Assembly: GCA_048938295.1 (NCBI GenBank)
Contig: JBHLMI010000046.1
Location: forward strand, 1-11,834
Length of the DNA: 11,834 nt
Source: Promethearchaeota archaeon
Lineage (GTDB): Archaea > Asgardarchaeota > Hermodarchaeia > Hermodarchaeales > Hermodarchaeaceae
Direction: 5' to 3'
Shown here: positions 1 to 11,834 of the stretch, in pieces
Numbering within the stretch: position 1 is the stretch's first letter
How the letters are laid out: every line of letters begins with the position of its first letter
Made by a program: the position numbers and the translations under genes
The notes under the pieces: generated by a model
Database searches by the model: none
The model's input: the letters and a program-made list of their open reading frames with translations, nothing else
Told to the model about the DNA's origin: nothing

Positions 1-864
1 CTTTACTTGACGATTAAACTCGGTAAAGAAACCGTCGACCTTCTAATGGATCGCGCACCGTCGGATTTGACCGTTCCTATCCGGCAGGCGATTGAACAAA
101 TCGATGGCATCAAAGAGTGTAGCCGAATCCGACTGCGAAAAGCCGGACCAATGACCTTCGTCGATATTGTATGCCATGCCGAGCCAGCTATTCCCCTCCA
201 CACTGCACATGAGATTAGCGTCAATGCCCGAAAAACCGCAGAACAAATCATAGGTCGTGCCGATGTCGTCGTCCATATGGACCTCGTCTCAAAGCAGCAT
301 CCACACTTGGGTCAAACCATTCGAAAAGAAACGAAGAACTTCCCTTGGATCAAAGACCTCCAGGGCATCGACAGCTTCGAAACAGACGAGTACATCACCC
401 TTGTGTTAGAACTCCAGATTGACCCACAAATGAGACTCGACGAAGCCCATCACCTCGTTTCAAAATTTGAAACCCATATCCAATCACAATACCCTTTCAT
501 CAAAGAAATCACCACCCACCTTGAACCCAGCCGCGCTCCCACACCAACCACTCACGATCCTAAAACCATCGAAACCCAAATCATTGCACTCGTACACAAA
601 AGCCCACAACTACACAATTGCCATGACATCCAACTGATCCCCCTCTCAGAGAACCTCTACAACCTTACCTTCCACTGTGAAGCACCTCCAAGTTTCACAG
701 TCGAAGAACTCCACGCCGCAACCACCCTCCTCGAAGACGAAATCCGCGAACAACTCCCAATCTTCTCACAAATCATCATTCACAACGAACCACTAAAACG
801 CAAAACGAAGACCAAAAAGGATCAAAAAGAGAAGGAGATTCCTCCCAAAAAAACGAATACCTAA
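1..864 (+). CDS. Cation diffusion facilitator (FieF/CDF) family transporter, C-terminal part with three tandem ZT_dimer-like domains; 5' end outside the window
   Basis: Frame is open from base 1. End of the last TM helix (LYLTIKLGKETVDLLMD) is followed by three repeats of the CDF cytoplasmic pattern (R.RKAG..FVD...H..AH; LDEAHHLV...THLEP; LHNCHDI...IIIHNEP). The last 22 aa are a K-rich tail encoded by an actin relic. Confidence 0.85.
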   Translation, partial: LYLTIKLGKETVDLLMDRAPSDLTVPIRQAIEQIDGIKECSRIRLRKAGPMTFVDIVCHAEPAIPLHTAHEISVNARKTAEQIIGRADVVVHMDLVSKQHPHLGQTIRKETKNFPWIKDLQGIDSFETDEYITLVLELQIDPQMRLDEAHHLVSKFETHIQSQYPFIKEITTHLEPSRAPTPTTHDPKTIETQIIALVHKSPQLHNCHDIQLIPLSENLYNLTFHCEAPPSFTVEELHAATTLLEDEIREQLPIFSQIIIHNEPLKRKTKTKKDQKEKEIPPKKTNT

Positions 865-920
865 ATGCAGTGATGGATCACTCTAGCTCCTCACTCCATG
901 TCCTTATTTTTTAGTTACCT
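824..920 (-). repeat. Actin 3'-end relic R1 (strongly decayed)
   Basis: aaaaagagaaggagattcctcccaaaaaaacgaatac is followed by cta aat gca gtg atg gat cac tct agc tcc tca ctc cat. The minus strand reads M-E-*-G-A-R-V-I-H-H-C-I-* versus actin [12 protein letters not shown]. One hairpin arm (cctccc) and the spacer are retained, and agt tac (T,V) sits at 913-918. Confidence 0.7.
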
Positions 921-967
921 ACGTAAATCTGAAAGGTTAAAGAGGAAGCTTCCACCATTACCCACAA

Positions 968-1945
968 ATGCGGGTTTTATTAACCGGAGCCTTTGGAAAT
1001 ATCGGGGAAAGTACCCTATTAGCTCTATTTGAACAGAGCCATAAGATACGCTGCTTTGATTTACTCACAGCACAAAATGAGAAAACTGCCAAGAGACTGC
1101 TTAAGTATGGCGATTTTGACACTGTTTGGGGTGATGTTCGCGATGTCGACACCACTAGGAAGATCGTTGAGAACGTCGAATGTATCATCCATTTGGCGGC
1201 AATTCTTCCCCCTGTAAGCGAACGAGACGCTGAATTTACCAATGCCGTGAATGTTGGCGGCACAGCGCGGCTAATCGAAGCCGCAGAAACATTATCGGTA
1301 AAACCCAAATTCGTCTATGCTAGCTCCATATCAATATTTGGACCCACAATGCATCTTCCTCCACCAAGGACCGCGGAGGATCCCCTTAGTCCAACCGACG
1401 TCTATACCACCACGAAGGTCAAATGTGAAACGGCGCTCCGGGCGAGTACCCTTCCCTGGACCATCTTACGTTTGGCAGCTGTCCCTCCCATACGCATCGG
1501 TGGCGACATCGACCCGATGTTATTCGAAATGCCCCTTGACCAACGAATCGAATTTGTCCACACCCGCGATGTCGGCACAGCCTTTGCTAACGCTGTAACA
1601 GCCGACACCACGGGCAAGGTGCTCCTAATTGGAGGCGGGAAATCCAGTCAGATGCATCAACGCGAATTCATCGCCAAACCCCTTAACGCCATGGGAGTCG
1701 GAATGCTCCCTGAATCTGCCTTCCGCGTCGCCACGAAGCCTGAAGAGTGGTATTATACCGATTGGCTGGACACCACCGAATCCCAACACCTCTTGCAATA
1801 CCAAAACCACACCTTCGACGAATACGTCGACGACCTCAAAGACGCCATCGGATTCAAACGCTACTTCGCACGACTCTTCCGAGGTTTCGCCCAAAAACGC
1901 CTCCTCGCCCAATCACCCTACTACCAAGAACCGAAGAATTCCTAA
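968..1945 (+). CDS. NAD-dependent epimerase/dehydratase (extended SDR) family protein
   Basis: N-terminal Rossmann motif VLLTGAFGNIG, IIHLAA, NVGGT, YASSISIFG and catalytic YxxxK (YTTTK). Confidence 0.92.
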   Translation: MRVLLTGAFGNIGESTLLALFEQSHKIRCFDLLTAQNEKTAKRLLKYGDFDTVWGDVRDVDTTRKIVENVECIIHLAAILPPVSERDAEFTNAVNVGGTARLIEAAETLSVKPKFVYASSISIFGPTMHLPPPRTAEDPLSPTDVYTTTKVKCETALRASTLPWTILRLAAVPPIRIGGDIDPMLFEMPLDQRIEFVHTRDVGTAFANAVTADTTGKVLLIGGGKSSQMHQREFIAKPLNAMGVGMLPESAFRVATKPEEWYYTDWLDTTESQHLLQYQNHTFDEYVDDLKDAIGFKRYFARLFRGFAQKRLLAQSPYYQEPKNS

Positions 1946-2039
1946 ATAGGATTCCACTCACCATCCTAGGCTAAGCTTATCTGTACAACAAGAAGTATCA
2001 TGAAAGTCAGTAATGAATGGGATTACTCATTTCTGAAGG

Positions 2040-2750
2040 ATGGATAAGGTGACGCGTTGGTCACAACAAGAAATCAGCCAGTTAGCACCGATTTTAATGC
2101 AGATGGAGCAAGATCTGTACCCTCTTAACGAAAAACAAATTTGTGTTCTCTGTAGTGGATTTGGAGAACTCGTGTTTCGTCTGGATAAAAAAATGAGGCA
2201 AAAAGGAAAAATTATCGGACTTGAACGCAGCAGAAAAGCATTACAGCAAGCCAAAACCTTTGCAGCACAAAATCAATTTCGTGCTCAAAGTTCCTTTCAA
2301 TTAATAACTAAGAATAAACTCCCTTATGCGAACCACACCTTCGATGCCCTCGTCAGTGAATTTATTATCTATCCAACGCCACTTCCAACCGAAATTGGCC
2401 AGTTGGAGATGGCTCGCGTAGTAAAACCAGGTGGAACAATCCTTCTCACTGATGTTTTACGAACACACCCCATGTCTAAAAAGGAGACCCAGGCTCTCAA
2501 GCACATCGATATTCACTATCTTTGTGACGCTACATTTTCAGATTTTCAAACCTGGATGACAGCCGCAGGCCTCACTAACATTACAATTCGTGATTTTACA
2601 CCTTTATTGCAAACGATTTGGAGCCAACGGGCGGCAAAAAACACAGATAAGACCCACCGAGTGGGGTACAACCTCCTCCTTCACGATAACAAACTAAAAT
2701 TAGGTGAAGGCATTTTCTATATTTACGCCAAAGGCAATACACCCCCATAG
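2040..2750 (+). CDS. Class I SAM-dependent methyltransferase (Methyltransf_11/UbiE-like)
   Basis: Degenerate motif I (VLCSGFGEL), acidic post-I (IIGLE), LPYANHTFDALVSE, EMARVVKPGGTILLTD. Confidence 0.85.
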   Translation: MDKVTRWSQQEISQLAPILMQMEQDLYPLNEKQICVLCSGFGELVFRLDKKMRQKGKIIGLERSRKALQQAKTFAAQNQFRAQSSFQLITKNKLPYANHTFDALVSEFIIYPTPLPTEIGQLEMARVVKPGGTILLTDVLRTHPMSKKETQALKHIDIHYLCDATFSDFQTWMTAAGLTNITIRDFTPLLQTIWSQRAAKNTDKTHRVGYNLLLHDNKLKLGEGIFYIYAKGNTPP

Positions 2751-2808
2751 CCATCCGGTTTAATTCATAAGGTGAAACAGAATAGTATTGTATAGAGAGG
2801 CTGGGTTT

Positions 2809-3069
2809 ATGTCCGAACAAAGCATGAAAACACCCATTGGAAAAGTCACCAACTATTACTCAAAAATCAATGTAGCCGTCATCGAATTATCCGCCCCTTT
2901 GAAACAAGGTGACGAAATCGCCATCAAAGGCGCAACGACGGAGTTCACACAAACCGTGGAATCCATGCAAATCGAACGCAAAAACATTGAATCCTCACAA
3001 GCGGGTCAAGCCATCGGATTAAAAGTCAAAGAGCGAGTCCGAATAGGCGATACCGTCTACCGCATTTAG
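2809..3069 (+). CDS. Small translation-elongation-factor-like protein (EF-Tu domain II-like / U32 peptidase C-terminal-like beta-barrel)
   Basis: IGKVTNYYSKINVAVIELSAPLKQGDEIAIKG...VESMQIERKNIESSQAGQAIGLKV..RVRIGDTVY. ATG 2809 is preferred over the TTG at 2788. Confidence 0.8.
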   Translation: MSEQSMKTPIGKVTNYYSKINVAVIELSAPLKQGDEIAIKGATTEFTQTVESMQIERKNIESSQAGQAIGLKVKERVRIGDTVYRI

Positions 3070-3110
3070 TAAAACTAGCCCCCTGAGTTTCTAATCACAC
3101 CACTCAACCA

Positions 3111-3166
3111 AACAAAAAAAAGGAGGCCACGCGCCCCACCTGAAAACCGCGATGAAAGACAGTAGC
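3111..3166 (-). repeat. Actin 3'-end relic R2 (barely recognisable)
   Basis: A-tract plus ggagg half-hairpin, then ctg aaa acc gcg atg aaa gac agt agc. The minus strand reads A-T-V-F-H-R-G-F-Q versus actin A-G-V-I-H-R-C-F-* (5/9 identical). It occupies the expected intergenic position. Confidence 0.45.
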
Positions 3167-3232
3167 TCTGAGTGAATCTTTCTCTGCACGCTTGAAATTA
3201 ATAAAAACCCATACTAAAAAGAAGAGGCTGCA

Positions 3233-3988
3233 ATGATGTCTCAACGTGCCTTGGTACGTGAACCCGGAGCTCAATTTACTCACTGCATTTCTTCACACCC
3301 ATTACATCATACCGTCAATGTTGCTCGAGCACGAACACAACATTCAGAATACGTTAACATGTTAACTGAACTGGGGCTTGAAGTCATTCAGTTGCCTCGT
3401 GACGATACTTACCCAGATTCTTGTTTTGTTGAAGATACCGCTGTTATCCATTCTGGTAAAGCCCTCATAACCCGCCTTACCAAGCAGAGTCGTCGAGGCG
3501 AAGAAGATTCAGTTGAGGAACTACTTCAAGAGTATTTACCTGTGCAGCGCATCATGGCTCCAGGCACCCTCGAGGGAGGAGATGTGATTCGGTTACCCAC
3601 CCGAATAATCTGCGGGATTAGCCAGCGTACAAATCGTGCTGGCATGGAACAGATGCAGACTTATTTTGGCGTGCCTGTCGATACCATTACTGATCCACAC
3701 CTCATTCACCTGAAAAGTCATGTAACCTACCTGAACCATAACATCATGCTCACCACTCAGACCTACACACACCACCCAATCCTAGCTGACTTCGAAGTCC
3801 TCGTCGTCCCCGAAAACGAGCAATACGCAGCCAACACTCTCACCATCGACGACACCGTGATCATGCTTACCGGATACCCGCAAACCCAACAACTTATCAA
3901 AGACACAGGTTTCGAAGTTATCAGCCTAAATATAAGCGAAATCACCAAATGCGACGGCGCCCTAACCTGCCTATCACTCCTATTCTGA
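3233..3988 (+). CDS. Dimethylarginine dimethylaminohydrolase / amidinotransferase family protein
   Basis: PDSCFVED, LEGGDV, HLKS and C-terminal GALTCLS (catalytic Cys) motifs. Confidence 0.92.
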   Translation: MMSQRALVREPGAQFTHCISSHPLHHTVNVARARTQHSEYVNMLTELGLEVIQLPRDDTYPDSCFVEDTAVIHSGKALITRLTKQSRRGEEDSVEELLQEYLPVQRIMAPGTLEGGDVIRLPTRIICGISQRTNRAGMEQMQTYFGVPVDTITDPHLIHLKSHVTYLNHNIMLTTQTYTHHPILADFEVLVVPENEQYAANTLTIDDTVIMLTGYPQTQQLIKDTGFEVISLNISEITKCDGALTCLSLLF

Positions 3989-4014
3989 GCCGTTCGCATT
4001 CACACAGATAAACT

Positions 4015-4114
4015 AGAGAAAAAAGGGAGGATACGCCGCCCAAAAAAACGGTTACCGTAGAAGCCGCGAGGGATTACTCCAGCACCCTACTCCATACGCT
4101 CAATGCCGTAACCT
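4015..4114 (-). repeat. Actin 3'-end relic R3 (decayed)
   Basis: A-tract, imperfect hairpin gggagg-atacg-ccgccc, spacer aaaaaaacggttacc, then gta gaa gcc gcg agg gat tac tcc agc acc cta ctc cat. The minus strand reads M-E-*-G-A-G-V-I-P-R-G-F; cgt aac (T,V) sits at 4107-4112. Confidence 0.8.
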
Positions 4115-4180
4115 ACTAGGAATCTTCAAACACTCACTATTGGTTACAGCAAAAAGTTGACTGTGTTGATGTTATTAAAC

Positions 4181-4197
4181 ATTCAATTTGAATATAA
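4181..4197. promoter_or_regulatory. Inverted repeat ATTCAA-T-TTGAAT overlapping a TATA-like AATATAA upstream of acr3; candidate repressor operator/promoter
   Basis: Perfect 6-1-6 palindrome at 4181-4193, about 80 bp upstream of the ATG at 4271. Function is inferred. Confidence 0.35.
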
Positions 4198-4270
4198 GAC
4201 CAAAGAGTTGATATTTTCTTCTAATTCGGATAACCGTACTCGACTAGAATTCAAATACGGAATTAAAGCA

Positions 4271-5317
4271 ATGTCAAATAACAATGAAGCACCAGTTGTA
4301 ATGGGGCTTTTTGAGAAATATCTAACTTTTTGGATTCTTTCTTTTATGGCTCTAGGTTTGCTCGTTGGATGGCTCTTCCCCACATTCGCTATCACATTAG
4401 CTAGCCTGCAATTTGCAGGATTTTCAATTCCTATTGCGATTTGCCTTTTTTTCATGATGTTTCCAACCCTCATCAACATTGAGTACCGTGAAATCAAGTA
4501 CGCCGTGAAATATCCAAAACCCCTCATTATCACACTCGTAGCTAACTGGATAGTGAATCCCATCCTCGGTTTTGTGCTCGCCAGCACCATACTTGCAGCT
4601 AACCCACAATACGTATTCGGAATTATTCTACTTGCAGTATCACCGTGCACCGCAATGGTCCTCTTTTGGAATAAGTACGCCAAGGGCAACATCAATCTCG
4701 GATTGGTAATCACTTCCATTAACTCCATTCTCATCCTGTTCCTTTATGCACCCCTTGCCTCCTTCTTTATTGGCCTCTATGTTCCCGTACCCTTCATTAC
4801 TCTCCTAGTTGGCACTATGTTCTTCCTCGTCCTCCCCCTAATAACCGGGATTCTCACCAAACGTTATATCTACAAAACAAAAGGTCAAGAATGGTTTGCC
4901 AGATCCTTCAAGCCCATTCTTGACAAAATTGCCATCTTTGCTCTCCTTCTCACACTCGTCGTTCTCTTTTCCTTCCAAGGCCAAGTCATCCTCACCCAAC
5001 CGCTGAATGTCCTCTGGATCAGCAGTGTTCTCTTACTAAACTATGTTATCATGTTCACCTCCGTGTTTGTCATCTGCTACAAACTCGGATTTACCTACAA
5101 ACAAACCGTCACCGTCACAATCATCTCCAGCAGCTCACATTTTGAAATCGCCATAGCCACCGCCATCCTCCTCTTTGGCCCAGGATCCGCCGCCGCATTC
5201 GCCACCGTCATCGGCGTCCTCTGGGAAGTTCCACTCATGGTCGCCTTCATCAAACTCGCCCTCAGACTACAACCAAAGCTTTGGAAACCCCCAGCATCAA
5301 GTCCTCCGAACCCCTAA
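4271..5317 (+). CDS. acr3: ACR3 family arsenite efflux transporter
   Basis: FEKYLTFWI, IPIAICLFFMMFP, LVANW, GIILLAVSPCTAMVLFW, SSSHFEIAIATA, IGVLWEVPLM. ATG 4271 is preferred because the ORF-track extension from 4157 is not protein-like. Confidence 0.93.
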   Translation: MSNNNEAPVVMGLFEKYLTFWILSFMALGLLVGWLFPTFAITLASLQFAGFSIPIAICLFFMMFPTLINIEYREIKYAVKYPKPLIITLVANWIVNPILGFVLASTILAANPQYVFGIILLAVSPCTAMVLFWNKYAKGNINLGLVITSINSILILFLYAPLASFFIGLYVPVPFITLLVGTMFFLVLPLITGILTKRYIYKTKGQEWFARSFKPILDKIAIFALLLTLVVLFSFQGQVILTQPLNVLWISSVLLLNYVIMFTSVFVICYKLGFTYKQTVTVTIISSSSHFEIAIATAILLFGPGSAAAFATVIGVLWEVPLMVAFIKLALRLQPKLWKPPASSPPNP

Positions 5318-5333
5318 TCCCATTCACCCAACT

Positions 5334-5373
5334 AAAAAAAGAGAAAGGGGAGGCCAAGCCTCCCAAAGTTACT
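5334..5373 (-). terminator. Actin-type terminator: left (terminator/spacer) half of split relic R4, now terminating the 5369-5686 gene
   Basis: aaaaaaagagaaaggggaggccaagcctcccaaagttactt matches the actin A-tract, hairpin and spacer (gttactt versus gctactt in R6) but no actin codons follow. Confidence 0.8.
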
Positions 5374-5686
5374 TGAGGTCACTCACATCAATACCCGGTC
5401 GGAGTAATCGAATACTGATATCATCGAGAAGCCCGGAAGAAATGGCCATCATTTTTTGCACGTCCGCATTTCCATAGAACTTTGCGAACTTCTCCATGCT
5501 CTCAAAGGGGATCCAATACATGATTCGCCCAGTATTGTCCGCCCAAAACGTTACGTCAGGACTAATCAATCCCTTTTTCAGCCATTCCTCTGTTTTCCCA
5601 CCCAGCTTCTCTTGCCAATCTAACAGTTGTTTCCCTCGAACCTCATCCTTAGGTGTACGATACTCAACACACAAGACGCATTTCAA
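5369..5686 (-). CDS. Hypothetical protein (~105 aa)
   Basis: Open frame. A perfect Shine-Dalgarno GGAGGTGA (plus strand tcacctcc, 5692-5699) lies 5 nt before a TTG at 5686, giving MKCVLCVEYRTPKDE... The stop lies inside the relic spacer. Confidence 0.7.
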   Translation of the reverse strand: MKCVLCVEYRTPKDEVRGKQLLDWQEKLGGKTEEWLKKGLISPDVTFWADNTGRIMYWIPFESMEKFAKFYGNADVQKMMAISSGLLDDISIRLLRPGIDVSDLK

Positions 5687-5882
5687 TGATCTCACCTCCA
5701 TTCCAGTAACCATCGAAGTGAAAAAGCCCATGCAGGTAGAGTAACTGATGCCATTCGGCCCTCCAAAGGCTAGCCACCCTTATGACAAATATAGTATTTA
5801 TATCCGAGGTTTTACGAATTTCCACCCGACAAAAACCCAGAGGCTGCAGAAGTCAGGCCACAGCATTTCCTTAACACAACCA

Positions 5883-5937
5883 CTAGGGAAGCACCGATGA
5901 ATCACATCAGCACTCTGCCCCATGTATCATGTAACCC
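5883..5937 (-). repeat. Right (coding) half of split actin relic R4
   Basis: cta gg gaa gca ccg atg aat cac atc agc act ctg ccc cat gta ... tgt aac cc. The minus strand reads Y-M-G-Q-S-A-D-V-I-H-R-C-F. No hairpin is adjacent. Confidence 0.8.
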
Positions 5938-5996
5938 TCGTTGACCTGCGTAATTTTATATCCACCAAGTGTGTAGAACACCTGAGGAAGAGCAGA

Positions 5997-6443
5997 ATGG
6001 CCACAGCAGGTTATGCCCGATATGAAATCGAAGGTCACATCGAAGAAGTCATCAATGTTTTGGAGCCACAATTTGGCGACTCCTTCACCCGAACCTATGA
6101 ACATAATGGACGATGCGTCCTTGCCATCCTCCTCACCGATCAATACGCATTTCTAACCAACAGCCACGTTGCTGTCACAATCATCCTTCGAACCCACGAT
6201 TACCTAGTCATCATGGACGTCATCGGCTACGGCGGTAGCAGCGGATTGATAGGCCTCGACTGGGGAAGCAACAAAAGCATCGTCCACGACGTTCACAGAC
6301 ACCTAACTAAACATGGCTTCAAAATCACTCGCACCCAGTTCACCGAACTCTCCAAACACCATGACCATCGCATAAAACAGTACCCACGAACCGAACCCAT
6401 CCTCGCAAATGACCCAGACTACTTCGAACCGCCAATCGATTAG
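5997..6443 (+). CDS. Hypothetical protein, DUF6054-like
   Basis: The segment VAVTIIL...MDVIGYGGSSGLIGLDWGSNKSIV recalls the GG..G.F..DWGAE motif of DUF6054 (from memory, not searched). The start may be ATG 5997 or ATG 5922, which lies inside relic R4. Confidence 0.6.
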   Translation: MATAGYARYEIEGHIEEVINVLEPQFGDSFTRTYEHNGRCVLAILLTDQYAFLTNSHVAVTIILRTHDYLVIMDVIGYGGSSGLIGLDWGSNKSIVHDVHRHLTKHGFKITRTQFTELSKHHDHRIKQYPRTEPILANDPDYFEPPID

Positions 6444-6551
6444 CAAAATGGTAAATCGTCGAGAATATTCAATAGACCCAAAATTACCATTAGCACAGAA
6501 ACATGCTCGACTCAGAAAAAAAGCAGAACAATTCAAACAAAAAAGAACGCG

Positions 6552-6658
6552 AAAAAAGAATGAAAGGGGAGGCAAGCCTCCCAAAAAAATCGACTACTTT
6601 AGAAGCACCGATGAATAACATCAGCACCCTAGTCCAGGTATTCTTTCTTCGTAACCCA
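6552..6658 (-). repeat. Actin 3'-end relic R5 (type A UTR, internal nonsense codon)
   Basis: A-tract, perfect hairpin gggagg-caag-cctccc, stop at 6599-6601. The minus strand reads W-V-T-K-K-E-Y-L-D-*-G-A-D-V-I-H-R-C-F-*. Confidence 0.95.
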
Positions 6659-6744
6659 CTTCACTGTCGTATTTATCTACGGAAGTTGTTGAGTTTAGAC
6701 CACCAACTAAGCATAGTACCTCACCAAGAATTGTTGGAGCTAAA

Positions 6745-7203
6745 TCAGTGAGAACGAACAAAGGGAACATAATCAGTCATAGGCACTTCTCTCCCTAACG
6801 TCCGTAATGCCAAGACTAACTGTCCACGATGGTAGGTCGCATGATTTACCAAATGAAACACAAACTCCACCACCGATATTGAACGCCCCTGCCCTACCTC
6901 CACAACACCCTCAGAACCCAACTTCTTAAAATATCGCCTCCATCGCTGCTGCATCTCCTCAACCACACCAATAATCATGTTCACACTCATCGCAGAAAAC
7001 TCCGGTTCGTCCCAATCCTCACCGGACACATCCACCAACCACTCCCAATAATCATAGGCCAAATGGACACAAATATCACGGATACTCCGCGAATAAGCGC
7101 CCAACGGAGCAACACACTCCTCCTCCGAAACCTCAACCACCACACCAAAAACCACCTTGTCAGCCCAACTCAAGTATTCAAACAGTCGATCTACACACTC
7201 CAT
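6745..7203 (-). CDS. DinB/YfiT-like family protein
   Basis: SIRDICVHL and HLVNHATYHRGQ His triad, LRTLGREVPMTDY C-terminus. ATG 7203 is preceded by GGGTGGT. Confidence 0.88.
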   Translation of the reverse strand: MECVDRLFEYLSWADKVVFGVVVEVSEEECVAPLGAYSRSIRDICVHLAYDYWEWLVDVSGEDWDEPEFSAMSVNMIIGVVEEMQQRWRRYFKKLGSEGVVEVGQGRSISVVEFVFHLVNHATYHRGQLVLALRTLGREVPMTDYVPFVRSH

Positions 7204-7279
7204 AGACTTACCACCCAAACATCAAACCAATACAACCACCTACCACCCACAATAAATAAAAAATCAGGCTAAACCCCTA

Positions 7280-7387
7280 GAAAAGAGAAAAAAGGGAGGA
7301 CAAGCCTCCCAAAAATTCGGCTACTTAGAAGCAGCGATGAATTACGCCAGCACCCTGCTCCTTGTACTCCTTTTTGGTCACCCACAA
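7280..7387 (-). repeat. Actin 3'-end relic R6 (type A UTR, intact reading frame)
   Basis: A-tract, hairpin gggagg-acaag-cctccc, stop at 7325-7327. The minus strand reads [20 protein letters not shown], with 9 synonymous and 2 non-synonymous codon differences from actin. Confidence 0.97.
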
Positions 7388-7394
7388 CCATTTT

Positions 7395-8180
7395 TTAGGA
7401 AATCCGTTTGAGGAAATCTAAAACCACGGTATAAAATAGCTCACATCGTTTGTCTACATAATTCATGTGTGTCATATCGGGGATGATGGCTAATTCTGCC
7501 TGGGGTATCAAGCTAAGCATTTCGATCTGAGTTTCAAGGGGAACCGCTTCATCTTTATCCCCCACAATGAGGAGCGTAGGCACCTCAATCTTTGTAATAT
7601 CGTCCTGCGGATAGTTCGATGGATCCCTCCACATTTGAAGCTGCTTGTTAACGAAGATTTCCAAATACTCAGACCCGTAGACGTGACTATGCACAGCCCT
7701 CAAAGTCTTCTTAAGTTCTGGTTGGGAGTCAAGCCATTGGGGAACTGACAAAAGACCCTCCCGCGTCTTTTGTGTCAATTCATGCATTCCCCCACCCACA
7801 ACGAGGGCCGTAATGAAGTGAGGATACCGGATACCAATTTCTAACGCTATTTGCCCGCCATCACTCCAGCCACCGATAATCGGATTCACCAGATCTAAAG
7901 CCTTGGCTAACGCCACAACATCATCGGCCATGACTCGATAATTCATTAAGTCCTGGGGATTATCCGTGCGACCACACCCTCGACAATCCGGAGTAATTAC
8001 GCGAAAATGCTCTGCGAATCGCTTCCTAAGATCCCCCCACCCCAGACTCCCTGTAAGCAACCCACCATGGACCAGAATCAACGGAATCCCCTTGCCCCGA
8101 TCCTCATAATACATACGAAGCCCATTCGCATCCACATAGTGCCCAAACTCAGGTAACACCTTCAGCTCATCGTTCTTCAT
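7395..8180 (-). CDS. Alpha/beta fold hydrolase
   Basis: VHGG oxyanion motif, PDCRGCGRT, nucleophile elbow GWSDGG, GDKDE acid, THM His. SD-like GAGGTG before the ATG. Confidence 0.92.
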   Translation of the reverse strand: MKNDELKVLPEFGHYVDANGLRMYYEDRGKGIPLILVHGGLLTGSLGWGDLRKRFAEHFRVITPDCRGCGRTDNPQDLMNYRVMADDVVALAKALDLVNPIIGGWSDGGQIALEIGIRYPHFITALVVGGGMHELTQKTREGLLSVPQWLDSQPELKKTLRAVHSHVYGSEYLEIFVNKQLQMWRDPSNYPQDDITKIEVPTLLIVGDKDEAVPLETQIEMLSLIPQAELAIIPDMTHMNYVDKRCELFYTVVLDFLKRIS

Positions 8181-8321
8181 GTCAACACCTCGTAACCATT
8201 AAAGATCCCAGCCACTAAAAGGTTAGCCAGTAAGCCACCCAATAGATCCTTCTCTACCACTCAAACTTAGGCACATGAAACTAAGGGAAAAAGCAGAATA
8301 AATCGCACAACAAAGAGAACG

Positions 8322-8422
8322 AAAAAAAGAGAAAGAGGGGGAGGCACAGCCTCCCAATAATTGAAGACCGTTTAGAAGCAGCGATGAATAACACCAGCGC
8401 CCTGTTCCATGTATACTTTTTT
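8322..8422 (-). repeat. Actin 3'-end relic R7 (type B UTR)
   Basis: A-tract, hairpin gggaggc-aca-gcctccc, spacer aataattgaagaccgt, stop at 8372-8374. The minus strand reads [16 protein letters not shown]. Confidence 0.97.
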
Positions 8423-8590
8423 ACAAACCGAGTATATGCTTGAGATCATCACGGCACTTTTCGTTTAGCGAGAATGCCTAGCCTCTCCAGAATGTAATTA
8501 ACAGGCCTAGCTCTATGGCCTCCAGTAGTTTTCTTAGAGAATAATTGAGAAGATTAATAATCCACGTTCTCAACTCTATCTGTGATTGAA

Positions 8591-8878
8591 ATGACTCTCA
8601 AAACAAAACAGGCGAAACCAGCTCCAAGCAGCCCTGCCACTGCCATTATCCTAATTGAAGTCTTACCCAAAGAACATCTCAACGTCTTACATATCGTTAA
8701 ACAAGACCTTGAAAAAATTGAAGGCGTCAAAGATGTGTGCGGTATTTTTGGCACCTGGGACCTATCAGCCATCATCGAAGAAGAGACTTATGAATCCCTC
8801 AAAAACAAAGTCATCGACGAGGTACGCGCCGTGCCTGGCGTTGGCAAAACTGAAACGCTCCTCCGATTTCCACTCTAA
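8591..8878 (+). CDS. Lrp/AsnC ligand-binding (RAM) domain protein, no HTH
   Basis: TAIILIEV.P...LEKIEGVKDVCGIFGTWDLSAIIE...VIDEVRAVPGVGKTETL. Start is ATG 8591 (GTG 8582 is an alternative). Confidence 0.88.
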   Translation: MTLKTKQAKPAPSSPATAIILIEVLPKEHLNVLHIVKQDLEKIEGVKDVCGIFGTWDLSAIIEEETYESLKNKVIDEVRAVPGVGKTETLLRFPL

Positions 8879-8967
8879 CATTGACTCAAAACAGCGAAAT
8901 ACTATCCTTAAGGATGACTTCAACAACCATCAATAGAAGAACTATGCAGTGAATGAAAACATCCATT

Positions 8968-9063
8968 AGAAAAAAGAAAAAGGGGAGGCACAGCCTCCCA
9001 ATAGGTGAAGACCGTTTAGAAGCACCGGTGATTAACGCCAGCGCCCTGCTCCATATTTTTCTT
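8968..9063 (-). repeat. Actin 3'-end relic R8 (type B UTR)
   Basis: A-tract, hairpin gggaggc-aca-gcctccc, spacer aataggtgaagaccgt, stop at 9016-9018. The minus strand reads M-E-Q-G-A-G-V-N-H-R-C-F-*, with an apparent 3-nt deletion in the preceding codons. Confidence 0.95.
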
Positions 9064-9142
9064 CCCGCTTACACCAATGGATTATTATAAGAAATTAAAG
9101 AGCAAATGTTGCTATGAATCCCAGAATGGTTGGTGAAACCCA

Positions 9143-9538
9143 ATGAAGCAAAGTGCAGGAAGAATCACTCGTCTTTGGCTCGGTATGGTCGAAGTCTCGG
9201 ATCTAGACAAAGCCCTCCAATTTTACCATGAGGTTCTTGGCCTACCCATAGCACTCGACGCAAGAATGTTTGATCACGCCGAAGTTGGCCCCGAAGAACC
9301 GTTAGCAAAAATCGGCCTATATGCTAGTGGTAAAAAAGCAGAGAAAATACGCCGAACAGGCATTGTCTTGGATACCGATGACATCAACGCCCTATACAAT
9401 AGACTAACCCGACACGGAGTAAAATTTACCACAAAGCCGACTAAGATGCCATGGGGCGGCATATCCGCAAAATTCCTCGACCCCGACAACAACGAATTCG
9501 AGGTCGTGCAAGACCCCCACCATTACTCACGAAAATAA
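9143..9538 (+). CDS. VOC family (glyoxalase/bleomycin resistance) protein
   Basis: VSDLDKALQFYHEVLGL, IVLDTDDINALY..L...GVKF...P..MPWGG....FLDPDNNEFEV. Confidence 0.93.
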   Translation: MKQSAGRITRLWLGMVEVSDLDKALQFYHEVLGLPIALDARMFDHAEVGPEEPLAKIGLYASGKKAEKIRRTGIVLDTDDINALYNRLTRHGVKFTTKPTKMPWGGISAKFLDPDNNEFEVVQDPHHYSRK

Positions 9539-9553
9539 AACACCAACAACACC

Positions 9554-9657
9554 AAAAAAAGAGAAAGAGGGGGAGGCACAGCCTACCAATAAGTGAAGAC
9601 CGTCTAGAAGCAGCGGTGGATCACGCTAGCGCCCCGTTCCATGTATTCTTTCTTTGT
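9554..9657 (-). repeat. Actin 3'-end relic R9 (type B UTR), nearest to actin
   Basis: A-tract, hairpin with one mismatch (gcctacc), spacer aataagtgaagaccgt, TAG stop at 9604-9606. The minus strand reads T-K-K-E-Y-M-E-R-G-A-S-V-I-H-R-C-F-*. Confidence 0.97.
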
Positions 9658-9839
9658 AGCTACTGGTCAACTGGTGTTTGGTTTTAATCACCTTTTCCAG
9701 AGAACCATAACGCATAAAAGTAAACCAAATTCGGCGCTCCGCCAGAGGTGACCCCATCATAAAAATCGATTATGAAAAACTATCAACCTACCTCACCGAA
9801 GACGAACTAGATCAACTCGATGCCGCAACGTATCATGTC

Positions 9840-10202
9840 ATGCGCTTCAAATGGCTCGCCGACGACTGCACCACCTGGGACGACATAATCCACGCCCTGC
9901 ACCACCGAATCACCGCCATTGAAGACCTCAAAGCCCAAGGCGCAATCTTAGCCCAAAACAACAACGACGACTACATCTTCTATGAAATCCCCGGCGAAAC
10001 CGCCATCTTCGCCACCCTCACCACCCTCACTGACACTGAGTGCACCTTCCAACTCGACGATGGTGCCACCATCACCACCCCACGACCCGACTGGACCGAC
10101 TTCACACACGACCACCTCCACTGCCGCCTTGTCCTCCTCATCACCGAAACCGGCGAACTCAACGGCGTCTCCCTTCCCCACCACGTCCCGAGCGACCCAT
10201 AA
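9840..10202 (+). CDS. Hypothetical protein, translationally coupled to the downstream endonuclease gene
   Basis: 120-aa ORF whose stop overlaps the next ATG (TAATG, 10200-10204). The frame stays open upstream to 9711 with a protein-like sequence (KIDYEKLSTYLTEDELDQLD). Confidence 0.7.
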   Translation: MRFKWLADDCTTWDDIIHALHHRITAIEDLKAQGAILAQNNNDDYIFYEIPGETAIFATLTTLTDTECTFQLDDGATITTPRPDWTDFTHDHLHCRLVLLITETGELNGVSLPHHVPSDP

Positions 10203-11335
10203 TGATCACCGGCACACCCTACTTTCCTAAAAAATGTCCAACTTGTCCGATTTACCGCCTTCGCCAAACTACCCAGCCTGGCACTAAAGCCACCTATCAA
10301 CGCAAATTTGACATCACAACCGAACTCCAAATCGTCTGCGACTACACCTGCAAAGAAAAAAGCAGCCTCCAACTTGCGCAAGAAAAAGACTGCACCCAAG
10401 ACACCATCCAAAACATCGTCCGCAGATTCAATAAACCCCTCCGCTCTTTCCGCGACGCCCAACTCCTCCGCCGCGGATCCAAAGACCTCACCTTCCCCCT
10501 CTCACCCGAAGTCCCCCAGCTCCTCCAACACCCTAAGGTAAAGCCCTTTCTACCGCAATTAATAGCTGTCATGCTCCTCACCGACGGTGTCGCCGGCTAC
10601 CGCCAAGGTCACCGCCCTTACCTTACCTTCACCAATAAAGCGGAAACCCTCCACGCCATCTTCGCCGACCTCATCCACTTCCACTACAACCAACCCCCAT
10701 CCGCCTACTTCAAAAAATACTGGAGCAGAGCAAAGAAACAAGGTTCCTGTGCCTTCTACACTACCTATAACCGCATAGCCGACACACATCCCATCCTTAA
10801 CGAACTCCTTACACTCAGCCCCACATATCGGACACAACCCAAACTCGGACAATCATGGGAAAACTACCTCCAGCAAACCCCACAACCCACACTCCAATTC
10901 TTATCAAACCCAACCATACCTACACAAATTCACAACTTCGTAATCCAACTAGGCATGAGCGCCGAAGGTTCCATTAGCCCCATCTTTGTGTCAGATAGTC
11001 GATTCCCTTATCCACATCTAACATTGGGCTGCAAACATCCATTACTCAAAGAACAATGGAAAACATATCTCGAAATCCAAGGCTTTTCATTCAACAAAAC
11101 CACCGAAATGATTGAAACCGCACAACTCCAGCAAGCGAAGAAATTCCTCAATCTTGGTGGTTTTTTCAACGGTGTAAAAGTGAAAGCTGGCAGTTATTAT
11201 GAAGGACTCGACAAACAAGCCGTCTTAAAAGCAATACTCATTGACAGAAAAACCCATCCAATCGACCCAGCACTTCTAAAACAGGAAAAACATAAAATCT
11301 TACGCCAACGAGCATTACAATTCAAAAAATCCTAA
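10202..11335 (+). CDS. Free-standing double-motif LAGLIDADG (homing/intein-type) endonuclease-like protein with N-terminal CxxC and HTH
   Basis: Motif 1 LIAVMLLTDG (10559-10588) and motif 2 VIQLGMSAEG (10940-10969) both keep the acidic residue. HTH-like IVCDYTCKEKSSLQLAQEKDCTQDTIQNIVRRFNKPLRS and CPTC lie upstream. Start is set at ATG 10202 (377 aa) by the TAATG coupling. Confidence 0.75.
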   Translation: MITGTPYFPKKCPTCPIYRLRQTTQPGTKATYQRKFDITTELQIVCDYTCKEKSSLQLAQEKDCTQDTIQNIVRRFNKPLRSFRDAQLLRRGSKDLTFPLSPEVPQLLQHPKVKPFLPQLIAVMLLTDGVAGYRQGHRPYLTFTNKAETLHAIFADLIHFHYNQPPSAYFKKYWSRAKKQGSCAFYTTYNRIADTHPILNELLTLSPTYRTQPKLGQSWENYLQQTPQPTLQFLSNPTIPTQIHNFVIQLGMSAEGSISPIFVSDSRFPYPHLTLGCKHPLLKEQWKTYLEIQGFSFNKTTEMIETAQLQQAKKFLNLGGFFNGVKVKAGSYYEGLDKQAVLKAILIDRKTHPIDPALLKQEKHKILRQRALQFKKS

Positions 11336-11350
11336 TCTCCACTCACACGA

Positions 11351-11399
11351 AATAAAAAAAATGAAAAAGGGGAGGCAAGCCTCCCAAAAATCAGCTACC
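11351..11399 (-). terminator. Actin 3' UTR and terminator: hairpin GGGAGG-CUUG-CCUCCC followed by U-tracts (type A UTR)
   Basis: Plus strand gggagg caag cctccc at 11370-11385, flanked by A-runs at 11351-11368 (U-tract on the minus strand), 14 nt after the actin stop. Confidence 0.85.
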
Positions 11400-11834
11400 T
11401 TAGAAGCACCGATGAATAACACCAGCGCCCTGTTCCATGTATTCTTTCTTTGTCACCCACATTCGCTGAAACGTCTTTAGAGAGGCTAGGATGCTGCCGC
11501 CGATCCAGACGGAGTACATGCGTTCGGGTGGGGCGACGATTTTGACTTCGACGTTTTCGGGGATGGATTCGATGATTTCTTTGCGGAGGCGTTCTTTGAG
11601 TCCGGGGAACATGGTGGTGCCGCCGGAGAGGACGATGTTCGCGTAGAGGTCGCGGCGGAGGTCGACGTCGCATTTGTGGACGGCTTCGACGATGGCGTCG
11701 TCGAGGGGTTGGGCTTCGATGCCGATGGCGCCGGGGTTGAATAGGACTTCGGGTCCCTGGAAGCGTTCGGCGCCGACGGTGAGGGTGGAGCCGTCGGGGA
11801 GCATGTATTTCTTTTCCATGCCGGCGACTTTTTC
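11400..11834 (-). CDS. Eukaryote-like actin (Asgard/lokiactin-like), C-terminal ~145 codons; 5' part outside the window
   Basis: [67 protein letters not shown], terminal HRCF. High GC with C-ending codons is consistent with high expression. The prokaryotic gene neighbourhood argues for an archaeon. Confidence 0.95.

Follow-up and report, generated by a model that had tools for sequence, protein, structure and literature searches.

An array of displaced actin tails in an Asgard archaeon suggests a means of gene collection not yet described

The window analyzed here, an entire 11.8-kb contig (11,834 nt) of a Hermodarchaeota (Asgard) archaeon, includes the 3' end of an actin gene, and its working actin tail is followed by 10 relics of that tail, all in the same orientation, with accessory genes between them. 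Our results support that the array was built by repeated DNA insertion at one defined site, the actin 3' end, comprising the last ~20 actin codons, the stop codon, and a palindromic hairpin. With each insertion, the tail and 3'UTR then in use would move downstream and persist as a relic, and because every insertion would displace an earlier tail, the accessory genes would be stacked behind actin with the oldest farthest away. The likeliest motor is F2, the gene in the first slot, whose cleavage activity is putative, rather than a tyrosine or serine recombinase. We assign a probability of about one-half to homing-type accretion by break repair driven by F2, accompanied by deletions between relics. 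A full-text search of PubMed Central and bioRxiv found no such array described. From actin leftward, the locus contains the following features.

11400-11834, minus strand: actin, 3' part, Asgard type, ending in GAGVIHRCF before the stop (translation; cut by the contig end)
11342-11464, minus: working tail site, with the last ~21 codons, TAA at 11400-11402, type-A spacer, hairpin, and T-tract (covariance model, 123 bits)
10202-11335, plus: F2, 377 aa, N-terminal Cys4/HTH region and double LAGLIDADG fold
9840-10202, plus: 120-aa ORF of no known family, stop overlapping the F2 start (ATGA), co-travelling with F2 in the relatives G014 and G012
9544-9668, minus: relic, type-B spacer, stop now TAG (113 bits)
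9143-9538, plus: cargo, glyoxalase/bleomycin-resistance family
8956-9080, minus: relic, type-B spacer (109 bits)
8582-8878, plus: cargo, AsnC/Lrp ligand-binding domain protein
8312-8436, minus: relic, type-B spacer (122 bits)
8233-8382, plus: F2 remnant of clade B, its last ~50 codons, abutting a relic (tblastn, 72% identity to P0012 345-393, E 1.7e-12)
7395-8180, minus: cargo, alpha/beta hydrolase
7267-7389, minus: relic, type-A spacer, peptide intact but for one residue (121 bits)
6745-7218, minus: cargo, DinB family
6539-6663, minus: relic, type-A spacer (111 bits)
6448-6570, plus: another, weaker remnant of an F2 3' end, abutting a relic (tblastn E 6e-9; nhmmer E 9e-6)
5922-6443, plus: cargo, DUF6054-like, slightly below the Pfam cut-off
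5887-5943, minus: split relic, coding half (31 bits)
5369-5731, minus: 120-aa ORF between the split-relic halves, an arrangement also found in G012
5321-5367, minus: split relic, hairpin and T-tract half (28 bits)
4157-5317, plus: cargo, SBF (bile acid/arsenite-type) symporter
3998-4120, minus: relic, decayed, stop lost (75 bits)
3233-3988, plus: cargo, DDAH/amidinotransferase-like
3094-3198, minus: relic, strongly decayed (14.5 bits, E 0.0018)
968-3069, plus: three-gene cargo, NAD-dependent epimerase, SAM methyltransferase, and 93-aa ORF
803-925, minus: relic, decayed (79 bits)
1-864, plus: cation-efflux (CDF) gene, 3' part, its start on contig C11
C11:12787-12859: further relic on C11 (covariance model)

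A covariance model built from 40 copies, with the weak relic at 3094-3198 excluded, was applied to the window with its filters disabled and gave 11 matches on the minus strand but no notable one on the plus strand. The working tail scored 123 bits, and seven relics (all those listed in the window except the weak one and the two split halves) scored 75 to 122 bits; the repeats were also seen directly by repeat finding and MAFFT alignment. The original prediction had listed the stop positions of about nine co-oriented relics, and the model matched every one of them, including the weak copy at ~3140 and the split relic. Each relic comprises ~60 nt of coding tail, a stop codon, the palindromic hairpin, and a T-tract, which lies on the actin strand, opposite to most cargo genes. 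A BLASTN search with the tail against all 66 contigs of the genome found copies only on the window contig, C18, and the hairpin palindrome (GGGAGGY, 1-6 nt, RCCTCCC) occurred six times in 2.52 Mb, always on C18 or C11. Clustering at the actin locus alone had been predicted and was confirmed, the C11 copy coming from the covariance model. The final 77 nt of C11 equal the first 77 nt of the window, and since C11 abuts the window and carries one further relic, the array extends leftward beyond the window.

The original prediction had named one artefact that would undo it, an assembly chimera of actin loci from several strains. The window is indeed a short contig of a metagenome-assembled genome (MAG) that ends within actin, Logan contigs break at the repeats, and related strains co-occur in the same samples. 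A second NCBI assembly, GCA_048941715.1, nevertheless has the identical order within a 69-kb contig, collinear with the window at 99.86% identity over 11,633 bp; its actin gene encodes a full 380-aa product that matches PF00022 Actin. Logan contigs from three samples of one study cover the window fully and at even depth. The relic copies in the window are 60-87% alike and not near-identical, which rules out a collapse of strain variants. With similar arrays also assembled in 11 species and several unrelated metagenome projects, we consider the chance of a chimera negligible.

Judged by their substitution pattern, the relics are former working actin tails, since their variation concentrates at third codon positions (minority-base fractions of 0.078, 0.064, and 0.31 at codon positions 1, 2, and 3 over the last 11 codons). 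Among 42 relics, identity to actin rises at the M-W-V-T codons from 0.24-0.27 to more than 0.7 over a span of ~12 nt, and none of the 42 extends upstream past these codons, which form a common 5' limit. The relic score drops as rank from actin increases (pooled Spearman rho -0.52, p 2e-4; for this genome, -0.79), and the core of the repeat is more conserved than its edges. That conservation, together with a hairpin and T-tract where most convergent cargo genes end, would suit copies kept for a function, as terminators or as antisense RNA templates against the actin mRNA 3' end, rather than scars. We judge this very unlikely, as relics decay with distance from actin, gaining stops and losing the hairpin, the T-tract is on the actin strand and not on that of most cargo, and variation tracks the codon structure of actin instead of an RNA structure. 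The relics are also chimeric, their 5' part moving with the upstream cargo and their spacer and hairpin with the downstream cargo. Thus, the proposal that each element supplied a new tail and left the displaced one behind survives for the former function of the relics and their shared 5' limit, but a swap of whole tails is too simple.

One accessory gene occupies 8 of the 10 relic-bounded intervals of the window, the others being 925-3094 with three genes and 9668-11342 with two. The single-gene capture proposed earlier describes most of these intervals but not all cassettes, certain of which hold two to five genes; units measure 0.4-3.7 kb across arrays. Cargo orientation is mixed in the window (three genes minus, nine plus) and likewise in G014. 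Most convergent cargo genes have the hairpin and T-tract at their 3' end.

Arrays were found in 11 of the 14 species of the genus, with more than 20 units in certain species, and 13 contigs from JGI metagenomes carry them as well. The tail and hairpin are the same in the sister genus, which has them as the working tail alone. Comparison of related genomes agreed with the expectation that cassette content and order vary and that gene order is not identical in relatives: cassettes are common to several species in a differing order, the glyoxalase gene being followed directly by DinB in G012 and separated from it by the AsnC and hydrolase genes in the window, while DinB comes after the first relic in G005. 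The ancestral flank f20-f21-f22-f12 lies near actin in the sister genus and otherwise 10 to >35 kb from it, depending on the species. For two recent cassette indels, the junction falls at the stem of the hairpin, and in the comparison of shared cassettes, junction positions were distributed across the repeat.

The first slot holds F2 or an F2 pseudogene in 10 of 10 loci with an assembled working tail, the pseudogene being that of G005. F2 is convergent with actin, and the two stop codons are 64 nt apart. Its single chain contains two LAGLIDADG alpha-beta-beta-alpha-beta-beta-alpha domains; helix 114-128 ends at D128-G129 (E in clade C), helix 241-255 ends at E255-G256, invariant in 14 sequences, and the acidic residues terminating both LAGLIDADG helices are retained in the 14 members. 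The dN/dS ratio is 0.15-0.29. By its fold and kept acidic residues, F2 looks like a homing endonuclease gene with putative cleavage activity. The alternative is a LAGLIDADG-derived transcription factor of the WhiA-like kind, in which an HTH domain accompanies a LAGLIDADG fold that lacks the catalytic acidic residues. Turnover of F2 is evident in the first slot: three deep clades occupy it in species whose actins differ by ~2%, with 53-65% identity between clades A and B and 23-27% between either and clade C. Each clade is paired with its own actin 3'UTR type, which begins directly after the stop codon. F2 3' remnants lie beside older relics (two in the window, others in G004, G005, and L046) and nowhere else. 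In the one comparison made (G000-G014), the dS of F2 was 0.71 versus 1.74 for the adjoining vertically inherited gene. The three clades in one slot, the truncated copies, the pseudogene, and the low dS are all signs of lateral mobility and turnover.

An origin that needs no dedicated enzyme would start from one tail duplication, followed by ordinary homologous recombination, unequal crossing-over, gene conversion, and replication slippage among the repeats, with DNA acquired from relatives. Such exchange would account for cassettes shared among species with chimeric relics and for junctions distributed over the repeat; internal deletions between relics clearly happen, and the third-position pattern could likewise result if the working tail acted as a donor in gene conversion. 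It appears quite improbable, because repeats only ~110 nt long, 60-87% identical and sharing exact stretches of ~10 nt, are a poor substrate for homologous recombination, new cassette-plus-tail units cannot be made in this way, and the three F2/UTR modules swapping exactly at the stop codon and the first-slot rule are left unexplained. In addition, the sister genus has no array despite the same tail and hairpin.

The original prediction likened the array to an integron and suggested looking for a tyrosine or serine recombinase upstream of actin and genome-wide. None was found in or beside the ~20 arrays examined, and a Pfam search of ~50 array ORFs from 8 loci detected no recombinase. PF00589 had no match on C18 or C11, the two PF00589 genes of the genome being on C32 and C33. 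The tail/hairpin site pattern was not found in IMG/VR. Integrons carry an IntI-type tyrosine recombinase gene by the insertion site and co-oriented promoterless cassettes served by one promoter; their attC sites, imperfect palindromes of 57-141 nt, keep structure while the sequence varies. Here, the repeat follows the coding tail of actin codon by codon, and its sole hairpin has 7-bp arms. Repeated insertion at the actin 3' end, confined to this locus, stands, but an integron was rejected given the absence of an integrase, the mixed orientation, and a repeat conserved in sequence rather than in attC-type structure.

A recombinase encoded elsewhere, a host XerA-type or other tyrosine recombinase, might still move small circular cassettes into and out of the tail/hairpin site in an integron- or IMEX-like manner, with F2 as a selfish passenger homing to that site. 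The sharply bounded site with a palindrome unique to the locus is compatible with such an enzyme, as are the joining of the two recent indels at the hairpin stem and not in longer coding homology, the predominance of single-gene units of integron-typical kinds (glyoxalase, DinB, hydrolases), and the two PF00589 genes in the genome. We find this rather unlikely, since the arms of the hairpin are 2-4 nt apart, a gap shorter than the overlap within core sites of tyrosine recombinases (6-8 bp), and neither the first-slot rule nor the tracking of F2 clade by UTR type is explained; the mixed cassette orientation, the lack of a recombinase in or beside the arrays, and the IMG/VR result also count against it.

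Break repair driven by F2, our preferred reading, would proceed as follows. F2 would break the tail/hairpin site in a genome that has another F2/UTR type, or none, and the donor array would serve as the template for repair. The left end would pair with actin and the right end with any donor relic, so that the donor UTR, F2, and one or more cassettes would be copied into the recipient in front of its old tail, turning that tail into a chimeric relic; chimeric relics are thus a prediction of the repair model. The displaced F2 copy would decay, and recombination between relics would delete or reshuffle internal cassettes. A broader version falls somewhat short of even odds: an endonuclease-driven gene-capture platform, in which rival F2 lineages, each with its own actin 3'UTR, break the site and are copied in with neighbouring cassettes. 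If so, every invasion displaces the tail, UTR, and F2 that preceded it, giving arrays of >30 kb behind Asgard actin that would be a functional counterpart of integrons with an independent origin in archaea. Should an endonuclease drive the array, break repair is enough by itself to build a cassette platform, the known prokaryotic routes of gene collection are widened, and gene flow in archaeal relatives of eukaryotes becomes directly testable. The relic tails also preserve, with dates, the actin 3' ends and UTRs of the past.

Several known systems share parts of this design. Integrative elements such as e14 and phage 21 in icd, and the tandem tRNA/tmRNA islands, insert in a 3' end and supply a replacement end. 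The actin array likewise has direct repeats of the target gene's 3' end, a supplied copy that keeps the gene intact, displaced and once-working ends downstream, and tandem stacking with the oldest unit distal. Unlike those elements, its units are small (0.4-3.7 kb) and without an integrase, they number more than 20 in certain species, the relics are chimeric, and a LAGLIDADG gene sits at the site.

In Allomyces, a homing endonuclease gene lies beside a C-terminal duplication of atp6. Homing endonuclease genes also lie beside partial C-terminal duplications in the mitochondrial atp6 and cob genes of Endoconidiophora resinifera (PMC6279837). In these fungal cases, as in the actin array, a LAGLIDADG (or GIY-YIG) ORF lies between the gene and its displaced C-terminal copy, the endonuclease gene having invaded the gene end and brought a replacement. 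The fungal cases involve one duplication per gene in organelle genomes, with neither cargo nor array, whereas the actin array repeats the process many times, in the chromosome of an archaeon, and takes accessory genes along.

Free-standing homing endonucleases of T-even phages perform intronless homing with co-conversion of flanking DNA, and yeast HO, a LAGLIDADG enzyme with an extra zinc-binding DNA-binding domain, induces MAT cassette switching. In both, a site-specific break is made within or beside a conserved gene, and repair from a homologous donor copies neighbouring DNA, as proposed for F2, which appears HO-like in adding a zinc-binding DNA-binding domain to its LAGLIDADG fold. These systems replace sequence and do not stack it, with no tail duplication or growing array.

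To our knowledge, integrons alone among the natural systems that accumulate single genes at a single chromosomal site are well understood, and these need a tyrosine recombinase. The actin array has an integron-like shape, being made of many small accessory-gene units around a repeated site, with a polar order of age, and differs among close relatives. Like chromosomal integrons (IntI, attI, attC), it is a long array of mostly single accessory genes with a repeated ~100-nt hairpin site, newer units at one end, content that varies among relatives, a DNA-acting gene at the insertion end, and similar cargo classes (glyoxalase, DinB, hydrolases, regulators). It differs from them in its mixed orientation without a common promoter logic and in having, instead of an integrase, a resident enzyme with a nuclease fold: this array is built on the coding end of an essential gene, the actin of an Asgard archaeon, with a LAGLIDADG-fold gene at its insertion end.

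The right end of the window, itself a complete contig of 11,834 bp, encodes the 3' part of actin (the last 144 codons on the minus strand, ending in ...GAGVIHRCF and the stop by translation). The complete product in the twin NCBI assembly, GCA_048941715.1, is a 380-residue protein with a Pfam Actin match. A working tail site emerged consistently from a repeat search, an alignment with MAFFT and a covariance model trained on 40 copies. It has ~60 nt of coding sequence and a TAA stop, followed after a short spacer by the palindrome GGGAGGC-loop-GCCTCCC and then by a T-tract. All three methods also recovered ten more copies in the window, all on the same strand and here called relics, which matched every actin-stop position listed in the original prediction. 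The first slot, next to the working tail, is occupied by a gene that we call F2, whose start is overlapped by a 120-aa ORF.

Actin tail copies and F2 in the window
11342-11464, minus strand, working tail site
10202-11335, convergent with actin, F2 (377 aa), its stop 64 nt from the actin stop
9544-9668, minus strand, relic
8956-9080, minus strand, relic
8312-8436, minus strand, relic
7267-7389, minus strand, relic
6539-6663, minus strand, relic
5887-5943 and 5321-5367, minus strand, split relic
3998-4120, minus strand, relic
3094-3198, minus strand, weak relic (E 0.0018; left out of model building)
803-925, minus strand, relic

The expectation that most intervals hold one gene was borne out in 8 of the 10 intervals. 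Among the cargo are genes for a glyoxalase, a protein with an AsnC-type ligand domain, an alpha/beta hydrolase, DinB, a protein resembling DUF6054, an SBF symporter and an amidinotransferase of the DDAH-like kind, in addition to a block of three genes (for an epimerase, a methyltransferase and a small ORF) and the terminal part of a cation-efflux gene.

Clustering of the copies at this locus, proposed as a check on the array, was confirmed. A BLASTN search of all 66 contigs of the genome found tail copies on the window contig only, and the covariance model added a single one on the abutting contig C11, at 12787-12859. Since the last 77 nt of C11 (13561-13637) are identical to window positions 1-77, the two contigs join and the array continues leftward. 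C11 also carries an isolated hairpin palindrome at 10685, so that the array extends at least 14.7 kb from actin. The palindrome occurs 6 times in 2.52 Mb, always in the window contig or C11, which rules it out as a terminator motif used throughout this genome. The idea that the array is an assembly artefact has a practically negligible chance of being correct: the window is covered end to end, and evenly in depth, by Logan contigs from three samples of a single study; the twin assembly contains a collinear array, 99.86% identical, within a 69-kb contig that has ordinary genes on both sides; and the tail copies differ from one another by 13-40%, too much for collapsed strain variants. The loose ends of the Logan contigs come from related strains with other types of actin 3'UTR. 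When sequencing runs were searched as contigs, one Logan contig (30-nt side) showed a joint skipping from 9751 to 10382, and two further joints linked relics; all three most likely derive from co-occurring relatives. The runs listed for the sequence included no RNA run. Other contigs from the same sediment join the actin stop (window 11400) to a type-B spacer, or the tail core (window 11440) to a cargo flank known from the comparison genome G005, indicating co-occurrence of several members of the genus (species or strains) whose arrays differ.

Within the same GTDB genus, 11 of 14 species genomes had several tail copies (up to 17), always clustered and co-oriented, and the four genomes of the sister genus had at most the working tail. 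With its longer contig L046, the comparison genome G011 has >20 relics across >30 kb, and arrays were also found on 13 JGI metagenome contigs from several projects. The distance between actin and a conserved distal flank of four gene families (f20-f21-f22-f12) is ~10 kb in G010, ~20 kb here and >35 kb in G011, and one of the flank genes is close to actin in the array-less sister genus. The varying distance identifies the whole variable block as an insertion hotspot. Many cargo genes are common to several species, at 67-93% DNA identity, but occupy other places beside other neighbors. For example, the order in G012 is actin, F2, glyoxalase, DinB, whereas in this genome the AsnC and hydrolase genes sit between glyoxalase and DinB, and in G005 DinB comes after the first relic. 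Relatives therefore do not share an identical gene order, which favors the original prediction. Among other cargo, one cassette found repeatedly across species (L031:10809-13460; also L036 and L038) is a unit of three genes, encoding a double-HTH AsnC/MarR-type regulator, whose family is the commonest cargo overall, plus two ORFs without known family (~300 and ~150 aa). A recurrent 273-aa cargo gene (L031:9874-10695 in G014; also in the G011 array) has a weak Phage_int_SAM_1-like N-terminal domain and DUF4332/HhH; its product lacks a recombinase catalytic domain and is probably a DNA-binding protein.

In the last 11 codons of 34 relics, minority bases made up a fraction of 0.078 at first, 0.064 at second and 0.31 at third codon positions; the corresponding values for six working tails were 0, 0 and 0.24. 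This third-position bias implies that most relic divergence arose under selection for the actin peptide: relics either once served as working tails or acquired their sequence from such tails by conversion. The score of relics drops with their rank from actin (pooled rho -0.52, p 2e-4), and the proposal that the repeats are kept because they are functional appears very improbable. In 42 relics, identity to actin stayed at chance (0.24-0.27) as far as the M codon, climbed above 0.7 within ~12 nt (ATG TGG GTG ACA) and did so farther upstream in none. Random duplication would not yield such a shared 5' limit.

Relics are also chimeric. Similarity at positions 1-24 was raised in pairs with only the upstream cargo in common (0.79; background 0.61), whereas the spacer and hairpin of these pairs showed no such rise. 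In pairs with only the downstream cargo in common, spacer and hairpin were the parts that were more alike. Simple replacement of the whole tail by each incoming element, as originally envisaged, is therefore too simple. In two recent cassette differences (this genome versus G012 and versus G001), the junction fell between the spacer and the hairpin stem. The ends of BLAST blocks between arrays heap at the stop codon because spacer types differ; this confounded measure was dropped as a crossover locator and replaced by allele sharing per segment.

A peculiarity was also seen in the actin gene of G019, a complete 1.4-Mb Asgard genome of another class, where ~35-40 nt interrupt actin (L043:3600-3790; G019:C1, ~535,600-535,790). 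The extra nucleotides sit between ...PPERMYS and an 11-residue stretch and shift the frame ahead of the conserved C terminus ...GAGVIHRCF, which is thus out of frame with the preceding part; a mini-intron, a programmed shift and an assembly error are the candidate explanations.

F2, or its pseudogene in G005, occupies the first slot in 10 of 10 loci with an assembled working tail. It is single copy per genome, with a dN/dS of 0.15-0.29. The G005 gene (G005:C229:5667-6761, L037), which accompanies an actin with a type-B UTR, is full length with an in-frame TAA and hence a pseudogene. As Pfam did not recognize F2 and a sequence profile of the F2 alignment had no match in the PDB, its fold was taken from the predicted structure and from distant family members. 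An AlphaFold model (14 homologues, pLDDT 84) retrieved only LAGLIDADG enzymes or maturases among its top 50 Foldseek matches in the PDB, and its two long helices end in D128-G129 and E255-G256, conserved in all members (with E for D128 in clade C). A profile search collected 310 clusters, whose distant members exceed the Pfam LAGLIDADG_3 cutoff. The predicted fold of F2 is thus LAGLIDADG. Its N terminus is marked by four cysteines that are conserved and by a weak HTH signal. A sample of 301 Asgard genomes yielded F2 from this genus and, as distant homologues, from a single further genus. The distant homologues (~500 aa, with an N-terminal HTH_3 domain) occur in G056 (C2, C4 and C6), G064 and G071 (L061-L065), with several loci per genome (three in G056), and no tail-type repeat array was seen near them.

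Three F2 clades share the one slot. Identity is 66-80% within clade A, 53-65% between clades B and A and 23-27% between clades C and A, yet the actins of these same species differ by just ~2%. Each clade is tied to its own 3'UTR type, divergence beginning immediately after the actin stop codon. The UTR type is A at the working tail and, going away from actin, B, B, B, A, A at the window relics. Truncated remnants of the F2 3' end directly adjoin older relics at window 8233-8382 (72% identity to a clade-B protein) and 6448-6570; similar remnants lie beside older relics in G004, G005 and L046 and were found nowhere else. Together, the UTR series and the remnants indicate that, within one lineage, UTR-plus-F2 units have occupied the first slot and lost it more than once. 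A former F2 neighbor for every relic is unsupported as a general rule, a DNA-level F2 3' remnant being present in only 5 of 97 relic matches, some of which are duplicate loci. Between this genome and G014, dS was lower for F2 (0.71) than for the neighboring gene f13 (1.74), a single comparison that hints at possible lateral movement.

The reading that fits most observations, to which we assign a probability of about one half, is accretion by break repair driven by F2. F2 would cut the tail/hairpin site of a genome with another F2/UTR type, or with none. The left end of the break would pair with the donor's actin and the right end with any relic of the donor array, so that the donor UTR, F2 and one or more cassettes would be copied in between actin and the old tail of the recipient. 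Internal deletions would arise when relics are broken and the repeats then anneal with each other. Such a model accounts for the first-slot rule and for the tie between UTR type and F2 clade; it also covers the F2 remnants that were displaced, the chimeric nature of relics and their past role as functional tails, their polar decay and the sharing of cassettes between species. It has clear gaps: an F2 trace is found in few relics only, its reach stops short of how single cargo genes entered a unit, F2 would need a specificity that spares the intact site adjoining it, and F2 may be a DNA-binding protein of the WhiA kind and not a nuclease. Alternatively, a site-specific recombinase acting in trans might build the array, which we view as possible though doubtful; recombination without a dedicated enzyme we consider unlikely. 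The genome's two Phage_integrase matches lie on contigs other than the window contig and C11. The search for a tyrosine or serine recombinase, suggested with the original prediction, was negative: Pfam detected neither of these nor a transposase among ~50 array ORFs from eight loci or in the 13.6 kb of C11. The tail site pattern had no match among IMG/VR viral contigs. Aloposons and further Asgard mobile elements on record proved unrelated; they are transposons with giant genes that sit at tRNA sites.

Full-text literature searches (Asgard with actin plus integron, LAGLIDADG or integration hotspot) turned up no account of an array of this type in Asgard archaea. The original prediction of an integron-like array holds insofar as a cassette array has been built at the actin 3' end and works somewhat like a chromosomal integron, but it is not an integron, since it fails all three defining features tested: an integrase, attC-type sites and co-oriented promoterless cassettes. 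The array has the displaced-tail logic in common with elements in the 3' ends of icd, tRNA and tmRNA genes, whereas its units are without integrase. Fungal mitochondrial homing-endonuclease genes beside C-terminal duplications, unlike the array, are single events without cargo. We regard the array as a variant, not seen before, of accretion systems already known; should F2 prove to drive it, it would amount to a gene-capture platform of a new kind.

Follow-up and report, generated by a model that had tools for sequence, protein, structure and literature searches.

Why does the plus strand of this stretch carry so much more C than G, and why does the excess climb toward each of the actin-gene remnants scattered along it? 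The window (the whole stretch of 11,834 nt analyzed here, from a Promethearchaeota archaeon) has an AT skew of +0.151 and a GC skew of −0.225, the latter being the most extreme value among 66 contigs; the share of 500-nt windows with |skew| > 0.4 in the genome is 0.4%. An earlier note on this DNA had described a saw-tooth of plus-strand bias with peaks just left of the remnants, and its six hand counts of G and C were all exact on recount. We measured the bias at synonymous sites, as C/T and A/G pairs, after allowing for the codon usage of the genome. Results showed that the plus-strand C/A excess left of a relic terminator was +0.28 in the nearest 200 nt and fell in 200-nt steps to +0.23, +0.12, +0.07 and finally +0.03 at 800–1000 nt (Spearman p = 2e-14). 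With randomised relic positions the null was 0.000 ± 0.048 against an observed 0.152, which was matched in 0 of 5000 permutations. The saw-tooth is thus real. The note had allowed that the same gradient might occur at all gene ends; genome-wide, the within-gene gradient at synonymous sites was about 0 and ordinary gene ends had none (right gene end minus rest, 0.004 ± 0.080, n = 1470 genes). The signal also stands under exact counting.

The bias lies on the plus strand in genes of both orientations, including the minus-strand DinB and hydrolase genes, as had been claimed. This bears on the idea that selection favored optimal codons or a C-rich, G-poor RNA (e.g., as a terminator that blocks convergent transcription). 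Such selection would account for plus-strand cargo genes growing C-richer toward their 3′ ends and for the C-ending codons of actin. However, the minus-strand genes hold the complement at their 5′ ends, no gradient is seen at ordinary gene ends, highly expressed genes are not C-ending, and the strength at one site varies strongly among congeners. We therefore regard selection as very improbable, in agreement with the note, which had rejected codon optimisation.

The relics are cast-off actin tails that start at a common point. Only about 110 nt is repeated, the skewed cargo between the relics being single-copy in the window, and an Rfam search of the window gave no match. Reading from right to left, the first minus-strand relic with its terminator (9554..9657) follows a plus-strand glyoxalase gene scarred in its 3′ part (9250..9538; thirds +0.09/+0.20/+0.26), while the next (8970..9063, minus strand) has on its left an AsnC gene (8591–8878) with a mild, uniform and flat scar. 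Left of the third (8322..8422, minus strand) lies a plus-strand stub of an endonuclease C-terminus (8233..8310; family HMM positions 346–371, E = 2e-5 against window fragments), the remnant of an older endonuclease copy after its deletion, and then a minus-strand alpha/beta hydrolase with a scarred 5′ end (7900..8180; +0.06/+0.17/+0.29 from left to right). The fourth (7281..7386, minus strand) adjoins a minus-strand DinB-family gene that is scarred together with the spacer upstream of it (6745..7260; +0.22/+0.40/+0.32, with 6 G and 44 C at 7141–7260). At the fifth (6553..6659, minus strand) a second plus-strand C-terminus stub (6448..6543; HMM 341–372, E = 2e-8) comes directly after the stop of a scarred plus-strand DUF6054 gene (5997..6443; +0.18/+0.35/+0.26).

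Further left, a relic on the minus strand (5334..5937) is split around a small minus-strand gene into a terminator half (5334–5367) and a codon half (5888–5927), and next to it the 3′ third of the plus-strand acr3 gene is scarred (4900..5317; +0.29 vs. a mean of about +0.06). A relic with a terminator remnant (4018..4095, minus strand) follows the plus-strand DDAH/amidinotransferase gene, whose 3′ third is scarred (3740..3988; −0.02/−0.04/+0.32). A scarred plus-strand U32-C-like gene ends in a terminator remnant (2809..3137; remnant 3123–3137), and a methyltransferase (2040–2750) showed no gradient. The plus-strand NAD epimerase is scarred at its 3′ end up to an eroded boundary motif at ~1941–1961 (1620..1961; last third +0.26, 200-nt bin +0.40); at its peak (1801–1945) this short motif is left, with no actin codons. 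Finally, the scarred 3′ part of a plus-strand CDF transporter is followed by a terminator (830–846) and the oldest relic (862–897), all within 480..897. The shift of DDAH and acr3 to C at their 3′ ends, noted earlier by eye, was thus borne out. Divergence between species has saturated the synonymous sites (p about 0.6), which left acr3 as the one gene whose substitutions could be polarised; there T>C changes outnumbered C>T changes by 17 to 4. The acr3 gradient is largely missing from orthologues without an adjoining relic, which supports the view of a mutational scar acquired by position.

At the right end of the array stands the host gene, the 3′ part of a Lokiactin-type actin (11400..11834, minus strand; Pfam Actin, E = 3.5e-53). 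Its tail and 3′ UTR with a hairpin/T-tract terminator (11331..11465, minus strand; hairpin 11370–11385) form the unit that was duplicated as relics. Actin codons are C/A-ending upstream and richer in G/T over the last ~26 codons, and a change-point fit placed the reversal of the strand bias at 11477..11495, with a best estimate of 11483: 88 of 90 codons upstream vs. 10 of 24 beyond end in C or A (Fisher p = 6e-10). A genome-wide matched filter peaked at the same position (11483, interval 11446–11501). The flip lies ~100 nt ahead of the terminator and ~20–35 nt upstream of the relic breakpoint, and seven related loci share it (333/398 vs. 89/169 C/A-ending codons). Downstream of actin and convergent with it is a free-standing LAGLIDADG homing endonuclease gene (10202..11335, plus strand; ESM Atlas 0.92 to LAGLIDADG clusters, TM 0.83), which adjoins actin in relatives too. 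The reversal point at ~11483 probably marks the neighborhood of the endonuclease cut site.

The endonuclease gene carries a scar plateau of +0.18 to +0.32. The strongest scar (+0.35 to +0.45) is in the current first-slot cargo, a 120-aa ORF (9840..10202, plus strand) whose stop overlaps the endonuclease start; the note had rightly remarked that the peak in the actin-adjacent unit is offset from the terminator. The actin arrays of relatives (L001–L003, L089, and L090) show the saw-tooth again, and in them, too, the peak of the endonuclease unit is offset. The stubs at 6448–6543 and 8233–8310, beside older relics, explain why the youngest unit differs in this way. Actin itself is C/A-rich across all 1.1 kb vs. 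a typical decay of ~1 kb, which may reflect an added effect of selection or of a further site.

The note had ascribed the skew to heavy read-through past the actin terminator, exposing the non-template strand to C>T and A>G deamination during long residence behind actin. The polarity downstream fits, the actin-sense strand being G/T-rich, as do the decay over ~0.6–1 kb from relic terminators and the shift of both transition pairs. The check that the note itself proposed, a search for the gradient behind other strong terminators, nevertheless came out against it. A strict hairpin-terminator scan found 3 sites genome-wide and was powerless, so T-tracts were used instead; 145 T-tract terminators away from flips gave +0.008. 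Downstream of 16S rRNA the values were +0.05/−0.04 and for two thermosome genes +0.02 to +0.05, while the non-template strands of ribosomal-protein and EF-1a genes had values near 0. In addition, the reversal sits in coding sequence upstream of the actin terminator, and mirror bias occurs upstream and in divergent genes. At four-fold sites the outward strand gains G (×2.1) rather than T (×0.7–1.05), and GC increases; of the G/T enrichment claimed for the actin-sense strand, the G part was confirmed and the T part was not. The marks of transcription-associated mutagenesis (bias in other transcribed units, onset at the boundary, a C>T-led net gain of T) were all absent. The read-through model is largely refuted and its probability slight, yet the idea of residence behind actin survives in part, in that units were marked while beside the actin 3′ end.

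The matched filter, applied genome-wide, recovered flips of actin polarity and of the opposite polarity at 13:1 for z > 10. Two-sided positions with z > 5 stood at 112:0, and there are about 20 two-sided flip sites in the genome. At flips, the strand that runs 5′ to 3′ outward is G(/T)-rich on both sides. The exteins of five of nine intein hosts are flanked by a flip of the same polarity, with no scar in the remaining four, and other host-gene ends with LAGLIDADG-like neighbors share it (an Arf-like GTPase on C1; MvhA with a relic on C37). As blind tests of flip vs. insertion site we used porB and radA. The porB flip (22466–22533) includes the codon of PorB intein insertion in other organisms (nt ~22498), a site that is empty here, and the radA flip (aa 255) coincides with a 59-nt bulge-helix-bulge intron in the relative G013. 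The porB flip is present in 1 of 20 other Asgards and, being lineage-specific, is not an effect of protein structure. Paralogues carry flips at matching protein motifs (PorB ×2, HdrA ×2), bias reverses within coding sequence also in porB and hppA, and at other loci it extends into divergently transcribed genes. Flip strength at the same site differs strongly among congeners. The search for a shared DNA motif returned a top 6-mer that fits C-ending Gly/Ile codons, a match that we take to follow from the bias itself.

Could the flips mark local replication initiation, at origins or recombination-primed forks, with leading/lagging skew and endonucleases merely co-occurring in conserved genes? Their polarity is that of a bidirectional origin with a G/T-rich leading strand, and several lack any visible element: relatives showed neither an endonuclease nor an intron or intein within 1.5 kb at hppA, SecY, a second MvhA and an Arf-like gene, porB and hppA had no intein or adjoining endonuclease in 18 relatives, and no split porB was among the matches listed from 300 Asgard genomes. 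On the other hand, the signal decays within 1–2 kb (from 0.26 to 0.05 by 1.8 kb), which is not replichore scale; flips match intein/intron insertion sites to the codon and repeat in paralogues; there is no cdc6 within 10 kb of actin, and only weak signal near cdc6 genes. We consider initiation unlikely, although less so than the other alternatives. A fork primed by a break would be one form of repair after homing, not an alternative to it.

Taken together, the sequence patterns indicate that the skew probably built up, event by event, as a strand-polar footprint of the repair of homing-endonuclease breaks in a WHO-like array. The endonuclease would cut susceptible actin alleles near their 3′ end, and the broken 3′ ends would prime repair synthesis outward, so that the newly made (or displaced) strand is always the same one. 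Changes of A>G and C>T that went uncorrected would accumulate on that strand, A>G more strongly; they might stem from G:T mispairs made by the polymerase in newly synthesized DNA or from damage to the bases of a displaced strand. If the geometry is that of WHO, synthesis starting on the actin side would copy the tail, the terminator, the endonuclease, and the cargo gene upstream of the endonuclease; the copied tract would become the scar plateau, fading over the next ~0.6–1 kb. A fresh homing event would shift the unit down the array, and deletion of the old endonuclease, with stubs left, would bring the scarred cargo end to the relic terminator, giving one tooth per unit. Cassettes that pass through an intermediate of RNA (reverse transcription) or of single-stranded DNA (rolling circle) begun at the repeat, and pick up errors there, could also have the signal reset at each repeat, and the cargo does resemble mobile cassettes. 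We hold it highly unlikely, since it leaves unexplained the mirror half upstream in host genes, intein exteins, and single-copy porB and hppA, and gene calls across the 21 kb of the actin locus include no recombinase or reverse transcriptase.

The chances are about even that Hermodarchaeota repair endonuclease breaks by strongly strand-biased, G-inserting synthesis that mismatch correction does not catch. A mirror-image scar would then persist at each site of recurrent homing, whether still occupied or empty for a long time. Such scars would allow past homing targets to be mapped from sequence alone, would record the age of the actin-array cassettes, and would give a view of an undescribed Asgard break-repair pathway. 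Diversity data from yeast mitochondria had not settled whether repair after homing causes mutations; the homing footprint itself would give direct genomic evidence on this point and fix the polarity. It also predicts where cuts fall, to within ~30 nt and with no experiment needed (actin ~11483; about 20 two-sided sites in the genome). Selfish endonucleases would thus alter core genes, Asgard actin among them, at their synonymous sites and skew the composition of captured accessory genes; studies of codon bias, origin finding and phylogenetics in the Hermodarchaeota lineage can be led astray by such scars.

Transcription-associated mutagenesis and single-strand exposure, as in vertebrate mtDNA, enrich one strand in G/T with a distance gradient. 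The actin scar differs in that it is not tied to transcription, reverses inside genes and brings no net gain of T. Our literature search, with most subscription papers outside its reach, found no description of such a strand-polar homing scar. A close parallel is WHO at yeast FBA1, where a free-standing LAGLIDADG gene lies behind an essential gene whose 3′ end is repeatedly replaced (Coughlan et al., 2020, PMC7282813; bioRxiv 10.64898/2026.08.13.744650); neither paper mentions skew. In WHO arrays the 3′ fragments share a start just downstream of the cut, cut sites lie slightly upstream of fragment starts, and older units decay (PMC7282813). The actin locus likewise has a LAGLIDADG gene directly downstream of the host and common-start 3′ fragments interspersed with decayed endonuclease copies, but it is archaeal, with an actin host, fragments of ~60 nt vs. 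400 nt, and cargo genes kept. The WHO/HO family proper is defined by a Hint region and a zinc finger, while the protein of 10202–11335 gave no Hint or intein match at E ≤ 1 and a zinc finger only at E = 0.86; the enzyme appears to work like WHO without being a family member. Mobile introns leave a mutational gradient centered on endonuclease targets, ascribed to error-prone repair or co-conversion (Repar and Warnecke, 2017, PMC5378118). That footprint resembles ours in its anchoring around target sites, but it is one of SNP density, with neither skew nor spectrum mentioned in that paper, whereas the actin scar is a strand-polar, mirror-image composition with synonymous sites near saturation. 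[quoted passage not shown] Skew of this kind, strong at synonymous positions, is found in the window; yet GRINS are duplicated regions of >500 bp (>80% identity) without a defined anchor, whereas the skewed DNA of the actin array is single-copy, anchored at endonuclease targets, and mirror-symmetric.

The window is contig C18 of a 2.5-Mb Asgard genome whose nearest named actin loci are those of Hermodarchaeota. The 3′ part of actin lies at its right end on the minus strand, and to the left there are some ten degraded duplicates of that gene's tail and terminator (relics) with ordinary accessory genes (units) in between. The ORF adjoining actin (10202-11335) had no match in Pfam; it is, by its features and predicted structure, a LAGLIDADG endonuclease, and its relatives are likewise convergent with actin. 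Its start is overlapped by the stop of a 120-aa ORF (10199-10204; translational coupling), and the gene in this slot varies between relatives. In one relative the actin-linked endonuclease is in two frames (L003:5661-6791), reflecting ongoing decay or an assembly error. An assembly 99.86% identical to the window (L088) differs from it at 16 sites, and four of these are clustered in 13 nt of actin (11763-11775), all at the same codon position. A Hermodarchaeota actin carries a 31-nt insert at codon ~47 (L004:3215-3244), whose removal restores the frame; it looks bulge-helix-bulge-like by eye, the full motif being absent from the minimum-energy fold.

The earlier note had described a saw-tooth excess of plus-strand C over G peaking just left of each relic, and its six hand counts of G and C all proved exact on recount. 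To cancel amino-acid effects, C/T and A/G pairs at synonymous sites were compared with the codon frequencies of the whole genome, on the basis of our own gene calls. The plus-strand C/A excess was +0.28 in the first 200 nt to the left of relic terminators and +0.03 at 800–1000 nt; genes on both strands were alike, and random placement of relics did not reach this contrast. Ordinary genes showed no such gradient, and the saw-tooth was also seen in the actin arrays of five relatives. The methyltransferase and AsnC units were exceptions to the pattern. Where a relic follows acr3, its last third scored +0.29 and +0.25, while seven orthologues lacking a relic there averaged about +0.06, so the bias was gained in place; T>C changes numbered 17 and C>T changes 4. 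These results confirm the observation.

The note's interpretation was partly supported: the biased DNA is a scar, as the note proposed, but the suggested cause, deamination under actin read-through, was not borne out. Downstream of 145 T-tract terminators away from flips (points where the synonymous-site bias reverses from C/A-rich on the left to G/T-rich on the right), the sense-strand G/T excess was +0.008; it was +0.05 and -0.04 behind 16S rRNA and +0.02 and +0.05 behind two thermosome genes. Ribosomal-protein clusters and EF-1a were unbiased on their own non-template strand. The bias does not begin at the terminator: the reversal lies within actin at ~11483. C/A endings occur in 88 of 90 synonymous codons before this point and in 10 of 24 beyond it (p=6e-10), a pattern shared by seven related loci. 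On the actin-sense strand, expected to show A>G and C>T deamination, four-fold sites gain G and lose A and C, T is nearly unchanged and GC content rises. Deamination dominated by C>T would not give this spectrum.

A genome scan at z>10 detected 13 reversals of left-C/A, right-G/T polarity vs. one of the opposite kind. The flips are sharp, with the signal fading within 1–2 kb; they are frequently mid-gene, the bias continues into adjacent divergent genes, and paralogues share flips at one and the same motif. Exteins had the flip polarity in 5/9 intein hosts, as did gene ends adjoining free-standing LAGLIDADG-like genes. These controls point to homing endonucleases. Two element-free flips, in radA and porB, were compared with outside data. 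In one relative (G013, L184:673-735) radA contains a canonical 59-nt bulge-helix-bulge intron, whose removal restores the frame, exactly at the flip codon of intron-less strains. The porB flip interval contains the codon of PorB intein insertion in other organisms. This flip was present, at variable strength, in 18/18 family members and in 1/20 other, non-Hermod Asgards, the latter from a different family (L307, genome G044; z=6.2). For the flips in hppA, SecY, a second MvhA and an Arf-like gene, searches extending 1.5 kb revealed no such element.

Several further loci were noted. A second locus resembling WHO elements (yeast homing elements at FBA1) comprises an MvhA 3′ end, a convergent 612-636-aa LAGLIDADG-like ORF and an MvhA-tail relic at 2467-2590 (L082:1-2600, contig C37). 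More short-repeat arrays with saw-tooth skew occur on C31 (L081), where the host gene lies beyond the contig end, and on C2 (L087:8900-11600), whose array includes relics derived from the tail of a hydrogenase large subunit. On C62 (L083:16878-19280), rps19 is followed by a co-directional 618-aa ORF with an HTH, the most G/T-rich gene of the genome at four-fold sites; it is a candidate endonuclease, oriented the other way. A 23S rRNA match (L103:4860-6419) surrounds a LAGLIDADG ORF that has a flip next to it, and a 16S match is ~620 nt longer than its model positions (L102:36-1167), which suggests introns.

We consider it probable that the scar arises in homing repair. The endonuclease would cut, and both 3′ ends would then prime synthesis outward; the outward-running strand, always the new or displaced one, would gather A>G and C>T changes. 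Synthesis from the actin side would take in the tail and terminator as well as the endonuclease and its upstream cargo gene, which would explain why the skew forms a plateau at 9800-11300, the offset peak (~9800-10900) that the earlier note had given as a caveat to its reading. Remnants of the endonuclease C-terminus persist as stubs at 6448-6543 and 8233-8310, which shows that in older units the enzyme lay between cargo and terminator. Its deletion would have brought the scarred cargo end up against the relic, and a share of the scar may stem from re-cutting after endonuclease loss, alongside earlier scarring. The damage would have to lie in the new strand or the displaced donor strand, since a resection overhang, were it the damaged strand, would leave the reverse polarity. 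Polymerase mispairs are slightly favoured by the A>G shift being the stronger one.

Our literature search found no account of homing sites that carry a mirror-image scar. Published work reports elevated diversity near the sites of mobile introns, with no strand polarity (PMC5378118). GRINS, the skewed duplicated regions of Nivina et al. (2021), resemble the scar in third-position skews and in the chemistry proposed for them, but they consist of long duplications and lack an anchor (PMC8256042). Nothing is said of skew in the WHO papers. In anatomy the actin array is like the yeast WHO clusters, in which the host 3′ end is replaced at each homing event and older units are displaced outward (PMC7282813). 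WHO cut sites lie slightly upstream of fragment starts (PMC7282813), and the actin reversal is likewise upstream of the relic breakpoint, by 20–35 nt.

Follow-up and report, generated by a model that had tools for sequence, protein, structure and literature searches.

What are the short copies of an actin gene's own 3' end that lie in a row downstream of that gene in a Hermodarchaeaceae genome, and how did they come to be there? The window analysed here, 11,834 nt in length, is an entire contig (C18 of genome G000), and the actin gene at its right-hand side is cut by the contig end. Downstream of actin, at least eight copies of its last 9-20 codons, most of them with a stop codon, follow one another in the same orientation throughout (Table 1); such matches appeared in 0 of 200 shuffles. 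The complete actin (380 aa) is found in a strain of 99.86% identity (L057), on a 69-kb contig from another assembly. Because this independent contig agrees with the window at 99.86% over 11.6 kb and gap-free, the array is not an assembly artefact.

The live 3' unit, which consists of the spacer, the hairpin, the T-run and the CCAYTCAC motif, recurs with each of the copies, which we call relics. Many relics have a sharp 5' junction before a TGG codon, and the CCAYTCAC motif marks the opposite edge. The decay of the relics grows with distance from actin, and equivalent relics were found in the genomes G012, G014, G004 and G005. Relics R5, R7 and R4 share the tail haplotype of the live gene. In R9, codons -17 to -11 equal the live tail of its own genome and the final five codons equal that of G005.

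Table 1. Features of the actin locus in the window. Synonymous/non-synonymous differences of the relics are abbreviated as S/N.
Feature	Position	Strand	Description
Actin 3' fragment	11400-11834	-	144 codons + stop, cut by contig end; Pfam Actin 1.8e-53
Live actin tail	11400-11462	-	Final 20 codons + TAA; history discordant with actin body
Live 3' unit	11338-11399	-	Class I spacer, GGGAGGC..GCCTCCC hairpin (11369-11385), T-run, CCAYTCAC motif
377-aa LAGLIDADG-fold protein	10202-11335	+	Candidate homing endonuclease; N-terminal Cys/HTH region; convergent to actin
120-aa ORF	9840-10202	+	Stop overlaps start of endonuclease gene; no match in Pfam or the protein atlas
Relic R9	9604-9657	-	17 codons + TAG; class II spacer; S/N 5/2
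Relic R8	9016-9063	-	12-15 codons + TAA; class II spacer; S/N 3/1 to 5/3
Relic R7	8372-8431	-	16-19 codons + TAA; class II spacer; S/N 2/1
Endonuclease remnant beside R7	8233-8382	+	C-terminal, divergent (P0010-type) gene; tblastn E 3e-17, 72% over 50 aa
Relic R6	7325-7387	-	20 codons + TAA; class I spacer; S/N 9/2; Fisher 2e-7
Relic R5	6599-6661	-	20 codons + TAA; in-frame TAG at codon -10; S/N 3/4-5
Endonuclease remnant beside R5	6427-6570	+	C-terminal, P0010-type gene; tblastn E 3e-13, 59% over 41 aa
Relic R4	5885-5926	-	13 codons, stop lost; S/N 3/3
Older relic	4057-4098	-	12-14 codons, in-frame TAG, stop lost; S/N 6-8/3-5
Oldest recognisable relic	861-908	-	9-16 codons, in-frame TGA
Accessory genes among relics (Pfam)	1-9603		CDF transporter, epimerase, methyltransferase, EF-Tu-D2-like, DDAH-like, SBF/ACR3-type transporter
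Accessory genes among relics (Pfam), continued	1-9603		Unknown, DUF6054, DinB, alpha/beta-hydrolase, AsnC-ligand domain, glyoxalase

The relics differ from the live tail mainly at silent positions. The hand counts of the original prediction (synonymous/non-synonymous: R9 5/2, R8 3/1, R7 2/1, R6 9/2 and R5 3/4, or 22 versus 10 in total) were reproduced exactly from a codon table; with automatic homology limits the same relics gave 5/2, 5/3, 2/1, 9/2 and 3/5, respectively. The hand counts had omitted some differences at the 5' edges of R7 and R8. In the formal dN/dS comparison that had been proposed as a check (Nei-Gojobori, R5-R9 against live actin), we counted 23.8 synonymous differences (51.5 sites) and 13.3 non-synonymous differences (209.5 sites), for a pN/pS of 0.14 (Fisher p 5.6e-11), and the synonymous excess is real. 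The ratio was 0.094 across 23 relics, and 27 relics from seven genomes of the genus showed 27, 25 and 177 differences at the first, second and third codon positions. Third positions also dominate among the relics of this genome compared with each other (59/56/147) and among the live tails of nine genomes (15/8/295).

The excess withstands two controls for the non-independence of the copies. When each variant present in at least two tails was counted once, the three codon positions held 6, 6 and 26 variants (p 2.7e-5). Codon maximum likelihood on a tree of 33 tails, which is a weak tree because the tails are only 27-60 nt long, gave an omega of 0.146 (2dlnL 110 against omega = 1), and rejected omega = 0.5 (2dlnL = 46, p 1e-11). 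Live and relic tails form one sequence pool that diverged under selection for the C-terminal peptide of actin. Because the differences from the live copy are mostly silent, the data support the view that the relics once ended a working actin gene. The original prediction extended this to every relic; it holds individually for R9 (p 0.002), R8 (0.018), R6 (2e-7; pS 0.79, pN 0.04) and the relics at 4057 and 861, and R7 (0.05), R5 (0.12) and R4 (0.09) are not significant in single-relic tests, which have low power at this tail length.

Selection acting on the relics today could in principle produce the same pattern. The relics might be translated into alternative C-termini or small peptides, fold as RNA or bind a protein as DNA, and any such constraint would preserve codon positions 1 and 2. 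The ATG at codon -12 is indeed retained in most relics, leaving a possible 12-codon ORF, and the hairpin behind the stop codon is retained with compensating changes. However, at least six relics carry an in-frame stop at codon -10, and stops stand upstream of most. The tail had been predicted to lose its protein-level explanation if a conserved RNA structure were found in it; its coding part has no significant consensus fold (alifold -3.4 versus -2.0 +/- 1.7 for shuffles), and a DNA or RNA site would not yield a three-base period that keeps the actin peptide. Furthermore, the private (singleton) variants of the tails are spread flat over the codon positions (13/12/9, p 0.68), and the orthologous R8 pair of G000 and G012 differs by seven non-synonymous and two synonymous changes. 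We consider present-day constraint extremely unlikely. From the flat private variants it follows that each relic decays neutrally once displaced. The two-ratio codon model separates an omega of 0.03 on internal and live branches from 0.23 on terminal relic branches (p 1.7e-6). In a comparison of relic codons with the pool of other live tails, a weak test because that pool already contains most of the possible silent variants, 133 differences were synonymous variants of the pool, 18 were private synonymous and 57 private non-synonymous.

Neutral decay could also have begun from local copies, if the resident tail had been duplicated at each insertion and the silent excess reflected drift of the live gene only. 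Such an origin would agree with the increase of decay with distance from actin, with the tail haplotype that R5, R7 and R4 share with the live gene, and with the resemblance of most L058 relic spacers to the live spacer of L058 itself. It predicts an effective omega of at least 0.5, which is rejected (2dlnL 46; binomial 3e-29), and it conflicts with the divergence of R6, with a relic of G014 (G014-a) that differs by 11 synonymous and 2 non-synonymous changes, and with the dominance of third positions in relic-relic comparisons. The 3' flanks of R7 and R5, moreover, match live flanks of other genomes (see below). Genuine local duplicates look different: in two other Asgard lineages (L120 and L163), duplicated actin tails show approximately six non-synonymous changes per synonymous one. 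These duplicates and the R8 orthologues bear out the expectation that neutral decay of a duplicated fragment should reverse the ratio. Local duplication, which the original prediction had dismissed, thus remains very improbable even when silent drift of the live tail is allowed for (effective omega ~0.5).

The foreign origin of the present live tail accounts for part of the silent excess. At third positions, the actin body of G000 differs from that of G005 at 13 of 124 codons and the tail at 9 of 20 (p 5e-4); against L141 the figures are 13 of 124 and 10 of 20 (p 1e-4). The live tail is therefore discordant with the body, at 45-50% versus 10% third-position divergence, and its GC3 is 0.53 as compared with 0.78 in the body. 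The 3' region of actin is a patchwork in which identical stretches alternate with stretches whose silent sites are saturated with differences. The 3' flank of R7 scores 157 against the live actin flank of L219 and 52 against the live flank of its own genome, and that of R5 scores 113 against the live flank of L140 and 72 against its own. The live tail and the 3' unit have been exchanged among diverged lineages, independently of the actin body. Together with the remnants of a different endonuclease lineage beside R7 and R5, these observations support the proposal that the tails came with incoming DNA from divergent actin alleles. The relics are displaced residents, each probably brought by an earlier invasion.

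For donors, we scanned Asgard actins at 80 loci in genomes and another 80 in metagenomes. Full-length actins whose tails match individual relics had been anticipated; no codon-for-codon donor tail was present among these loci (best residuals, 1-8 third-position differences). Extra tail copies in L180, L182 and L209 belong to tandem full-length actin paralogues and hence are not relics.

What could have driven the exchange is suggested by the gene next to actin. A gap of 64 bp separates the end of the 377-aa ORF from the actin stop codon, and the product of this ORF has no match in Pfam. The AF2 model (pLDDT 84) contains two helix-plus-strand repeats, and the 50 top-ranked matches listed by Foldseek in the PDB are all LAGLIDADG enzymes (prob ~1), with E-values of 1e-3 to 3e-2 and TM scores of 0.3-0.5 among these matches. 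Two acidic residues, D128 and E255, are invariant across 12 homologues. On the basis of this model, the protein is predicted to adopt the two-helix, pseudo-dimeric fold of a LAGLIDADG homing endonuclease with conserved acidic residues. An intact copy of the gene adjoins actin in nine of nine loci of the genus, always in the first slot, and the sister genus has neither the endonuclease gene nor relics. The endonuclease lineage tracks the spacer class and is discordant with the actin body; the G005 endonuclease is 59% identical. In addition to the remnants in the window, stubs of another endonuclease lineage adjoin one relic of G004 and one of L058. We infer that the endonuclease was the motor of tail replacement.

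We consider it likely that the relics are former actin 3' ends (the last 9-20 codons, the stop codon and the terminator hairpin), stacked by serial invasion of a homing endonuclease. A free-standing LAGLIDADG element, convergent to actin, would carry its own in-frame copy of the tail together with a 3' unit. On invading a different lineage it would enter at the 3' end of actin, at a fixed junction immediately upstream of codon -19 (TGG), and the tract of repair or recombination would extend back into the actin body. The tail of the element would then become the live one, and the resident tail would stay behind downstream. Successive invasions by different endonuclease lineages would stack the old units in a row, and superseded endonuclease genes would decay to C-terminal stubs. 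Accessory genes would persist, having either co-travelled with the endonuclease genes or been swapped later by recombination between units.

Several observations count against this mechanism. Tail duplication is possible with no resident endonuclease gene, because the duplicated actin tails of L120 and L163 flank cargo genes and have no LAGLIDADG gene between the copies. The 377-aa protein has no Pfam match, and its Foldseek E-values reach only ~1e-3, with TM scores of 0.3-0.5. Stubs occur at two of the eight relic units only (R5 and R7). The endonuclease lies beside actin in all species at 54-79% identity, so the element may be an old resident and not a repeated invader. The variation in cassettes between species fits deletion by recombination between units as well as it fits insertion. 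No sampled live tail equals any relic exactly.

The architecture of the array also invites an integron-like reading. The tail plus hairpin would serve as the site of action of a recombinase from some other locus, and circular one-gene cassettes, of which the endonuclease gene would be merely another, would enter and leave at the units. The silent differences would still stem from working tails, exchanged with the live gene by crossovers within units. One or two genes, in either direction, stand between co-oriented units; accessory gene sets differ in related species, and cassette order varies between species, the joints being formed by hybrid units. These features would suit such a system, as would the sharp 5' junction before TGG in many relics with CCAYTCAC at the other edge, and the endonuclease-free duplications in L120 and L163. 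However, neither the array nor the 10 kb upstream of actin contains a recombinase gene, no ORF of the window contains an integrase domain in Pfam, and the only two tyrosine recombinases (PF00589) detected in the genome lie on other contigs (C32 and C33). The repeat consists of the actin tail and a short terminator hairpin and lacks an attC-type palindrome, and the position of crossovers between units varies: it follows the hairpin in G012-b and coincides with the stop codon in G014-a compared with R9. Moreover, the endonuclease stubs beside R5 and R7 and the constant first-slot position of the endonuclease gene would be left unexplained. Both the recombinase-driven array and the demotion of the endonuclease to a cassette appear unlikely to us.

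Serial homing by the candidate endonuclease leads to a broader and more tentative idea, of which we are less than convinced: a gene-capture platform powered by a homing endonuclease may use the actin 3' end as its landing pad, with a tail copy that is immune to cleavage and with accessory genes ferried between species. If so, the locus would be an integron-like array that has no site-specific recombinase, and the end of actin would have been rewritten repeatedly.

The closest known case is provided by the fungal mitochondrial mORF endonuclease elements with a foreign C-terminus, such as that of Allomyces atp6. These elements are described for the Allomyces macrogynus atp6 hybrid and for Glomus atp6, atp9, cox2 and nad3 (PMC3630166 and its ref. 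48). In these elements, an ORF for a LAGLIDADG or GIY-YIG endonuclease has inserted at the 3' terminus of a conserved gene and has brought a substitute C-terminal segment, and the native C-terminus remains downstream as a relic (PMC3630166). The likeness of the inserted to the native segments is 64-81% in DNA but 94-100% in protein, which was read as horizontal transfer, and that source also cites a demonstration of endonuclease activity for the fungal element (PMC3630166).

The actin locus shares with mORFs an endonuclease ORF that directly adjoins the 3' end of a conserved protein gene, and also a duplicated C-terminal segment beyond that ORF (here R9, and likewise in G012, G014, G004 and G005). 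It also shares live and displaced segments that are divergent in DNA and near-identical in protein (pN/pS 0.09-0.14), and a live C-terminus foreign to the gene body (p 1e-4 to 5e-4, with a mosaic 3' region). Unlike mORFs, it lies on an archaeal chromosome with actin as the target, its endonuclease gene is convergent with no in-frame fusion, the duplicated unit takes in the terminator hairpin, and replacement is serial, with at least eight relics and accessory genes between them. The fungal endonuclease is reported to be active, whereas the candidate here is predicted from its fold and sequence.

Other systems resemble the locus in part. Phage 21 and e14 at icd of Escherichia coli bring a substitute 3' gene end with mostly silent differences and displace the resident end, as at actin. 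They do so as a single prophage with a tyrosine integrase and attP/attB sites, whereas no integrase was found in or near the actin array. Integrons (IntI, attI, attC) likewise place small accessory cassettes between co-oriented repeats at a fixed entry point, with contents that vary among relatives; in contrast, the actin locus has no IntI-type gene nearby, its repeat is made of a housekeeping gene's 3' end and terminator rather than a folded attC, and its crossovers vary. Free-standing homing endonucleases of T4-like phages also sit between conserved genes, and the flanking conserved coding DNA is mosaic among relatives. Flanking markers are co-converted there and the recipient sequence is replaced with no displaced copy left, whereas the actin array retains the displaced tail. 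Tycheposon-type islands of Prochlorococcus, which have integrases and tRNA gene targets, carry tandem cargo at the 3' end of a conserved gene with partial end copies between, as does the actin locus; because their tRNA repeats are non-coding, unlike the actin tails, they give no silent-site signal.

Literature on Asgard actin, on LAGLIDADG and other homing endonucleases and on integrons yielded no description of this locus, and in the literature searched such an architecture occurs only in fungal mitochondria and as single events. The features that set the locus apart are its chromosomal Asgard actin target, the serial replacement and the accessory genes between relics. Actin is among the signature 'eukaryotic' genes of Asgard archaea and a widely used marker. 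Here the final 20 codons of the gene and portions of its 3' region have a mosaic make-up: they have been exchanged between species, together with a selfish endonuclease element that we take to be the probable motor, and actin phylogenies are affected by this 3' mosaicism. The relics provide a dated record, of a kind rarely seen, of consecutive replacements of a gene end. If the endonuclease is the motor, accessory genes can accumulate beside an essential gene with no integrase.

Because of the relic and mosaic structure at the 3' end, assemblies of the genus tend to break at actin. Logan metagenome contigs from four runs, whose likeness of 88% may stem from co-occurring relatives and which we did not count as evidence, break at repeat units as well. 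They contain unit joints, for example from 6541 to 8312 and from 7372 to 9605, and also a class II spacer that adjoins a live-like tail.

The whole contig downstream of actin is a row of accessory-gene blocks of one or two genes each. Between the blocks stand copies of a single unit, all oriented alike. Each copy runs from the last 9-20 actin codons and their stop through a spacer of 12-20 nt and a GGGAGGC..GCCTCCC hairpin to a T-run and a CCAYTCAC motif. The block genes assigned by Pfam are a CDF transporter, an epimerase, a methyltransferase, a DDAH-like gene, an SBF/ACR3-type transporter, and DUF6054, DinB, hydrolase, AsnC-ligand domain and glyoxalase genes. The window is a complete contig of a metagenome-assembled genome (G000; 2.5 Mb, 45.8% GC). 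Because a 69-kb contig of another assembly has the same order, with 99.86% identity to the window across 11.6 kb and zero gaps, the arrangement is not a chimera; that contig carries the complete 380-aa actin gene, with housekeeping genes upstream.

Features of the actin array and of related loci (window positions unless a locus is named)
Feature	Position	Strand	Remark
Actin gene, 3' end	11400-11834	minus	Pfam Actin 1.8e-53
Candidate endonuclease ORF	10202-11335		convergent to actin; end 64 bp from actin stop
120-aa ORF	9840-10202		coupled to endonuclease gene
CCAYTCAC motif sites	1941-1970, 5305-5330, 9516-9540, 11325-11350
Hairpin without tail	5345-5370		directly after stop of a minus-strand 120-aa ORF
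Tail without recognisable hairpin (R4)	5885
Seemingly split unit	5334-5373 and 5885-5937
Relic R9	9604-9657
Relics with a stop at codon -10	6629-6631 (R5), 4087-4089, 891-893; L043 relic 1831; L045 relic 3262; L140 relic 2729
Independent tail duplications	L120:8340-11700; L163:2520-5900

The displaced tails, designated relics (R4-R9 and two older copies), were compared with the live tail, the last 20 actin codons; codons are numbered backwards from the stop. The original prediction held that each relic differs from actin mostly at synonymous sites and was once a working tail. Its hand counts were reproduced exactly by a codon table (synonymous/non-synonymous: R9 5/2, R8 3/1, R7 2/1, R6 9/2, R5 3/4), and the synonymous excess persisted in the formal Nei-Gojobori comparison of R5-R9, with 23.8 differences at 51.5 synonymous sites and 13.3 at 209.5 non-synonymous sites (pN/pS 0.14, Fisher 5.6e-11). 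Relic by relic, the test is significant for R6, R9, R8 and the two oldest copies but not for R7, R5 and R4. The status of former working tails is supported for the relics collectively and not proven for every single one. Compared among themselves, the window relics show 59/56/147 differences at codon positions 1/2/3.

Tail-relic arrays lie downstream of actin in every readable member of the genus (G012, G014, G005, G004, L058, L140 and L219); no such array came to light in the sister genus or at 66 of the 70 other Asgard loci whose actin tail is recognisable. The 27 relics of seven genomes differ from the live tail of their own genome by 27/25/177 at the three codon positions. Because relics are not independent of one another, every variant was also counted just once: variants common to at least two tails fall 6/6/26 (p 2.7e-5), and private variants, nearly all on relics, 13/12/9 (p 0.68). 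A codon model fitted on a neighbour-joining tree of 33 tails gave an omega of 0.146 and rejected omega = 1 (2dlnL 110). It also rejected omega = 0.5 (2dlnL 46), the expectation for a local copy decaying neutrally beside a silently drifting live gene. A two-ratio model separates internal and live branches (omega 0.03) from terminal relic branches (omega 0.23; p 1.7e-6), the picture expected from selection until displacement and neutral decay afterwards. The tails were therefore shaped by selection on the actin peptide, as predicted, and decay neutrally once displaced.

The premise that neutral decay should give the reverse ratio could be examined at L120 and L163, loci of two unrelated Asgard lineages with single actin-tail duplications around cargo genes (a ferric-reductase-like oxidoreductase and a PKD/beta-helix protein). 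In their tail copies, differences that alter the amino acid outnumber silent ones by about 6 to 1, which confirms the premise. R8 and its G012 orthologue, which have common flanks, differ by seven non-synonymous and two synonymous changes; the relics are therefore not frozen by DNA-level constraint. Selection on an RNA structure instead of the peptide found no support, as the coding part of the tails yielded no consensus fold beyond column-shuffled controls. Present-day translation of the relics is unlikely because most carry stops upstream or inside. Codon -10 is CAG in every live tail, but at least six relics from four genomes have a stop there (TAG, TAA or TGA), which could reflect shared ancestry, a hot spot, or selection, e.g. 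for loss of an endonuclease target.

The live tails of nine genomes encode an identical peptide and differ by 15/8/295 at the three codon positions. Between G000 and both G005 and L141, third-position divergence is 10% in the actin body and 45-50% in the last 20 codons (p 5e-4 and 1e-4, respectively, among 36 pairs tested); the live tail of G000 does not have the history of the actin body. Difference maps of the actin 3' region alternate between saturated silent blocks and identity (e.g. codons -55 to -40 against G004). The GC3 of 0.78 in the body versus 0.53 in the tail is only suggestive of a foreign tail. The present live tail is itself a newcomer, and this accounts for part of the silent-site signal.

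The spacers behind the stop can be sorted into classes. The class I spacer follows the live tail in G000, G012, G014 and G004, class II follows R7-R9 in the window and the live tail in G005, L140 and L219, and L058 has a third class. The 120-nt flank behind R7 scores 157 with the live flank of L219 versus 52 with that of G000, and the R5 flank scores 113 with that of L140 versus 72. For 20 of the 27 relics, the live tail of another genome is a closer match than that of their own, a count inflated by the best-of-nine choice. No exact donor tail was found among the sampled live tails. R9 matches the G000 live tail exactly at codons -17 to -11 and the G005 live tail exactly in its last five codons, with a class II spacer as in G005; it looks chimeric, as a crossover inside the tail would leave.

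The ORF convergent to actin has no Pfam match. Its predicted structure contains two repeats (pLDDT 84), and all 50 top-ranked PDB matches listed are LAGLIDADG homing endonucleases or maturases; the acidic motif residues, D128 and E255, do not vary among 12 homologues. Its product is a candidate motor of tail replacement. A copy fills the first slot beside actin in nine of nine loci of the genus, and none was detected in the sister genus. The endonuclease lineages are 54-79% identical and track the spacer class (G000-type with class I or III, others with class II), in disagreement with the actin body, which is nearly identical in G005 while the endonuclease is only 59% identical. C-terminal stubs of a divergent lineage, P0010-type, adjoin R5 (E 3e-13) and R7 (E 3e-17), and therefore both units once formed the live end of actin, each accompanied by an endonuclease gene; similar stubs adjoin relics of G004 and L058. 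The tail and its 3' unit move among lineages independently of the actin body. Body/tail discordance, the R7 and R5 flanks and the stubs support the proposed divergent incoming alleles over local duplication. Overall, the observation is confirmed and its interpretation supported, with two refinements: the signal is collective, and it is owed in part to the newcomer status of the live tail.

The first element of L219 and L058 also has cargo, including NERD, PLD-like and metallo-beta-lactamase-fold genes. In L219, the 395-aa endonuclease ORF runs through the hairpin and spacer into a 20-nt opposite-strand overlap with the last actin codons (9169-9188). In L140 (571-1689), the longest Met-initiated endonuclease ORF is 270 aa and the tblastn alignment covers residues 1-374; this gene may be decaying.

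A junction directly 5' of the TGG at codon -19 bounds at least eight relics. An endonuclease element with its own tail would invade the actin 3' end at this point, with a conversion tract that extends into the body of the gene, and the resident tail would be left downstream; repeated invasions would stack units, and old endonuclease genes would decay to stubs. Against this mechanism, the L120 and L163 duplications have no LAGLIDADG gene between the copies, stubs occur in only two of the eight window units, and deletions between units would equally account for species differences in cassette content. For these reasons, a recombinase acting on the units in trans remains a live rival, although the array and the 10 kb upstream of actin contain no recombinase gene, and only two tyrosine recombinases were detected in the genome, both on other contigs. 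The outcome resembles that of integrons and of integrase-borne replacement of a gene end, as by phage 21 in icd, but no such recombinase was found in or near the array.

The closest described system comes from fungal mitochondria, where it was first noticed in Allomyces macrogynus atp6: a mobile endonuclease ORF inserts at the 3' end of atp6, atp9, cox2 or nad3 and brings along a foreign C-terminal segment, and the native C-terminus stays behind downstream (PMC3630166). Inserted and native segments are 64-81% alike in DNA and 94-100% in protein, which was read as horizontal transfer (PMC3630166). The actin array is alike in all structural features testable. It differs in its archaeal chromosomal host, its actin target, the convergent endonuclease gene, the terminator within the duplicated unit, and the serial replacement with accessory genes between relics. 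A full-text literature search returned no account of this locus, nor of LAGLIDADG elements beside the actin gene of Asgard archaea.

Actin is a frequent break point in assemblies of the genus, either within the gene or at its end (window 11456-11834; contig ends in G001, G004 and G010). In the likely source run, summed contig depth climbs from about 30 to 105 across the actin body, which fits several co-occurring strains with a common actin but different downstream DNA. L180, L182 and L209 have full-length actin paralogues of 387-389 aa in tandem, separated by about 2-3 kb, and the last 25 codons of each pair differ at silent sites only. The 120-aa ORF that is coupled to the endonuclease gene belongs to no detectable family; its GC3 is 0.78, like the actin body, and that of other array genes 0.40-0.54. 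The CCAYTCAC motif forms the far edge of the unit, 25-45 nt from the hairpin, and the epimerase, SBF transporter and glyoxalase ORFs and the endonuclease gene terminate in or at it.

Follow-up and report, generated by a model that had tools for sequence, protein, structure and literature searches.

We propose that a family of LAGLIDADG homing endonucleases has settled in the 3' flank of actin, an essential gene, in a single Asgard genus, and what the surrounding DNA preserves suggests that repeated invasions by these endonucleases helped to pile up duplicated actin ends and accessory genes at this place. The window, by which we mean the entire 11,834-nt contig of an Asgard MAG that was analysed, carries a member of this family (P0001) in the first slot next to actin (slot 1).

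Gene order at the 3' end of actin

The features at the actin-proximal end of the window are as follows.

9551-9660, minus strand: first actin-tail relic, with a type-B 3'UTR (tblastn, nhmmer, DNA alignment)
9840-10202, plus strand: ORF120 (120 aa), directly upstream of the endonuclease gene, its TAA overlapping the ATG of the latter (TAATG)
10202-11335, plus strand: candidate HTH-LAGLIDADG endonuclease gene (P0001), an open, free-standing ORF of 377 aa
10310-10480, plus strand: N-terminal HTH region, residues ~37-93 (model, phmmer, homolog domain matches)
10541-10588, plus strand: first LAGLIDADG helix, residues 114-129 (...LIAVMLLTDG), modelled as helix H114-127 followed by a strand
10583-10585, plus strand: codon of acidic D128 (D in 49 and E in 1 of 50 family members; G129 invariant)
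10922-10969, plus strand: second LAGLIDADG helix, residues 241-256 (...VIQLGMSAEG), modelled as helix H241-255 followed by a strand
10964-10966, plus strand: codon of acidic E255 (E in 31 and D in 19 of 50 family members; G256 invariant)
11336-11399, no strand assigned: 64-bp spacer, comprising the actin terminator and part of the repeat unit (sequence, repeat alignment)
11400-11834, minus strand: C-terminal 144 codons of actin plus stop (ORF; PF00022 on homologous genes; tblastn)
11403-11459, minus strand: last 19 actin codons, the portion duplicated in the relics (tblastn)

The endonuclease gene ends with a TAA at 11333-11335 and the actin stop lies at 11400-11402 on the minus strand; the coordinates, the 64-bp spacing and the convergent orientation given in the initial annotation are thus all correct by ORF and stop positions. 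Its description of the endonuclease as the sole DNA-acting enzyme in the window also holds, no other nuclease or recombinase having been found among the ORFs read or scanned. The spacer contains the CCACTCAC motif at 11339-11346, an A-run that reads as a T-run on the actin strand, and the hairpin GGGAGGC-AA-GCCTCCC at 11370-11385, and the relic at 9551-9660 forms the distal border of slot 1, which is made up of ORF120 and the endonuclease gene. A tRNA gene as an alternative integration anchor was rejected, since no tRNA genes were found in the window or in seven loci.

ORF120 has copies of 64-76% identity immediately 5' of the endonuclease gene in L002, L009 and L010 and is not present in L001, L003 and L004; judged by this distribution, it is a companion gene within one sub-lineage. 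Its model, of moderate quality (pLDDT 71.5), consists of a helix and a small beta-barrel, and a fold search with it returned weak OB-like matches (E ~0.1) and nothing at E <= 0.001.

With the window included, slot 1 next to the real actin tail holds a family member in 11 of the 12 loci of one genus, with identities of 22-90% (the positive loci are the window, L001-L004, L009, L010, L089-L091 and G043), and the close homologs of P0001 (54-80% identity) come from Asgard assemblies only. The gene is convergent with and adjacent to the actin 3' end wherever the DNA is readable (L001-L004, G052 and G122), and the same layout recurs on two further metagenome contigs. It has its own ORF and start outside any intron or intein, between host genes, and this free-standing arrangement is repeated in 10 further loci. 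The genome G043, of the same genus, gave no match with P0001, yet its slot 1 is occupied by a 408-aa ORF, 22% identical, that aligns to the family with an hhalign probability of 99.8 and carries the motifs LLTEG and GTEG. In the P0010 lineage, the endonuclease ORF extends past the terminator and shares 20 nt with actin.

As a sampling that is independent of the endonuclease, metagenome contigs were searched for exact matches to the tail peptide of the real actin; this gave 4 hits, 3 of which have a family member in slot 1. The fourth, L088, is a metagenome contig of 1,175 nt on which a 99-aa ORF cassette directly follows the real tail and terminator of actin; the 850 nt visible contain no endonuclease, and the contig shows that the place between actin and the next element can be taken by a cassette. 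The initial annotation had allowed that the endonuclease gene could simply be the most recent cargo, that is, an ordinary cassette that happens to be the latest, and the tail copy on each side of it is indeed what other cassettes have. Those cassettes vary in content and order, however, against the constant slot of the endonuclease in 11 of 12 loci, and with the purifying selection and the deeper 3' stumps described below we regard mere cargo status as very improbable.

Among the 301 Asgard genomes sampled, orthologs of P0001 occur only in this genus (g1), and so do sets of at least four actin-tail copies, the other Asgard genomes having 1-3 full-length actin paralogs. The homologs are linked to actin, and no relative's array was demonstrated to lack the gene, both in line with the checks proposed in the initial annotation; since the g1 genomes are close kin, the co-occurrence of array and endonuclease counts as one event and not as many independent ones. 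As every examinable genome of the genus already has a family member, no empty (endonuclease-free) recipient allele was seen within it. A genome of the sister genus has the same hairpin terminator and T-run after actin, at an intact site that bears neither endonuclease nor relic, and the array repeat can therefore be traced to the native actin end. The P0001 family is single copy in the genome of the window, with no further copies found there. Distant members of ~500 aa in another Asgard family (G041, G050 and G058), as well as those in one Hadarchaeota and two Aenigmatarchaeota loci, have no gene-end relic arrays nearby, and actin is not visible on the metagenome contigs that encode homologs of 30-37% identity, all of them too short for a judgement.

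Fold, motifs and selection of the encoded protein

Neither P0001 nor P0150 has a match in Pfam or NCBIfam. A full HMMER scan yielded 136 representative homologs of P0001 that have in common a core at residues ~117-346; PF14528 (LAGLIDADG_3) is matched by 23 of 50 aligned homologs (best E 2e-11) and LAGLIDADG_WhiA (PF14527) by 3 of the 50, and the best match of the family profile to PDB sequences is I-Tsp061I, at an E of 1.6 only. Structure prediction bears out the LAGLIDADG fold: the AF2 model of P0001 on the homolog alignment reaches a pLDDT of 92.9, and its strong Foldseek matches are all LAGLIDADG endonucleases, maturases or WhiA. Both motif positions (128 and 255) are acidic in 50/50 family members, so that the earlier description of an HTH joined to a double LAGLIDADG with both acidic residues intact stands. 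The penultimate acidic residue of each LAGLIDADG motif defines catalysis and binds metal, and WhiA, which is without these acidic residues, does not cut DNA (PMC3384342). Because of the fold matches and the conserved acidic residues, we file P0001 as a single-chain LAGLIDADG enzyme with an N-terminal HTH and propose that it is a free-standing, two-domain homing endonuclease, lying in neither intron nor intein; on its motifs and model it is probably catalytically competent.

Judged from sequence position, without superposition, the place corresponding to I-DmoI K43 is taken by K146 (TFTNK; compare ITQK in I-DmoI) in 31/50 members. The second domain conserves C277-x-H279, and there, on the side of I-DmoI K130 and again by sequence position only, K278 is found in 10/50, C277 in 50/50 and H279 in 44/50. 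The orthologs also keep C12-x2-C15 and C46-x3-C50. The modelled helices of the HTH region are H38-49, H55-61 and H66-75; the region resembles multi-HTH proteins by phmmer, and several homologs match HTH_28, HTH_23 or CENP-B_N at the equivalent N-terminal place. This homeodomain-like HTH probably adds a putative means of DNA-site recognition. The archaeal enzymes I-DmoI, I-Tsp061I and PI-PfuI are encoded by introns or inteins, whereas P0001 lies in neither, has the extra N-terminal HTH and ~125 residues between its motifs, and has no Pfam match of its own.

The dN/dS values of 0.16-0.26 indicate that the endonuclease gene is maintained under purifying selection. Between genomes, the endonuclease has 55-80% amino acid identity, compared with 97-99% for actin and 86% for the gene beyond actin, and by this measure it is evolving far faster than its neighbours.

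Alternatively, P0001 could be a domesticated LAGLIDADG protein, either a WhiA-like site-specific DNA-binding regulator or an HO-like host nuclease, that is retained beside actin for a cellular function and is no longer mobile. A WhiA-like fold and a fixed position agree with this, but we consider it improbable for several reasons: (i) the acidic metal ligands missing in WhiA are kept throughout the family (PMC3384342); (ii) the HTH is N-terminal, not C-terminal; (iii) identities of 22-80% within one genus contrast with the 97-99% of actin; (iv) the stumps of other lineages described below point to replacement and not to stable inheritance; and (v) the family is missing from the sister genus. 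The WhiA/DUF199 regulators as a class, in which a LAGLIDADG domain without the catalytic acidic residues is followed by a C-terminal HTH, are excluded for P0001 by its invariant acidic residues and the N-terminal place of its HTH.

Tail relics, endonuclease stumps and a mosaic actin end

The repeat unit of the array is ~105 nt long and begins with the last 19 codons of actin and their stop, which are followed by a spacer, the hairpin GGGAGGC..GCCTCCC and a T-run. The relic array reported in the initial annotation is real: the window has ~9 copies of the unit on the minus strand, about half of which also have the TTGAGTGG motif, and comparable arrays are present in seven other genomes. In a genome-wide search, the actin-tail repeat proved to be restricted to the window's own contig. 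Cassettes are common to several genomes in differing order. A junction survey of 74 tail copies from 12 loci placed the start of 45 copies within ~10 nt of the M/W codons, and for the most part the copies end at one of two places, the T-run (27 copies) or the TTGAGTGG motif (25 copies). Repeat starts cluster at the WVTKK codons, near which the initial annotation placed a putative cut with synonymous tail variants as possible resistant alleles, but the ends of any conserved site would cluster in the same way. Four 'half relics' stop directly after the GAGV codons and are followed by unrelated DNA, and three of these, which retain the 5' half of the tail only, close off slot 1 on its distal side, in L001, L002 and L003. 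The idea that the relics are retro-copies of the 3' end of actin mRNA was set aside, as the repeats reach past the T-run into the 3' end of the endonuclease gene and TTGAGTGG.

At least five internal relics retain the last 40-58 codons of older endonuclease genes, contiguous with a terminator and a tail relic. Those that were located are the following.

Window 8233-8382, plus strand: 3' stump, 72-74% identical to P0010 residues 345-393 (tblastn E 8e-13 and 2e-19)
Window 6448-6570, plus strand: 3' stump, 73% identical to the P0007 C-terminus (tblastn E 3e-9 and 5e-20)
L001 5419-5596 and ~6578-6725: 3' stumps
L004 1538-1696: 3' stump

The stump at 8233-8382 is contiguous with the terminator and the tail relic at 8304-8428 and lies on a type-B 3'UTR, the kind that the real tails of these lineages (P0007 and P0010) carry, and the stump at 6448-6570 is contiguous with the relic at 6551-6666. 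The stumps belong to lineages other than that of the resident gene, the pair in the window being nearest to P0007 and P0010 and not to P0001; units of endonuclease plus tail have therefore been driven into the array again and again and have given way to units of other lineages. No 5' fragments of older endonuclease genes were found in the arrays.

The last 70-96 codons of actin show pair-specific excess divergence, in a mosaic pattern. The four comparisons below, given as differing nucleotides in the 5' and 3' parts of the gene, use partitions that were picked post hoc, after inspection of the data.

G060 vs L003: 64/855 nt (first 285 codons) vs 56/288 nt (last 96 codons), p 9e-8
Window vs L003: 9/216 nt vs 42/216 nt, p 8e-7
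L003 vs G122: 61/927 nt vs 38/216 nt, p 3e-6
G060 vs G122: 69/855 nt vs 31/288 nt, flat, p 0.18

Such a mosaic 3' end fits the prediction of co-conversion tracts of variable length, a pattern that any recombination process could mimic. The stumps and the mosaic actin end also record an exchange of DNA among related Asgard lineages.

The locus is present on contigs from four runs of one sediment study, and these show two variant joints within the repeats, one joining 5365 to 9606 via a different spacer and the other joining 8999 back to 7323; array content therefore differs between co-existing strains. The sediment contigs also show the type-B spacer on the real actin stop, and among their variants there is nothing that reports endonuclease activity. 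A further joint is a 630-nt 'skip' that spans ORF120 together with the first part of the endonuclease gene; on one side it is flanked by only 30 nt, and its source may be a different strain.

Proposed homing at actin, other possible builders and related systems

The mobile unit would consist of the endonuclease gene together with the terminator and the last ~19 codons of actin, plus any upstream gene that travels along. We envisage that (i) the enzyme would cleave within or close to the 3' end of actin when a genome has a different variant or none; (ii) the break would be repaired from incoming DNA of a related lineage; (iii) with a second (relic) tail lying beyond the donor's endonuclease gene, the distal end could pair and repair resolve there; (iv) the donor's tail, endonuclease and cargo would thereby be placed ahead of the recipient's old tail, which would become a relic; (v) repeated rounds by diverging variants would stack units at the actin-proximal end; and (vi) superseded endonuclease genes would decay, leaving 3' stumps. 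Homing of this kind would account for an intact actin, the newest unit beside it, the common start of the relics, the stumps and the mosaic actin end. What we infer is the cleavage, its target site and a role for the enzyme as the cause, and not merely the companion, of these events.

Several points stand against homing: within the genus, no empty recipient allele was seen; if the target were part of the repeat, the 8-9 copies in the genome itself would also be open to cutting; most cassettes have no endonuclease stump, and L088 has other cargo in slot 1; and the distant family members in other archaea are without such arrays. The initial annotation's idea of the gene as a candidate motor of the array is thus upheld in part, by the linkage to actin, the stumps and the mosaic end, and is weakened by the non-endonuclease slot 1 of L088 and by arrays that lack the family; the case is circumstantial, and whether homing with repair from a donor unit built the array is in our estimate close to an even call.

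The main rival, to which L088, the other repeat families of the genome, the stumpless cassettes and the tyrosine recombinases lead, is that the endonuclease is selfish and homes into the actin 3' flank, the array itself having been built by an unrelated recombination system acting on the ~105-nt repeats. At least two other oriented repeat families, elements different from the actin-tail repeat, bound blocks of genes on contigs C66 and C32 of the same genome; since that genome has these arrays and only one member of the endonuclease family, a family-independent mechanism probably exists in the lineage. Two tyrosine recombinase genes, the genome's two PF00589 matches, lie on C32 and C33. The L088 cassette is inserted between actin and the following DNA, and the variant joints of the sediment contigs involve cargo-only cassettes. 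We nevertheless hold this explanation to be rather unlikely, since no array read contains a recombinase gene and the array contig has no PF00589 match, array and endonuclease are found only together and in the same genus, the stumps show that units of endonuclease plus tail were themselves stacked, and the repeat is the native actin end and not a dedicated folded site.

If the enzyme does make the breaks, homing could also have a wider use, in which a LAGLIDADG break is combined with the ~105-nt copy of tail and terminator as a portable homology arm. Any gene between two tail copies could then enter the array behind actin by copying or drop out of it, which would make the system a functional analogue of an integron assembled from a homing endonuclease and homologous recombination. 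Gene capture of this integrase-free kind is a possibility that we put forward tentatively and regard as doubtful.

Known systems resemble parts of this arrangement. The free-standing endonucleases SegA-G and MobA-E of T-even phages, known for 'intronless homing' (PMC2988022), likewise have their genes standing alone between host genes and beside a conserved gene, with a co-conversion-like mosaicism in the flanking DNA. One of them, SegB, drives segmental amplification through recombination between the adjacent gene and the 3' part of segB, and the duplicated units contain the 3' part of the endonuclease gene and the end of the adjacent gene (PMC13096335), as do the units described here. The phage enzymes are of the GIY-YIG or HNH type, however, whereas the actin-linked enzyme is a LAGLIDADG protein in a cellular archaeal chromosome, and, unlike those of the SegB system, the units of the actin array are separated by unrelated cargo and have been kept long-term.

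HO endonuclease, which switches the yeast mating type between two fixed silent cassettes, is derived from a LAGLIDADG enzyme with an added DNA-binding module, and its cut is repaired from cassettes with short flanking homology. P0001 resembles it in the added module and in the proposed repair through shared short flanking homology; it differs in that the cassettes of the actin array are unrelated genes and the coding sequence of the expressed gene is unchanged. Integrons, and the tandem islands that integrases form at the 3' ends of tRNA or protein genes, similarly have oriented short repeats that separate cassettes of one to few genes, and in the integrase islands as in the actin array the repeat copies the 3' end of a gene, so that this gene stays intact. 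The actin array differs in that none of the arrays read has a recombinase of the tyrosine or serine type within it or alongside, and in that the repeat is a coding tail with its terminator; with neither an IntI-type recombinase nor attC-type sites, it is ruled out as an integron. In the 'orphan' C-terminal arrays of Rhs and CdiA, the displaced ends differ, being toxin tips, and the cargo consists of immunity genes. There as here, the 3' ends of genes are displaced and build up downstream of the functional gene, with cargo after each, but the displaced actin ends are near-identical and their cargo is miscellaneous.

We found no paper on an actin-linked LAGLIDADG gene in Asgard archaea or on actin-tail arrays, and aloposons (PMC8813620) are unrelated. 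The enzyme is a new LAGLIDADG variant without a curated profile, and the system that it may drive would be new.

Homing endonucleases are commonly viewed as selfish passengers of introns and inteins. Here, an unprofiled free-standing LAGLIDADG family is linked to the 3' end of the gene for actin, the cytoskeletal signature of the Asgard archaea, and the endonuclease gene stands first in an array made up of displaced actin ends and accessory genes. Should the enzyme make the breaks, (i) the locus would illustrate how a lasting site of gene capture can arise in a cellular chromosome through a selfish nuclease, (ii) the recent phage result, in which a free-standing endonuclease leads to segmental amplification, would extend to archaea, and (iii) the family would provide a natural enzyme whose long target lies within a conserved gene.

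Insertions in the actin gene

Actin of G043, a genome of the same genus as the window genome G000, carries two short inserts on locus L051, and the actin frame of G033, a genome of the sister genus, is interrupted:

L051:14920-14975, minus strand: 28-nt insert preceding the ERMYSVW codons
L051:14830-14870, minus strand: second insert of about 30 nt in the actin tail, exactly at the M|W junction
L081:2946-3300: interruption of the G033 actin frame near residue 45

The 28-nt insert, which is absent from the window's own actin, folds into a textbook bulge-helix-bulge (BHB), in which the bulge AAA separates the helix GCGC/GCGC from a 4-bp helix CACC/GGUG, and the bulge AGA separates the latter from the helix UGC/GCG. 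When both bulges are cut behind their second base, CCA GAG CGC AUG (APPERMY) is regenerated exactly. The insert would constitute an actin mini-intron of the tRNA type. It could also disrupt a DNA target, as the endonuclease might act in that region.

The insert of about 30 nt contains an in-frame stop and has CAGCG repeats on both flanks; left unremoved, it would give the protein the terminus ...KTFQRIWN. A BHB was not formed in its minimum-energy fold, and it could have arisen as a scar at the junction, through strain variation or by chimeric assembly. In G033, two overlapping ORFs and approximately 60 nt of extra sequence are found near residue 45, and the fold of this region is without a clear BHB.

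In most metagenome-assembled genomes of the genus, contig ends split the actin gene, as in G000 (C9:53207-53737 and the window contig C18, 11403-11834) and likewise in G011, G043, G060, G067 and G091, which fits either strain heterogeneity or repeats at the locus misleading the assemblers.

Open reading frames at the actin stop and terminator

In three contexts, a small ORF of 99 to 120 aa, belonging to no family, is located at the stop or the terminator of actin, and the ORF of one endonuclease lineage, other than that of the resident P0001, overlaps actin itself:

window 5334-5937, actin strand: small ORF
L088:389-1002 (metagenome contig), actin strand: small ORF
L055:3452-4037, actin strand: small ORF
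L003:9195-9214 (related locus): endonuclease-actin overlap, likewise with the endonucleases P0007, P0008 and P0012

In the window and L055, the small ORF splits a relic, that is, a duplicated copy of the actin tail, at the stop codon, while in L088 the real tail and terminator are followed by the small ORF and then by a terminator-only repeat. The ORF may be a separate small element targeting the actin stop/terminator site. The overlapping endonuclease ORF (390 to 395 aa) continues through the hairpin of the actin terminator in antisense and covers about 20 nt of the last actin codons.

Strand composition and other elements of the genome

The plus strand of window 1-11400 is strongly enriched in C and A, maximally so at 10001-11000, where the GC skew of -0.49 reaches the 99.9th percentile among 2,486 genomic windows of 1 kb. 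Regardless of gene strand, third codon positions are C-rich on the plus strand, as exemplified by the DinB and hydrolase genes, in which G3 greatly exceeds C3 in the sense orientation; actin itself shows the reverse. In L003 and G043, the endonuclease genes lack such a skew.

Elsewhere in G000, two further oriented intergenic repeat families (cores TTTCGAAGAC and TACTCACAAA, seven copies each), both unrelated to the actin tail, and very long open frames (650 to 1,690 aa) containing PF14528 LAGLIDADG matches at 18 places were found:

C66 (240-44747) and C32 (248-14711): intergenic repeat families
C59:2197-2439 and C47:29642-29809: examples of PF14528 matches

Since these matches are presumably intein endonucleases, G000 appears to be rich in classical LAGLIDADG elements.

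Follow-up and report, generated by a model that had tools for sequence, protein, structure and literature searches.

A common breakpoint in copies of the actin 3' end of an Asgard archaeon as the candidate insertion site of a tail-replacing homing element

In the 'intronless homing' of the phage T4 Seg and Mob enzymes the enzyme gene lies beside its target gene, polymorphism in the sequence confers immunity, and flanking markers undergo co-conversion. The WHO elements of yeast target FBA1, whose 3' end is replaced at every homing event; the FBA1 3' fragments left behind begin just beside the mapped cut, the newest unit in a WHO cluster lies nearest the gene, and the 3' part of FBA1 is unusually diverse (2020, PMC7282813). 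Fungal mitochondrial mORFs present a gene core with a foreign C-terminus, then an endonuclease ORF and a displaced relic of the native C-terminus, with examples in Allomyces atp6 and in atp6, atp9, cox2 and nad3 of Glomus (PMC3630166).

Here we analyse a window of 11,834 bp (the whole stretch of DNA under study, equal to the complete contig C18) from an Asgard metagenome-assembled genome of 2.5 Mb in 66 contigs, G000. An actin gene runs off one end of the window, and behind it lies an array of partial copies of the actin 3' end, which we call relics, with unrelated genes between them. From comparison of these sequences we propose, with a probability of about 0.6, that the breakpoint common to the relics is where a homing element cuts and inserts, exchanging the actin tail for its own with every invasion. 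Such an element would comprise a new actin tail, made up of 58 coding nt, the stop and a terminator hairpin, and a LAGLIDADG gene on the other strand. The putative enzyme would cut a sensitive actin allele in the Gln-Arg-Met-Trp codons, and the break would be repaired from the element-bearing actin locus of a diverged relative. Actin would stay whole through the new tail supplied by the incoming DNA, while the old tail, beginning at the cut, would be pushed downstream as a relic. Repeated rounds would stack relics, with older endonuclease genes decaying to stumps, and the relics may then act as portable homology through which cassettes have been lost and perhaps also exchanged.

The actin locus resembles WHO in several respects. 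In both, the 3' neighbour of a strongly conserved and highly expressed host gene is an endonuclease gene, here a candidate one, and host 3'-end fragments have a common start, which in WHO lies beside the mapped cut and here beside a putative one. Both form tandem clusters in which the newest unit adjoins the gene and older endonuclease genes decay, and in both the 3' part of the host gene shows raised diversity and discordant histories. The two differ in host (here an archaeon), in target (here actin) and in relic length (58 coding nt as opposed to ~400 bp), and raised diversity here extends a further ~57 codons 5' of the site. The putative enzyme is a free-standing protein with HTH/zinc and double-LAGLIDADG regions and without an intein-like (Hint) part, encoded on the opposite strand; as it lacks the Hint region plus C-terminal zinc finger that define the WHO/HO family, we do not count it as a member. 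Many intact accessory genes also occupy the actin array, whereas these are absent from WHO and mORF elements. The mORFs share with our locus the order of gene core, new tail, endonuclease ORF and old tail, the tails being alike in protein and diverged in DNA. Unlike the actin array, however, they belong to organelles, mostly with a single copy per gene, are frequently in phase with the host gene and carry no multi-unit cargo array. T4 Seg/Mob systems differ from the actin array in having neither a duplicated gene end nor a relic stack. A search of the literature on Asgard archaea or Hodarchaeales together with homing endonucleases found no description of such an element.

The window sees only part of this locus. 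A 69-kb contig (L046), from another assembly of an almost identical strain, carries the whole of it, with 16 mismatches in 11.6 kb against the window, and its complete actin has 380 codons. Contig C11 adjoins the left end of C18 through an exact 77-nt overlap, which extends the array by at least 16 kb beyond the window. Contigs break inside actin in multiple assemblies of the genus (the window at 11456-11834, G004:C51, G001:C21 and G010:C32/C9), with a jump in Logan depth at these breaks. The features of the actin end are as follows.

11400..11834, minus strand: actin, C-terminal 144 codons and stop (Pfam PF00022, E 1.8e-53), truncated by the contig end
11352..11460, minus strand: working actin tail (58 nt of CDS, stop, 3' UTR; nhmmer 100), the unit copied in every relic
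11369-11385, minus strand: hairpin of the working tail (folded), followed by a T-run
11451..11468, minus strand: breakpoint zone in the Q-R-M-W-V-T codons, centred on ATG TGG; candidate endonuclease cut and insertion site

Arrays also lie behind actin in the same-genus genomes G012, G014, G005, G004, G010, G011 (apparently the same organism as GCA_048886565), G006 and G003, as well as in the more distant GCA_976559025. Dozens of further relics come from seven related genomes, and the G014 array has at least 13 across ~25 kb. The representative of the sister genus, G016, has neither the endonuclease gene nor relics, and its conserved flank genes lie 2 kb from actin, compared with ~22 kb in G000. 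Among relatives, actin is 97-98% identical as against 55-80% for the endonuclease protein. The public runs listed as containing the locus are all DNA runs, available as Logan contigs, with no RNA runs among them. Four of them contain some weak alternative relic-relic joints with short sides, which co-occurring relatives or repeats may explain.

In a search with a relic profile (nhmmer), C18 yielded nine further copies of the actin 3' end, C11 yielded two decayed ones (one relic remnant and one hairpin-only trace), and the rest of the 2.5-Mb genome yielded none. Every relic has the orientation of actin. The relic unit comprises 58 nt of CDS, the stop and a 3' UTR of ~45-50 nt that contains a GGGAGGC...GCCTCCC hairpin and a T-run, and the CDS-side ends in the window lie near plus-strand positions 922, 4116, 5939, 6659, 7385, 8432, 9076 and 9664.

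9552..9664, minus strand: relic R9 (nhmmer 92.9), clear homology from 9657, class-2 UTR
8966..9076, minus strand: relic R8 (nhmmer 90.0), homology from ~9064-9066
8322..8432, minus strand: relic R7 (nhmmer 94.1), homology from ~8422-8429
7276..7386, minus strand: relic R6 (nhmmer 99.6), starting at the common breakpoint
6551..6659, minus strand: relic R5 (nhmmer 88.0), starting at the common breakpoint and possibly extending 8 nt more
5865..5939, minus strand: relic R4 (nhmmer 40.6), decayed, with an internal deletion
5332..5369, minus strand: hairpin-only remnant of a relic UTR (nhmmer E 1.5e-5)
4008..4116, minus strand: relic R3 (nhmmer 60-70), beginning GTAGGTTAC at the common breakpoint
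812..922, minus strand: relic R1 (nhmmer 57-67), beginning GTAGGTAAC at the common breakpoint

The peptide of R6 is intact bar one residue, with six silent codon changes and one replacement. An extra, very decayed relic at 3114-3167, behind a small OB-like gene, was considered and set aside as not significant (nhmmer E 2.1); if real, it would split the methyltransferase and OB-like genes into separate units. In the window, relic quality declines with distance from actin (rho -0.85, p 0.002). This gradient is not clean in G014 or G012, and we reject it as a general rule.

The position at which actin homology stops was estimated by local alignment to a reference that includes 300 nt of upstream actin sequence and by a change-point estimate in which every working allele was allowed at each position, applied to 33 well-preserved relics from seven genomes. 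Homology starts at the G complementary to 11460, written AT/GTGGGTGAC on the minus strand with the slash at the boundary. Starts within -7 to +3 nt of this G were found for 21 of the 33 relics; ten more are 5-13 nt shorter, except for one of them that is instead 12 nt longer, which brings 31/33 within -12 to +13 nt. The last two contain indels and start at ~0 by eye. No well-preserved relic (0/33) starts beyond -12, giving a one-sided spread with a hard limit and a tail of shorter relics (+5 to +13), as would be expected of a broken end that is sometimes eroded before joining. The UTR-side end is by comparison ragged, with homology ending anywhere from just past the hairpin to ~170 nt beyond.

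About 20 distinct, unrelated neighbour sequences abut relics at the breakpoint. With so many different partners at one point, the junction must have formed many times rather than have been inherited once. Some relics are orthologous between species, which lowers the independent count to these ~20 distinct junctions; the chance of 20 independent ends falling within a 16-nt zone of a 1140-nt gene is ~1e-35. On the cargo side of the junction no conserved sequence or arm was found from relic to relic. Methionine and tryptophan codons are non-degenerate, and ATGTGG is thus the only hexamer in the stretch without a possible silent change, a property that would suit an endonuclease target. A weak pseudo-palindrome, TtTCAgC-GAATGTG-GgTGAcA, is centred on the breakpoint and could be due to chance.

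An earlier note on this DNA had claimed that homology to actin stops in a narrow common zone, and our alignment of the relics to actin bears this out, with endpoints clustered rather than broadly dispersed. The endpoints that it gave for the window agree with ours to within 1-3 nt, its shorter R7, R8 and R9 are indeed 7-12 nt shorter, and the boundary falls at the core that it predicted, minus-strand ATGTGGGTGACA. Its expectation of the same junction in relatives also holds, since the boundary recurs in six further genomes, including GCA_976559025, whose endonuclease is 55% identical. Although the common zone stands, the length of the tail is here corrected to 58 nt of coding sequence plus stop, followed by the UTR. 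As for its proposal of an attachment or cut site, a cut site fits better than a recombinase attachment site because a LAGLIDADG-fold gene always lies beside the actin tail, the cargo side is unconserved, the boundary is a hard limit with shorter relics, and the array contigs hold no integrase.

The sole assembled non-working copy that reaches more than 12 nt further into actin is the actin of G010:C32 (L038 19380-19978), in which the reading frame is broken. Two fillers interrupt it: one of 31 nt follows ...VAPP, 23 codons before the breakpoint, and one of 18 nt falls precisely on the breakpoint, between the copies of an imperfect 12-nt repeat, CAGCGxAxxTGG (Gln-Arg-x-Trp codons). This copy may be a real broken copy or pseudogene, or an assembly path through a longer relic.

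The gene that converges on actin is the candidate for the enzyme of the proposed element, and it has a conserved neighbour and decayed counterparts within the array.

10202..11335, plus strand: candidate homing endonuclease, 377 aa, converging on actin, 65 nt from its stop
9768..10202, plus strand: gene preceding the endonuclease gene, its stop overlapping the start of the latter, without a Pfam family
8233..8382, plus strand: endonuclease stump beside R7, the last ~50 codons from aa 344, P0010-like (tblastn E 1e-12)
6448..6582, plus strand: endonuclease stump beside R5, the last ~35-45 codons

The 377-aa protein has N-terminal Cys4 (four conserved cysteines) and HTH-like helices, followed by a double LAGLIDADG domain. 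It has no Pfam match, including to Hint or intein families, a search of PDB sequences with the endonuclease profile gave nothing useful, and it has 15 relatives among 5.8 billion proteins. The 50 best Foldseek matches of its AlphaFold (AF2) model (pLDDT 84) are all LAGLIDADG enzymes or maturases, with a probability of ~1 for I-SmaMI, I-AniI, I-Tsp061I and others, and VIA gave Z 10-13.7 over residues 99-377 for I-Tsp061I, PI-PfuI, I-DmoI and I-OnuI, and also for WhiA. These matches agree with two alpha-beta-beta-alpha-beta-beta-alpha domains packed via their motif helices, the arrangement characteristic of the LAGLIDADG fold. D128 (LLTDG) and E255 (MS.EG) are invariant in 12 homologues, and the model and motif placement put them at the C-terminal ends of motif helices 114-128 and 241-255. 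WhiA is a LAGLIDADG-derived transcription factor without nuclease activity. Its presence among the best matches of the predicted structure and the protein's want of a Pfam match of its own both count against reading the protein as a nuclease.

The gene lies beside actin in all seven genomes with an assembled actin end (G000, G012, G014, G005, G004, GCA_048886565 and GCA_976559025), and in G010 a LAGLIDADG paralogue of 25-28% identity occupies the same place. On the homologue contigs P0005 and P0012, seen as gene maps, a convergent gene is truncated at the contig end, as expected for actin, and on P0007, likewise seen as a gene map, no gene is called between the endonuclease gene and the contig end. 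In G005 the endonuclease gene (L004 / G005:C229 5667-6761) has one in-frame TAA, possibly a first step of decay. The upstream gene is conserved in four genomes (62-77% identity in G014, G012 and G005); it was not found in G004, and other genes take its place in GCA_976559025.

C-terminal stumps of older endonuclease-like genes adjoin five relics, where they make up the additional homology beyond the hairpin. They retain the last 21-57 codons, beginning at residues 321, 330, 344, 360 and 374, and the confinement of all five to the last ~57 codons would have p ~8e-5 if ends were random, which hints at a second constraint or further rule. More distant homologues, in another Asgard family, match PF14528 only at or just below the cut-off. 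One of these, a 499-aa protein with an HTH and a weak PF14528 match (L058, G312:C6), is flanked by a 49-nt direct repeat, 90% identical, at 445-493 and 2585-2633. A zinc-ribbon/CdvA-like gene has the second copy as its 5' start; at this locus the head rather than the tail of a gene seems to be duplicated around the endonuclease gene.

The relics record a history of selection. Those scoring at least 65 (nhmmer) carry 86 silent and 52 replacement codon changes relative to the closest working tail, and multiple relics retain the entire 19-residue peptide with 4-6 silent changes; the eight best-preserved, a subset picked by outcome, have 37 silent against 4 replacement changes. The UTRs fall into two classes, each of which is the working UTR in some species. 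Together, the silent bias and the working status of both UTR classes indicate that the relics were working tails of diverged alleles until shortly before displacement. In working actin genes of five species, silent polymorphism affects 42% of codons in the body. It rises to 71% both in the tail and over the 57 codons that precede it, which together are the last 76 codons of the L046 actin (p 1e-5). Two genomes may be similar ahead of the breakpoint yet distant beyond it, and vice versa, with too few sites for trees. The pattern of diversity fits repair from diverged donors with co-conversion around a break. A drop in GC3 at the breakpoint in G000 (8/17 against 254/328, p 0.008) was considered as proof of a foreign tail and counted as weak, since it is also present in the element-free G016.

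Between the relics lies the cargo, mostly one gene per unit.

1..9538, either strand: cargo genes between relics (Pfam)

These genes encode a CDF transporter, NAD epimerase, methyltransferase, a small OB-like protein, a DDAH-like protein, an SBF/ACR3-type transporter, orf120, DUF6054, DinB, alpha/beta hydrolase, an AsnC-like protein and glyoxalase. The cargo leans towards stress and detoxification functions (the CDF and SBF/ACR3-type transporters, DinB, glyoxalase, alpha/beta hydrolase and methyltransferase). No cargo gene has a close paralogue (>33% identity) elsewhere in the genome, and we reject copying from the same genome by template-switch repair on the grounds that paralogues are at most 33% identical. 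Sister species have cargo genes in common, in different orders. In G012 the AsnC and hydrolase units are missing, and its hybrid relic begins R8-like and turns R6-like within the UTR hairpin region; in G005 three units are missing, and its hybrid relic changes partner inside the tail CDS. Such variable crossover points indicate ordinary homologous recombination between relics and not exchange at a fixed core.

That recombination between relics demonstrably occurs lends some weight to a single founding duplication, in which the boundary was set once and later relics arose by unequal crossing-over without recurrent cutting or recombination; the orthology of multiple relics between species, which makes for fewer independent events than relics, points the same way. 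Unequal exchange would nevertheless carry flanking sequence with it, yet ~20 relics meet unrelated DNA at the boundary. Moreover, the relics differ in silent-site alleles and in two UTR classes, both working in some species, and endonuclease stumps of different lineages lie beside different relics, so that we hold this history to be unlikely. The clustering of endpoints bears still more heavily on 5'-truncated retrocopies of actin mRNA or random pseudogene fragments. Their origin would account for the presence of 3' ends alone, but dispersed endpoints would then be expected, some relics run past the terminator hairpin into the convergent endonuclease gene, and no reverse transcriptase was seen in the locus; we reject this scarcely credible origin on the clustered endpoints.

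The organisation of the array recalls sedentary chromosomal integrons, which likewise have a polar array, mostly one-gene accessory cassettes, a repeated site of ~110 nt and species-variable content. It is conceivable, if distinctly unlikely in our judgement, that the relic is itself the site, at which an unlinked recombinase (e.g. XerA-type) moves circular one-gene cassettes at GTGGGTGAC, with the LAGLIDADG gene as a passenger. One-gene units, co-oriented sites, accessory and detoxification cargo and the same cassettes in different order in sister species would all follow. Unlike an integron, however, the actin array has no IntI, no attC fold or R/L boxes and a repeat that is a copy of the host gene end, and its indel crossovers fall at variable positions, the two cassette indels having crossed over at different internal relic positions (UTR hairpin region and tail CDS). 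Tyrosine recombinases (PF00589) are absent from the array contigs of six genomes and from within 10 kb on L046; each of the six has one Xer-like gene, on a different contig from the array. No attC-like hairpin spans the whole site (z -0.3 to -2.4), which forms just a 6-7 bp terminator-like hairpin, and the window contains no Rfam families. The cargo side of the junction has no conserved arm, and some relics are 7-13 nt short, whereas recombinase joints are exact. Another rival, which we regard as very improbable, is that small elements moved by an integrase, or satellites of these that lack one, integrated one after another through an attP bearing the actin 3' end, as elements that target tRNA genes do. 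In its favour, the block of identity extends from a fixed point past the gene end and restores the gene, with a tandem stacking reminiscent of the arrays found at tRNA genes; against this, the same array contigs of six genomes and 10 kb on L046 hold no integrase in or near the arrays, no conserved arm that could represent inverted att binding arms was found on the cargo side of the junctions, the units measure 0.6-1.9 kb and hold one accessory gene of housekeeping type, the boundary is not quite sharp, and the LAGLIDADG gene is the sole conserved resident.

The homing of an element into actin thus remains the reading that we favour, at the probability given above. It draws on the boundary, the LAGLIDADG-fold gene and its stumps, the selection history of the relics, the silent diversity, the decay gradient of the window and the element-free G016. 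Further points weigh on the other side, besides the WhiA match, the narrow range of the stumps, the unclean decay gradient in G014 and G012 and the low tail GC3 of G016. With the working tail in place the sequence spanning the breakpoint is intact again, and only silent differences could then confer self-immunity, which counts against homing. The units hold mostly intact, unrelated cargo rather than dead endonuclease genes, which the model does not explain and which also counts against it. Finally, the link between endonuclease and relics comes from one genus and is effectively one phylogenetic observation. With regard to the cargo, we tentatively suggest that the putative endonuclease break could itself be the engine of gene capture, the repair that restores actin also fixing foreign DNA behind it, though we think this doubtful.

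If the homing reading is true, this would apparently be the first homing element on an archaeal chromosome, as far as we found, that replaces the 3' end of a gene, by a mechanism so far demonstrated in yeast nuclei alone (WHO/HO), with fungal mitochondria as an inferred case. Its target, actin, is a signature gene common to Asgard archaea and eukaryotes. The reading would explain the mosaic actin 3' end with its raised silent diversity, the breaks of metagenome assemblies in actin, and the 20-kb island of accessory genes that has grown between actin and its old neighbour, and it offers a concrete target sequence for an uncharacterised family of LAGLIDADG enzymes. Were gene capture also to hold, a homing endonuclease and exchange between relics would do what integrase and attC do in integrons, and if cargo really enters through the break, the actin array would represent an integrase-free route to integron-like gene arrays.
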